Shown piece after piece: positions 1-43,300 of a stretch of DNA of 43,300 bases; within the stretch, counting starts at the first letter, position 1, and each line of letters opens with the position of its first letter. The stretch is from Candidatus Komeilibacteria bacterium. Its GTDB lineage: Bacteria > Patescibacteriota > Patescibacteriia > UBA1558 > GWA2-36-10. Position numbers and translations under genes: made by a program. Below the pieces are notes generated by a model. It ran no database searches. It saw only the letters and a list, made by a program, of their open reading frames with translations, and was not told the DNA's origin. The stretch lies in contig JABHYW010000007.1 in assembly GCA_018656655.1 (NCBI GenBank), positions 1 through 43,300 on the forward strand, given 5' to 3'.

Positions 1-122
1 ACCACTTGTTGATAAATATAAAGTGTTATATCTAAAAAAACTAAAGGTACTATCATAGCCCATATAAATGGCATAGATAACATATGCCTTATTCTTTTGT
101 TTGACTCATTTAAATATTCCAT
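1..122 (-). CDS. partial ORF (N-terminal 40 codons, runs off the window), putative membrane protein
   Basis: Hand translation from the ATG at 122 gives MEYLNESNKRIRHMLSMPFIWAMIVPLVFLDITLYIYQQV with no stop up to the window edge. The segment is hydrophobic. No clear SD. Confidence 0.3.
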   Translation of the reverse strand, partial: MEYLNESNKRIRHMLSMPFIWAMIVPLVFLDITLYIYQQV

Positions 123-201
123 TGTTTATAATAAATTAATATAAAAGCCAATACATTATAACACACTAATAAAAATTATACCTATTGTTCCACGCATAAA
201 A

Positions 202-795
202 TTATTTCTTAATTGCTAAGATAATTGTCCAAGGAAAAGAAATTCTAACTTCAATAATATCAAAATATTGAGTGACCAATTTTGTTATTCCTCTTTTCCC
301 CCAAAAATTTACATGTTCTGGATCTTTGCCCCACAATTTTATATTACTACCTCTCAAAAGATTACCCCAAGTAAAAAACGGTTCTAATGGTACTGAAATA
401 AGACAATATTTTTTGGTTAATCTAGAATATTCAACCAAGGCTTTTTGTGGTGATTCAATGTGTTCTAAAACTTCCAAACTAATAATTAAATCATATTCTT
501 TATCTTTTAATTTTGTGTCCGTAGCACTAGCTTGAAAAAAATTATTATCTGGTAAGATACTCTTGGCTACCTGTAAACTTTCTGGAGATATATCCAATCC
601 ATCTATCTGCCAATCATTTCTAATTTTATGCAATCTACGCATAACCATAGCCTCTCCACAACCAATATCCAAAACCTTAGACACTCCTTGCAAAGAGTTG
701 CTTATATTTTCTATCGTGGACAAAAATTTATTAATTAAAATCCTTTTAGCTATATTTTTAGTATGATATTTTTGAAAATTTCTAGAATCGCACAT
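202..795 (-). CDS. class I SAM-dependent methyltransferase
   Basis: SAM-binding motif I VLDIGCGEA; acidic post-I LDIS; LISLEVLEHI motif. Tightly packed behind the upstream gene (stop at 800). Confidence 0.8.
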   Translation of the reverse strand: MCDSRNFQKYHTKNIAKRILINKFLSTIENISNSLQGVSKVLDIGCGEAMVMRRLHKIRNDWQIDGLDISPESLQVAKSILPDNNFFQASATDTKLKDKEYDLIISLEVLEHIESPQKALVEYSRLTKKYCLISVPLEPFFTWGNLLRGSNIKLWGKDPEHVNFWGKRGITKLVTQYFDIIEVRISFPWTIILAIKK

Positions 796-799
796 AAGA

Positions 800-1561
800 T
801 TATTTTCTTAATAAATAAATTAGCTCTTTTTTGGGTAAAGCTAAATATTTTTTCCTATTATCGCTCAAAAGAGTTAGATAATCAATAGCATCTACCTTGA
901 AGCCTGCCTGCTCTAAACGATCTTTGTAGTCCAAGCCATACAAACGTAAATGATCATGCTGACCAAAATATTTTTCCCTATCTTTAGGACTAGTAATATT
1001 TTTATCTTCAAAAGTCTTAATTCTAGAAAAGTCCATAGGTACCTGAACTATAGCCCAAGCATTTGGCTTAAGTACCCGCCATATTTCTTGCATAGCTTTC
1101 TTGTCATCATCTATATGTTCTAAAACATGATTACAGATTAAGACATCAAATTCATTATCATCAAATGGTAAGTTTTTTATATCTGCTTTTACTTGAGCCA
1201 ATGGGGATTCTAAGTCACTGGTTACATAATCTACATTGTTCATTTTTTTTATCTTCTTATAAAAAGCTTGCTCTGGTGCTATGTGTAATAATCTTATATT
1301 ATCTTTAAAAAAATTTGTTTTATCTTTAAAAAATAACCATAACAAACGATGTCTTTCTAAAGACAAACAGCCTGGACAGAGGACATTTTTACGAATTGGT
1401 CGTCCATAATCAAAAAACTTCCAAAAAGATTTTTGGCAAATTGGGCAATAAAATTTATGTCCATAAAAAAATATACTAAAAATTTTAACAAATAAAAAAC
1501 TCAAAATAATTAAATATTTACGAGGAATTTTGTTTATTAAAAATAGTTTAGCACTTTTCAT
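800..1561 (-). CDS. SAM-dependent methyltransferase with N-terminal TM helix and CxxC...CxxC zinc ribbon
   Basis: CPICQ...CPGC pair, then VLICNHVLEHIDDD and WRVLKPNAWAIV (Methyltransf_11-like). Confidence 0.75.
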   Translation of the reverse strand: MKSAKLFLINKIPRKYLIILSFLFVKIFSIFFYGHKFYCPICQKSFWKFFDYGRPIRKNVLCPGCLSLERHRLLWLFFKDKTNFFKDNIRLLHIAPEQAFYKKIKKMNNVDYVTSDLESPLAQVKADIKNLPFDDNEFDVLICNHVLEHIDDDKKAMQEIWRVLKPNAWAIVQVPMDFSRIKTFEDKNITSPKDREKYFGQHDHLRLYGLDYKDRLEQAGFKVDAIDYLTLLSDNRKKYLALPKKELIYLLRK

Positions 1562-1566
1562 TCAAA

Positions 1567-2916
1567 TTATTTTAAAGGCATAATAAGATTAGCCAAAAAA
1601 GGAAATTCTAAAGTTTTTGCTGAGCTATCAGATAACTCAAGTAAAACAAAATTACTCCAAGGATTTATTAGACCTACAATTGAAATAATAGTAGAAAAAA
1701 ATAAGACTATTAAAAAAGATATTTTAAAAGATATTTTGATAGGCTGACTAAAAATGTTAATTAAAAATATATAAAGAAGTGGGGTTATAGCTATTAACCA
1801 TCGAAAACCAAAAGCTGTTCCTGTATATATAGAGATTTTAAAAGTATAAAAAGCTAACAAGGATAAAAAAGCAAATAAAACAATAATGGCTTCTTTTCTA
1901 AAAGATGACTTATTCTTAAAAACTTTCCAAAAGCCATAACATGAAAAAATTAAAATAGGCGAATAAGAAAAAAGACCATGTGTGCCTATCAAAATATTTA
2001 TAATATAAAATAAAGGATTTTTTCTAGTGTTAAAGGCTACTTTAGTGATTATCTGTTTTTTTCCACCTAAAAAATTGATTACATTATTATTACCATCCCA
2101 ATATTCTGGTAAAAATTGCGGTGGTAAAAAAGTACCTACTATTTGATAATTTAAAAATAAATGTAAAGCTAAGAATGGAATTGCCCCTAAAATATAAAAA
2201 TATAATTGTCTTTTAGGAAAATTAAAAAAAATATAAATAAAAAATAAAACTAGAAATAATAAGCCAGTAGGCAAATCTAAAACCGCAGCTATAGACGCAA
2301 AAAGACCCATCAGAAATAAGCCTTTTTTATAATTTTTTAATACTTTTAATTTTAATTTCAATAAATAATAGAAAGAGGCTAACAAGAAAGCACCTGCTAT
2401 AGTATGATTATTTAAAGTAGTAGCATATGGCAAATACAAAGTACCCAAACCAAAACCTAAAAGTAACCAACTTTGATATTTCTTTTTTATATTTAATAAT
2501 TGAAAAATTTTATAAAATAAAAATAAAATCCACAGATAACTAAGACCACTAAGAATAATAGTAATGATATAAACTGACATATCTACTTCTGAAAATTTCA
2601 TCTGTAAGTCAAAAGCGAAAAAATTATGCAGCACATAATAAATTCCTGCTCCTGCCAATGATAAAACTGGCGGCTTGGAAGAATAATAATGTTCTTGGCG
2701 GAAAATTTTATCATTGGTAACACTATGATAATCATCTATTGCAAAAGTTTGATGCTCCACCAAAGCCTTCATGGTTGCAAAACGTGAAGAAACATTAACA
2801 CTAGCTAAATAAAATTGAGTACTCACAAAAATAAATACAGCAAAAAGAAAAAAAGCTAACACTATATGACGCTTATACTTATCTTCTTTTAAACTACTAA
2901 AAAAATCTCTGATCAT
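1567..2916 (-). CDS. polytopic GT-C type glycosyltransferase (GT39/PMT/ArnT-like)
   Basis: 449 aa, many TM helices. N-terminal loop has D-rich FAIDDY...YYSSKPPVLS as in PMT_2/ArnT-like enzymes. ATGA overlap with the upstream GT2 gene. Confidence 0.7.
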   Translation of the reverse strand: MIRDFFSSLKEDKYKRHIVLAFFLFAVFIFVSTQFYLASVNVSSRFATMKALVEHQTFAIDDYHSVTNDKIFRQEHYYSSKPPVLSLAGAGIYYVLHNFFAFDLQMKFSEVDMSVYIITIILSGLSYLWILFLFYKIFQLLNIKKKYQSWLLLGFGLGTLYLPYATTLNNHTIAGAFLLASFYYLLKLKLKVLKNYKKGLFLMGLFASIAAVLDLPTGLLFLVLFFIYIFFNFPKRQLYFYILGAIPFLALHLFLNYQIVGTFLPPQFLPEYWDGNNNVINFLGGKKQIITKVAFNTRKNPLFYIINILIGTHGLFSYSPILIFSCYGFWKVFKNKSSFRKEAIIVLFAFLSLLAFYTFKISIYTGTAFGFRWLIAITPLLYIFLINIFSQPIKISFKISFLIVLFFSTIISIVGLINPWSNFVLLELSDSSAKTLEFPFLANLIMPLK

Positions 2917-3842
2917 TGTTTTTTTATATATTTGTCTTTATCTTTTGAAATATCCTTTCTAACAATAAGCTCTCCTAAAAACCCCATTGATACTAATTGG
3001 ATTCCTATAATCATAAGAAGTACTCCCAAAAATAATAATGGTCTATTGCCAATAGCTTGTCCAGTAAACCAAATAATTGTGAGGTATAAAGATATGAGTA
3101 ATCCAATCCCAAAAGAAATTAGCCCCACATTACCAAAAAAATGAGCTGGCTTTCTTTGATATTTGGTCAAGAAAACTACATTAATAGGATCCAAAATATA
3201 ATTACTCAATCTCTTTAGTCCAGAGCGTCCATATTTTGATTCTCCAAACTGTCGGGTATTATGTTTTACTTTTAGCTCTCCTACTTTAAATCCTTGTTGA
3301 TAAGCTAGAAAAGGCAAAAATCTATGGAGCTCTCCATAGACTTCTATACTCTTTACTACTTCTTGTTTATAAATTTTGAAACCACAATTGAAATCATGAA
3401 TTTTTAATCCAGAAAGTAATGAAACTGTAAAATTAAAAATTTTAGAAGACAATATTTTTACAAAAGGATCCTTTCTTTTATATTTCCAACCTGAAATAAG
3501 ATCATAGCCACTATTTATTTTTTCAATAAGCCTTGGTATTTCACCTGGATCATCTTGTAGGTCTGCATCCATGGTAACAACTAAATCTCCCAGGACTTGC
3601 TCAAAGCCTACAGCCAAAGCGATAGACTTACCAAAATTTCTCTTAAGCTCTATAATACGCAAATGCTCATCTTGAGCAGACAAAGTTCTTAATATTTTTA
3701 CTGAAGTGTCTCTAGAACCATCATCGATATATAAAATTTCATAATTGATTTTTAATTTAACTAAAACTTCTTTTAATCTTTTATTCAATTCTCCAATTGA
3801 CTCCTCTTCATTGTACAAAGGAATAATGATGCTTAGATTCAT
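2913..3842 (-). CDS. GT2 polyprenyl-phosphate glycosyltransferase (DPM1/ArnC-like)
   Basis: SIIIPLYNEE, YIDDGSRD and DADLQDDP motifs, plus two C-terminal TM helices. Confidence 0.85.
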   Translation of the reverse strand: MNLSIIIPLYNEEESIGELNKRLKEVLVKLKINYEILYIDDGSRDTSVKILRTLSAQDEHLRIIELKRNFGKSIALAVGFEQVLGDLVVTMDADLQDDPGEIPRLIEKINSGYDLISGWKYKRKDPFVKILSSKIFNFTVSLLSGLKIHDFNCGFKIYKQEVVKSIEVYGELHRFLPFLAYQQGFKVGELKVKHNTRQFGESKYGRSGLKRLSNYILDPINVVFLTKYQRKPAHFFGNVGLISFGIGLLISLYLTIIWFTGQAIGNRPLLFLGVLLMIIGIQLVSMGFLGELIVRKDISKDKDKYIKKQ

Positions 3843-3939
3843 AGGTTAAAATTATTAAATACCCCAATAAAATAAGGTTAAAATTTTACTAATGTATGTT
3901 CAAATAAGTATATATACTATACCTCTTTTTTACTTATTA

Positions 3940-3968
3940 TTCAATAAAAAACCAAAATCTGGTATAAT
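3940..3968 (+). promoter_or_regulatory. sigma70-like promoter TTCAAT-17-TATAAT with TG extension
   Basis: ttcaat at 3940-3945; tggtataat with tataat at 3963-3968; 25 nt upstream of the ATG at 3994. Confidence 0.4.
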
Positions 3969-3993
3969 ACAAATATAAATAGTAAACAATACT

Positions 3994-4737
3994 ATGGAAG
4001 AAACAAATATCGTAAATGAAAATTTACAAACCCCTCCTAATAATCAAGACCCTACTACAATTGATCCTAATTTTGCTAATCCGACACCTCCATCTGATAC
4101 GCCAGTCAATCAAATAGCTAATCAAGATTTACCACCCGAAGCAGCTAATCAAATAAATCCTGCAAATGATGTTCGACAGGATCAGACGGCTATCTTTGGT
4201 AAAAGTGAATTATTGAATGCCAATGATATATTAAGTAAAATATTGGCTATTAAAGTTGGGAATAGAGTGGCTGATTTAGGAACTGGCGGTGGCATGTTTA
4301 CATTGCAAGCAGCTAGATTAGTAGGTGATCAAGGAGAGGTTTATGCTGTAGATATTATAAAACCTATTCTTAGTGATATAGAATCTAAAGCTCGGATGGC
4401 TAATCTATACAATATCAAAACTGTTTGGAGTAATATTGAAATATTAGGTGCTACCAAAATACCAGAGGCTACTTTAGATTTTGTCTTATTAATAAATACA
4501 CTATTCCAATCAAAAGAAACTGACAAAATGATTGCCGAAGGAGCCAGGCTCTTAAAAAGTGGAGGTAAAATGTTAATAATTGATTGGAGTGATACTAGTA
4601 CTGGCCTAGGTCCACACAGCGATCGACAAGTAGACCCAAATAATCTAATCGATCAAGCTCAAAAAACAAACCTAGTATTGGAGCAACAATTTAAGGCCGG
4701 ACAATATCACTTTGGCATGATATTCATAAAACAATAA
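3994..4737 (+). CDS. SAM-dependent methyltransferase with a ~70 aa P/N/Q-rich low-complexity N-terminus
   Basis: VADLGTGGGMF motif I, VYAVDI, LKSGGKMLIIDW. The N-terminus is compositionally biased. Confidence 0.7.
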   Translation: MEETNIVNENLQTPPNNQDPTTIDPNFANPTPPSDTPVNQIANQDLPPEAANQINPANDVRQDQTAIFGKSELLNANDILSKILAIKVGNRVADLGTGGGMFTLQAARLVGDQGEVYAVDIIKPILSDIESKARMANLYNIKTVWSNIEILGATKIPEATLDFVLLINTLFQSKETDKMIAEGARLLKSGGKMLIIDWSDTSTGLGPHSDRQVDPNNLIDQAQKTNLVLEQQFKAGQYHFGMIFIKQ

Positions 4738-4750
4738 ACTTATTTAAAAA

Positions 4751-4778
4751 AACAACCCTTGACTAGGGCTGTTTTTTT
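4751..4778 (+). terminator. intrinsic terminator
   Basis: aacaaccct/agggctgtt stem (one mismatch) followed by a T7 run. Confidence 0.6.
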
Positions 4779-4808
4779 ATCTAACATATAAGTAATTAAA
4801 ATAATCAC

Positions 4809-5213
4809 ATGAATTTAGAAAAACTTTTTGACCTAGCTTATATGTTCAATCGCTTTCCTCCGGCTGGCTTTTCCTGGCCAATTAGAATAGCACTACTTTT
4901 AATATTTGTAGGTTCTATTATATTAGCTCTATACGCTCAAAAAAAGATAAACGAAAAAGGGCTAAGTAAAAAACTATGGCAGAAAATACAAGTTTGGGGC
5001 TGGACCAATGGTTTAGTAGGTCTATTATTTGTATTTTTTAGAGAGGTTAAGACAATATATCTTGGTTCTCGTGGCTGGCTCTTAATTTTTATTATCATAA
5101 TGTTAATTTGGTTAGCTTTTATTATTAAATTTGCTAAAACAAAAATACCCAATAAAGAAGCTCAGGATAAAAAAAAGCAGGAGTTTGATAAATGGTTACC
5201 AAAAAGAAAATAA
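4809..5213 (+). CDS. hypothetical membrane protein (3 TM) with a basic tail
   Basis: Only long ORF here. Hydrophobic segments, K-rich C-terminus. No recognised family. Confidence 0.5.
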   Translation: MNLEKLFDLAYMFNRFPPAGFSWPIRIALLLIFVGSIILALYAQKKINEKGLSKKLWQKIQVWGWTNGLVGLLFVFFREVKTIYLGSRGWLLIFIIIMLIWLAFIIKFAKTKIPNKEAQDKKKQEFDKWLPKRK

Positions 5214-5237
5214 TTATTTAATATTACATTTTCTAAT

Positions 5238-5263
5238 AAAAACAGGTCTTAAAATCTGTTTTT
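5238..5263 (+). terminator. hairpin plus T-run abutting the yraN start codon
   Basis: aaaaacag/ctgttttt stem. The T-run ends one base before the ATG at 5264. Confidence 0.4.
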
Positions 5264-5608
5264 ATGTTAAACAAAAAATCACTAGGCCAATATGGGGAGC
5301 GAATAGCCTTAAGTTATTATCAAAAACTAGGTTATAAATTAATTACCCAAAATTATTATAGTCGTTACGGTGAGCTTGATCTAGTCCTAAAAAAAGATAA
5401 CAAAATTACTGTAGTAGAGGTCAAAACTAGATACGGTCCGCAATTTTATTGGCCTGAAGAAAGTATTAGTAACAAAAAAATAAACAATATCTATATAACT
5501 TATCAGCTATTAGCCAGGCAGGAGAAACTATCTGAGTTTTTTTATCTAGATGCTTTTATTATTGAAATCAATGGCTCTAAAGCTAAAATTAGACGCTATC
5601 AAATATAA
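5264..5608 (+). CDS. yraN: YraN/UPF0102 family endonuclease-like protein
   Basis: GERIALSYYQKLGYKLITQNYYSRYGELDLV...VVEVKTR is the family signature. Confidence 0.8.
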   Translation: MLNKKSLGQYGERIALSYYQKLGYKLITQNYYSRYGELDLVLKKDNKITVVEVKTRYGPQFYWPEESISNKKINNIYITYQLLARQEKLSEFFYLDAFIIEINGSKAKIRRYQI

Positions 5609-5610
5609 TA

Positions 5611-5639
5611 TTGACTAAATATATAAAAAGGAGTATTAT
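5611..5639 (+). promoter_or_regulatory. sigma70-like promoter TTGACT-17-TATTAT
   Basis: ttgact at 5611-5616; tattat at 5634-5639. Confidence 0.4.
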
Positions 5640-5654
5640 TATATATGTTAAGGT

Positions 5655-5684
5655 CAGTTTACTATAGTAGACTGGCTCTTTTTT
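5655..5684 (+). terminator. hairpin plus T-run in the nusA leader (terminator/attenuator)
   Basis: cagtttac/gtagactg 8-bp stem (one G-U), tata loop, then gctctttttt. Confidence 0.5.
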
Positions 5685-5784
5685 ATAAGCGACGTAAGGT
5701 GAGTGAAATATAATATAAATTTATATTTCTGAACCGAGGAGCTTATATAATTATATATAAGATAAATAACTAAAAAAAAGAACT

Positions 5785-7182
5785 ATGGCAACAAACGATA
5801 TAGCAGCAGCTATAAAACAAATTGCCGACGAAAAAAACTTATCTATGGAGGCTATTATCGGAGCTATAGAAGCAGCTCTGGCCGCAGCTTTCCGTAAAGA
5901 GTTTGGCAATAAAAACCAAAACATCAAGGCAGTTTTTAACGCTGACAATGGTCAGACGGCTATTTTTGATGTAAAAACTGTAGTCGATGACGTAGATTTA
6001 GAAGAGGAAGAAAAACTAGTCGAAAAACAAAAGGAGAAAAAAGAGGCTGGTGATGAAATCCCTGAAGATGAGCTAATTAAAAGATTTAATTCCCGCTCAG
6101 AAATTATGCTGACCGAAGCTAATCAAGATGGTGGTGATTATAAAATTGGCGATATCATAGAAACTAAATTAGAAGTACCTGAGGAATATGGACGCATGGC
6201 TGCTCAGACTGCTAAGCAAGTAATTGTTCAGCGCTTACGTGAAGCTGAACGTGAGCATATCTTCAATGAATACAAAGATAAGGAAGGTGAATTAGTATTG
6301 GGCACAATTCAAAGAAAAGAGGGTAGAAGATTTATCGTTGATTTAGGTAAGGCTAATGCAATTCTACCAATTGAAGAACAAATTAGAACTGAACGATATA
6401 ATATTGGAGCTCGACTGAATTTTTACATCGTAGAAGTACGTGTAGGAAATAAAGGCCCAGAAATTGTATTGTCTCGTACTCATCCAGATATCGTCCATGA
6501 ACTTTTTGCTACTGAAGTTCCTGAAATTGCCGCTGGTACAGTAGAAATTAAATCTATTGCTCGTGAAGCAGGCTCTAGATCAAAGATAGCTGTAATCGCT
6601 ACTGAAGAAAATATTGACCCAGTTGGTTCTTGCGTAGGTCAACGTGGCTCTAGAGTTCAAACTGTTATTAATGAATTAGGTGGAGAAAAAATTGATATTA
6701 TAGAATGGGATGAAGATGAAAAAATGTTCATCGCCAATTCTCTTTCCCCGGCCGAAATAGAAAATATTGATACTAATAAAGAAGAACAAACTGCTTCTGT
6801 GAAAGTAGTTGATGACCAACTATCATTAGCTATTGGTCGTGGTGGTCAAAATGTAAGATTAGCTGCTAAATTGACTGGCTGGAAAATAGACATTATTTCT
6901 TCTGAAACTGGTGATAAAATTTCTGGTGATAAAAAAGACGTGTCGTCCGAAGCTTCAGCGAAGGATGAAGATGAAAAACCTAAGGATAAAAACAGTAAAG
7001 AAGAAGTAAAAGAAGAAAAGAAAGATACTAAAAAAGAAGATAAAGAAGATAAAAAGGAAAAACCGAAAAAAAAAGTTGCTAAGTCTAAAAAAGAAGATGA
7101 GGATGTTAAGGAAACTAAGCCAAAGAAAAAGGCTAGTAAAAAAACTTCTAAGGCTACTAAAAAAGACAAAGATATTAAATAA
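5785..7182 (+). CDS. nusA: transcription termination/antitermination factor NusA with a K/E-rich C-terminal tail
   Basis: NTD, S1 (GTIQRKEGRRFIVDLG) and two KH domains (VGSCVGQRGSRVQTV, AIGRGGQNVRLAAKLTGWKIDI). The last ~90 aa are lysine/glutamate low complexity. Confidence 0.95.
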   Translation: MATNDIAAAIKQIADEKNLSMEAIIGAIEAALAAAFRKEFGNKNQNIKAVFNADNGQTAIFDVKTVVDDVDLEEEEKLVEKQKEKKEAGDEIPEDELIKRFNSRSEIMLTEANQDGGDYKIGDIIETKLEVPEEYGRMAAQTAKQVIVQRLREAEREHIFNEYKDKEGELVLGTIQRKEGRRFIVDLGKANAILPIEEQIRTERYNIGARLNFYIVEVRVGNKGPEIVLSRTHPDIVHELFATEVPEIAAGTVEIKSIAREAGSRSKIAVIATEENIDPVGSCVGQRGSRVQTVINELGGEKIDIIEWDEDEKMFIANSLSPAEIENIDTNKEEQTASVKVVDDQLSLAIGRGGQNVRLAAKLTGWKIDIISSETGDKISGDKKDVSSEASAKDEDEKPKDKNSKEEVKEEKKDTKKEDKEDKKEKPKKKVAKSKKEDEDVKETKPKKKASKKTSKATKKDKDIK

Positions 7183-7208
7183 TTTTTATATTAATAAATT
7201 AGAACATT

Positions 7209-9248
7209 ATGAACAATGTAATTCTTTTGGCTATTATAGCCAGTGTAGTATCTATCGTATTCGGTATGCTACTAATCAAAAAAATCTTAAAAAACCCTGC
7301 TGGAGACGATAAAATGAAGGAAATTGCTAAGGCCATTCAAATAGGTGCCAAAGCTTACCTTAGTCGTCAATATAAAACTATTGCTTATTTAGCAGGAGCT
7401 TTATTTATAATCCTAGGCTTTGCTACTGACTGGAGCACAGCCCTAGCATTTTTAGTAGGAGCTGTTCTATCAGCTGCGGCTGGTATTATTGGTATGAATA
7501 TTTCTGTTCGTACTAATGTCCGTACTGCTGAAGCTGCTCGCCAAGGCATCCAACCAGCTATGAACCTAGCTGTTCTAGGTGGAGCTGTAACGGGTATGCT
7601 GGTAGTTGGCTTAGCTCTATTAGGAGTAGCCCTTATGTTTACTTTACCATTTATAGAAGTTCATCACTTAATAGGACTTGGTTTTGGTGGTAGTTTAATT
7701 TCAGTTTTTGCTAGACTAGGTGGCGGTATTTTTACCAAAGCAGCTGACGTAGGCGCTGACCTAGTTGGTAAAGTGGAGGCTGGTATTCCGGAAGATGATC
7801 CAAGAAACCCAGCTGTTATTGCTGACAATGTAGGTGACAATGTAGGTGATTGTGCTGGTATGGCCGCTGACTTATTTGAAACATATGCTGTTACTTTAGT
7901 AGCTACAATGTTATTAGGATCACTTACGTTTACTGCTAATGAAAATGCAGTATTATATCCTTTAGCTCTAGGAGCCATCGCTATTCCATCTTCTATTATT
8001 GGCTTATTCTTTATTAGATTAGCTAAAAATAAAAGTGTAGAAGAAATTGAAAAGAAAGACCTCATTATGAAGGCTCTATATAAAGGCTTGATTGCTGCTG
8101 GTGTTTTAACTGCTATTGGCTTTTACTTTGTAACCAAGCATATGATGGCTGATCTAGTATCTAGAAGTTATATGGACATTTATTATGCTTCTTTGGTTGG
8201 TCTAGTGGTAACTGCTTTTATTGTTTGGCTTACAGAATATTATACTTCTACAAAATACAAGCCTGTGCAATCAATTGCCAAGGCTTCTGAAACTGGTCAT
8301 GGCACAAATGTTATTCAAGGTTTAGCTATTTCTATGAAAGCTACTGCCTGGCCAGTATTAGTAATTGTGGCTGGTATTATAGCTGCTTATAGTTTTGCTG
8401 GATTATATGGAATTGCTATCGCTGCTATGGCCATGCTTTCTCTAGCTGGTATTATTGTAACTATTGATGCCTATGGTCCAATTACAGATAATGCTGGTGG
8501 TATTGCTGAAATGGCTAAAATGCCAGAAGAGGTTAGAAAAATTACTGATCCTTTAGATGCTGTTGGTAATACAACCAAGGCTGTTACTAAAGGTTATGCC
8601 ATTGCCTCAGCTGGCTTAGCTGCCTTAGTTTTATTTGCAGCCTATACGCAAGATTTAGCTAAACATAATATTAATCTTGAATTTGCATTAGACAATCCTT
8701 ATGTATTAGCTGGATTATTTATTGGTGGTTTATTACCTTATATCTTTAGCGCTATGTCAATGGAAGCTGTTGGTAAAACTGCTGGTTTTATTGTTAAAGA
8801 AGTTCGTCGACAATTTAAAGAACATCCTGGTATTATGGATGGTAGCGAAAAACCAAACTATACTTCTGCAGTCGACATTGTAACCAAAGGAGCTTTAAAA
8901 CAAATGATAGTGCCTGCTCTTATCCCAGTATTAGTCCCAATCCTTATTGTCTTAATTTTTAGAGGAGACAATGGTTGGTTAGTACTTGGTGGTACCTTAG
9001 TAGGTAGTATTGTAACTGGAATATTTCTTGCCTTATCTATGACTTCAGGTGGTGGAGCTTGGGATAATGCTAAAAAATATATTGAAAGTGGTAATCATGG
9101 CGGTAAGGGCTCTGAAGCTCATAAAGCTGCTGTGACTGGTGATACAGTTGGTGATCCTTATAAAGATACAGCTGGTCCTGCTATCAATCCAATGATTAAA
9201 ATTTTAAATGTTGTAGCACTATTACTGGTTGCTATATTAATAGCCTAA
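7209..9248 (+). CDS. hppA: membrane-bound proton-translocating pyrophosphatase (K+-independent type)
   Basis: [58 protein letters not shown]; 679 aa polytopic. Confidence 0.95.
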
Positions 9249-9253
9249 ATATT

Positions 9254-10534
9254 ATGAATATTACTAAAAAAGATTTAGAGAAAAACCAAGTAGAATTATC
9301 TATTGAAGTATCTCTAGAGGAAATGAAACCTCACTTGGAAAAAGCTGCAGAAAAAATGAGTAAAAAAACAAAATTACCTGGCTTTAGACCTGGTAAAGCT
9401 CCCTATGAATTAGTGAAAAATAAATTTGGTGAAATGGCCATCTATCAAGAAGCTCTTGATATGATTATTAGCGATTCATTTTATAAAGCTATAACTAGAG
9501 AAAAAATTGCCAGCGTAGGACAACCTGAAATTAAAGTTGAAAAAATTGCTCCGGGCAATCCACTCTCTTATACTGCTACAGTAGCTTTATTACCAAAAGT
9601 CACTCTAGGTGAATGGCAAACACTAAGCATAAAGAAAAAATCAATAAAAGCTAGTCAAGAAGATATGGCTAAAACTTTAGAGCAATTGCAAAATATGCAG
9701 GTTAAAGAAAGTTCTGTTGAACGAGCTGCTAAAAAAGGTGATAAAGTTGAAGTTAATTTTGAAGTTTTAATTGAGAAGGTAGTAATTGAAGGTGGTAAAA
9801 ATCCAAAATATCCAATGGTAATCGGTGAAGGTCGCATGATACCTGGTTTTGAGGATAAAATTATTGGAATGAAAAAAGATGATAAGCAAGAATTTGAATT
9901 AAGCTTTCCAAAAGAATATTTCCAAAAAAATCTAGCTGGTAAGCGAGCAACATTCAAAGTAAAATTACTTAGCGTAGCGGAGAGAGAATTACCAAAACTA
10001 GATGATGAATTTGCCAAATTAATGGGTATGAAAACTATAGATGAATTAAAAACTCAATTATCAAATAATATCAAACAAGATAAAGAGTCTAAGGAAAAAC
10101 AACGTGTTGAAGGTGAAGCAATCCAAGCTATAGTCAAACAAGCTAAGATTGAAGATGTTCCTGAAAAATTAATTGATAGTGAAGTACATAAAATGTCTCA
10201 TGAATTAGAGCACAGTATTTCTCAACAAGGTATGGATATGGCTGGATACTTAAAATCGATTAAAAAAACTCAAGAAGATTTGAAAAAAGATTTTCGTCCT
10301 CAGGCTGAAGAAAGAATAAAGGCCGCTCTAGTAATGCGCCAAATTTCTGAAGAGGAAAAAATCAAAATTGACGATAAACAAATTGATGAAGAAATTAAAA
10401 AACAGACCGAGATGCATAAAGATAATAAAGATGCTATCAAAAACATCTCTCACCCTGGTTATCGCCAACACTTAGCTAATATGATGGCTAATCAAAAAAT
10501 AATTGAGCTAATAGCTCAAAAAATCGTTAAATAA
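9254..10534 (+). CDS. tig: trigger factor
   Basis: N-terminal PGFRPGKAP ribosome-binding signature, central FKBP-like segment, acidic C-terminal arm. Confidence 0.9.
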   Translation: MNITKKDLEKNQVELSIEVSLEEMKPHLEKAAEKMSKKTKLPGFRPGKAPYELVKNKFGEMAIYQEALDMIISDSFYKAITREKIASVGQPEIKVEKIAPGNPLSYTATVALLPKVTLGEWQTLSIKKKSIKASQEDMAKTLEQLQNMQVKESSVERAAKKGDKVEVNFEVLIEKVVIEGGKNPKYPMVIGEGRMIPGFEDKIIGMKKDDKQEFELSFPKEYFQKNLAGKRATFKVKLLSVAERELPKLDDEFAKLMGMKTIDELKTQLSNNIKQDKESKEKQRVEGEAIQAIVKQAKIEDVPEKLIDSEVHKMSHELEHSISQQGMDMAGYLKSIKKTQEDLKKDFRPQAEERIKAALVMRQISEEEKIKIDDKQIDEEIKKQTEMHKDNKDAIKNISHPGYRQHLANMMANQKIIELIAQKIVK

Positions 10535-10540
10535 ATTCTT

Positions 10541-10572
10541 AGCCCTATACCATAACGGTATAGGGCTTTTTT
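10541..10572 (+). terminator. intrinsic terminator after tig
   Basis: Perfect 11-bp stem agccctatacc/ggtatagggct followed by T6. Confidence 0.8.
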
Positions 10573-10586
10573 GTTTAAAATAAAAA

Positions 10587-10595
10587 TGTTATAAT
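10587..10595 (+). promoter_or_regulatory. extended -10 element TGTTATAAT
   Basis: tgttataat lies 26 nt upstream of the ATG at 10622. No good -35. Confidence 0.35.
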
Positions 10596-10621
10596 AAATA
10601 TAATATTTATAATTATAGACT

Positions 10622-11407
10622 ATGTATAAAAAAGAATTAAAAATTGCGAAGCAAGTAGCCCAGCAAGCAGGTAAATATCTTGGAAAAGAATTTTTAAATT
10701 GGCATGGAAAAACTGAATATAAAAACTCTGACGAAGCTGTAACTCGTTGTGATAAAAAAGCTGAAAAAATGATTATTACTAAGCTGAAAAAATATTTCCC
10801 TACATATTCTTTTTTGGGTGAAGAAAGTGGACTAACTGACAAAAAAAGTGATTATTTCTGGACTATAGATCCACTAGACGGTACTAATAACTTTATTCAT
10901 CATAATCCAAATTTTACTGTATCTATTGCTTTGCTGTATAAAAATGAAGTTATCTTGGGTGTTACCTATGCACCAATATTAAATGAAATGTATTGGGCTG
11001 TTAAGAATGAGGGTGCTTATAAAAATAATAAACCTATACATATTTCTAAAATAAAAGTTTTAAATAAAGCAGTAGTTTGTTATAATCATGGCCGTGGTAT
11101 ATCTAGCAGAACTAAATCTTTTAAAGCTTTTCAACATTTTCAAATTAATGCTTATCGGTCTCGTAATTATTTCTCTACTACTTTACAAATGGCTATGGTA
11201 GCAGCTGGTCATCTAGATGTCTATATGGTACCCAAAACAAAACTATGGGATGTAGCAGCTGGTATTATTTTATTACAAGAGTCTGGTGCCCAAGTTACTG
11301 ACTGGAAAAACAAAGATTGGAAAAAATCATCAACCAGTATCTTAGCCGCTAATAAACCACTGCACACTATAATGCTTAAAGAGTTTAAAAAGCTTAGACT
11401 TGCCTAA
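10622..11407 (+). CDS. inositol monophosphatase family protein (SuhB/CysQ-like)
   Basis: FLGEE...WTIDPLDGTNNF and WDVAAG motifs. Confidence 0.85.
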   Translation: MYKKELKIAKQVAQQAGKYLGKEFLNWHGKTEYKNSDEAVTRCDKKAEKMIITKLKKYFPTYSFLGEESGLTDKKSDYFWTIDPLDGTNNFIHHNPNFTVSIALLYKNEVILGVTYAPILNEMYWAVKNEGAYKNNKPIHISKIKVLNKAVVCYNHGRGISSRTKSFKAFQHFQINAYRSRNYFSTTLQMAMVAAGHLDVYMVPKTKLWDVAAGIILLQESGAQVTDWKNKDWKKSSTSILAANKPLHTIMLKEFKKLRLA

Positions 11408-11438
11408 AATATAAATATTTGTTAAATTATCATCCTTA

Positions 11439-11513
11439 GGCCACGTAGCCAAGTGGTAAGGCAGAGGTTTGCAAAACCTTTATTCGGCGGTTCGATTCCG
11501 CCCGTGGCCTCCA
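11439..11513 (+). tRNA. tRNA-Cys (GCA), CCA encoded
   Basis: Hand-folded cloverleaf: acceptor ggccacg/cgtggcc, anticodon loop ttGCAaa, T-arm ggcgg-ttcgatt-ccgcc, then t-cca. Confidence 0.9.
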
Positions 11514-11663
11514 ATAGAAAATAAATAAAGTTACCCTCTGGATGGGTAGCCTCCAGTCTTCGCCCTAAAGCGAAGACTGCCCTGCGAAGCTTTATGCGTA
11601 GCATGGGCAATAAATAGTTTTTTATCAATTCAGCTTAGGCTTCGACTGGCACGCCACTTTTTT

Positions 11664-11684
11664 GAGCTTATTAAGCTCTTTTTT
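11664..11684 (+). terminator. short palindromic hairpin plus T-run
   Basis: gagcttattaagctc followed by tttttt. Confidence 0.4.
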
Positions 11685-11692
11685 GTTTATAT

Positions 11693-11727
11693 AAAAAAGA
11701 GGCAAATTATTACTATAATCTGCCTCT
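11693..11727 (-). terminator. hairpin plus T-run downstream of the small GC-rich ORF
   Basis: On the minus strand, agaggca...tgcctct 7-bp stem with a large 16-nt loop, followed by tttttt. Confidence 0.4.
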
Positions 11728-11740
11728 TAACTTCCTTCGG

Positions 11741-12097
11741 CTATAAAGCCGGACAACATTTAGTTGCCGCAGTCCTAAGATTGTATCTAGAACCACAAGT
11801 TGGACACTTAAACTCACCGCCTATTCGTCCTGATTCTTTAGCCTTAAGCACAAGCTCTTCGAATTTGACAGTTGGCGGATCCAAGACAAGTACAGAGTCA
11901 TTATTGCCGGGACTATGGTTCGAAGCACTACTCTTCTTAGGAGCAGACACTATGTTAAGCGCCGATTTAGCTCCGGCACCTTCTGAAACATCTGACTTAC
12001 TAGACAGTTTATTATCAACAATTTCCTGTAAAACCCAGTCCGAACCTAATTGATTTAGATCGGAGCTAAGACTATCTGCTGACGTTTCCCTTGGCAT
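11741..12097 (-). CDS. hypothetical small protein with an S-rich N-terminus and a Cys-rich C-terminus (CPTC...CC)
   Basis: Strong SD (aaaggagaa, about 8 nt before the ATG), own promoter and downstream hairpin. GC is clearly above the surroundings. No family recognised. Confidence 0.55.
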   Translation of the reverse strand: MPRETSADSLSSDLNQLGSDWVLQEIVDNKLSSKSDVSEGAGAKSALNIVSAPKKSSASNHSPGNNDSVLVLDPPTVKFEELVLKAKESGRIGGEFKCPTCGSRYNLRTAATKCCPAL

Positions 12098-12145
12098 AGG
12101 GTTTTCTCCTTTAATTAATGAAATGAACGATTTCTACTATACTGG

Positions 12146-12174
12146 ATATTATAATATATACTCATCTTAGTCAA
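12146..12174 (-). promoter_or_regulatory. sigma70-like promoter TTGACT-17-TAATAT for the small ORF
   Basis: Minus-strand ttgact at 12174-12169 and taatat at 12151-12146. Confidence 0.45.
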
Positions 12175-12206
12175 TAAAAAAATAGCCTTATATAAGACTA
12201 TTTTTT

Positions 12207-12293
12207 TGGTACCGGCGATCGGACTTGAACCGATACGGCATTACTGCCACAGGATTTTAAGTCCTGCGTGTCTACCAATTCCACCACGCCGGC
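12207..12293 (-). tRNA. tRNA-Leu (TAA) with long variable arm, CCA encoded
   Basis: Minus strand gccggcg...cttaaaa anticodon loop...ggcagtaatgcc variable arm...ttcaagt T-loop...cgccggt-a-cca. Confidence 0.9.
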
Positions 12294-12298
12294 AAGTT

Positions 12299-12375
12299 TG
12301 GAGCGAGTGACCGGGCTCGAACCGGCGACCTTTTCCTTGGCAAGGAAATGTTCTAGCCAACTGAACTACACTCGC
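12299..12375 (-). tRNA. tRNA-Gly (GCC), CCA encoded
   Basis: Minus strand gcgagtg-ta-gttc...gaac, anticodon loop ttGCCaa, T-arm gccgg-ttcgagc-ccggt, cactcgc-t-cca. Lies 5 nt upstream of tRNA-Leu. Confidence 0.9.
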
Positions 12376-12481
12376 TTAAAACACAAGTATTATACAATAA
12401 ATACCGATAAAGTCAAGATATTTTATACTTGGTTTTAGACTATAAAAATGCTATTATAAACTAAAGTAAATACACATAAAT

Positions 12482-15208
12482 ATGCCTAAAAAACTCCCAA
12501 AATTAGTGATTATAGACAGTAATGCTCTACTCCATAGGGCCTGGCATGCTGTACCCCCGCTAAAGACAAAAGACGGTACTGTAGTCAATGCTGTTTTTGG
12601 TTATACCTCATTACTTCTAAATATTATTAAAAAATTAAAGCCTGAATATATCATTGCTTCTTTTGATTTAGCTGGAAAAACTTTTCGTCATGAACAATAT
12701 AAAGAATATAAAGCCCAGCGTGTCAAACAAGCTGATGAATTTTATGATCAGTTTCCTTTGAGTAAAGATGTCCTAGCTGCTTTTAATATCCCCATCTTAA
12801 CCAAGGCTGGTTTTGAAGCTGATGATGTTCTAGGAACTATTAGTAAAGAGGCTTACGAACAACACGAAGATCTAGAAATTATTATTATTACTGGAGACTT
12901 AGACGCCTTACAATTAGTAAATGACCGAGTTAAAGTTTTGACTCTCAAAAGAGGCTTTCATGAAACCATTACCTATGACATTGCGGCTGTCGAAGAGCGT
13001 TACGGATTAAAACCAACTCAATTAATAGATCTCAAGGCTATTCAAGGAGACAGCTCTGATAATATTAAGGGTGTTAGAGGAATCGGTGCTAAAGGTGCTA
13101 CCAATTTAATAAAAGAATTTGGATCTTTAGATAATGTATATAAAAAAATTGAAAAATCTGATGTTAAAGAACGAATTAAACAACTTTTACTTGACCAAAA
13201 AAAAGAAGCTTATGAAAGTCAGCACTTAGTAACCATTGTTAAAGACGTACCACTAAAATGGAAGCTGGAAGAAGCTAAATTTTCTGAATTTGATAGTGAG
13301 GCGGTCTATAAAATATTCCAAAAATTAGAATTTACCTCTCTGCTTAATAAAATACCTCATCACAAATCTGAAATTAATAATAATACCTTCACTGAAAATA
13401 AAGATATCGATTACAAGACTATAAAAGATATTAGTGGTTTTGAAGATTTTTATAAAATCCTTAGTGCTCAAAAAATATTTGCCTTTGACACTGAAACGAC
13501 TGGCTTGGATGTTATAAATAAAAAAATGTTAGGAATTTCTTTTTCTTGGCAGGCTAAAACTGGCTACTATATAGAATTAAATAACCCTAAGTTTAATAAA
13601 CTAGTTCTAGCCAAATTAAAACCAATTTTTGAGAATAATAAAATAGCTAAAATTTGCCATAACGTAAAGTTTGATTATAAAGTGTTAAAAGTTTTAGATA
13701 TAGAATTGAAAGGCGTAGCGTTTGATACCTTATTAGCCGCTTATCTAATTAATCCTAGCCGAGGTTTACGTTTAGAAGAATTAGCCTTTTCTTATTTAGG
13801 TTATAAAAAGCTTAAATTAATAGATTTATTAGACGAAAAACCTAAAAGGAAAAATGATATAGATATTATGGCTATTAACCCAGCTAAATTAGCTTGGTAT
13901 GGTACTGAAGATGCTGATATTACTTTTAGATTATATAAAAAACTATATTCCATTATAAAAACTAATAAAAACTTTGAATTATTACAAAAAATAGAGATTC
14001 CTCTAATCCCTATACTGGCTGACATGGAATTAACTGGTATTTCTCTAGATAGTAAATTTTTAGGCAAAATGGAAATTCAACTTAAAAAAGATTTAGTTAA
14101 ATTGACTAAAGAAATACATCAGTTAGCCGGAAGTGAATTTAATATTGCTTCACCTGCTCAATTAAAGAAAATTCTATTTGAAGATTTAGAAATTAACGTT
14201 AAAGGTATCAAAAAAACCAAAACTGGATTTTCAACCAATGCTGCTCAATTAGAAAAACTCAAAGGCACTCACGCTATTATTCCATTAATTGTAGAATTTA
14301 GAGAACTAAGTAAGTTACAATCTACTTACGTAAGCGCCTTGCCTGAATTAATTAATAAAAAAACTAAAAGAATCCATACTAACTTCAATCAGACTGTAAC
14401 TGTTACCGGCAGACTCTCCTCTTCTAATCCAAATCTACAAAATATTCCCATTCGCACTCCATTAGGTAAAAAAATACGCCAAGCTTTTGTAGCACCAAAA
14501 GATTATAAATTACTATCAGCTGATTATTCTCAAATTGAGCTTCGTTTAGTAGCTGCCATATCTAAGGATCCAAAAATGATGACTTCTTTTAAAAAAGGCG
14601 AAGATATTCATGCTCGTACTGCTGCTGAAATACATAAAATTCCTCTAGAGGAAGTTACTAAGGAAATTAGACGTACTGCCAAAGAAGTTAATTTTGGTAT
14701 TCTCTATGGTTTAGGTTCTCTAGGATTATCCCAACGTACAGATCTTAATAGAAATGAAGCCAAAGAATTTATAGATCAATATTTTGATATTTATAAAAAA
14801 GTAAAACAATATATTGAATACACCAAAGATTTTGCTCATAAAAATGGTTATAGTCAAACTCTATTTGGACGACGCCGTTATTTACCTGATATAAATTCTT
14901 CTATGCCAATGCTTAGGGCTGCCGCTGAGCGTATGGCTATAAATATGCCTGTCCAAGGTACTGCGGCTGATCTAATGAAACTTGCTATGATAAATCTTCA
15001 TCGTGACTTGCCAAAAGTATCGAAGAGCTCTAAAATAGTCCTACAGGTTCATGATGAATTAGTCTTAGAGGTTCCTAAAAAAGAATTTAAAGAAGTGGCT
15101 AAGTTTGTTAAAAAGAGTATGGAATCTGTCTATGAATTATCAATACCCCTAACTGTAGACTTAGAAACTGGTGACAACTGGGGTAAATTAGAAAATTACA
15201 AAATATAA
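12482..15208 (+). CDS. polA: DNA polymerase I (5'-3' exo, 3'-5' exo and polymerase domains)
   Basis: FEADDVLGT (5' nuclease), FAFDTETTGLD (Exo I), DYSQIELR, RRTAKEVNFGILYG, QVHDELV. Confidence 0.95.
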   Translation: MPKKLPKLVIIDSNALLHRAWHAVPPLKTKDGTVVNAVFGYTSLLLNIIKKLKPEYIIASFDLAGKTFRHEQYKEYKAQRVKQADEFYDQFPLSKDVLAAFNIPILTKAGFEADDVLGTISKEAYEQHEDLEIIIITGDLDALQLVNDRVKVLTLKRGFHETITYDIAAVEERYGLKPTQLIDLKAIQGDSSDNIKGVRGIGAKGATNLIKEFGSLDNVYKKIEKSDVKERIKQLLLDQKKEAYESQHLVTIVKDVPLKWKLEEAKFSEFDSEAVYKIFQKLEFTSLLNKIPHHKSEINNNTFTENKDIDYKTIKDISGFEDFYKILSAQKIFAFDTETTGLDVINKKMLGISFSWQAKTGYYIELNNPKFNKLVLAKLKPIFENNKIAKICHNVKFDYKVLKVLDIELKGVAFDTLLAAYLINPSRGLRLEELAFSYLGYKKLKLIDLLDEKPKRKNDIDIMAINPAKLAWYGTEDADITFRLYKKLYSIIKTNKNFELLQKIEIPLIPILADMELTGISLDSKFLGKMEIQLKKDLVKLTKEIHQLAGSEFNIASPAQLKKILFEDLEINVKGIKKTKTGFSTNAAQLEKLKGTHAIIPLIVEFRELSKLQSTYVSALPELINKKTKRIHTNFNQTVTVTGRLSSSNPNLQNIPIRTPLGKKIRQAFVAPKDYKLLSADYSQIELRLVAAISKDPKMMTSFKKGEDIHARTAAEIHKIPLEEVTKEIRRTAKEVNFGILYGLGSLGLSQRTDLNRNEAKEFIDQYFDIYKKVKQYIEYTKDFAHKNGYSQTLFGRRRYLPDINSSMPMLRAAAERMAINMPVQGTAADLMKLAMINLHRDLPKVSKSSKIVLQVHDELVLEVPKKEFKEVAKFVKKSMESVYELSIPLTVDLETGDNWGKLENYKI

Positions 15209-16159
15209 ATGCTATTTTTCTACTATGGCCAAGACTCTTTTAGAGCTAATCAAAAGGTTAGGGCTATTAAAAACAAATTTAAAGAGAAGGTAGATCCCAG
15301 TGGACATAATGTTCAACATCTTGATGGTGAACTAATCAGTCCAGATGATTTTTTCCAAGCAGTCTCTGTAATGGGCTTTTTGGCTGACAAAAAACTAATT
15401 ATTATTAAAAATATTTTTGATAATAAAAAATTAAAGGATTGGCAAGATCAACTTATAAAATTCTTGGATGGGCAAGCAGATAGCCCTGATGAGAATTACA
15501 TTATTTTTCTTCAAACTAGCAAACCTGACAGTCGCCTAAAATTATATAAAAAATTATCTAAATTAAAATTTAGTGAAGAATTTGAAATTTTGAAACCTGT
15601 CCAATTAAAAACTTGGGTGCAAAAACAATTTAGTAAGCACTCAAAAACTATCAACCTGCCTGCCTTAGAACTTTTAATCACTTACGTCGGTAATAATCTC
15701 TGGCAAATAAATAATGAAATAAATAAATTAGTAAGCTTTACTAAAAATGATGTTAGTGAAGAAGATATAAGAGCTTTAGTTCAAGCTAAGGTAGATGAAA
15801 ATATATTTAATCTAATAGATGCCATTGGAAATAAAAACAAAGCTTTAGCTTTACAACTCATTGAAGAAAAATTAGACAGCGGTGTAAATCATCAATATAT
15901 ATTAACAATGATAATTCGCCAGTATAGATTACTAATCAAAGCCAAGTCCTTGGGTAGTAAAGCTAAAAATTATTTTGCCCTAATGCAAGTTTTGAAAGTA
16001 CCAAAATTTATTGCTCAAAAAACCTATCAACAAAGTGCCTTGTATAAACTAGATCAATTAAAAAAAATATACAAATACCTCCTCTATCTTGATGAAAAAT
16101 TTAAATCCAGTAGTGGTCAAGAAAAAATACTATTTGCTAAAATGATAAACGACCTATAA
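15209..16159 (+). CDS. holA: DNA polymerase III delta subunit
   Basis: Length and layout fit HolA (YYGQDSF...N-terminal, LWQINNEINKL, IFNLIDAI). The start abuts the polA stop. Confidence 0.75.
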   Translation: MLFFYYGQDSFRANQKVRAIKNKFKEKVDPSGHNVQHLDGELISPDDFFQAVSVMGFLADKKLIIIKNIFDNKKLKDWQDQLIKFLDGQADSPDENYIIFLQTSKPDSRLKLYKKLSKLKFSEEFEILKPVQLKTWVQKQFSKHSKTINLPALELLITYVGNNLWQINNEINKLVSFTKNDVSEEDIRALVQAKVDENIFNLIDAIGNKNKALALQLIEEKLDSGVNHQYILTMIIRQYRLLIKAKSLGSKAKNYFALMQVLKVPKFIAQKTYQQSALYKLDQLKKIYKYLLYLDEKFKSSSGQEKILFAKMINDL

Positions 16160-16161
16160 AA

Positions 16162-16186
16162 ATCCAGTACCTACGGCTGGATTTTT
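16162..16186 (+). terminator. intrinsic terminator after holA
   Basis: atccag/ctggat stem followed by ttttt. Confidence 0.65.
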
Positions 16187-16353
16187 ATAATACTTTTTGT
16201 TAAGCTTATATTAAGAGTTAGCTTTTGGCCAAACTAACTCATGTGTCAACAGACACATAAACTAAGGCCGCCGCCGGAAATCAGGAAAAATTAGTAAAAG
16301 CTTAGTAGCGGCAAGCGAAAAGCTAATCGTGACAGATAACATTGAGACTAAAA

Positions 16354-16380
16354 AGAGCCTCTTCCGGCGGCTCTTTATTT
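16354..16380. terminator. bidirectional hairpin terminator
   Basis: agagcc-tcttccggc-ggctct with an A-run upstream and a T-run downstream. It lies 10 nt past the stop of the minus-strand AlkD-like gene. Confidence 0.6.
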
Positions 16381-16384
16381 TTGT

Positions 16385-17146
16385 CTAAAAATTACCCTTT
16401 AAAAACCTCTTACGCTTTGTTTCTTCCATTCGCTCTATAGCATAACGCAAAGTTGTCCGAGCTAAATTCTTATAATTAGTAATTAAAAACTTTTCTACTT
16501 TAATGCTATCTTTTTTCCAGGCCTCTCTAAGCATCCAACCAACTGCCTTGTGTATCAAATCTTGGCCCAGACCACCCTCTCTTGCTCCGCAATTCACCTT
16601 GTCTTTATCTTTCAATAAAATTTTAGAAAGTTTAAAACAGTCATCTAATTTACCTTCTCTAATAAAAATCCAAGTAGAAATCATAGCTATGCGTCTCTCC
16701 CAAAGCTTATTGCTCTTGGCATATTTATATAAAATTTGTTTAGTTTGTATTTTATCTAAAATTGCTTGCCCTAAAATATAATGAGCTGATAAATCTACTA
16801 AATCCCAATTATTTACATATTGTCTATTTTTAAGATAAAAACTTAAAATCTTTTTTTGCAATAATTTATCCTCGGCTTTCCTAGATTGTTTAGATCTTTC
16901 AACTAAAATCAAAATAGCTGCTAAACGTATTTCATGAATAGGTGATTTCATCAATTTAGCTAGCTCTACAAAATTTAAAGCTAAAAATTGCTTAGCTACT
17001 AACCTAGTATTTGGTACTGTAATGCCAATAAATTTATCCCCCTCACCATATTGACCTTTGCCGGTTTTAAAAAACCATTGATTAGATTTCTTACGCGCTG
17101 GTGAAGCGTATTTTTTTAATTCTTTAATTAAGTCTTTGGCTTTCAT
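16385..17146 (-). CDS. DNA alkylation repair protein (AlkD/AlkC-like HEAT-repeat glycosylase family)
   Basis: KKYASPARKKSNQWFFKTGKGQYGEGDKFIGI, NNWDLVD, LWERRIAM, HKAVGWMLRE family motifs. Carries an extra KVNCGAREGGLGQ segment. Confidence 0.8.
   Translation of the reverse strand: MKAKDLIKELKKYASPARKKSNQWFFKTGKGQYGEGDKFIGITVPNTRLVAKQFLALNFVELAKLMKSPIHEIRLAAILILVERSKQSRKAEDKLLQKKILSFYLKNRQYVNNWDLVDLSAHYILGQAILDKIQTKQILYKYAKSNKLWERRIAMISTWIFIREGKLDDCFKLSKILLKDKDKVNCGAREGGLGQDLIHKAVGWMLREAWKKDSIKVEKFLITNYKNLARTTLRYAIERMEETKRKRFLKGNF
16563..16609 (-). repeat. GC-rich in-frame repeat, copy A (inside the AlkD-like CDS)
   Basis: Identical 20-mer tggcccagaccaccctctct plus attcaccttgt shared with 42706-42752. 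Confidence 0.85.
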
Positions 17147-17169
17147 AATTTAATTCTAGCAAAAAAAGT

Positions 17170-17185
17170 CCCCTTGTCAAAGGGG
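17170..17185 (-). terminator. second hairpin plus T-run between rpsT and the AlkD-like gene
   Basis: Minus strand cccctt-tgac-aagggg followed by acttttttt. It lies about 20 nt before the ATG at 17146. Confidence 0.5.
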
Positions 17186-17208
17186 GTTTGGGGGATTAAA
17201 ACAAAAAA

Positions 17209-17222
17209 GCCCCCGTAGGGGC
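17209..17222 (-). terminator. intrinsic terminator after rpsT
   Basis: Minus strand gcccc-tacg-ggggc followed by tttttt. Confidence 0.7.
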
Positions 17223-17237
17223 AATTTTAAATATAAT

Positions 17238-17528
17238 TTATTTTTTGTCTTCAACTTTAGCTTCTGAAACTGGAGCTACTCTTTTAACCATATCAGCAAA
17301 ACGAGATTTTTTACGATTACCAGCATTAGGTTTAAGAATATTATTCTTTACAGCTTTATCTACTACTTTTTGAAGTTCTTTTGAAATTTCATCAACTTTT
17401 TGTCCACCTATAACGGCTTTTTTACCTTTTTTGATGATTTCCTTAATATTTCTTTTAATCAAAGAATTGCGTAAAGTACGCTTTTTAGTTTGCTTCAAAT
17501 CTTTGATTGCGGCTTTCTTATTTGGCAT
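17238..17528 (-). CDS. rpsT: 30S ribosomal protein S20
   Basis: MPNKKAAIKDLKQTKKRTLRN... is a typical S20 N-terminus; basic 96 aa. Confidence 0.95.
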   Translation of the reverse strand: MPNKKAAIKDLKQTKKRTLRNSLIKRNIKEIIKKGKKAVIGGQKVDEISKELQKVVDKAVKNNILKPNAGNRKKSRFADMVKRVAPVSEAKVEDKK

Positions 17529-17602
17529 AAATGCTTTTTTCCTTTATTATTTAGAATAAGACTTGTAAAAGGTTAACATAATTAAGCTAATTCGTCAATA
17601 CT

Positions 17603-17842
17603 ATGAGTGAATATGTATCACCAGAGAAACAGAGGTTAATTATAGAGAAATTATACTATTCTACCGACTCTATAACTAGTACTGAAAAATTTAATAAAAA
17701 ATACCAAAAACAACTTGGTAGAATGGGCGAAAAAACCATCACGCTCTATGATTTTGCTCAAAAATTAAAAAAAACTGACTTCAAACAGTTTGATATAAGA
17801 CGTTTTATCAAAGATATTACTGGGCAAGATGTTCATTTATAA
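17603..17842 (+). CDS. hypothetical 79-aa protein
   Basis: Only ORF in this gap. Its 3' end overlaps the convergent truB-fusion gene by 26 nt. No motif recognised. Confidence 0.3.
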   Translation: MSEYVSPEKQRLIIEKLYYSTDSITSTEKFNKKYQKQLGRMGEKTITLYDFAQKLKKTDFKQFDIRRFIKDITGQDVHL

Positions 17843-18920
17843 TATCTATAACTTCTTGTACTGCTAATTTATTTTTAGCTAAACTAGTTTTATCTACTTC
17901 TTCAAGAGCTAAAGCATTTTTTACACTAAAATCACCTATAGCAATACGCTTTAAACCAGACAACATAGCTCCTGTTTCCATAGCCTGCCCAAGATCATGA
18001 GCTAAAGAACGTATATAGGTTCCAGCTGATGCTGATACTAATAAATTCAAATTTGGATATTTGAATTTATTTATTTTTAATTCATGAATCTCAATTTCTT
18101 TACTTGGTGCTTTAACTGGCTTGCCAGCTCTAGCTAATTTATATAATTTTTGACCAGCTACTTTTTTAGCGCTATAAATTGGCGCTACTTGATTTTGCTT
18201 ACCTAAAAAATTATTTAAAGTTTCTTCTAATTCTTTTTTATCAAAAGCTTTGGCTTGTTTATTTACAACTGTCTTGCCTTCCATGTCATAAGTATCTGAA
18301 TCCTGTCCAAATAAAACATCCGCCTGATAAATTTTTGGTAAATCATGAAACCAATCTAATAAACGGGTGGCCTTCCCATTAGCTACAATCAAAAGACCCG
18401 AGGCCAAAGGATCAAGGGTACCTGAAAATCCAACTCGCTTAGTATTTAAAACCTTTCTCAAAACTGAGACCGCTCTAAAAGAGTTTACTCCTTTAGGTTT
18501 ATCTATTAAATAAATTCCAGCTGATTGATCCTCCAAAATAGTTCTTAAACGAGAGGACTTGTATAGATTGCTTTTAACAAATTTTATAATTTCTAAATTT
18601 AAATTATCAAACTTAGAGAAAGTGTCTTGCAAATATTTTTGATCTTCACCAATACATAAAATATCTGGCTGAAGATTATTAATTAAATACTTAGCATCAT
18701 GATTAGTATTTCTAACAAAAATTTCAAAACCTAAATTTTTTAAATTTTTGATTCTGGTCTGCTCATCATTATAAGGACTATAATGTTTCAAAGATTTAAT
18801 ACTTTGATCAGACTCTAATACTATAGTCACTTGTCCAATTTTTTTAGCCATAGCTAAAATATGCATATGTCCTGGATGCAAAATATCAAACTTTCCAAAA
18901 ACTAATACTTTTTTATTCAT
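17817..18920 (-). CDS. truB: fusion: N-terminal RibF-type (FMN adenylyltransferase-like) nucleotidyltransferase domain plus tRNA pseudouridine(55) synthase TruB
   Basis: N-terminus: VFGKFDILHPGHMHIL (GxFDxxHxGH). From about aa 134: IYLIDKPKGVNSF...GFSGTLDPLASGLLIV...GKATRL (TruB core with catalytic Asp). Confidence 0.85.
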   Translation of the reverse strand: MNKKVLVFGKFDILHPGHMHILAMAKKIGQVTIVLESDQSIKSLKHYSPYNDEQTRIKNLKNLGFEIFVRNTNHDAKYLINNLQPDILCIGEDQKYLQDTFSKFDNLNLEIIKFVKSNLYKSSRLRTILEDQSAGIYLIDKPKGVNSFRAVSVLRKVLNTKRVGFSGTLDPLASGLLIVANGKATRLLDWFHDLPKIYQADVLFGQDSDTYDMEGKTVVNKQAKAFDKKELEETLNNFLGKQNQVAPIYSAKKVAGQKLYKLARAGKPVKAPSKEIEIHELKINKFKYPNLNLLVSASAGTYIRSLAHDLGQAMETGAMLSGLKRIAIGDFSVKNALALEEVDKTSLAKNKLAVQEVIDIINEHLAQ

Positions 18921-18952
18921 ACTAAAGATTATATTATACTAAATAACTAAAA

Positions 18953-18982
18953 TTGACAAAAAATACCAGTCAGAGCTACAAT
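18953..18982 (+). promoter_or_regulatory. sigma70-like promoter TTGACA-18-TACAAT
   Basis: ttgaca at 18953-18958; tacaat at 18977-18982. Confidence 0.45.
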
Positions 18983-19027
18983 ATAAAAGTACTTAATACT
19001 CCTAAAAATAGAAAGGAGGTAGATAAT

Positions 19028-19276
19028 ATGGGAAAATATTGTTACTGCCCCACAGCTTTAAACGTTACAATGGGCATTTTTATGATCTGCTTAGCTATCT
19101 TTGCTTTTTTGAATGTTTGGGAAATCTATATGCCACTTTGGTTAACTATTATCACAGCCGTGATGGGTGTTTTATTAATTTTCCTCAATTCAGTTAATCC
19201 TATCCATGAAAAAGTAGAAGATGATAACTTAAGCGCTGAAAAAGCTAATCAGATACACGCTCGCGAAGGATATTAA
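19028..19276 (+). CDS. small 2-TM membrane protein (82 aa)
   Basis: ATG at 19028 preceded by gaaaggaggt (strong SD). The ORF-track TTG start at 18953 coincides with the -35 box and was not used. Confidence 0.55.
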   Translation: MGKYCYCPTALNVTMGIFMICLAIFAFLNVWEIYMPLWLTIITAVMGVLLIFLNSVNPIHEKVEDDNLSAEKANQIHAREGY

Positions 19277-19375
19277 ACCATTCGTCTATAGACGAATGAA
19301 GTTATAAAGTTTGAAAGTTACGCCCTAGGGGGCGTTTAAAGTAAAAAGTCAATAAACTATTATGTTTTTTATTTG

Positions 19376-19414
19376 AGAAAATACTTTAATTAATAAATAA
19401 AGTATTTTCTTTTT
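19376..19414 (+). terminator. 13-bp AT-rich hairpin plus T-run
   Basis: agaaaatacttta / taaagtattttct with a 9-nt loop, followed by ttttt. Confidence 0.6.
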
Positions 19415-19463
19415 GACTTTAAAACTTTTTGACTTTTAACTTGCTCGAGTGAAAACGAGAGCG

Positions 19464-22406
19464 TTATTCTATATTTACTATAATACTTGGAGTGGTTATC
19501 AAATTATCTGATTGGTCTTTAACTACCATATAAAGTTTATAAACTCCGGCCTCAATATCTTTGTCCCAATACACTGATAACTTATTTTGGTACGGCGACT
19601 CAATATAAGTAAACCAACGTGACCTATCTTCTGAGTCTATATAATAAAAATCTATTTTCTTTACTTTAGCTGGTTTATCCAAATTTAATTCTAAATTAAT
19701 TGGGAAATCTAAAAGATTAAGAGTGTCACCGCTAGATGGGCTAAGCCAGACTAAATTGAAATCTCTAGCCGCACTATCTAGGTCTATATTAATATTTATA
19801 CTTTTAGCTCTAAAATTATCTCGATCATCAAAAGCAATAGCTTTTAATTCATGACGACCATTAACAATAAAAGGATTTATTTGATAATTAAAATTAAATG
19901 GTTTGGAATAACTAGTACCAATTAATTCATCATCCAAGAAATATTCTACTCGACGCACTCCTCTAGGCGCATGTACATCTACCTTCATACTTAAATGACT
20001 ACTAGTAATCGTCTGATTCTGGTTTGGTAATTTCCAATCCAAATTTGGCCTATCTTCTTGTACATGAATATCATCATATTCTGTAGGTGGCTGCTGACTT
20101 GTATAGCCTTGTTCTTCAGCATAGGCTAATATCGGACCTTCCCAGAGATTATATTGTGGTTCTTTATTTGGATCTGACAACGGCTCTCCTAAAGGATTAT
20201 TTATATTTATATAATGCAAGATAGTATGTACCTCAAGATACTTTTTCTCCTCTATAGTTGTGTAAGGTGTATACTCGGTAGCCAATTTACCACTCATGGT
20301 ATCAATCCTGACTGGCTGAGCGCCAGAAAGCTCACCACAAACCATTGGCTTATCACATTTACCAATATTTTCTTTTTTAAAATACTGAATTGCTCTATCT
20401 TTAGTAATCTCTTTCATAAAAGCCTGCCAAATTGGAGCAGCCATGGTAGATCCACTAGCTCCATCTCCCATAGCTGTATTGTCATTATTACCAACCCAAA
20501 CACCAGTGGCAATATTTGGCGTAAAGCCTACAGTCCAAGCATCACGATAATCATTAGTTGTTCCAGTTTTGGCAGCCACTGGTCGATCTGGCAAAGTTAA
20601 TCTATTGGCCTCGCCAAAAACATAAGCCCTAGCTCCATTATCTGATAAAACATCATTTAATATTCTAACGGGTTCTTTTTCTAAAACTCTGCGGCCTTTA
20701 TTATTATCATTTTTCTCAATAATCTCTCCAGCACTATCTTTAATTTCCAAAATAGCTAGTGGTTCTTTATATATACCTTCTCGGGCAAAAGTAGCATAAG
20801 CACTAACATGCTCTAATAGCTTAACTTCACCACCACCTAAAACCAATGACAAACCGTATCTATCTGGATCAGTTAAAGTAGTGTAGCCAAAACGATTAGC
20901 CAAATCTACTGTATTACGTACTCCTGCTAAATACAAAGTCTTAACTGCTGGAATATTAAGTGAGCCAGCTAAAGCCTTGCGCATAGAAACTGGACCTCTT
21001 TCTTTTAAATCATAATTTCTTGGCATATAATCATCGCCAGCTGCTGCAAAATTAGTCTCTATGTCAAAAAGTATTGTATCTGGACGATAGCCTTTATCAA
21101 AAGCCGCTAAATATGCCAAAGGCTTTAAGGATGAACCTGGTTGCCTTTCAGCTAAAGCTACATTTACTTGCCCATCTATCTCATCATTAAAATAATCTTT
21201 AGAACCAATCATAGCTAAAAGCTCTCCTGTATCAACATCCATTGAAACTAGGGCAGTATTATTAGCTTGATAATTTTCTAAATTGCCCTCAGCTCTTTCA
21301 TCTATAATCTTTTGGGCTGCCTGTTGAGCATTCCAATCTAAAGAAGTTTTAATTTCCCAACCACTCTGTTGAATAATACTAGATCCGTATTTTTGTTCTA
21401 ATAATTCTCTGACATACATCACAAAATGAGGTGCCTTAATTTGTTCAGCTCGTTTTTTGAAAACTAATTCTTGAGCTTCAGCAACTACAAGTTCTTCTTC
21501 CGAAATATAACCCTGATCTTTCATTAAAGCTAATATTGTTTGCTGACGAGCAATTAATAAATCTTTATTATTACCATAAGGGGAATATAAGGTTGGAGCC
21601 TGAGGTAAGGCTGCTAAAATAGCTGCCTCAGCTGGAGTTAAATCCTGAACAGACCTATCAAAATAATACTGAGCGGCTGCTTCTACTCCATAGATCGAAC
21701 CTCCATAAGGAATTTCATTAAAATAAAATTCTAAAATCTGCTCTTTATCATATTTCTTTTCTATCTGCCAAGATATAATCCATTCTTTTATTTTACGAGA
21801 TAATTTACGTTCGTTGGTTAATATCGCGTTTTTCACAAATTGTTGAGTAAGAGTTGATCCACCCTGAGCTCTTTTACCTTGCAAGCGTGGCATAATCTGT
21901 CCTCTAATAATTCCCCAAACAGAGATGCCATTGTGATTATAAAAATTCTTATCTTCAATAGCAATAGTGGCATTAACAACATGTTCTGGTATATCAGCAA
22001 TTTTCACTAAAGTTCTATTTTCTGGCCCATGTATTTCATATAATAATACTTCGCCTGTTCTATCATATATCTTGGTACTAAGAGCTACTGACCTATCCAT
22101 AATCTGACCTGGCTCTGGTAAATCACGAGAATACCAAGCAAATAAGCCTATCATAAAAATACCACCTAAGAACACTAATCCCAGCATATAAGGCCATAAT
22201 CGCCTAATTAAACCCTTAAACCAGCCTCCGGAGCCTCCTAGTTTAGGTATCCTTGGCATTTTAGGTCTTTTTTTATACAAAAAACGACCCGAAAGCTTCT
22301 TTTTCTTCGGTTTGCTTATTTTAGCTATAGGACGATGAGAAAATTGTTGATGAATATTGTTGATTTTTCTCTTGCTAAAGTTTGACTTGAGTTGAGGAAT
22401 TGGCAT
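19464..22406 (-). CDS. class A penicillin-binding protein (GT51 transglycosylase plus transpeptidase) with C-terminal Ig-like repeats
   Basis: EDKNFYNHNGI, RAQGGSTLTQQFVKN, RKIKEW (GT51); PGSSLKP (SxxK), SLN and KTGTT motifs. The tail has two Big-like repeats (RRVEYFLDDELIG...). Confidence 0.9.
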   Translation of the reverse strand: MPIPQLKSNFSKRKINNIHQQFSHRPIAKISKPKKKKLSGRFLYKKRPKMPRIPKLGGSGGWFKGLIRRLWPYMLGLVFLGGIFMIGLFAWYSRDLPEPGQIMDRSVALSTKIYDRTGEVLLYEIHGPENRTLVKIADIPEHVVNATIAIEDKNFYNHNGISVWGIIRGQIMPRLQGKRAQGGSTLTQQFVKNAILTNERKLSRKIKEWIISWQIEKKYDKEQILEFYFNEIPYGGSIYGVEAAAQYYFDRSVQDLTPAEAAILAALPQAPTLYSPYGNNKDLLIARQQTILALMKDQGYISEEELVVAEAQELVFKKRAEQIKAPHFVMYVRELLEQKYGSSIIQQSGWEIKTSLDWNAQQAAQKIIDERAEGNLENYQANNTALVSMDVDTGELLAMIGSKDYFNDEIDGQVNVALAERQPGSSLKPLAYLAAFDKGYRPDTILFDIETNFAAAGDDYMPRNYDLKERGPVSMRKALAGSLNIPAVKTLYLAGVRNTVDLANRFGYTTLTDPDRYGLSLVLGGGEVKLLEHVSAYATFAREGIYKEPLAILEIKDSAGEIIEKNDNNKGRRVLEKEPVRILNDVLSDNGARAYVFGEANRLTLPDRPVAAKTGTTNDYRDAWTVGFTPNIATGVWVGNNDNTAMGDGASGSTMAAPIWQAFMKEITKDRAIQYFKKENIGKCDKPMVCGELSGAQPVRIDTMSGKLATEYTPYTTIEEKKYLEVHTILHYININNPLGEPLSDPNKEPQYNLWEGPILAYAEEQGYTSQQPPTEYDDIHVQEDRPNLDWKLPNQNQTITSSHLSMKVDVHAPRGVRRVEYFLDDELIGTSYSKPFNFNYQINPFIVNGRHELKAIAFDDRDNFRAKSININIDLDSAARDFNLVWLSPSSGDTLNLLDFPINLELNLDKPAKVKKIDFYYIDSEDRSRWFTYIESPYQNKLSVYWDKDIEAGVYKLYMVVKDQSDNLITTPSIIVNIE

Positions 22407-22473
22407 AGTATTTTAATTATAGCAAAAATACGCTATAATTTGAATATCAAAAGATTAAAATGTAATAAAAAGT

Positions 22474-23679
22474 ATGACTAAGATTAATACAAATAAGCAA
22501 AAAATTCAAGAGCTACTAGAACGAGGTACAATCGTTGAAATTTTACCGAAGAAAGAAGATTTTGCCAAAAAATTATTAAGTGGAGAAAAATTAAGATTTT
22601 ACATTGGTTTTGATGCTACTGCACCTACCCTGCATTTAAGTCATGCTAAAAATTTTATTCTCTTAGAAAAATTTCGTCAGCTGGGTCATGAAGTAATAGT
22701 TTTGTTTGGTGACTTTACAGCGCGGATTGGTGATCCAAGTGGAGAATCAAAAACCCGTCAACAACTAACTCGCAAAGATGTATTAGCGAATGTAAAAAAA
22801 TGGAAAGAACTTATCAAACCACTAATGGCTTTTGATGATAAAAAAAATCCACCCAAGATAATGTACAACAATGACTGGTTGGCAAAATTAAATATGGAAG
22901 ACCTTATTAATCTAGCCAGCAACTTTACTGTTCAACAAACTATTGAAAGAGACATGTTTCAAAAACGTCTCAAAGCCAACAAGCCGATTGGTCTTCATGA
23001 ATTCCTCTATCCAATGATGCAGGGTTATGATTCTGTAGCCATGGATGTTGATGTAGAAATCTGTGGCACTGATCAAATATTTAATGCTCTAGCTGGCCGA
23101 ACATTACAAAGAAAATTAAATAATAAAGAAAAGTTTGTAGTGGCTGTAACACTAATGGAAAATCCAAAGACTGGCGAGCTAATGTCTAAGAGTAAGAGTA
23201 CTGGTGTTTTTCTAGATACTAGCGCCAATGATATGTATGGACAAATTATGTCTCAGCCAGATGAAATGATTGAAATACTTTTTACTCACGATACGCATTT
23301 ATCTCTTGCTGAGATTAAGAAAATAATGAAAGCTGCTAATCCTAAAGATGCTAAAGTAAAATTAGCTTTAGAAATTGTTAAAATGTTTCATGGAGATAAA
23401 AAAGCTCAGGCAGCTGCTAATAACTTTACTAATATCTTTGCTAAAAAAGGTACACCTGATGATATTGCTGAAGTAAAAATTTCTAAAAAGAAAATTAGCC
23501 CAATAGACTTACTAGTAGAATTAAAATTTGTCAGCTCTAAAGGAGAAGCTCGTCGTTTAATTGATGGTGGAGGGATGAGAATTAATAATGCCAAAGTAAC
23601 TAGCTGGAAAGATAGTGTATCTCTAAAAGCTGAAGATATTATTCAAGCTGGTAAAAGAAAATTCGCTAAGGTTAAATAA
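22474..23679 (+). CDS. tyrS: tyrosine--tRNA ligase
   Basis: HIGH-type LHLSHA, KMSKS-type LMSKSKS, C-terminal S4-like GEARRLIDGGGMRINN. Confidence 0.85.
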   Translation: MTKINTNKQKIQELLERGTIVEILPKKEDFAKKLLSGEKLRFYIGFDATAPTLHLSHAKNFILLEKFRQLGHEVIVLFGDFTARIGDPSGESKTRQQLTRKDVLANVKKWKELIKPLMAFDDKKNPPKIMYNNDWLAKLNMEDLINLASNFTVQQTIERDMFQKRLKANKPIGLHEFLYPMMQGYDSVAMDVDVEICGTDQIFNALAGRTLQRKLNNKEKFVVAVTLMENPKTGELMSKSKSTGVFLDTSANDMYGQIMSQPDEMIEILFTHDTHLSLAEIKKIMKAANPKDAKVKLALEIVKMFHGDKKAQAAANNFTNIFAKKGTPDDIAEVKISKKKISPIDLLVELKFVSSKGEARRLIDGGGMRINNAKVTSWKDSVSLKAEDIIQAGKRKFAKVK

Positions 23680-23692
23680 AAATATAATAAAA

Positions 23693-23720
23693 CAAAAAAA
23701 CAGCCCTAGGGCTGTTTTTT
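23693..23720. terminator. bidirectional terminator shared by the convergent tyrS and galT-like genes
   Basis: Palindrome aacagccctagggctgtt flanked by an A-run and a T-run. Confidence 0.8.
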
Positions 23721-23727
23721 AATATTA

Positions 23728-24675
23728 TTATTTTGGTACTCCATCTCGATAAAACTCTGCGGCATCCGCTGGATCAATTGGATTGATAATTAAACCTGAA
23801 CCAATCTCTACTCCAGCCCAAACAGAACCACGTGGCACTACTTTCATATAAAGATGCTGATCATTATCATTTATCACTTGATGAAAGTAAAAATTATAAG
23901 GCAAGTCAAGTTGCCCAATTTTTTTCAAAACATGTTTAAGAATTTTAGCAAAAGATTTTCGCTCTTCCGCTGTTAACTCTGTAATATTATCACGATGCTT
24001 AAGTGGCATAATCCAAACTTCGTAATTAAACATAGAAGCGTAAGGAGTAAAAGCAATTACATTCTTATCTTTATAAACTAAACGTTTATCTTTAGATTCT
24101 TTGGCAATAACATCACAATAAACACAATTCCCTTCTGTTAATTTATAAGCCTGTTGTCGCTGACTCTTATCAAAAAGATGCGGTGGTAAAAAGTGAGTAG
24201 CAAATATCTGAGAATGGGAATGCTGTAAGCTAGCACCAGCTACACCACCATCATTTTTAAATATCAAAATATAATCAATCTTATCGTCCTTAGATATTTC
24301 TTTAGTTCTAACTGCATAGGCTTCTAATAAATCAGCAATGTGCTCTGTAGATAAATCCTCTAACTCTTCCGTATGATCGCCTGTTTCAATTACCACCTCT
24401 TGCTTACCATAAGCTTTATCATTATCTAAAGACACAGCTGGATATTTATTAGCAATAATATTAATATCCCAATTATCTGCATCACCTTTTTTATATAGAC
24501 TTGGCACATCCTTAAGATTATTAGGACAAAATATACAAGAAGTAACCATCTGCTTCTTATGTTTCTCGCCTGGTTTAATAGTATCATGAGGTCTTTTACC
24601 ACGCTTAGGCGCAATAATCACATATTTATCCTGAATATAATCTTTTCTTAATTCTGGTTGTTTCATTGTAGACAT
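23728..24675 (-). CDS. GalT-type HIT-superfamily hexose-1-phosphate nucleotidyltransferase / NDP-sugar phosphorylase
   Basis: CIFCP zinc motif, HSHSQIF (HxHxQ active site), two half-barrel layout; 315 aa. Confidence 0.7.
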   Translation of the reverse strand: MSTMKQPELRKDYIQDKYVIIAPKRGKRPHDTIKPGEKHKKQMVTSCIFCPNNLKDVPSLYKKGDADNWDINIIANKYPAVSLDNDKAYGKQEVVIETGDHTEELEDLSTEHIADLLEAYAVRTKEISKDDKIDYILIFKNDGGVAGASLQHSHSQIFATHFLPPHLFDKSQRQQAYKLTEGNCVYCDVIAKESKDKRLVYKDKNVIAFTPYASMFNYEVWIMPLKHRDNITELTAEERKSFAKILKHVLKKIGQLDLPYNFYFHQVINDNDQHLYMKVVPRGSVWAGVEIGSGLIINPIDPADAAEFYRDGVPK

Positions 24676-24679
24676 AAGG

Positions 24680-26134
24680 CTATTTCAATTTATTATATAG
24701 TTTTAAATATTCTTTAGCTGATCTATCCCAAGAAAAATCTTCTTTCATATCAGCTTTTATCATTTTAACAAATTTTGCTTTATTTTTATAGAGGCGCAAA
24801 GATTGTTCAATCGCCTTAATCATTTCCTTTTGCGTATACTTTTTGAATACAATGCCCGTTTTATTATGAGTAACTGTATCCTTAAGACCACCAGTTTGTC
24901 TGGCTATAGGTATTGTACCATAACGCATAGCTATCATTTGACCCAATCCACATGGTTCAAAACGAGATGGTATAAGAAAGAAATCACTTCCTCCATAAAT
25001 TTCTTGAGCTAAACCAACATTGAAAGTAATATTAGCTTTGACTTTGTCTGGATAGGCTTTAGCTAAATCCTTGAAAGCCTTTTCATATTCAGGAGCACCT
25101 GTACCAAGTACTACTAATTGAAAATCATACTTCTTTAATGTCTTTTCTAAAGCTGGCACCAAAATATCTAAACCTTTTTGATCAAAAAGACGAGACACTA
25201 AGCCTAGCACTGGCACGTCTTCAGTCGGCAATCCAGACATTGTTTGTAAATATTTTTTATTAACTGGTTTATTTTTTAAAACAGTCTTCAAATCATACTT
25301 CTTTTTAATAAACTTATCTTTTTTAGGATTGAAAAAATCTATATCAATGCCATTCACTATACCAGCTAAATGTTTTTTCCTTCTATCTAAGAAGTTTTCC
25401 ATACCTTCGCCATATTCTTTAGTCAAAATCTCTTTAGCATAGTTTGGACTAACAGTATTAATATAATCAGCTGACAAAATTCCAATTCTAATCAAAGTAA
25501 TTAGATTCCCGTCTTTATCATAATAATCTTCCATCAAAGCTGGAGTCAAATCTTGATGTAAGCCAGCATAATCTACAATATCTAAAGATGATCTACCTTG
25601 AACTGATAAATTATGAATAGTTAATAAGGTTTTAATATTAGAAAATTTTCTATCTTCAATACTATATTCATCTACAAAAGTTGGTACTAAAGCTGTATGC
25701 CAATCATGACAATGAATTAAATCTATATTCCACTTCATTATTTTAATAGCTTCCACTAAAGCTTTGGAGAAAAATACAAATCTTTCCACATCACCTATCT
25801 TTCTATTTTTTGGCTTACCAATATAAACTTTACCGTTAAAAATTTTATGCTTAATTAAAAAAATATCAATACTTGAGCCTGGTAATTTAGTTTTATATAA
25901 ATCAAACTTAGCACTTTTTAAATCTACTTCTACGAAAATATTTCTTTTAACTAAAGTAGCTTTAAATCTCTTTTTATCAATCACTCCATAAAAAGGCATA
26001 ATCATTTTTATAGACATATTTAACTTTTGTAAGGCTTTGGGAAGTGAACCAGCCACATCTCCCAAACCACCAACTTTAGCCAAAGGAGCTAGTTCGGCTG
26101 TAGCCATTAGAATTGATAATTTTTTGTTTGCCAT
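24680..26134 (-). CDS. glgA: glycogen/starch synthase (GT5), copy 1
   Basis: AELAPLAKVGGLGDV, HCHDWHTA, PSRFEPCGLGQM, GGLKDTV. Confidence 0.9.
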   Translation of the reverse strand: MANKKLSILMATAELAPLAKVGGLGDVAGSLPKALQKLNMSIKMIMPFYGVIDKKRFKATLVKRNIFVEVDLKSAKFDLYKTKLPGSSIDIFLIKHKIFNGKVYIGKPKNRKIGDVERFVFFSKALVEAIKIMKWNIDLIHCHDWHTALVPTFVDEYSIEDRKFSNIKTLLTIHNLSVQGRSSLDIVDYAGLHQDLTPALMEDYYDKDGNLITLIRIGILSADYINTVSPNYAKEILTKEYGEGMENFLDRRKKHLAGIVNGIDIDFFNPKKDKFIKKKYDLKTVLKNKPVNKKYLQTMSGLPTEDVPVLGLVSRLFDQKGLDILVPALEKTLKKYDFQLVVLGTGAPEYEKAFKDLAKAYPDKVKANITFNVGLAQEIYGGSDFFLIPSRFEPCGLGQMIAMRYGTIPIARQTGGLKDTVTHNKTGIVFKKYTQKEMIKAIEQSLRLYKNKAKFVKMIKADMKEDFSWDRSAKEYLKLYNKLK

Positions 26135-26136
26135 TT

Positions 26137-27300
26137 TTATATATTTTTAATATTTTTATAAGCTAAAATATAAGTTGCAGCATTCCAAGATTGTCTTGGC
26201 ATACCAGCTGGACGACCACTTTGACCATTAAACCACTCTCTAAATTGCCAATTTCCTCGTTTATTCAAATCTGCCAATCTAAGCAGCTCTGAGTGAGCTA
26301 TTTTCTCATCTGATATAGAGAGCAACATTACCCAAAAACCGCCTATAAAGGGCCATATAGCGCCATTATGGTACTGCTGAGGTCTATTTATAACATTATG
26401 CTTATTCATATAAGCCTTCCATAATTTATCGCTCTTTTTTATGGGATTTAAGACTGTTTTAATAGGCCATGGTTGATTGGCTTTTTTATCTCTAAAATAC
26501 TTAATAATCTGCTTGGCTTTTTTATCGTCAGCTAAGCCAACTAAACAGGCTAGGATATTTCCAAAAACATCAACTTCATATCCAGCGTAAGAATGATTTA
26601 CAAAACTAAGATAAGTTGGATTCTTTTTATCTGCTTTCACAAAAGATTTAAGAGTTTTTAAATGAGAATTTTCTTTAATTGCTTTAGCTGGTAACTTTAT
26701 ATTGTCATCCAAAATATAATTAAAATATTCTTTAGTCTTGTCTATATTTTTTAATTTATAAAGCTTCTTTACCCAATACCAAAGTGCATTACTATAAAGC
26801 ACAAATCCTGAACGAGGCATTAAATCTGCCCAATCACTAGTTTCATTTTGTTGTAATAAATAAATTTTGGGATGCTCCTGACACTCTAACCAATTAATAG
26901 CTAATTTAATTTTCTTAGCTAATTTTTTACTCAAATTTTCTCCTATATTCTGATCGTAAAATTTTATAGCGATCAACCACCACAGTGTAGAATCAATACA
27001 ACCTAAATAATAAAAATCTGTTTGCTTTTTTTCTGGTTTGACCCAAAAAGCAATCTGTCCATTATCAGCTTGGTACTTAGCTAAAGTTTCCAAACTATGA
27101 CGAGCTGACATTTTTAGACTTTTATCTCCACTAACTACCATACCCATGGCACAAATAGAAGCATCTCTACCAAAAATACTTAAATAATTTCTGGCTTCAG
27201 CTGTCTTAGTAGGAGCACTAGCCAAAACACCAAACTTATTAGAATTTTCTTTAAGTAATTTTATTGATTCCTGCAGGCACTCTTCTGTGTAATTTTTCAT
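26137..27300 (-). CDS. (alpha/alpha)6 six-hairpin glycosidase (amylo-1,6-glucosidase GDE_C / GH100-like)
   Basis: IFGRDASI, CIDSTLWWLIA and YHNGAIWPF resemble both GDE_C and GH100 signatures. I cannot discriminate between them by eye. Confidence 0.6.
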   Translation of the reverse strand: MKNYTEECLQESIKLLKENSNKFGVLASAPTKTAEARNYLSIFGRDASICAMGMVVSGDKSLKMSARHSLETLAKYQADNGQIAFWVKPEKKQTDFYYLGCIDSTLWWLIAIKFYDQNIGENLSKKLAKKIKLAINWLECQEHPKIYLLQQNETSDWADLMPRSGFVLYSNALWYWVKKLYKLKNIDKTKEYFNYILDDNIKLPAKAIKENSHLKTLKSFVKADKKNPTYLSFVNHSYAGYEVDVFGNILACLVGLADDKKAKQIIKYFRDKKANQPWPIKTVLNPIKKSDKLWKAYMNKHNVINRPQQYHNGAIWPFIGGFWVMLLSISDEKIAHSELLRLADLNKRGNWQFREWFNGQSGRPAGMPRQSWNAATYILAYKNIKNI

Positions 27301-27306
27301 AATCTT

Positions 27307-27315
27307 ATTATATCA
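27307..27315 (-). promoter_or_regulatory. extended -10 (TGATATAAT) 6 nt upstream of the ATG at 27300 (possible leaderless start)
   Basis: Minus strand tgatataat immediately after an internal terminator. Confidence 0.3.
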
Positions 27316-27318
27316 AAA

Positions 27319-27342
27319 AACACCCTGAATACAAAGGATGTT
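27319..27342 (-). terminator. internal terminator within the glucan cluster
   Basis: Minus strand aacatcc...gggtgtt stem (one G-U) followed by tttttt. Confidence 0.5.
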
Positions 27343-27349
27343 TTAATTA

Positions 27350-27949
27350 TTACTTGTTTACTCCGCCTGTGGTGGATTCTCTTAAAAAATCTAGTATCTT
27401 ATCTACCAAAGCTGGATTAGGTAACTTAGAGGAATTGATAATTAGATAATCCAATTTACTTTTTTTAATTAATTCCAAATATAATTTCTGTTGTTTAATA
27501 TAATCTGCTGGTGTCTGAGCTATTCTACTATAGTGAGGATAAAGTTCTAGCCTATCTTTAAGCCTTTTAGCTAGAAGCTCTTCATCTTCATCAAAAATAA
27601 GTAAAATTATTTTGGTGTTTATCTTGGCCAGTCTATCCTCTATCTCTGAAAAATTAAAATCTTTGTCGTTATATAATTTTTGATACACAGCCTCGGTCAA
27701 ATGAAACTTCTCCGCCATAACATTAGTATCATTTAGGGCTTCAAAAAGTTCTAGGTACTTCATTAAGGTAACCTCGCCAAATTTAGTACCAAAAATTCCT
27801 ACATCACAATTAAACCAATGACAACCATCCATTATCTTGCCACCGCTATTATATTTTGGTTCTAGATAATCATAAACCTGACTCATCAAATAACTCTTAC
27901 CAACTAATTCCGGCCCTTCAAACATTATATTGTGTTTTGGATTTTTCAT
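27350..27949 (-). CDS. P-loop kinase-like protein (NMP/dNK-fold), substrate unknown
   Basis: Walker A GPELVGKS near the N-terminus. The ~200 aa size and the basic KRLKDR LID-like segment also fit. Confidence 0.45.
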   Translation of the reverse strand: MKNPKHNIMFEGPELVGKSYLMSQVYDYLEPKYNSGGKIMDGCHWFNCDVGIFGTKFGEVTLMKYLELFEALNDTNVMAEKFHLTEAVYQKLYNDKDFNFSEIEDRLAKINTKIILLIFDEDEELLAKRLKDRLELYPHYSRIAQTPADYIKQQKLYLELIKKSKLDYLIINSSKLPNPALVDKILDFLRESTTGGVNK

Positions 27950-27953
27950 ATTA

Positions 27954-29021
27954 CTAATTTACATTAATGGATTTTTGGTTGTTTTTAGCTAGCTCTAAAT
28001 ACTGAATACTATCTTCTAAAAGATCATCTATAGGATTAGTTACATCTTTCATATAAAAAAGGAAAATAGCACTACGCATAGCTGTCCAAGATTGATAAAG
28101 GTTAATGCGATTAATATATTCAATGTCAATGTCTTTAAAATCTTTGGAAAAATAAGCCTCGACAAAATTTTGTTTATGTTTATCAATTTCCTTTCTAGAA
28201 ATAAAATTATGTCCCATAAAATCAAATTGCTGAATAAATGTACCTAAATCCATCATTGGGTCTCCCAAGGCAATATCCGTAAAATCAATCATCTCTAAAT
28301 CTGTAGCCTCTAAATTTTTCATGATAATATTTTCTGGATGAAAATCACCATAAATTAAAATGTCGCCAATTTTTTTTCTAAATTTTTTATCTTGCTCATC
28401 TAAACCTTTTACTAAATCATCAATACTCTTACCTAATTTTTGATCTTCTGCGTAAAAATCTTTAATAAATTTTTTAGGGGAAGGTACCATGTCCAAGATG
28501 TTAAATACTGGCCATTTATAATCTATAGCCTTAGTATCTATTTTGTGTAATTTGTTTATCCAGCCAGTAATCACTTTCATAGCACCCGTTAAGTCAACTG
28601 AAGTATCTTCAGTAAAAAATCCAAAAAAACTACTACCTGGTGAAGATACATAGAAAAAAGCTTTCTGCTTTGCTAAGAAAAACAAAGGCTTAACAACTCT
28701 ATATTGCCCATCTTTAAAACCATTTTCATAAAGAACTTTTGTTTTTTTGTAAGACCCCTGGCGTGAACCATCTGAATGAGCTGATACAAAAATATCTATA
28801 ACTTTAATTTTGCCTTCTAAATTAATGTATTTTATTTTATACTCTACAACAAAAACTGCACTTGTTATTCCTAAGTGATGTTTAAATGGTTTTAATTTAA
28901 GACTTTTTATAGCTTTAAAATCATTATAATATTTTGGTAGACGTTTATTCAAAATACTTATAGCAAAATCCTTTTCTACTAATTTGGAGATTCTTTGCCT
29001 GGTTTTTTCTGACAGCTTCAT
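27954..29021 (-). CDS. APH/ChoK-fold phosphotransferase (eukaryotic-like kinase fold)
   Basis: Catalytic loop YGDFHPENII and metal-binding IDFTD. Confidence 0.65.
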   Translation of the reverse strand: MKLSEKTRQRISKLVEKDFAISILNKRLPKYYNDFKAIKSLKLKPFKHHLGITSAVFVVEYKIKYINLEGKIKVIDIFVSAHSDGSRQGSYKKTKVLYENGFKDGQYRVVKPLFFLAKQKAFFYVSSPGSSFFGFFTEDTSVDLTGAMKVITGWINKLHKIDTKAIDYKWPVFNILDMVPSPKKFIKDFYAEDQKLGKSIDDLVKGLDEQDKKFRKKIGDILIYGDFHPENIIMKNLEATDLEMIDFTDIALGDPMMDLGTFIQQFDFMGHNFISRKEIDKHKQNFVEAYFSKDFKDIDIEYINRINLYQSWTAMRSAIFLFYMKDVTNPIDDLLEDSIQYLELAKNNQKSINVN

Positions 29022-29024
29022 AGT

Positions 29025-30179
29025 TTATTTTTTATTATACTTGTTCCAATGGCTAAGCCAAGTAGTCTTCTTAATGTCAATATAAATTTTTTCTGCTTTT
29101 ATTTTTTCTTTGTTGCTAGCGGCATCTAAAGACCGCACAGCTTTAATCAATTCCTCAGAACCATTATCTATCATATCTGGATTCCAAGTAAGTGGAGAAA
29201 AATCAGAAGGCTTTTTACCTGATGCCCACCAGAAAGTACAAGATGACATACCTCTGTCTAAATGATTTCTAGCCCAATGCCAATTTTTATCTTCTTTATA
29301 TTTATCTACTAATTTTGTGGCCAAGGCAACTAATTTCCAAAGTGATTTATGTATTTTATTTTTTGGATCATTCCATAAAGCAAAAGGAATTTTTTGACTT
29401 AACTCTGTCGGTAAACTTTCCCATGAAGCATCTCTAAGTGATATCTTTTTAGTCTGATCTAAAGAAGATAAATATTTTCCAACTGTTTGAAGTTCTACAT
29501 TCTTATTAGCTAATATTTTTTCTATGTGTCCTTGCCAATCTTCATGAAAATGACCATAAATTTCTCCATCGCTACCTGTTACAATAGTTTCACTTGGCGC
29601 ATTTTGTTTTAATTTTTTATAAATTACTTCTGCTGGATAAGCTTTAGATATAGCCCTGTTTCTAAAAACAACTTTTAGTTTTGTTTTTTTATTAATATAC
29701 AAAACATCTTCTTCTATATTATCTTTGTAGTTTATAGGGTCTAAAATAATCCATTCGAAGTTCATCTTTTTTACAATTTTCGCTACATCATCTGAGTAAG
29801 CCATTTCTGGCATATAAAACCCTTTAATTTTATCCAAATCAAAATACTGTGCTAAAGTCTCCTGATTAAGTTCAATCTGCCTCTTAATTTCTGATTTAGA
29901 AAGTAGTGGTAAAAGAGCGTGATATTTAGAACTTGAAGTTAATTCAATATGCCCTTTATTTACTAAAACTTGCAAACGTTTAAGTAAATCTGGACGATAA
30001 TTATCTAACTGCTCTACCAAATTACCTGTAATATTTAAACTAGCTCTAAAATTTGGATACTTTTCAAATAAGGTCATCAAGTACTCATAACTTTCTGAGG
30101 ATATTTGATCAATTACCCCCTTGTTTTGCCAAGGTGGTTGATAGATATGTAAAAAATTTACCCAAGTTATTTTATTCAT
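29025..30179 (-). CDS. GH57-family alpha-glucan-active enzyme
   Basis: N-terminal NFLHIYQPP (HQP-like), YMPEMAYS (nucleophile Glu region), GSDGEIYGHF. Confidence 0.65.
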   Translation of the reverse strand: MNKITWVNFLHIYQPPWQNKGVIDQISSESYEYLMTLFEKYPNFRASLNITGNLVEQLDNYRPDLLKRLQVLVNKGHIELTSSSKYHALLPLLSKSEIKRQIELNQETLAQYFDLDKIKGFYMPEMAYSDDVAKIVKKMNFEWIILDPINYKDNIEEDVLYINKKTKLKVVFRNRAISKAYPAEVIYKKLKQNAPSETIVTGSDGEIYGHFHEDWQGHIEKILANKNVELQTVGKYLSSLDQTKKISLRDASWESLPTELSQKIPFALWNDPKNKIHKSLWKLVALATKLVDKYKEDKNWHWARNHLDRGMSSCTFWWASGKKPSDFSPLTWNPDMIDNGSEELIKAVRSLDAASNKEKIKAEKIYIDIKKTTWLSHWNKYNKK

Positions 30180-30239
30180 CCCGTTAGAAATTAATATTAG
30201 TTTGTTATTTTCCTTATTTGTATAAAAGTGTTTAAATTT

Positions 30240-31754
30240 TTAATGGGATTTCCCATTTTTCTTTCGACTCTGCTCAAGACTTGCAGCTTTTTTATATTTT
30301 ATAGCTTTTTTATATAGTTGAATGTATTTTTTAGCGGGTAGCTCCCAAGAGAATGATGGCTTCATACCTCGACAAGCTAAATCTCGCCAAACTTTTTTAT
30401 ATTTGAATGTCTCTAAAGCTCTGGTGATAGCAATCAATAATTCCTTTTCATTATAATCTTTAAAAGTGAATCCAGTACCTTCATTGCCTGGTTCAAAATT
30501 AATTACCGTATCACTAAGTCCGCCTGTATTTCTAACAATCGGCACACAACCATAACGGAAGCTCTTCATCTGATTAATACCACATGGTTCATAATGTGAA
30601 GGAAGTAATAATAAATCGGCACCAGCGTAAACTTGTGTTTCATACTTTTGATTTTTTTCATGAGATGGTATTATGGCTAACTTTTCTGGATATTTCTTAG
30701 CTACTTTTTTAAGTTCTTTTATATAATTTTTGTCTCCGCTGCCTATGATAATAATTTGCAAATCAAAACGCATTAATTGATAGATAATTTTCAGTATCAA
30801 ATCAAAACCTTTTTGAAAAGCAATTCTAGAGGTACTACAAATAATCGGCACATCTTCATTGATTGGCAGTTTAAACAATTTTTGAATAAACTTTTTATTT
30901 ATTTTCTTTCTTTTAATTGTTTTATGATCATAATTTTTATAAATATTTGGATCATTCTTAGGATTAAATTCTTTATAGTCAATTCCATTGACCACTCCAA
31001 ATAATCTATTTTTTCGATTCTTTAAAACTCTATGTAAGTCTTGCCCAAAACTCTTATTCAAGATTTCTTCGGCATAAGTTTCTGACACTGTATTAATAAT
31101 ATCAGCCTCTAATATCCCTCGCTTAGCAAAATTTATATATTCTATGTCCGGATCATTAAATAAAGGTAGAGCTTTCTTTCCTTTGTCTTTTTTCTTTAGC
31201 GGCACTTCCCACCAAGCTTTACCCATTTGAAATACTAAATTATGAATAGTATAAACGGTAGCAGCCTTAGCTAAGGTTTGGCTTTTTTTGAAACGAGTTT
31301 TTTTCAAATATGGAATAAGTCCAGCATGCCAATCATGACAATGAATAATATCTGCTTTAAATTTTAAAAGTGATATTAATTTAAGAGCAGCTACATCAAA
31401 TAAATAAAAACGTGCATTCTCATGACTAGAACCATAAAGATTTTTACGACGTGAAAAATATTTATCATTACGAACAAAATAAACCTCTAAACCTGGCATC
31501 AATTTAGCTCTATAGTAGGCTACTTTAAATTCATTTTCTTTATCAATATGAAGACTAACGTCGCTATAAATTTTCTCTAATTTATGAAGATCTCTATTAA
31601 TAAATTTCTTATAGAAGGGTGTAATAATAATAACCTTATGCCCTAACCTAGTAAGAGATTTTGGTAAAGACCTGGCTACATCAGCTAAACCGCCTGTTTT
31701 AGAATAAGGGTCAACTTCTGAAGCAATTGATACTATTTTTATTTTCTTTGGCAT
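30240..31754 (-). CDS. glgA: glycogen/starch synthase (GT5), copy 2
   Basis: SEVDPYSKTGGLADV, HCHDWHAG, PSHYEPCGINQM, GGLSDTV. Confidence 0.9.
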   Translation of the reverse strand: MPKKIKIVSIASEVDPYSKTGGLADVARSLPKSLTRLGHKVIIITPFYKKFINRDLHKLEKIYSDVSLHIDKENEFKVAYYRAKLMPGLEVYFVRNDKYFSRRKNLYGSSHENARFYLFDVAALKLISLLKFKADIIHCHDWHAGLIPYLKKTRFKKSQTLAKAATVYTIHNLVFQMGKAWWEVPLKKKDKGKKALPLFNDPDIEYINFAKRGILEADIINTVSETYAEEILNKSFGQDLHRVLKNRKNRLFGVVNGIDYKEFNPKNDPNIYKNYDHKTIKRKKINKKFIQKLFKLPINEDVPIICSTSRIAFQKGFDLILKIIYQLMRFDLQIIIIGSGDKNYIKELKKVAKKYPEKLAIIPSHEKNQKYETQVYAGADLLLLPSHYEPCGINQMKSFRYGCVPIVRNTGGLSDTVINFEPGNEGTGFTFKDYNEKELLIAITRALETFKYKKVWRDLACRGMKPSFSWELPAKKYIQLYKKAIKYKKAASLEQSRKKNGKSH

Positions 31755-31757
31755 TTT

Positions 31758-32252
31758 TTAGACTAATTTTTTATTAAAAAATGAGGCAGTAATTGCAGTG
31801 GCTAAGGCATCAGCCGCATCATCTGGCTTAGGCACAGCCTTTAACTTTAATATGGTCTTCACCATAAGACCTACTTGCCTTTTATCAGCATGCCCATTTG
31901 CGCAGACTGCTTGTTTAATTTGCAAAGGAGTAAATTCTAAAAACTCTTTTTTATTTTTGATAATAGCTAAAAGAAGAACTCCTCTGGCTTGCCCAACATC
32001 TAAAGCTGTCTTTACATTTTTAGCAAAAAATAATTTTTCAACAGCTATAATATCTGGCTTATGCTTTTTAATTAATTTATCTACCTCCTTATATATAATT
32101 TCCAAACGCTCACTAAAGGGTATTTTCTTAGAAGTCTGAATACTGCCAGTATCAACAAATTTTATACCAGCACCATCTTTTAAAATAACACCCCAGCCAG
32201 TATCTGCAAAACCAGGATCAAGGCCTAAAATAATTTTACTTGATTTTGACAT
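31758..32252 (-). CDS. ruvC: crossover junction endodeoxyribonuclease RuvC
   Basis: ILGLDPGFADTGWGVI, AVEKLFF, DAADALA. Confidence 0.95.
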   Translation of the reverse strand: MSKSSKIILGLDPGFADTGWGVILKDGAGIKFVDTGSIQTSKKIPFSERLEIIYKEVDKLIKKHKPDIIAVEKLFFAKNVKTALDVGQARGVLLLAIIKNKKEFLEFTPLQIKQAVCANGHADKRQVGLMVKTILKLKAVPKPDDAADALATAITASFFNKKLV

Positions 32253-32959
32253 TAAATCTCGGCGTTAGTGTAAATATTATTAACATCGTCATCATCATCT
32301 AAATCATCCATTAATTTTAAAAGCTGCTCTTCTTTAGTTGGAGCTATTTTTTCTTTTGCTAAATAAATCATCTCTGAAGATTCAGCCTCAAAGCCAGCTT
32401 CCTGTAATTTATTTTTTACAGCCTCCAAATTATCTAAAACAGTAATAACTTTTATTCTGGCATCGCTAGTATCTATATCTTCTGCACCGGCTTCAATAAT
32501 CTTCATTTCCTCTTCATCACTCAAAGTTTCTTTATTCAAAGTAATTTGACCTTTAGTGGCAAACATCCACTGCACACTGCCATCACCGCCTAAATTACCA
32601 CCGTGCTTAGTTAAGATATGTTTAAGATTAGATACACTTCTATTTTTATTGTCAGTTAAAATCTCAACAATTAAAGCTACACCACCTGGTCCATAACCTT
32701 CATATAAATAACTTTCTATTCTAGCTCCATCATCATCGCCACTGCCTTTTTTAACAGCTCTCTCTATATTATCTTTGGGCATAGAAAGTGATCTAGCCTT
32801 ATCAATAGCCATTCTCAATTTAAAATTCATATCTGGATCAGCTCCATCTCTGGCTGCTACGGCTATATTTTTAGATAATTTAGTAAACAAATTGCTACGT
32901 TTAGCGTCCTTGCCTTCTTTAGCACGTTTGATTGTTGACCATTTACTGTGTCCACTCAT
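32252..32959 (-). CDS. yebC: YebC/PmpR family DNA-binding regulator / translation factor
   Basis: MSGHSKWSTIKRAKEGKDAKRSNLFTKLSK is the family N-terminus. Confidence 0.95.
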   Translation of the reverse strand: MSGHSKWSTIKRAKEGKDAKRSNLFTKLSKNIAVAARDGADPDMNFKLRMAIDKARSLSMPKDNIERAVKKGSGDDDGARIESYLYEGYGPGGVALIVEILTDNKNRSVSNLKHILTKHGGNLGGDGSVQWMFATKGQITLNKETLSDEEEMKIIEAGAEDIDTSDARIKVITVLDNLEAVKNKLQEAGFEAESSEMIYLAKEKIAPTKEEQLLKLMDDLDDDDDVNNIYTNAEI

Positions 32960-32985
32960 ACATCAGTTTTTAAAGTTGAAAATTA

Positions 32986-33000
32986 GAAAGTCAAAAGTTA
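32986..33000. repeat. inverted near-copy (14/15) of the 15-mer tandem repeat
   Basis: gaaagtcaaaagtta versus the reverse complement gaaagtccaaagtta of the 33126-33155 units. Confidence 0.6.
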
Positions 33001-33125
33001 TATATTTTAAGCTTAAAAATAACGTCAATATTAATATAACCTTTAAAATAATCTTACCAATTATACAACAAAAAATCAACGTGTAGAAACTAATAAAAGC
33101 TTTTATTTTAAATGCCCTTGTGGCA

Positions 33126-33155
33126 TAACTTTGGACTTTCTAACTTTGGACTTTC
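33126..33155. repeat. perfect tandem 15-mer x2 (taactttggactttc)
   Basis: Read directly. The second unit ends 8 nt upstream of a -35 box. Confidence 0.9.
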
Positions 33156-33163
33156 TTATCCAC

Positions 33164-33192
33164 TTGACTGATAGAACTTTAAATAATAAGAT
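33164..33192 (+). promoter_or_regulatory. sigma70-like promoter TTGACT-17-TAAGAT
   Basis: ttgact at 33164-33169; taagat at 33187-33192. Confidence 0.4.
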
Positions 33193-33215
33193 ACAGATAT
33201 TAATTATTCTTCTTA

Positions 33216-33248
33216 AATCTCCGCATCCGTGCCTGGCGGAGATTTTTT
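33216..33248 (+). terminator. GC-rich hairpin plus T-run in the leader of the 33294 gene
   Basis: aatctccgc / gcggagatt 9-bp stem, 11-nt loop, followed by tttttt. Confidence 0.6.
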
Positions 33249-33293
33249 GTTTAGATGCTTTATTATTAAGTCTATCTTTGATAAAATAAAGCT

Positions 33294-34862
33294 ATGTTAA
33301 AATCAAAAAAATGGAATTGGGAATATCTATGGCTGACTATTATAATGTCAATTTATTATGGCCATATACAATGGAATAATTTTATTGGCGATCCCGATGG
33401 TTTTTATCATGCTAAACTAGCTAAATGGCTAAGCGAAGGTAAATTGATAGAAAGTTTACCTTGGATGCAATTTTCTAGCCTACGAGATAACTTTACTGAT
33501 CATCATTTACTTTATCATTTACTATTAGCTCCATTTACATACTTCTTTGATCCTCTAATAGGTGTAAAAATAGCTACCGTGGTCTTTGCTGTTTTAATGG
33601 TCTTAGCTTTTTATTGGCTATTGAAAAAAATGTATATTCCTTGGGCATTTTATTTTTCTTTAGGGTTTTTATTACTTAATGGATTAAATTTTAGAATATC
33701 CCTAATTAAAGCCAATAGTTTATCTTTGCTTATAATCTGGTTTATTATATATGCTTTGTTTGAACAAAAAAAAGGCCTATCTTTAATACTAGGTTTTTTA
33801 TTTGTCTGGCTCTATGGCGGATGGCCTCTGGCTATATTAATATTGGGCGTATATCTATTAGCTCAGAAAATACACCAAAAAATTCATGTTAATAAATTAA
33901 AAATATTTTGGCATCAAACTCTACATTTATTCGCTCGTGATAAAAAGCCACGATCAAGTTTAAAAATATCTCTCTATCTTTTAATTGGTTTGGGGCTGGG
34001 TATTTTAATTAATCCCTACTGGCCACAAAATTTATACCTTTATTACCAACAATTTTTACAAATTGGTGTGGTAAATATGGGAAGTAAATTTACAGTTGGT
34101 AGCGAATGGTACGGGTCAAATATTATGCAAATAATATCTTCTGCTCCACATCTTTTTGTGGTTGCTTCTATTTGTTTTGTAGTTTTATTTTTTCAAATAA
34201 AAAAAGTCAGTCGTTTAAGCTGGTTTTCTTTTATGTTAGCTCTAATATTTTTAATTCTAACTGTAAAATCTAAAAGATATGTAGAATACTACATGCCCTT
34301 CACTCTGCTTTTTGTAGCTAGCGCTAGTAAGGACATTAAAAGTTTTATTAATTGGTCAAAATTAAAAAAACTTTGGCATAGTTTAACTACTCAAATCAAA
34401 ATATACTTAAGTTTAGCTATATTAGTTTTTCTAAGCTTAATTATGGCCGTTAGTTATGACCGTATATTAGACGTTAAGCTATCTGGTATGCATCCTTTAG
34501 ATAAATTCCAAGGTGCTACTGAATGGCTAGCTAATAATACAGAACCTGAGTCTGTAATATTCCATAGTGATTGGGATGAGTGGCCAATCCTCTTTTATCA
34601 TAATGACCAAAATTACTATATAATAGGCCTAGATCCAACTTTCATGGAAAACTATGATTCTACATTACATGAGCTTTACAGAGAAATAACTCGTGGTGAT
34701 ATCAGGTACAAAGTTAGTAAATATATCCGAGAAGATTTTAAGGCTAGCCATGTCTTTGTTGACAAAGATGGTCATGAAAATTTTATTCGTAACTTAGACA
34801 TTGATTCTGAAATACTTAAAGTCTATGAAGATCAAAAAACTATAGTTTATCAATTGAAATAA
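33294..34862 (+). CDS. large polytopic membrane protein, GT-C-like (putative glycosyltransferase)
   Basis: 522 aa, more than 10 TM segments. Early loop GDPDGFYHAKLA as in PMT_2/ArnT-like proteins; soluble C-terminal domain. Confidence 0.5.
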   Translation: MLKSKKWNWEYLWLTIIMSIYYGHIQWNNFIGDPDGFYHAKLAKWLSEGKLIESLPWMQFSSLRDNFTDHHLLYHLLLAPFTYFFDPLIGVKIATVVFAVLMVLAFYWLLKKMYIPWAFYFSLGFLLLNGLNFRISLIKANSLSLLIIWFIIYALFEQKKGLSLILGFLFVWLYGGWPLAILILGVYLLAQKIHQKIHVNKLKIFWHQTLHLFARDKKPRSSLKISLYLLIGLGLGILINPYWPQNLYLYYQQFLQIGVVNMGSKFTVGSEWYGSNIMQIISSAPHLFVVASICFVVLFFQIKKVSRLSWFSFMLALIFLILTVKSKRYVEYYMPFTLLFVASASKDIKSFINWSKLKKLWHSLTTQIKIYLSLAILVFLSLIMAVSYDRILDVKLSGMHPLDKFQGATEWLANNTEPESVIFHSDWDEWPILFYHNDQNYYIIGLDPTFMENYDSTLHELYREITRGDIRYKVSKYIREDFKASHVFVDKDGHENFIRNLDIDSEILKVYEDQKTIVYQLK

Positions 34863-36744
34863 TATCTGTTTTAGGATTTATTTGTTTATTAACTATTACT
34901 TCTTTATATTTGCCAAAAGTATTATTACCTTTCCATTCAAACACTTGATAAGCCTGAACATCCTTACTTAAATAATAATAAAAAGTATACAAGTAATTAT
35001 CTTCCCAGTATTTCTCTGGCAAAATTCCATAATCTAGAGCTACATCAAAATATTCCTCATCCTTATAAAAACGGACTAAATACATAATACTTTCTTCTTG
35101 TTTTTTTTGAAAAGTTAAACTTAATATATTTTGTTTTACTTCTTTTTCAAAATTATAATCTACAAAAAAATCTTCATTATCAAAATTAATTTCTTTGTTT
35201 TCTACATTATACAAAATAATACTATTAATATCCTTACCAAGTTTTTTATTTTGCCACAACAAAATACCGTTTTTTATTTTTATTAAATTATAATCATCTA
35301 ATAAAATCCTAAAATGCTCCGCTACAGGTAGCTTACTTGGCTCAAGCTTCCTTTTTTTTATAAATTCCACTGATCCATCTACTTGTACCAAAATATCAAA
35401 AAAATCTTCGTTATCCCATAATATATAATCTACTTCTGGCATTTCAAAAGGATGGGTATAAAATTGAGTTCTAGCCAAATAACTATAAAGCATAGGATAC
35501 AAAGATTGGCGATTGCTAAGCACACTAGCAAACCCAGCGTCTGACATCACGCTGGCCTCATTTGGAATCTGGGATAAAAATTCTTTTTTTAGCGCTATGA
35601 CTTCAGAACTCTGAAAAGTATTAAAAATATACTTTATTGGTGACAAAGTAATAGAAAAATATATAATTGTAAATATGAAAATAAATTTTATAATATTACC
35701 ATTGGCATAAATATGTTTTGAAAACAAAAATTTCTTTTTATTTTTTAAAATATCTAAAGAAAAAATATTAGAGATAAATAATGTTGGTAAAAAATACAAG
35801 CCATAATGCATACGAACTACTGTCATATTAAAATAGCCAACTGTCAAAGCAAATTGCATAAATGGCACGAAAGCTAACCAAAAATATCTTGGCGAAATTA
35901 ATGGTAAAAATAAAAAAGTTAATAACAAAATAAAAATCGTAGAAATATTTTGAAAACTAAATACATGAAGTAATACCTTTATTGGATGCATGATTGAACC
36001 CATAAATATTTCTGACAAACTATTACCTCCTAACCAACTATAATAAATAATAAATTTATAGTTCTCTCCTTGATAAACACTAGAAATAAATTTTAAAGCA
36101 CCAAAAAAATAAATTAAACCAAAAAGTGGTAATAATCTCCACTTCCAAGATCTTTTGTCCAAAAAAGATAAAATAGAAAAACCAACTACAATTAATGCTA
36201 TATCTTCTCTGACTAATAAGCTAAGTATAAAAAACAAAACAAACAATTTAAAATTATTTGTTTGATAAAAATAAAAAAGCCAAAAAAATAAAAATATAGC
36301 GATAGGTAAAAGATGAAATTCAAAAATATTAACATTATGAATAAAAGGATTGACCAACCACAATATAGCCACAACTAAAGATATTAGACTATCTTTACTA
36401 ATATACTCACTAATTTTATAAAGTGGCCAAGCTGATAAAGCCAAAATAACGGTTTGTAAAATCAATAAAGTCTCTGGTCTAGGTATTAATTTGTATATTG
36501 GTAATAACAAAAATATAATAGGTGTAAAATGATCAGCCAAATAACTATTGAGATTGATAGTCATATCAAACCACCTTCCTTCTGCTGTATTAAAAAAAAC
36601 TTGATTAAAAATTGCTAAATCAAACGCATTATAGCCAAAAGCATAATATTTTTTTAGACTTAAAAAACTAAAAAGCAAAATATAAATAATAATAGATACC
36701 CAAAGTATTTTATTGCTATGTTTTTTAATAATTTTTAGCATCAA
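34840..36744 (-). CDS. DUF2079-type polytopic membrane protein
   Basis: N-terminal YYAFGYNAFDLAIFNQVFFNTAEGRWF matches the DUF2079 signature as I recall it. 634 aa with a soluble C-terminal domain. Confidence 0.65.
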   Translation of the reverse strand: MMLKIIKKHSNKILWVSIIIYILLFSFLSLKKYYAFGYNAFDLAIFNQVFFNTAEGRWFDMTINLNSYLADHFTPIIFLLLPIYKLIPRPETLLILQTVILALSAWPLYKISEYISKDSLISLVVAILWLVNPFIHNVNIFEFHLLPIAIFLFFWLFYFYQTNNFKLFVLFFILSLLVREDIALIVVGFSILSFLDKRSWKWRLLPLFGLIYFFGALKFISSVYQGENYKFIIYYSWLGGNSLSEIFMGSIMHPIKVLLHVFSFQNISTIFILLLTFLFLPLISPRYFWLAFVPFMQFALTVGYFNMTVVRMHYGLYFLPTLFISNIFSLDILKNKKKFLFSKHIYANGNIIKFIFIFTIIYFSITLSPIKYIFNTFQSSEVIALKKEFLSQIPNEASVMSDAGFASVLSNRQSLYPMLYSYLARTQFYTHPFEMPEVDYILWDNEDFFDILVQVDGSVEFIKKRKLEPSKLPVAEHFRILLDDYNLIKIKNGILLWQNKKLGKDINSIILYNVENKEINFDNEDFFVDYNFEKEVKQNILSLTFQKKQEESIMYLVRFYKDEEYFDVALDYGILPEKYWEDNYLYTFYYYLSKDVQAYQVFEWKGNNTFGKYKEVIVNKQINPKTDIISIDKL

Positions 36745-36783
36745 TTTAATTATAACACAAAATATTATATTATTTTATAAATA

Positions 36784-36810
36784 AAAATACCTTTCTAGTG
36801 AAGGTATTTT
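36784..36810. terminator. bidirectional terminator ending the pilin operon
   Basis: aaaatacctt / aaggtatttt 10-bp stem with flanking A- and T-runs. Confidence 0.7.
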
Positions 36811-36889
36811 TATTTAAATTTTTATATTTTAAATGATTTCTAATATTCTTTGTTTCTCTAAAACTCTTAGGATATTTATTACAAAATAA

Positions 36890-37348
36890 TCAGCGGTTCT
36901 GACAATTAAATGACCCGTCGGGTGCTTCTACTATCCTTTCATACGCCTCGCACTCTAATCGCTCGCCTGGAGTTAGTCTTAGGCCAGTGCTTACCATTAG
37001 AGCATTTGTTATATATAAGGTCAAAGAATAGGAAATTAAAATAAGAAGCAAGCCTAAAAATGCATTTTTTAAGGTAGTTTTAGCAGCCAAGACTTTTTCA
37101 GCATTACCCCCAGAAGTCATCCACATAAATCCAGCTGTTAAAATAAAATACGTGGAAACTATTCCAAGAATAGTCAAAAAACCATTAATCAATCTAGCAG
37201 CCACTTGATAAACATTTGTTTTACTACCAAAACCAGCTGTGGTAGCAGCCTCTTGGAGTCCAGCCTGACCAATAATGGTCTCTGCTAAAACTGCCAGAGG
37301 AATAAAAAGTAATAATAATAAAACTAATTTGTATTTTTGAAATTTCAT
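36890..37348 (-). CDS. TrbC/VirB2-like (T4SS-type) pilin paralogue 1
   Basis: Start moved to the ATG at 37348 (MKFQKYKLVLLLLLFIPLAVLA signal peptide). Two TM helices around WMTSGGNAEKVLAAK. Short C-terminal tail with 2 Cys. Confidence 0.6.
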   Translation of the reverse strand: MKFQKYKLVLLLLLFIPLAVLAETIIGQAGLQEAATTAGFGSKTNVYQVAARLINGFLTILGIVSTYFILTAGFMWMTSGGNAEKVLAAKTTLKNAFLGLLLILISYSLTLYITNALMVSTGLRLTPGERLECEAYERIVEAPDGSFNCQNR

Positions 37349-37375
37349 TTTGTTTTTACTATATAGTGTAAGCTC

Positions 37376-37403
37376 TAGTAGGTTATTATATAATAACCTA
37401 CTA
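37376..37403. repeat. perfect 28-nt palindrome between pilin genes 2 and 1
   Basis: tagtaggttattatataataacctacta equals its own reverse complement (checked by hand). Confidence 0.9.
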
Positions 37404-37433
37404 TAGTCTAGACTACATATATAAATTGAACCA

Positions 37434-37799
37434 TTATTCAACAGTTTGAGTATATAATTCGCTTAATATGAATCTGGATACAGCGTAAGCTGTTAATACA
37501 ATTACCAAGCCAACAATACCAGCACCGATAAGTTTTTTAGCTTCGTCAACTTTTTCAGTATTACCTTGAGAAGTCATCCATTTAAAACCACCTAACAAAA
37601 TAATTAAAGTAGTTAAAATTCCTAGAAAACCTAGAATAATATTAATTACTCCACCAATTGTTTCTCTTAAAGGCCTTGAGCCTAAAGCAATGTTAGTATT
37701 CTGGAAATCATTAAATCCCCAATCATCAACGCTTCCAGGTTGAGCTTTAGCAGATAAAGTAGGAGCTAAAACCATTAAAGAAATAAGTATTTTTTTCAT
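37434..37799 (-). CDS. TrbC/VirB2-like pilin paralogue 2
   Basis: ATG at 37799 with SD agggggtga 7 nt upstream. Signal peptide MKKILISLMVLAPTLSAKA; motif WMTSQGNTEKVDEAK. Confidence 0.65.
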   Translation of the reverse strand: MKKILISLMVLAPTLSAKAQPGSVDDWGFNDFQNTNIALGSRPLRETIGGVINIILGFLGILTTLIILLGGFKWMTSQGNTEKVDEAKKLIGAGIVGLVIVLTAYAVSRFILSELYTQTVE

Positions 37800-37883
37800 T
37801 TTTTCACCCCCTTTCAAATATAGTAAATTTAATTAAATTATAGAACAAAAAGAATAATTTTACAATTTTTTTATTAAAAGCTA

Positions 37884-38225
37884 TTAAGCGTTTCCACCAA
37901 TAATAGTAAATAAGAAATTAATAATTATATAACTCATAAATATAATTACTAAGCCTAATATCGTCCACAAAACAGTATCTTTTCCTTTTTTAAGTCTCTC
38001 AGCACTACCCCCTGAAGTCATCCAGAGCATACCACCCCAAACCATCATTAAAAGAGCTATAGCTCCCGTAATACCCAATAGACCCTTAATCATTTGACCT
38101 GCTAAATCTGGGATATTATCTGCTTGCAATGGATTTGGTAAAGGTACTCGCCTAGAAGTACCCTGCCCACTAACCATATTCGGAAAAAGTAAAAGGGTAA
38201 ATAATATAATTTTTTTAATTAACAT
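37884..38225 (-). CDS. TrbC/VirB2-like pilin paralogue 3
   Basis: Signal peptide, then WMTSGGSAERLKKGK between two TM helices. Confidence 0.65.
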   Translation of the reverse strand: MLIKKIILFTLLLFPNMVSGQGTSRRVPLPNPLQADNIPDLAGQMIKGLLGITGAIALLMMVWGGMLWMTSGGSAERLKKGKDTVLWTILGLVIIFMSYIIINFLFTIIGGNA

Positions 38226-38264
38226 AATATTTGAAAATAATTTATTAATAAATATAGATAATTA

Positions 38265-38954
38265 TTATGGGTGATAAATGCAAGTATGGCTACTTTCTGC
38301 ACACTGCACACCTGGAGTTATACTCCAGCCTACTAGTACGTACGGCACACAACGACCGAAACGCGTATAGTCACTAAGTATCATACCCTGATATTTACAA
38401 ATATCCATGCAAGTATTACTATATGATTCCCAAAATGAATTGGAAATGACGCCAGTACACTCTTCATAATCACCACACTCCTCTTCACAAGACTCCGAAT
38501 CAGTCTCGGAATCAGGCTCAGAATTATTATTTAGATTTTGAGGTGTAAAATCACCCGCTTGAATTCTAAAATCAATAGAATTATTACTGCCGTCTTTAAC
38601 ATTTAAAACATCATTTACAAAAAATCCAACTAATAAATAACTACTAAAAGCTATCGTAATAGCCCAAAATGTATTTAGCATAATTTGCTTACCCCTATTT
38701 ACTCTTTCAGCACTGCCGCCAGATGTAAGCCACTGTAGACCACCCCATACAAAATATAATAAAGCCACTGCCCCCATCATACCTAGTAAATATTTTATTA
38801 ATAAAGACAAACCAAATGCTATATGTCCTAAATGACAATCACCATTCTTAATACAACTTAAGTTAGCATCATCCAAAAATCCTGCCTGAGCTATTTGAGG
38901 AACTAGGATAAATAAACCAGCTACAAATAAAATTTTAGTTATTAGGCGGTACAT
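38265..38954 (-). CDS. TrbC/VirB2-like pilin paralogue 4 with an acidic linker and Cys-rich C-terminal module
   Basis: WLTSGGSAERVNRGK core. ATG at 38954 preferred (the TTG at 38978 is also possible). About 110 extra C-terminal residues with 9 Cys. Confidence 0.6.
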   Translation of the reverse strand: MYRLITKILFVAGLFILVPQIAQAGFLDDANLSCIKNGDCHLGHIAFGLSLLIKYLLGMMGAVALLYFVWGGLQWLTSGGSAERVNRGKQIMLNTFWAITIAFSSYLLVGFFVNDVLNVKDGSNNSIDFRIQAGDFTPQNLNNNSEPDSETDSESCEEECGDYEECTGVISNSFWESYSNTCMDICKYQGMILSDYTRFGRCVPYVLVGWSITPGVQCAESSHTCIYHP

Positions 38955-40317
38955 ATGTTTGATTAATTTTATTAACAAATAAACTAACTGGTGTAGCTTC
39001 TTGATCCATTACTAATTCACCAGATACAAGACCATCAATTATTTCAGCTGTAAATTTTTCAGCTAAAGAAATATTATAACCATTATACCAATTATCAGCC
39101 GTTAAAACCTGAGAAGCAAAAGTGGCTAATTCATAATCATTAAGTTGCCTATCAATTAAAGCTCTAAGAGCTGTTGGTCTTTTATTAGCCTCTAAATATA
39201 TACTTACTTTATCAGCAGCACTTGTAGTTTGAATAAAATTCCAAGCTGCATCAATATTATTTGATTTTTTAGACACTACATTCACCCAATAATCTGCATA
39301 ATATTTAGTGCCACTAGCTCCTCTAGTTTGTGGAAAGTTTTTTATATCCCAATCAAACTGTAAATTTCTATTTCTAAGTTGATCAGCATGATAACTATAG
39401 CCAAACATATAGGCTAGCCTGCCGCTAGCAAACATTTCCAGGGCATCGGTTGCATCAGCATTCCAACTATAACTAGCCCTACCTGGTCTTGCAAAATCAG
39501 TATAAAAATTAAAAGCTTGTACTAATCTGGTAGAAGATTCTGTATTAGCTAAAGGGTTAAAATTTTTACCTGAAGCCTCTACCCCATTTTGTAACATAAT
39601 ACTAGAAAATACGTCAAAAAACCTTGGTATATTATCTGTACCTCCCAAGGCTACAGCTGATTGAATTATTCTATTACTATCAGTGGCCTTAGTAAGCCTT
39701 GGAGCTTGCTCAACTAGGTCAAAAAAATCATCCATTGGTTCTGGAATGCCAGCTTGAGTAAGCAAATCAATATTATAAAATGTTGCTAAAGTATCAAGAT
39801 AATATGGCAAGGCATAAACCTTATTATCTAAAATTACATCTTCATATACCACTGAAACATATTGATTTTTTACATCTTGTGGAGATAAGCCTTTAAAGTT
39901 TTTTAATACCACAGCTAACTCTTGTTTAATACTGCCCTGTAATTCATATACTGGAATCTTATGAGTATTTGGCATCGGCACTATCCTATGCTGATAGCTT
40001 TTAAGCCAAGTAGATGGTATAGCAAAGACATCTGGACCTCTGTCATCAGCCCAAGCTTCTAACAATTTTCGCTCATACTCAGCATATCTAAAATTTTTAT
40101 ATTTAAAGCTTATAGTAGGGTGACTCTGATTATAATCATCCATTAAGGCCTTTAATTGTTCTGGTGAATCCCAAACTCCCCAATAATTTAAAGTTACCCT
40201 GTCATAAGAAGCTGGATTTTTCTTAAAAGGATTCCACTTGCAGCCAAAACCTGAGCTAACAACAAATATCATTAGCATGAGTAGTGTAAATATTTTTATC
40301 CTTTTTTTAACAAGCAT
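38935..40317 (-). CDS. extracellular solute-binding protein (ABC family-1, sugar type), probable lipoprotein
   Basis: Signal peptide ending SSGFGC. Size and the NYWGVWD...LEAWADDRGPDVF pattern resemble MalE/UgpB-like binding proteins. Confidence 0.7.
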   Translation of the reverse strand: MLVKKRIKIFTLLMLMIFVVSSGFGCKWNPFKKNPASYDRVTLNYWGVWDSPEQLKALMDDYNQSHPTISFKYKNFRYAEYERKLLEAWADDRGPDVFAIPSTWLKSYQHRIVPMPNTHKIPVYELQGSIKQELAVVLKNFKGLSPQDVKNQYVSVVYEDVILDNKVYALPYYLDTLATFYNIDLLTQAGIPEPMDDFFDLVEQAPRLTKATDSNRIIQSAVALGGTDNIPRFFDVFSSIMLQNGVEASGKNFNPLANTESSTRLVQAFNFYTDFARPGRASYSWNADATDALEMFASGRLAYMFGYSYHADQLRNRNLQFDWDIKNFPQTRGASGTKYYADYWVNVVSKKSNNIDAAWNFIQTTSAADKVSIYLEANKRPTALRALIDRQLNDYELATFASQVLTADNWYNGYNISLAEKFTAEIIDGLVSGELVMDQEATPVSLFVNKINQTYVPPNN

Positions 40318-40327
40318 TCTGGAAAAA

Positions 40328-41191
40328 TTATTTTAATGTTTTAAGATATTTTTTCAAAAAAGTTCTAAGCTCTGGTCTATCTTTAGCGTATTCCAAATTT
40401 GTTTTCAATAAATTAAGTGGGTCACCAGTAGTAAGCCATTGCCCATCTTCAATTTCCTTAGCATAAAATTCTCCGCCAGCTTTTATATAATCACGAATAG
40501 CATCTACTATCCATAATTCCTTTCCTTTGCCTAATTTAGTTTTTTTAAGCACATCAATAATTTCTTGATTAAGTATCATGCGACCAAAATCTGCTAAACG
40601 AGATGGTGCTTTTTTAATAGATGGTTTTTCGATAATTCCATCTAACTGCATAGTCTTTCTGTTTTTAAGACTAACAATCCCATATCTATCAACTTGATTC
40701 TTGGCTACTTGTTGTACACCAATCATCAAATGTCCAGTTTTATTATAATCATCAATCATCTGTTTGGTAAAAGATACTTTAGATTTAACTAAATCATCTC
40801 CCCAAACATATAAAAAAGGTTCGTCATGTACTAAACTAGCTGCAGACAAAACTGGAGTACCATTTCCATAAGGCCCCTTTTGTCTAACGTATATAAAATT
40901 AGCCATTTCTGAAATTTTCTTAACTTCAGCCAGCTTTTCTTTCTTACCAGCCTTAGCTAGTTCATATTCAAGGGCCCAAGAATGATCAAAATGATCCTCT
41001 AAAACTTTTTTATCCCATTTTGTAACAAGAATAATGTCTTCAATGCCACCGGCAACTAATTCTTCAACTACCAATTGAATGGCTGGTTTGTCTACAATAG
41101 GTAACATCTCCTTAGGCATAGACTTAGTGGCTGGTAATAATCGTGTACCAGAGCCAGCTACTGCGACTATAGCTTTCTTAACTTTTTTCAT
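40328..41191 (-). CDS. galU: UTP--glucose-1-phosphate uridylyltransferase
   Basis: KAIVAVAGSGTRLLPATKSMPKEMLPIVDKPAIQ, then VGDD-like WGDDL. Confidence 0.9.
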   Translation of the reverse strand: MKKVKKAIVAVAGSGTRLLPATKSMPKEMLPIVDKPAIQLVVEELVAGGIEDIILVTKWDKKVLEDHFDHSWALEYELAKAGKKEKLAEVKKISEMANFIYVRQKGPYGNGTPVLSAASLVHDEPFLYVWGDDLVKSKVSFTKQMIDDYNKTGHLMIGVQQVAKNQVDRYGIVSLKNRKTMQLDGIIEKPSIKKAPSRLADFGRMILNQEIIDVLKKTKLGKGKELWIVDAIRDYIKAGGEFYAKEIEDGQWLTTGDPLNLLKTNLEYAKDRPELRTFLKKYLKTLK

Positions 41192-41230
41192 GTGTATATT
41201 ATACTAAAATTTTAGCTATATGTAAATGGC

Positions 41231-41851
41231 TTAATTTAAAATATTTTTACGATGTTCAAAAATATGAGAGCCTAAGTCAAAAATTATTTTTAAAATCACT
41301 AAAAAAACCACAGCTGAGACTTCTTGACTATAATTTGTATATATAATACCTGCTCCAGCTAACATAATTATAATATGCATTATAATTATCCTTCTGTAAG
41401 GCACAAACATTTGTTTCTTAAGACTAACATATTTGAATTCCTGTTTTTTTATAAAATTAAACACAAAAGACATACCATGGCTCAAAAATATAAAAGATAA
41501 AGAAATAATCAAAGCTTTGAAATATTCAAAAACAATAACAAATGCCGCTACCTGTCCAGAAGCTAATTCTAAATTTGGCTGAAAAAGTTGAAGGATAAAA
41601 AATAAATGAACAAACATAAAAATTACATAGTGCATTATAAAAAATGGCACTAGTGGAGTAAATTTATAATTATTTATCTTTTGCATTTTCAAGATATTAA
41701 AAAAGCCAATTACAGCTGACTCCATCCAATACAAAATAATAACAGTAAATATATCCCAAGAAAAAAATAAGACTCCCAACAAAGGAATTAAATTTACTAA
41801 AATTAAAACTAAACTAGAAGGATAAAAAAATATTTTATTAAATTTTGACAT
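41231..41851 (-). CDS. hypothetical polytopic membrane protein
   Basis: 206 aa, about 6 TM helices. No motif recognised. Confidence 0.5.
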   Translation of the reverse strand: MSKFNKIFFYPSSLVLILVNLIPLLGVLFFSWDIFTVIILYWMESAVIGFFNILKMQKINNYKFTPLVPFFIMHYVIFMFVHLFFILQLFQPNLELASGQVAAFVIVFEYFKALIISLSFIFLSHGMSFVFNFIKKQEFKYVSLKKQMFVPYRRIIIMHIIIMLAGAGIIYTNYSQEVSAVVFLVILKIIFDLGSHIFEHRKNILN

Positions 41852-42668
41852 CTTTTTTATATTTAGAAACTACTAATGTAAAAACTAACATTGTAAAAAA
41901 CAAAACACTTAGATCATTTTTAAAATAAGGTACATCAACTAAGCCATGAACAAACCAAGTTAGCCACATCATAGATAATGGCCAAGCCAAATTATTATTA
42001 GCTTTAAATATATCTTTTAATAATAAAATTACATAAATTATTAAACCTATAAAAACTAATAAACCTAATAGACCCATCTCTGTCCAAAAGTTTAAAAATA
42101 TATTATGCGGATATAAATAAATTTCTAACCACTCTGTGTGATGATAAGCCTCTAAGGCATTTTGATATCCATTTAAACCTGTACCTAATAAAAAATTATC
42201 AGCTAACAAAGCACTTGTTTCTTGCCATTGATTTAGGCGAATATCTAAAGAGCTGGACTGTAAATTTAACTCTGGATTAATATCTATTTTAGGTAAAACT
42301 AATAATATACTAATTAGTCCTAAAATAATGACAGGAATAGCTATTTTTCTGAGTTTTTTAGCTAATATTAGAGCTAAAAATAGTGAAAAAATAATAGCCA
42401 ATATAGCACCTTGAGAGACTGTCATGATAGCCAATACTAGACCAAAAACAAATAATATTAAATAATGCCAGTTGAATAATTTGTCTTTAGTGTAAATCCA
42501 AAGACCGGCAAATAAAGCGGTCAGTGGAGCAGTTAAAAGACTCAAAGCATTTGGATAAGCAAAAGGCCCAGTTAACCTCTTAACATTAGGAAAATTATAA
42601 GCATCAATATAATTCCAAGTCGTAAAATTTTGATACATAGCAACGGTAAATAACCAAGCCAATAACAA
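41838..42668 (-). CDS. O-antigen ligase/polymerase (Wzy_C)-like membrane protein, C-terminal 276-codon piece
   Basis: SQGAILAIIFSL and YPHNIFLNFWTEMGLLGLL resemble Wzy_C motifs. The ORF starts only at a TTG and is in frame with 42729..43142. Confidence 0.6.
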   Translation of the reverse strand: MLLAWLFTVAMYQNFTTWNYIDAYNFPNVKRLTGPFAYPNALSLLTAPLTALFAGLWIYTKDKLFNWHYLILFVFGLVLAIMTVSQGAILAIIFSLFLALILAKKLRKIAIPVIILGLISILLVLPKIDINPELNLQSSSLDIRLNQWQETSALLADNFLLGTGLNGYQNALEAYHHTEWLEIYLYPHNIFLNFWTEMGLLGLLVFIGLIIYVILLLKDIFKANNNLAWPLSMMWLTWFVHGLVDVPYFKNDLSVLFFTMLVFTLVVSKYKKDVKI

Positions 42669-42705
42669 GGCCAGAGAATTTATAATTACTGTCCAATCTT
42701 TTTTA

Positions 42706-42752
42706 TGGCCCAGACCACCCTCTCTGGCTTAGCCATTCACCTTGTTCTTAAC
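42706..42752 (-). repeat. GC-rich in-frame repeat, copy B (contains the TAA that splits the ligase-like frame)
   Basis: Identical 20-mer plus 11-mer shared with 16563-16609. Confidence 0.85.
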
Positions 42753-43142
42753 TGTATAAACAAAAACTAGAAAAAACATTAGAGGCTCTAAAAAATAAGC
42801 TCGCCATAATCCCAAGGAGGCATAAGTAAAATTTGTTAACAAAGCTAAGATGGCAGCCAGTGACCACAAGCCTAATAAGTATCTCAAAGCTTTAGGCACT
42901 TGATTATCAAAAGTTTTTTGTAGAGAAAAATTTATTGCTTTATATTTTTTTTCTTTAAGTAACCAAACTATAAATAAAGAAACTATCAGAAGCTCTAAAA
43001 AAGTAGTTGGTATACCTAGAATATTAAAACACCAAAGATAAGATGGTAATAAAACTATCACAGCTCCTACTCCCCAAAGTGGTTTCCTATAACTTAGCCA
43101 AATGAAACCGACTAATAAAATGGCGAAAAATAAATCCATCAT
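42729..43142 (-). CDS. N-terminal 137-codon piece of the O-antigen-ligase-like membrane protein
   Basis: Four TM helices. It ends at a TAA at 42729-42731 in the same frame as the downstream piece. ATGA overlap with the upstream gene. Confidence 0.5.
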   Translation of the reverse strand: MMDLFFAILLVGFIWLSYRKPLWGVGAVIVLLPSYLWCFNILGIPTTFLELLIVSLFIVWLLKEKKYKAINFSLQKTFDNQVPKALRYLLGLWSLAAILALLTNFTYASLGLWRAYFLEPLMFFLVFVYTVKNKVNG

Positions 43143-43300
43143 TTGTTTAAAAATATTTTCTTAAGGTGTTCCCGACTAACGGCCTTGAGCCAAGTCAGAA
43201 TTACAAAATATAATAATAAAGATAATGATAAAATAAATACTATATTATATGATCTCAACGTCCAAGCTATTAAAAAACTAAAAGCTCCAGCTAAAATACT
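43139..43300 (-). CDS. partial CDS (C-terminal 53 codons) of a membrane protein, possibly a flippase/polysaccharide export type
   Basis: Hand translation is open from the window edge: SILAGAFSFLIAWTLRSYNIVFILSLSLLLYFVILTWLKAVSREHLKKIFLNK, then a TGA overlapping the next ATG. Confidence 0.4.
   Translation of the reverse strand, partial: SILAGAFSFLIAWTLRSYNIVFILSLSLLLYFVILTWLKAVSREHLKKIFLNK

Follow-up and report, generated by a model that had tools for sequence, protein, structure and literature searches.

A 39-nucleotide hairpin element inserted in frame into unrelated genes of Patescibacteria

The window, a 43,300-nucleotide stretch of a Candidatus Komeilibacteria contig (JABHYW010000007.1, positions 1 to 43,300), contains two minus-strand genes that share a short GC-rich segment. 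One gene encodes an intact DNA_alkylation (AlkD-like) protein and the other is a Wzy_C (O-antigen-ligase-like) frame (Table 1). The initial annotation had pointed out a 20-mer common to both genes (TGGCCCAGACCACCCTCTCT), which indeed occurs exactly twice in the whole window, at 16563-16582 and 42706-42725, with a chance expectation of 0 in 100 dinucleotide-preserving shuffles allowing up to 3 mismatches. The second block described as identical (ATTCACCTTGT) is the same in both copies, and both copies lie in minus-strand ORFs in one shared frame, as had been stated. The similarity seen in a hand alignment (40 of 47 positions) stands, and its extent is revised by the repeat finder, which extends the pair (family D5) to 41 of 48 positions, 16563-16610 versus 42706-42753, with 85% identity.

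Table 1. Features of the window discussed in the text; a slash marks the insertion point
Feature	Position	Strand	Description
Host gene 1, DNA_alkylation (AlkD-like)	16385..17146	-	253 aa, intact; Pfam PF08713, E = 1e-53
Copy 1, 39 nt	16563..16601	-	sense CAAGGTGAAT-TGCGGAGCA-AGAGAGGGTGGTCTGGGCCA, inside AlkD-like gene
Variable hairpin, copy 1	16582..16592	-	U-UGC-GGA-GCA-A, 4-bp stem, 3-nt loop
Unoccupied target site, S20 gene	17241..17254	-	sense GTTGAAGA/CAAAAAATAA
Host gene 2, Wzy_C (O-antigen-ligase-like) frame	41838..43142	-	435 codons; TAA splits it into ORFs 42729-43142 and 41838-42668
Copy 2, 39 nt	42706..42744	-	sense CAAGGTGAAT-GGCTAAGCC-AGAGAGGGTGGTCTGGGCCA, inside Wzy_C-like gene
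Variable hairpin, copy 2	42725..42735	-	U-GGC-UAA-GCC-A
In-frame TAA, hairpin loop of copy 2	42729..42731	-	GAA in all other filled alleles

On the sense strand, the consensus is composed of a 10-nt left arm (CAAGGTGAAT), a 9-nt hairpin of the form NNC-GNA-GNN and a 20-nt right arm (AGAGAGGGTGGTCTGGGCCA), with both arms being nearly invariant. The hairpin stem is free in sequence and constant in pairing. Among 14 copies the pairing is preserved in 100%, both variable pairs are changed on both sides, and the covariation score is reached by 0 of 500 shuffles. A C-G pair closes the GNA triloop, and the loop consensus C-GNA-G is that of the DNA mini-hairpin of the d(GCGAAGC) type. The DNA-parameter fold of copy 1 selects the variable hairpin, G-T wobbles in the stem are found for the sense strand only, and the folding energy of the element is unexceptional. 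The stem has 4 bp (7 bp in GC-rich hosts), and the palindrome covers just 11 of the 39 nt. A second, terminal hairpin of the right arm (TGGT-CTGG-GCCA) is weak and predicted with DNA parameters only; its pairing is kept by the variants T to C (loci L001, L002, L008, and L032) and C to T (L019 and L023). The ends of the element (CAAGGTG and TGGGCCA) are not complementary, and there are no terminal inverted repeats.

The AlkD-like protein reads KDKDKVNCGAREGGLGQDLIHKAVGW across the insert, where copy 1 encodes (D)KVNCGAREGGLG(Q). An insertion of about 13 codons directly before the IxKAxGWxLRE helix had been proposed from the window alone, and exactly those 13 residues are missing from 33 of 33 aligned homologues. 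The empty site is found in a syntenic sister genome (L028) and reads AAAGA/AGATTTG, with a gap of exactly 39 nt and a clean junction that is ambiguous by 1 nt only; over about 18 kb of synteny, the AlkD insertion is the sole large GC-rich indel. The AlphaFold2 model (mean pLDDT of 94) places the insert (residues 181-193) in the loop that joins helices 168-178 and 191-212, and pLDDT falls under 50 for residues 185-191. A PDB sequence search with the AlkD-like protein as the query returned nothing at E<=0.001. All full-length members of the 90% AlkD protein cluster have 253 aa, indicating that copy 1 is fixed in the species; the 253-aa member is recorded from 58 contigs and six sources.

For the Wzy_C-like gene, the empty allele is found in a strain of the same species (L031), which is 98.6% identical to the window over 10 kb. 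The allele reads GTTAAAGA/TAAAAAAGAT (AAAGA/TAAA), the insertion is again exactly 39 nt, and the gene is 97.4% identical outside it, with two substitutions directly 5' of the junction (AAAGA to AAGAA). The same 90% protein cluster holds 421-aa empty and 434-aa filled alleles, and filled alleles are found on at least 10 contigs. The initial annotation had suggested looking for empty sites in related genomes; with one now known from the sister genome and one from within the species, both window copies are, by sequence comparison, true insertions.

The window's Wzy_C frame reads VKNKVNG-stop-AREGGLGHKKDW, with one in-frame TAA. The L025 allele (98.4% identical) has GGCGAAGCC, that is, GAA where the window has TAA, and five other filled alleles (P0398, P0404, P0402, P0399, and P0271) read KVNGEAREGGLGH, also with GAA. 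Because every other filled Wzy allele reads GAA, the TAA is a strain-specific nonsense change limited to this assembly; presumably a single base of the hairpin loop mutated after the insertion and truncated this one allele. The NCBI product from the window contig in the Wzy cluster is the 266-aa C-terminal piece only (P0396). A parallel had been drawn to the byp inserts of Magnusiomyces mitochondria, which, like the coding gap of T4 gene 60, are short GC-rich inserts in an AT-rich coding sequence. In a translational bypass of this kind, take-off before the loop and landing downstream would leave the insert untranslated and stops within it harmless. The window's Wzy copy does place a hairpin stop beside a Gly codon, with GGC preceding the TAA and a second GGC 24 nt downstream, and the window encodes a tRNA-Gly(GCC). 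However, the stop is confined to this one assembly, the codon before the loop is elsewhere UGC, UCC, GAC, or CAC without a matching landing codon, and all other in-ORF copies in AT-rich genomes are open in frame and 3n long, which bypass would not demand. The parallel is therefore unsupported, and we regard bypass as very improbable.

Further copies, which the initial annotation had proposed to search for, number at least 12 independent ones in other CPR genes, and they occur in other CPR lineages in the same frame. Among 14 independent copies from AT-rich genomes, 13 lie in ORFs, all in sense orientation and in one frame, and 1 is intergenic. The in-ORF CPR copies read KVN-xxx-REGGLG. The host genes encode DnaE, GyrA, GrpE, S17, S20, a KhpA-like protein, a carbamoyltransferase, the AlkD-like protein, and Wzy_C, and are functionally unrelated. 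Since some of them are core housekeeping genes, the copies they carry cannot disrupt function. Gammaproteobacteria and Firmicutes have the same arms between genes, within repeats of the REP type; the hairpins there are longer (13 and 20 nt), which gives elements of 43 and 50 nt, lengths that break a frame. The element is not CPR-specific. The orientation relative to neighbouring genes is mixed in these GC-rich hosts (about 8 sense and 4 antisense). In L005 the element sits in the GAAG loop of a CGTC-type REP, and in L001, a Haliea locus, it is enclosed by the two inverted arms of a GTAG REP; copies in L001 flank a Y1_Tnp (RAYT) ORF on both sides (4897-5343, PF01797, E = 5e-9). A RAYT gene is seen at L001 alone and at none of the other 30+ loci, and a tblastn search with three Y1 transposases against all loci gave no HUH/Y1 gene in the CPR loci or the window. 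A common neighbour gene was considered and dropped, the RAYT (L001) and a GIY-YIG gene (L012) each being one-off.

The match is short and GC-rich and lies within an AT-rich MAG-type contig, which might suggest an assembly chimera, a contaminant, or chance similarity. The wide recording of the AlkD member and of the filled Wzy alleles, the origin of the copies from independent projects and phyla, the compensatory stem changes, and the zero expectation for the 20-mer all stand against this, and refute the chance or chimerism that the initial annotation had named as a possible objection; we give this explanation practically no weight. The idea of a miniature element that inserts in frame into unrelated genes is instead borne out by the empty sites, the further copies, the stem covariation, and the absence from the 33 orthologues.

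A third presence/absence locus is the S20 gene. In the related CPR contig L032, the site that is empty in the window is occupied by a variant copy, the L032 protein ending in AKVEDKVNGEAREGGLGQKK and the window protein in AKVEDKK. The empty site reads GAAGA/CAAA, and the target already held GACAA, that is, the flank plus the start of the element. Three synonymous-looking changes in the L032 copy were considered as a sign of peptide-level selection and rejected, the same variants recurring in non-coding copies. At all three loci (AlkD, Wzy, and S20), the difference is an exact 39-nt presence or absence with no target duplication, and an ARGA/ flank is present at 3 of 3 empty sites; the AlkD and Wzy insertions each split a GAN codon. 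GA occupies positions -2 and -1 in 11 of the 14 AT-rich copies compared with a background of about 5% for the GA dinucleotide, and GA/ is also frequent in GC-rich hosts, where the flanks are not A-rich.

The target preference bears on the reading frame. In the window ORFs, 49% of the AAAGA occurrences on both strands are sense and in the phase AAA GA/N, a share that rises to 83% when the sense strand only is counted and the stop-creating phase is excluded. In AT-rich CPR genomes the ARGA motif would thus lie mostly sense, in the phase AAR GA/N, so that the element would tend to land in one frame, probably adding a hydrophilic, glycine-rich 13-residue loop of the form (D/N)KVN-xxx-REGGLG(Q/H). 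Copies that land out of this phase or orientation would be rarer from the outset and presumably purged by selection, and the surviving copies appear to occupy disordered loops or Lys/Glu-rich tails and to be translated within the protein. The constant frame is largely explained by the length of 3x13 nt, the ARGA/ target preference, and purifying selection. From the target preference, sense orientation is expected at about 0.67 per copy and is observed in 13 of 13, which leaves a residual bias unexplained.

This uniformity could also mean that the element is retained for what its RNA or peptide does in each host gene, with mobility being secondary; it might bind a conserved RNA-binding factor, provide pause sites of the Shine-Dalgarno type (AAGGUGA, GAGGGUGG), or act as a functional KVN..REGGLG peptide tag. 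Besides the single sense frame, the wobble pairs are compatible with sense-strand folding only, and the arms are near-invariant even at synonymous positions, ATTCACCTTG being conserved in nearly all matches of a genome scan that required the 20-mer only. Against this, the copies in GC-rich genomes are intergenic, in either orientation and of frame-breaking length, the host genes share no function, a single species can dispense with the Wzy copy, no Rfam family matches, and the fold is of ordinary stability. We consider such a function improbable, and the mixed orientation in GC-rich hosts also led us to reject an RNA-level orientation rule.

The Rfam search at the gathering threshold gave only three tRNAs, and no family for the element was found at E<=1 in three GC-rich loci and the whole window, nor in a 700-nt element array searched at E<=10. 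An IMG/VR pattern scan gave 0 matches, plasmid, phage, and E. coli collections gave chance 17-22-nt matches only, and a concatenated KDKVNGEAREGGLGQ peptide query against a set of 5.8 billion proteins gave no candidates, the word index of this search needing three shared words. Literature searches by sequence strings resulted in no match or in unrelated primers only. The 39-nt element is apparently undescribed so far. Several resemblances were also considered and rejected. The paired regions do not correspond to those of tmRNA PK1 (CAAGGUGCAUGCC..GAGGGGCGGUUGGCC in E. coli), and the similarity is not known from B. subtilis tmRNA. The UGA would be in the wrong frame for a bacterial SECIS, the arms are not complementary as in an integron attC, and a group II intron remnant was likewise dropped.

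The closest known systems are small palindromic repeats. The Rickettsia palindromic elements (RPEs), reportedly described by Ogata et al. in 2000, had been named as a parallel, and the comparison is apt: like them and like intragenic REPs, the element inserts in frame into ORFs that remain intact, often in loops, termini, or replication and repair genes. RPE-1 is about 100-150 bp long, whereas our element has 39 nt and resides in Patescibacteria, Firmicutes, and Gammaproteobacteria instead of Rickettsia, being set apart by size and host. Intragenic GTAG and CGTC REPs are reported, and RPE-4 and RPE-6 are equated with CGTC REPs (Di Nocera et al. 2013, PMC3733652), a paper from which the sequence strings of the element are absent. 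REPs are near-symmetric and carry GTAG or CGTC tags; in contrast, the element has long asymmetric arms around a minimal 4-bp hairpin, and its consensus (CAAGGTGAAT...GGGCCA) has neither tag, those at L001, L005, and L012 belonging to the surrounding host repeats. It resembles REP/REPIN-RAYT systems (REPtrons), whose hairpin units of 20-40 nt have a conserved flank that is single-stranded and are believed to move as ssDNA through a Y1 HUH enzyme; at one locus, L001, copies of the element flank a Y1_Tnp gene. The element differs in lacking the GTAG tag, in that the L001 copy lies inside a separate GTAG REP loop and may be a passenger, and in being intragenic and low-copy in CPR loci without a RAYT. 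IS200/IS605 elements and their miniature derivatives (PATEs) likewise have no TIR and no TSD, insert 3' of a short specific target, and use subterminal hairpins as recognition signals, but their two hairpins are both well formed and their length is about 100 nt or more, whereas the element has one well-supported hairpin and no candidate TnpA partner. MITEs (Correia, QMITE of Coxiella, and others) are non-autonomous as well and, according to PMC5896051, can insert in frame into genes; they are defined by terminal inverted repeats, target duplications, and a size of 70-300 bp (PMC3733652), which contrasts with 39 nt, no TIR, and no TSD at three empty sites.

We put at about even odds the reading of a 39-nt non-autonomous mobile element of the REP/RPE kind, moved via ssDNA by a candidate HUH/Y1-type enzyme. 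A trans-acting, structure-specific ssDNA enzyme of this type (a RAYT or an IS200/IS605-like "peel and paste" enzyme) would recognise the hairpin plus arms; the insertion itself takes place immediately 3' of a purine-rich tetramer (ARGA/N), without target-site duplication. Bearing on the ssDNA route are the lack of terminal inverted repeats and of a target duplication, the implausibility, by physical reasoning, of a 39-bp double-stranded circle, the placement of the element in loops of other palindromes in GC-rich hosts, the copies on both sides of the Y1_Tnp gene in L001, and the mini-hairpin type of the loop, a hairpin that folds with DNA parameters recover. Several observations weigh against this mechanism: the CPR loci and the window gave no HUH/Y1 gene, the element may only ride inside the GTAG REP of the Haliea RAYT, the GTAG/CGTC tag is missing, a single hairpin is strongly supported (compared with two at IS200/IS605 ends), the substitutions at the Wzy junction fit a templated or recombinational event better than clean cut-and-paste, and the target preference leaves the residual sense bias. 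GC skew was of no use for telling the direction of replication, as it only tracks gene orientation in the window.

Spread by recombination is a rather unlikely alternative, in which the hairpin would stall replication and microhomology-mediated template switching or short-patch gene conversion would place the element into A-rich sites; AARGA or A-rich flanks would serve as microhomology, and natural transformation could carry the element between taxa. Most copies are purine-rich on both sides (AAAGA upstream, AGA or AAAAAAGA downstream), the two substitutions lie exactly at the 5' Wzy junction of a gene otherwise nearly identical to the empty allele, GACAA pre-existed in the S20 target, and no transposase was found near the element in CPR loci. 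The clean AlkD junction argues against it, as does the persistence of GA/ in GC-rich hosts, and microhomology of 4-5 nt does not explain near-invariant 10- and 20-nt arms in three phyla, nor the selection for stem pairing.

If the ssDNA reading holds, the element could be the smallest site-specific mobile DNA yet, a single-hairpin "nano-transposon" of 39 nt, near-unchanged in CPR, Firmicutes, and Gammaproteobacteria, moved by enzymes of a class that has so far no known tie to it, currently active in CPR as the within-species polymorphism suggests, and installing a fixed 13-residue loop in the essential proteins GyrA, DnaE, S17, S20, and GrpE; we hold this extended claim to be doubtful.

The other GC-rich islands of the window share no sequence with the element, as had been noted; they are a terminator or clusters of hairpins between genes. 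In orthologues, there are further families of mini-inserts that are GC-rich and in frame.

A very small GC-rich element, tolerated even in essential genes, is thus remodelling the highly compact and AT-rich genomes of CPR/Patescibacteria. This affects gene calling, with one allele being split by a stop within the element, as well as orthologue alignments and the reading of "lineage-specific loops". Arms that are nearly identical in three phyla, around a stem that covaries freely, are what marks a site recognised in cis by a conserved enzyme. Once this enzyme is known, it could point to a minimal substrate for ssDNA insertion; with 39 nt, no duplication, and a 4-nt target, such a substrate would be potentially useful as a tool. 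Recent horizontal exchange of CPR bacteria with other phyla also has a natural marker in the element.

The GC-rich segment that the initial annotation reported in one frame of two unrelated genes is a 39-nt element with a left arm, a variable hairpin and a right arm. A 20-mer identical in both copies occurs exactly twice in the window, where none is expected by chance even with three mismatches, and a repeat finder (family D5) lengthens the match to 41 identities in 48 nt. Each copy is sense to a minus-strand ORF, and the two share a reading frame, in agreement with that report. Their mismatches cluster in the 9-nt palindrome, reading TGC-GGA-GCA (AlkD) and GGC-TAA-GCC (Wzy) on the sense strand, and are thus compensatory.

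Coordinates of the element copies, their host genes and other features discussed
Feature	Sequence	Position	Strand	Remarks
Element, AlkD copy	window	16563-16601	-	20-mer at 16563-16582
Element, Wzy copy	window	42706-42744	-	20-mer at 42706-42725
DNA_alkylation (AlkD-like) protein	window	16385-17146	-	Pfam; reads KDKDKVNCGAREGGLGQDLIHKAVGW
Wzy_C frame	window	41838-43142	-	reads VKNKVNG*AREGGLGHKKDW; single in-frame TAA at 42729-42731
Wzy junction substitutions	window	42745-42752		compared with L031
tRNA-Cys	window	11439-11513
Three GC-rich hairpins	window	11518-11612	+	AT-rich spacer
Region not aligning with L028	window	11527-12206		includes 118-aa ORF, 11741-12097
GC-rich segment, 115 nt	window	16262-16376		between pol III delta and AlkD-like genes
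Terminator-type hairpin	window	33216-33248		CTCCGC...GCGGAG, then T run
26-nt repeats	window	37098-38732		four copies of TCAGCATTACCCCCAGAAGTCATCCA
REPtron-like arrangement with Y1_Tnp (RAYT) gene	L001 (Haliea)	4697-5527
Tandem units and adjoining small gene	L012	5140-5840, 5872-6165		units ~190 nt each
AlkD orthologue P0165	L032	1428-2201		36-nt insert TTATCCCGCGTAGCGGGACCCCGCCAGAGGCGGTGGCGA
Wzy orthologue P0288	L033	102-1430		27-nt insert GCCAGCCTCGCTAGCTCGTCTAGGCGG

The proposal of an insertion of about 13 codons in the AlkD-like protein is borne out: exactly 13 residues (DKVNCGAREGGLG) are missing from 33/33 aligned homologues (20 distant and 13 close), the closest relatives reading LLKDK-EDLMHKA at the site. 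In the AlphaFold2 model, which is confident overall (mean pLDDT 94), the insert forms part of an interhelical loop and falls to pLDDT <50 at residues 185-191. The syntenic sister genome L028 (~85% nucleotide identity; protein P0152, named Candidatus Komeilibacteria) has the empty site AAAGA/AGATTTG (slash, insertion point) where the window reads AAAGA[CAAGGTGAATTGCGGAGCAAGAGAGGGTGGTCTGGGCCA]AGATTTG, a 39-nt gap with a register ambiguous by one base and no target duplication. The insertion divides a Glu GAA codon, giving GAC...CAA, and is the only large GC-rich indel over ~18 kb of alignable window/L028 synteny.

The Wzy site is empty in L031 (GTTAAAGA/TAAAAAAGAT), a contig of the same species that is 98.6% identical over 10 kb, and filled in the window (GTTAAGAA[39 nt]TAAAAAAGAT), where the insertion divides an Asp GAT codon. 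The 90%-identity protein cluster holds empty 421-aa and filled 434-aa alleles together: an empty allele recurs on 18 contigs (one of them 860 kb long) and a filled one on six, alongside several further filled alleles. This within-species polymorphism shows recent activity of the element. In the AlkD cluster, every full-length protein has 253 aa and hence the AlkD insertion, which is missing in the next relatives; the AlkD copy is thus the older event and the still polymorphic Wzy copy the younger. Apart from the window's, all filled Wzy alleles read KVNGEAREGGLGH, so that the TAA is a G-to-T change in the hairpin loop private to this assembly; L025 (98.4% identical) has GGCGAAGCC at the copy. 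With the TAA missing from every other filled allele, the suggested parallel to translational bypass (byp) inserts is not supported. Directly 5' of the Wzy insertion, two substitutions relative to L031 turn AAAGA into AAGAA (Lys AAA to AAG plus Asp to Asn). They are common to all filled alleles, the gene elsewhere being 97.4% identical to L031, and are possibly a trace left by the insertion.

The wider search for the 20-mer that had been recommended yielded 16 stretches in a species-representative genome collection, nearly all holding the whole element, and a gapped pattern scan of metagenomes yielded 11 loci. Subfamily variants were found (e.g., AGAGAAGGTGGCCTGGGCCA), and exact-match scans therefore caught only part of the family. 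The AT-rich copies, of CPR (Patescibacteria) type, are all 39 nt long with a 9-nt hairpin. One is intergenic, and the others lie in DnaE (linker between HHH and OB domains; Gracilibacteria, code 25), a Falkowbacteria carbamoyltransferase, the N-terminal extensions of GyrA and S17, the GrpE N-terminus, the S20 C-terminus, the tail of a KhpA-like protein, a membrane protein right behind the start codon, and three Lys/Glu-rich protein ends (L017, L021, L027). S20 provides a third empty/filled pair: the gene in the window is empty, ending ...GTTGAAGA/CAAAAAATAA, and in L032, a related CPR contig, the site is filled by a variant copy, the end reading ...AKVEDKVNGEAREGGLGQKK*. The presence of copies in several core housekeeping genes means that the element cannot be inactivating.

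Inside ORFs the element is always sense (13/13 copies) and encodes (D/N)KVN-xxx-REGGLG(Q/H). Because only one of its six frames contains a stop, stop avoidance alone is insufficient for the constant frame. ARGA lies directly 5' of the insertion at all three empty sites, and GA precedes 11/14 AT-rich copies, compared with a background GA frequency of ~5%. Within the window ORFs, 49% of both-strand AAAGA occurrences are sense and in phase AAA GA/N, or 83% when only the sense strand is counted and the stop-creating phase is dropped, so that a single frame for 13/13 copies is unsurprising once their orientation is sense (0.83^13, ~0.09). The sense orientation itself is explained only in part (~0.67 per copy expected); the remaining bias would reflect selection against Pro-/Trp-rich antisense and +2 peptides, or strand-specific insertion.

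Pairing is complete (100% of cells) at the four stem pairs of 14 distinct 39-nt copies, two of which vary, as GC/UA/CG/GU and GC/AU/CG; this covariation is reached by 0/500 shuffles, and slid controls collapse. The loop is G/A/T-N-A with C-G closing, most commonly GCGAAGC, a classic, very stable DNA mini-hairpin. Wobble pairs in L018, L006, L019, and L023 are tolerable on the sense strand only. The DNA-parameter fold contains the variable hairpin and a weak 3'-terminal hairpin (TGGT-CTGG-GCCA), and the RNA-parameter fold is unremarkable. The arms are nearly invariant, including the left arm, although the genome scan imposed the 20-mer only. As individual copies have no reason to keep the stem, a stem free in sequence yet always paired, between invariant arms, is the expected product of selection for transposability.

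The arms also occur in Gammaproteobacteria (Haliea, Cellvibrionaceae SEMH9, Pseudomaricurvus, and a Pseudomonadales MAG) and Firmicutes (Pseudoflavonifractor and an Oscillospiraceae MAG); Gemmiger contig L011 has the right arm only, the fetched locus beginning at the match. In these non-CPR hosts, hairpins of 9-20 nt give elements of 39-50 nt, sometimes not 3n; the fixed 39 nt in CPR genes is, by comparison, the expected filter. The non-CPR copies are intergenic, of mixed orientation to neighboring genes, and nested within other palindromic repeats (REPs), which we assign to the GTAG and CGTC classes of Di Nocera et al. 2013 (PMC3733652), the latter reported without a dedicated enzyme (PMC3733652). 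In L005, the element occupies the GAAG loop of a REP of CGTC type (GTCATTCCCGCGA[...]AGGCGGGAATCCAG); in L001, it is bracketed by the inverted arms of a GTAG REP. In Cellvibrionaceae, it lies inside tandem units of ~190 nt made of CGTCATTGCGAGG-type repeats; such units, built from CGTC-tagged inverted repeats, are present in L012, L003, L007, and L010. The last unit of L012 lacks the 39-50-nt element, and the array directly adjoins a small gene whose product start is, by eye, GIY-YIG nuclease-like (MNKQPAVYILASKYRGTLYTGVT...). In L001, composite units (GTAG REP, element, inverted GTAGGAGC) stand on both sides of the RAYT gene in one orientation, a REPtron-like arrangement. Neither the RAYT nor the GIY-YIG neighbor recurs among the other loci.

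The element inserts 3' of a short purine motif and leaves no duplication; terminal inverted repeats are absent, the hairpin is under selection, and in GC-rich non-CPR hosts the element prefers loops of other palindromes. A single-strand DNA route is known for IS200/IS605 and proposed for REP/RAYT. By analogy, and because a duplex circle of only 39 bp is implausible and duplications would be expected of a DDE transposase, we infer that the element may pass through a single-stranded DNA intermediate processed by a structure-specific HUH/Y1-type enzyme. No such enzyme was found in ~60 kb sampled from the window's species or in the other CPR loci, the element lacks a GTAG tag, and the two substitutions hugging the Wzy 5' junction hint at a templated or recombinational component; for these reasons, microhomology-mediated copying instead of transposition is retained as the main rival.

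Other features were observed in the window. The three hairpins directly 3' of tRNA-Cys (RNA fold, -39.2 kcal/mol; z = -6.1; equaled by 0/200 shuffles) have no Rfam match; they may represent a small RNA or a cluster of REP-like repeats. A 10-bp GC stem (GCCGCCGGAA...UUCCGGCGGC) closes the 115-nt segment (z = -2.4, + strand), which has no Rfam match at E<=1, does not align with L028, and is possibly a structured ncRNA or bidirectional terminator. A further island, initially suggested as a possible part of the same phenomenon, looks like an ordinary terminator-type hairpin unrelated to the element. The 26-nt repeats (77-100% identity, ~450-700 nt apart) fall within consecutive small paralogs, whose L031 equivalents have T4SS_pilin/TrbC Pfam matches.

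In related CPR genomes, AlkD and Wzy orthologues carry in-frame GC-rich mini-inserts of other kinds at A-rich sites. The insert in P0165 encodes LSRVAGPRQRRW at GAAAAA/AAAAAGA and forms tandem hairpins (CCCGC-GTA-GCGGG and CCGCC-AGA-GGCGG), again with GNA-type triloops; P0153 has the related SRGAGPSQRRR, and P0160 and P0162 have SADSAQN and SAGSAQN at a different site. The GC-rich insert in P0288, also seen in P0280, encodes ASLASSSRR, and GC-rich palindromes (CCCCTTGACAGGGG/CCCCCTGTCAGGGGGG) take the place of the L033 gene's 3' end and create the new C-terminus ...NPSRPPLDRGGANPPVRGDLGG. These orthologues show that the element is one of several families of in-frame mini-inserts in this clade.

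The element matches no Rfam family, and searches of plasmid, phage, and E. coli records and of the literature covered did not recover it. Rickettsia palindromic elements are known in-frame palindromic inserts. Intragenic GTAG/CGTC REPs have also been described (PMC3733652), so that inserts of this kind are not new. What sets the element apart from both is its long asymmetric arms with a minimal hairpin and no tag, its size, its strict target, its near-identity across phyla, and its setting in essential genes of CPR bacteria.

What the first reader, a model, noticed from the sequence alone, without database searches (positions are those of the whole stretch)
42669..42745. A single in-frame TAA inside the repeat splits a 434-codon O-antigen-ligase-like frame; the geometry resembles a take-off/landing bypass site
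ORFs 42729..43142 and 41838..42668 are in the same frame. My translation of the 60 nt between them has no other stop: ...KNKVNG * AREGGLGHKKDWTVIINSLA-LLLAWLF.... The joined length of 1305 nt is normal for Wzy_C/O-antigen-ligase proteins. The N-terminal piece supplies the first TM helices and the C-terminal piece holds the family motifs.

The stop directly follows a GGC codon, and an identical GGC lies 24 nt downstream (ggc taa gcc aga gag ggt ggt ctg ggc). On the mRNA, tggc/gcca flank the TAA and gccaga/tctg(g)gc can pair. This is reminiscent of programmed translational bypassing, where matched take-off and landing codons flank a stop after take-off with local structure (phage T4 gene 60, Magnusiomyces byps).

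More mundane alternatives are a nonsense pseudogene, a genuinely split gene restarting at TTG 42668, stop read-through, or a sequencing or assembly error.
Basis: partly seen in the sequence, partly recalled or inferred. Interest (0 to 1): 0.75.

Follow-up and report, generated by a model that had tools for sequence, protein, structure and literature searches.

The report
Nonsense allele inside a mobile mini-hairpin insert
The stop codon is a single-base change (GAA to TAA) inside a 39-base hairpin-bearing mobile insert that landed in frame in a surface-polysaccharide polymerase gene, so it is most likely an ordinary knockout allele rather than a ribosome-hopping site, but the insert belongs to an apparently undescribed mini-element family shared by several bacterial phyla and phages.

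Summary
On the minus strand, 43142..41838 is one 435-codon Wzy_C frame with a single TAA (42731..42729), preceded by GGC and followed 24 nt later by another GGC.

The bypass reading is not supported. The TAA lies in the loop codon of a 39-nt GC-rich insert (42706-42744). A second copy sits in frame in an unrelated AlkD-like gene (16563-16601).

Strains 99% identical to the window show three states:
- an empty site (421 aa);
- the insert with GAA, in at least five assemblies (434-436 aa);
- the insert with TAA, in this contig only.

About 45 distinct copies share two conserved boxes around a covarying 4-7 bp hairpin with a triloop. They occur in Patescibacteria genes (always the same frame), in intergenic hairpins of Gammaproteobacteria and Clostridia, and at the N-terminus of phage DUF2800 nuclease genes. 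No other coding copy carries a stop. The GGC/GGC match follows from one stem variant plus the conserved 3' box.

Most likely this is a recent nonsense allele, or less likely a consensus error. The noteworthy result is the element family. It matches no Rfam family, and I found no description of it in the literature searched.

The parts
41838..43142 (-). Wzy_C / O-antigen-polymerase-like gene, 435 codons including one internal TAA. It lies in a wzx - wzy - DUF6498 - NTP-transferase operon.
   Evidence: Translation. Pfam PF04932. Orthologues of 420-436 aa. Synteny with L018 and L034.
42706..42744 (-). Element copy B: a 39-nt mini-insert, CAAGGTGAAT GGC TAA GCC AGAGAGGGTGGTCTGGGCCA, encoding K-V-N-G-*-A-R-E-G-G-L-G-H.
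   Evidence: Absent from the 99%-identical strain L018, where the alignment breaks at 42707-42747. Present with GAA in L017 and L034. Covariance-model hit of 71 bits.
42725..42735 (-). Mini-hairpin TGGC-TAA-GCCA: a 4-bp stem with a 3-nt loop that coincides with one codon.
   Evidence: All 60 of 60 alignment cells are paired, and two pairs show 3-4 pair types; 0 of 500 shuffles reach the observed value. Across 45 distinct copies there are 23 different 5' arms, all complementary to their partners.
42729..42731 (-). The in-frame TAA, which is the loop codon of the hairpin. Every other allele of this insertion has GAA.
   Evidence: Compared with L034, the gene differs at 10 of 1305 nt, one of which is T versus G at gene position 412. 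P0121, P0243, P0244, P0247 and P0249 all read ...KVNGEAREGGLGH....
42732..42734 (-). It forms part of the 5' arm of the hairpin.
   Evidence: Sequence. The stem variants are listed.
42708..42710 (-). It is part of the conserved 3' box ...CTGGGCCA.
   Evidence: Conserved in 14 of 15 Patescibacteria copies whatever the stem sequence.
42729..43142 (-). N-terminal ORF fragment, 137 aa, containing hydrophobic segments 1-4.
41838..42668 (-). C-terminal ORF fragment. The first possible start is TTG at 42668. The public record annotates the ATG at 42636-42638, giving a 266-aa protein (P0241). Either start falls within or after the hydrophobic segment at residues 151-169.
16563..16601 (-). Element copy A: a 39-nt insert, CAAGGTGAAT TGC GGA GCA AGAGAGGGTGGTCTGGGCCA, in frame and open (K-V-N-C-G-A-R-E-G-G-L-G-Q) within the AlkD-like gene.
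   Evidence: It is a clean 39-nt insertion relative to the orthologue L035: empty AAAGA|AGATTTG versus filled AAAGA[39 nt]AGATTTG. Covariance-model hit of 74 bits.
16385..17146 (-). AlkD-like DNA alkylation repair gene (253 aa), host of copy A.
   Evidence: Pfam PF08713, E=1e-53. Orthologues are 240 aa and lack these 13 residues.

Best explanation
The TAA is a single-base substitution (GAA to TAA) in the loop codon of a 39-nt hairpin-bearing mini-element.

The element inserted in frame into a short hydrophilic loop of a Wzy-type polysaccharide polymerase gene, between hydrophobic segments 4 and 5. This happened in one sub-lineage of a Komeilibacteria-like Patescibacteria species. The element is normally translated straight through as about 13 extra residues, K-V-N-x-x-x-R-E-G-G-L-G-Q/H.

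In this contig the mutation truncates the protein after 137 residues. The gene is therefore most likely a recent loss-of-function allele, a common fate for surface-polysaccharide genes, and not a recoding site.

Shown:
- the insertion itself;
- its three allelic states;
- the single-base difference;
- the family-wide open frame;
- the covarying hairpin.

Inferred:
- that the TAA allele is null;
- that the element moves as single-stranded DNA or a hairpin, recognised by an enzyme supplied in trans. The junction has no target duplication and no terminal inverted repeats, and insertion follows a purine-rich AAAGA-like motif or falls within hairpin loops.
For: 1. Same species, three states.
- L018 (99.06% identical over 9.5 kb) has the empty site ACA GTT AAA GAT|AAA AAA GAT.
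- L017 and L034 (99.6% identical over 6.5 kb, no gaps) have the insert with GAA.
- The window differs at that codon only by G to T.
- The cluster look-up finds 434-482-aa alleles with E (P0121, P0243 on 6 contigs, P0244, P0247, P0249) and 421-aa empty alleles (P0242 on 18 contigs, and others). The window's own product is the only truncated one.

2. The insert is a repeat family.
- A second copy lies in AlkD as a clean 39-nt insertion relative to the orthologue.
- 13 further Patescibacteria-type copies lie in unrelated genes, recognised by inspecting the translated ORFs: dnaE, gyrA, grpE, rpsQ, a KH-domain protein, a carbamoyltransferase and others.
- All are in the same frame and orientation, and none has a stop.

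3. The hairpin covaries, and the loop codon is the most variable position: GAA, GGA, AAA, GCA, GTA, TAA.

4. About 20 phage DUF2800 genes carry a 45-nt version in frame at codons 4-18.

5. No other gene in the roughly 30 kb shared with relatives is disrupted, so the contig is not generally error-ridden.

6. Restart at the TTG or ATG would drop all or part of the hydrophobic segment at residues 151-169.
Against: - No reads are available, so a consensus error or a minority variant cannot be excluded.
- The gene shows no second lesion, so decay is not advanced. An intact-looking downstream frame is equally compatible with very recent inactivation or with some rescue mechanism.
- The local geometry (Gly codon, stop, hairpin, SD-like GAGG, matching Gly codon) does resemble known hop sites. 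Low-level hopping or read-through cannot be ruled out by sequence alone.
- The Wzy insertion junction is not perfectly clean: AAAGA in the empty allele versus AAGAA in the filled one.
Confidence: 0.78

Rival explanations
1. Assembly or sequencing artefact, or a minority variant. On this view the organism's real sequence has GAA, like its relatives, and the gene is intact at 434 aa.
For: The TAA is seen in one contig only. All five other filled alleles in the 90% cluster have E at this position. The change is a single base in a GC-rich hairpin.
Against: The remaining ~6.5 kb aligned to L034 and ~11 kb aligned to L018 contain no gaps and no other broken ORFs. Random consensus errors that happen to create a stop are rare. 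Other true strain differences (9 more in this gene) show that this is a distinct haplotype.
Confidence: 0.12
2. Programmed or fortuitous translational bypass. Peptidyl-tRNA-Gly would leave GGC at 42732-42734, skip the TAA, re-pair at a downstream GGU or GGC (42708-42719), and produce a full-length polymerase.
For: A matching GGC lies 24 nt downstream. The stop follows immediately after the proposed take-off codon. There is local pairing potential and an SD-like GAGAGG 5' of the proposed landing codon. A tRNA-Gly(GCC) gene is present in the window. These features echo the published gene 60 signals (PMC7026636; bioRxiv 10.1101/2022.08.31.505936).
Against: - The same cassette with a sense codon is the common allele.
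- The element is a multiple of 3 in length and open in all other coding copies.
- The GGC match is absent in 6 of 15 copies.
- The covarying hairpin includes the take-off codon itself, so it cannot act as an A-site stem-loop.
- The upstream nascent peptide is a hydrophobic transmembrane segment, in which I see no resemblance to the gene 60 nascent-peptide signal; this was not tested formally.
- No orthologue conserves the interruption.
Confidence: 0.04
3. A genuinely split gene. The 137-aa N-terminal and roughly 266-276-aa C-terminal polypeptides would be made separately, with restart at TTG 42668 or ATG 42638, and would assemble into a working enzyme.
For: In-frame TTG and ATG codons lie 20 and 30 codons downstream. 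The public record annotates the 266-aa piece.
Against: No orthologue among more than 100 is split. Either restart removes all or part of the hydrophobic segment at residues 151-169, which would disturb topology. I saw no SD-like sequence upstream of either start by eye in the sequence. The split is only one mutation old.
Confidence: 0.04
4. Stop-codon read-through of UAA would yield the 434-aa protein at a low level.
For: None specific. The 60 nt after the stop are open.
Against: No suppressor tRNA is present in the window. From general knowledge, UAA is the least leaky bacterial stop codon. No read-through context is conserved.
Confidence: 0.02

Closest known systems
[quoted passage not shown] 2000 and 2002, as summarised in PMC10969869
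   Same: It is a short repeat with hairpin potential. It inserts in frame into many unrelated housekeeping genes, is translated as extra peptide in loops or tails, and shows presence/absence differences between orthologues.
   Different: - RPEs are about 100-150 bp and confined to Rickettsia. This element is 39-50 nt with no detectable relation to them.
- It consists of two strongly conserved boxes around a freely covarying 4-7 bp triloop hairpin.
- It occurs in several phyla and in phages.
- It appears to be low-copy: 2 copies in the 43-kb window.
Yeast mitochondrial GC clusters and Magnusiomyces 'byps' (own knowledge; the key bypass signals in yeast mitochondrial mRNAs are noted in PMC7026636)
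   Same: These are GC-rich mobile hairpin elements of 27-55 nt inserted into coding sequence of a very AT-rich genome. One copy here carries a stop immediately after a codon that recurs downstream.
   Different: Byps are not translatable and must be hopped. Here every other copy is an open, in-frame multiple of 3 and is evidently translated. Matched codons are not a family feature.
Phage T4 gene 60 bypass cassette (PMC7026636; bioRxiv 10.1101/2022.08.31.505936)
   Same: Gly codon followed by a stop, local stem-loop potential, an internal SD-like GAG, and a matching Gly codon downstream. The cassette is mobile DNA.
   Different: - The gap would be 24 nt, not 50.
- There is no recognisable nascent-peptide signal.
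- The hairpin geometry differs.
- The stop is absent from all relatives.
- The T4 cassette is tied to a homing endonuclease in topoisomerase genes.
REP/REPIN elements mobilised by RAYT (IS200-like Y1 transposases), and IS200/IS605-type single-strand transposition (PMC3733652; own knowledge)
   Same: It is a small hairpin with conserved flanking nucleotides. There is no target-site duplication and no terminal inverted repeats, and insertion occurs next to a short preferred motif. In one Haliea locus, three copies flank a Y1_Tnp gene and are nested in GTAG-tagged REP arms.
   Different: - The element itself has no GTAG/CGTC tag.
- It is intragenic in Patescibacteria.
- No Y1 transposase lies in the window or in any other fetched locus.
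- It has a single hairpin only.

Membership tests
Programmed translational bypass (T4 gene 60 / byp type) | Matched take-off and landing codons flanking the gap | tested here: inconclusive
   GGC and GGC are present in this copy. However, the match follows from the TGGC stem variant plus the conserved 3' box, and it is absent in 6 of 15 copies.
Programmed translational bypass (T4 gene 60 / byp type) | A stop or 'hungry' codon right after take-off, conserved among homologous cassettes | tested here: not met
   A stop is present only in the window. All other alleles and copies have a sense codon there: GAA, GGA, AAA, GCA or GTA.
Programmed translational bypass (T4 gene 60 / byp type) | The intervening sequence is non-coding (untranslatable or out of frame) | tested here: not met
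   The element is 39 or 45 nt, in frame and open in 12 independent Patescibacteria sites and about 20 phage genes.
Programmed translational bypass (T4 gene 60 / byp type) | A take-off stem-loop that starts at the A-site stop codon | tested here: not met
   The covarying hairpin has the P-site GGC in its 5' arm and the TAA as its loop. The alternative GCCAGA/UCUGGC stem is not conserved.
Programmed translational bypass (T4 gene 60 / byp type) | A nascent-peptide signal upstream, and a bridged protein product | not testable with these tools
   This needs proteomics, ribosome profiling or a reporter assay. The upstream peptide is a hydrophobic transmembrane segment.
In-frame mobile repeats in protein-coding genes (RPE-like) | The same short sequence inserted in several unrelated genes | tested here: met
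   Copies occur in Wzy, AlkD, DnaE, GyrA, GrpE, uS17, a KH protein, a carbamoyltransferase and phage DUF2800 genes. Only Wzy, AlkD and DUF2800 were confirmed with Pfam; the other hosts were recognised by inspecting the translated ORFs.
In-frame mobile repeats in protein-coding genes (RPE-like) | Presence/absence between close orthologues with otherwise collinear sequence | tested here: met
   Wzy: empty and filled alleles in strains at 99% nucleotide identity. AlkD: 253 aa versus 240 aa orthologues, with a clean 39-nt difference.
In-frame mobile repeats in protein-coding genes (RPE-like) | The reading frame of the host gene is preserved | tested here: met
   All coding copies are open except the window's Wzy copy.
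In-frame mobile repeats in protein-coding genes (RPE-like) | Sequence homology to the RPE families | not tested
   No RPE sequences were compared. The size and architecture differ.
MITE | Terminal inverted repeats and a target-site duplication | tested here: not met
   The ends CAAGGTG... and ...GGGCCA are not inverted repeats. The AlkD junction shows no duplication.
REP / RAYT system | A GTAG or CGTC tag, extragenic location, and an associated Y1 transposase | tested here: not met
   The element has no tag, and it is intragenic in the window. A Y1_Tnp gene was found next to copies in only one locus, L001.
Rfam RNA families | A match to a curated covariance model | tested here: not met
   No family matched at gathering score in the window or in the 16 other loci searched. 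Only chance-level hits appeared at E up to 10.
Wzy_C / O-antigen ligase family (host gene) | A Pfam PF04932 match above the cut-off in a polytopic membrane protein of about 420 aa | tested here: met
   65.8 bits against a cut-off of 31.7. Multiple hydrophobic segments. Orthologues are listed.

The most novel reading that the evidence does not exclude
The 39-nt insert may be the minimal form of an undescribed, cross-phylum family of coding-compatible mobile hairpin elements.

Its architecture is a 5' box (C)AAGGTGAAT, a freely covarying 4-7 bp triloop hairpin, and a 3' box AGAGAGGSYGGYCWGGGCCA.

It colonises ORFs in one frame in Patescibacteria, sits in REP-like hairpin loops in Gammaproteobacteria and Clostridia, and has a recurrent 'home' at codons 4-18 of phage DUF2800 nuclease genes. 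It would be moved by an as yet unidentified machinery specific for single-stranded DNA or hairpins, possibly phage-borne or of the HUH/Y1 type.

A still more exotic sub-reading is that stop-bearing copies such as this one are rescued by Gly-to-Gly ribosome hopping. I put that at about 0.04.
Probability: 0.45. Interest if true: 0.75.

Novelty: new variant of a known kind. Interest (0 to 1): 0.55.

Why it matters
The flagged TAA itself is ordinary. It is a one-step knockout, or an error, in a polysaccharide polymerase gene, and it should be annotated as a pseudogene or variant rather than as recoding.

What it uncovered is less ordinary: a tiny element of 39-50 nt that inserts into essential genes without breaking them.
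- It is polymorphic between strains 99% identical.
- It keeps two nearly invariant boxes and a structurally constrained hairpin across Patescibacteria, Clostridia, Gammaproteobacteria and phages.
- It matches no Rfam family, and I found no description of it in the literature searched.

If it is confirmed as mobile, several things follow.
- It would extend the 'selfish DNA inside proteins' phenomenon, known from Rickettsia RPEs, to streamlined ultra-small bacteria and to phages.
- It would point to an unidentified mobilising activity.
- It would explain some lineage-specific peptide insertions in proteins from metagenome-assembled genomes.
- It would provide a natural cassette for testing how hairpins and SD-like sequences inside ORFs affect translation.

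Tried and rejected
- **Profile search for the peptide.** I built a 40-column profile with random flanks around the 15-aa element peptide and searched the 5.8-billion-protein set. Only 11 candidates emerged and none scored.
- **Other insert families.** I tried to fetch DNA for other mini-insert families seen in orthologues (P0130, P0003). No DNA was available.
- **Rfam.** No family matched in the window, the non-Patescibacteria loci or the phage loci.
- **Literature.** Searches by sequence string, peptide, Patescibacteria/MITE/in-frame terms and DUF2800 motifs found no description.
- **First viral scan.** The strict Patescibacteria-type pattern gave 0 hits. The plasmid collection gave only chance-level hits.
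- **Transposase search.** tblastn with the Haliea RAYT and the GIY-YIG protein against all fetched loci found no further copies. No transposase-like gene appeared among the window ORFs that were scanned or covered by syntenic annotation.
- **Ideas considered and rejected.**
  - A spliceosomal-like or group II-like mini-intron. The boundaries do not restore the empty-site sequence.
  - A tRNA or rRNA fragment. By eye I saw no resemblance to conserved tRNA or 16S rRNA sequence; no formal comparison was run.
  - A MITE. There are no terminal inverted repeats and no target-site duplication.
  - A +1/-1 double frameshift around the TAA. Re-pairing is not possible at GGC_UAA.
  - Thermodynamic stability of the hairpin. 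It is not significant on its own (z about -1.4 to -1.8). The support comes from covariation, not from energy.

Full report
**1. The observation**

On the minus strand, ORF 43142..42729 (137 aa) and ORF 42668..41838 (276 aa, TTG start) are in one frame. Translating 43142..41838 gives 435 codons with a single internal stop...KNKVNG*AREGGLGHKKDW....

Pfam places Wzy_C in the C-terminal piece. More than 100 orthologues are single proteins of about 420-440 aa.

**2. The stop lies inside a small insertion**

A repeat search shows that 42706-42753 recurs at 16563-16610, with 85% identity and a 20-nt exact core. That second site lies inside an intact AlkD-like gene (PF08713). It is read in the same frame: KDKVNCGAREGGLGQ versus KNKVNG*AREGGLGH.

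The closest AlkD orthologues are 240 aa and lack exactly these 13 residues. At the DNA level the difference is a clean 39-nt insertion. The empty site is ...AAA GAC AAA GA|A GAT TTG, and the filled site is ...AAA GAT AAA GA[CAAGGTGAATTGCGGAGCAAGAGAGGGTGGTCTGGGCCA]A GAT TTG.

For the Wzy gene, metagenomic relatives of the same species show three states:
- **Empty.** L018 is 99.06% identical over 9.5 kb. Its alignment breaks exactly at the element, and its site reads TVKD|KKDW (421 aa).
- **Filled with GAA.** L017 and L034 carry the same insert with GAA. L034 is 99.58% identical over 6.5 kb with no gaps.
- **Filled with TAA.** The window differs from L034 at 10 of 1305 nt in the gene, one of them being G to T in that codon.

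The 90%-identity cluster contains five filled alleles with Glu: P0121, P0243 (on 6 contigs), P0244, P0247 and P0249. It also contains several 421-aa empty alleles, including P0242 on 18 contigs. The only truncated product is the window's own 266-aa annotation.

The AlkD insertion is widespread in the species (P0251 on 58 contigs), whereas the Wzy insertion is polymorphic. The element therefore moved recently.

**3. The element family in Patescibacteria**

One genome scan and one metagenome scan with exact patterns recovered 13 further distinct copies in AT-rich contigs. Among them are contigs of Gracilibacteria and Falkowbacteria.

All share three parts: CAAGGTGAAT, then a 4-bp stem with a 3-nt loop, then AGAGAGGGTGGTCTGGGCCA.

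The stem covaries, with variants TGGC/GCCA, TTGC/GCAA, TTCC/GGAA, TCAC/GTGA and TGAC/GTCA. All 60 of 60 cells are paired, 10 cells carry double changes, and 0 of 500 shuffles reach the observed value. Slid controls give only 15-57% paired.

Wherever the copy lies in a long ORF, it is in the same orientation and frame, and it is open. By inspection of the translated ORFs, the hosts include DnaE, GyrA, GrpE, uS17, a KH protein and a carbamoyltransferase. This holds for 12 independent sites.

The 5' flank is mostly AAAGA. In the window's ORFs, 48% of all AAAGA occurrences on either strand are in sense phase 0 (AAA GA.). Target preference thus explains part of the frame bias. The remainder (p of roughly 3e-4 to 2e-3) implies selection on the encoded peptide or a strand-specific mechanism.

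The loop coincides with one codon and is the most variable position: GAA, GGA, AAA, GCA, GTA. TAA occurs only in the window.

**4. The family is wider than Patescibacteria**

A covariance model built from the 15 copies also scores 35-54 bits on loci I had first dismissed as chance hits. These loci come from Cellvibrionaceae, Haliea, Pseudomaricurvus, Pseudoflavonifractor and an Oscillospiraceae MAG.

There the boxes are the same, but the hairpin is longer, with 5-7 bp stems. The copies are intergenic and often multi-copy, and they are nested in the loops or arms of REP-like palindromes.

In Haliea, three copies flank an IS200-like Y1 transposase gene (PF01797) and sit between GTAG-tagged REP arms. 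This is the only such association found.

A phage-collection search and a relaxed IMG/VR scan then found a 45-nt version in Streptococcus prophages Javan105, 102, 108 and 112 and in about 20 viral contigs with GC content from 34% to 56%. In nearly all of them it occupies codons 4-18 of a DUF2800/PD-(D/E)XK gene, reading M-x-x-Q-K-V-N-C-x-x-G-A-R-E-A-G-L-G-H-A-L-L-S... The Pfam DUF2800 profile begins right after the element, at residue 19.

Across 45 distinct sequences there are 23 different 5' arms, all complementary to their partners. The mean stem is 5.64 bp, against 2.78 (maximum 3.53) when partners are shuffled.

No Rfam family matches, and I found no description in the literature searched.

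One caveat applies. The collection scans required exact box matches, so box conservation is partly ascertained. The covariance model did recover more diverged copies.

**5. What the TAA is**

The simplest reading is a G-to-T substitution in the loop codon of a recently acquired, normally translated insert. It truncates the polymerase after 137 residues.

The element sits in the short hydrophilic loop between hydrophobic segments at residues 110-131 and 151-169. The downstream in-frame starts are TTG at residue 159 and ATG at residue 169. Using either would lose all or part of that segment, so a functional two-piece enzyme is unlikely.

No other gene in the shared roughly 30 kb is broken, which argues against a generally poor assembly. 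Without reads, however, a consensus error remains possible.

**6. Why not bypass**

Published defining features of gene 60-type bypass are:
- matched take-off and landing codons;
- a conserved stop or 'hungry' codon at take-off;
- an A-site take-off stem-loop;
- a nascent-peptide signal;
- a gap SD;
- an untranslatable gap.

These are taken from PMC7026636 and bioRxiv 10.1101/2022.08.31.505936.

Here the results are as follows:
- The stop is unique to one contig.
- The 'gap' is in frame and is translated in every relative.
- The GGC/GGC match exists only when the variable stem is TGGC, which is true of 9 of 15 copies.
- The conserved hairpin contains the would-be take-off codon itself.
- The SD-like GAGAGG and the Gly codons are constant features of the element whether or not a stop is present.

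Fortuitous low-level hopping by tRNA-Gly(GCC), whose gene is at 12299-12375, cannot be excluded. Nothing indicates that it is programmed.

**7. How the element probably works (inference)**

The element shows:
- no target-site duplication;
- no terminal inverted repeats;
- a single structurally constrained hairpin between two conserved boxes;
- insertion after a short purine-rich motif (AAAGA^) or into hairpin loops;
- a uniform orientation relative to transcription.

This is most reminiscent of hairpin-dependent mobilisation on single-stranded DNA, as in the HUH/Y1 enzymes of REP-RAYT and IS200/IS605. The enzyme would be supplied in trans.

The recurrent site in phage replication-module genes suggests that phages are a reservoir or vector. 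This is a hypothesis. I would put the HUH-type mechanism at about 0.2.

The Wzy junction is slightly imprecise: AAAGA in the empty allele versus AAGAA in the filled one. I cannot explain this.

**8. Comparison with known systems, and verdict**

Functionally, the closest known system is the Rickettsia palindromic elements, which are in-frame selfish DNA in housekeeping genes (PMC10969869). This element is three to four times smaller, unrelated in architecture, and spans several phyla and phages.

It resembles mitochondrial GC clusters and byps in being a GC-rich hairpin inside AT-rich coding sequence. Unlike them, it is translated.

The flagged TAA is ordinary. The element behind it is a new variant of a known kind and deserves a proper census.

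Noticed in passing
Orthologues of the two host genes (proteins P0003, P0015, P0010, P0012, P0024, P0005, P0130, P0138): Other short lineage-specific peptide inserts recur at other positions in related Patescibacteria orthologues. In AlkD these are 'SRGAGPSQRRR' / 'SRVAGPRQRRW' and 'SA[DG]SAQN'. In Wzy they are 'S[SA]LASSSRRV' in two different species, plus a Pro/Gly/Arg-rich C-terminal tail in P0138. They may be further families of in-frame mini-inserts.
   Followed up: partly
L037 2995-3046 (Streptococcus phage Javan105, MK448667.1 15547-15598), and the same site in Javan102, 108 and 112: The annotated start of the DUF2800-like gene (15652) looks too far downstream. An in-frame TTG overlapping the upstream stop, preceded by GGAGG, gives MTKQKVNCITGAREAGQGHAVLSPSSSHRWLNC... 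This includes the element and restores the family's conserved N-terminus.
   Followed up: partly
L001 4690-5520 (Haliea MAG CAXBCH010000004): An IS200-like Y1 transposase (RAYT-like, 4897-5343 on the minus strand) lies directly after glyA. It is flanked by three GTAGGAGC...-tagged REP units, each carrying a long-stem copy of the element.
   Followed up: partly
L012 5140-5800 and L003 4800-5400 (Cellvibrionaceae SEMH9): Tandem intergenic units of about 190 nt (180-310 nt in L003) each contain the element. In L012 they lie next to a small GIY-YIG gene (5845-6165). The last unit lacks the element and looks like an 'empty' site (...GAAGCAA|TCCATGTG...).
   Followed up: partly
window 16160-16384: The 225-nt intergenic stretch between the holA-like gene and the AlkD-like gene contains several GC-rich hairpins, for example gccgccggaagaggctc and ccggcggcggcc. 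It matches no Rfam family.
   Followed up: no
window 11529-11591: A GC-rich palindromic stretch (..CAGTCTTCGCCCTAAAGCGAAGACTG..) lies just downstream of tRNA-Cys. Its role is unexplained; it may be a terminator or a small structured RNA.
   Followed up: no
window 36890-38978: A cluster of four small paralogous genes with TrbC/T4SS-pilin-like Pfam hits, inferred from synteny with L018. They share a 26-nt repeat, TCAGCATTACCCCCAGAAGTCATCCA (repeat family D2), at 37098, 37555, 37999 and 38707.
   Followed up: no
window 32972-33154: A 30-nt inverted repeat (87% complementary, arms 123 nt apart) lies in the 330-nt gap between divergently transcribed genes (32252-32959 on the minus strand and 33294-34862 on the plus strand). 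It may be a regulatory site.
   Followed up: no
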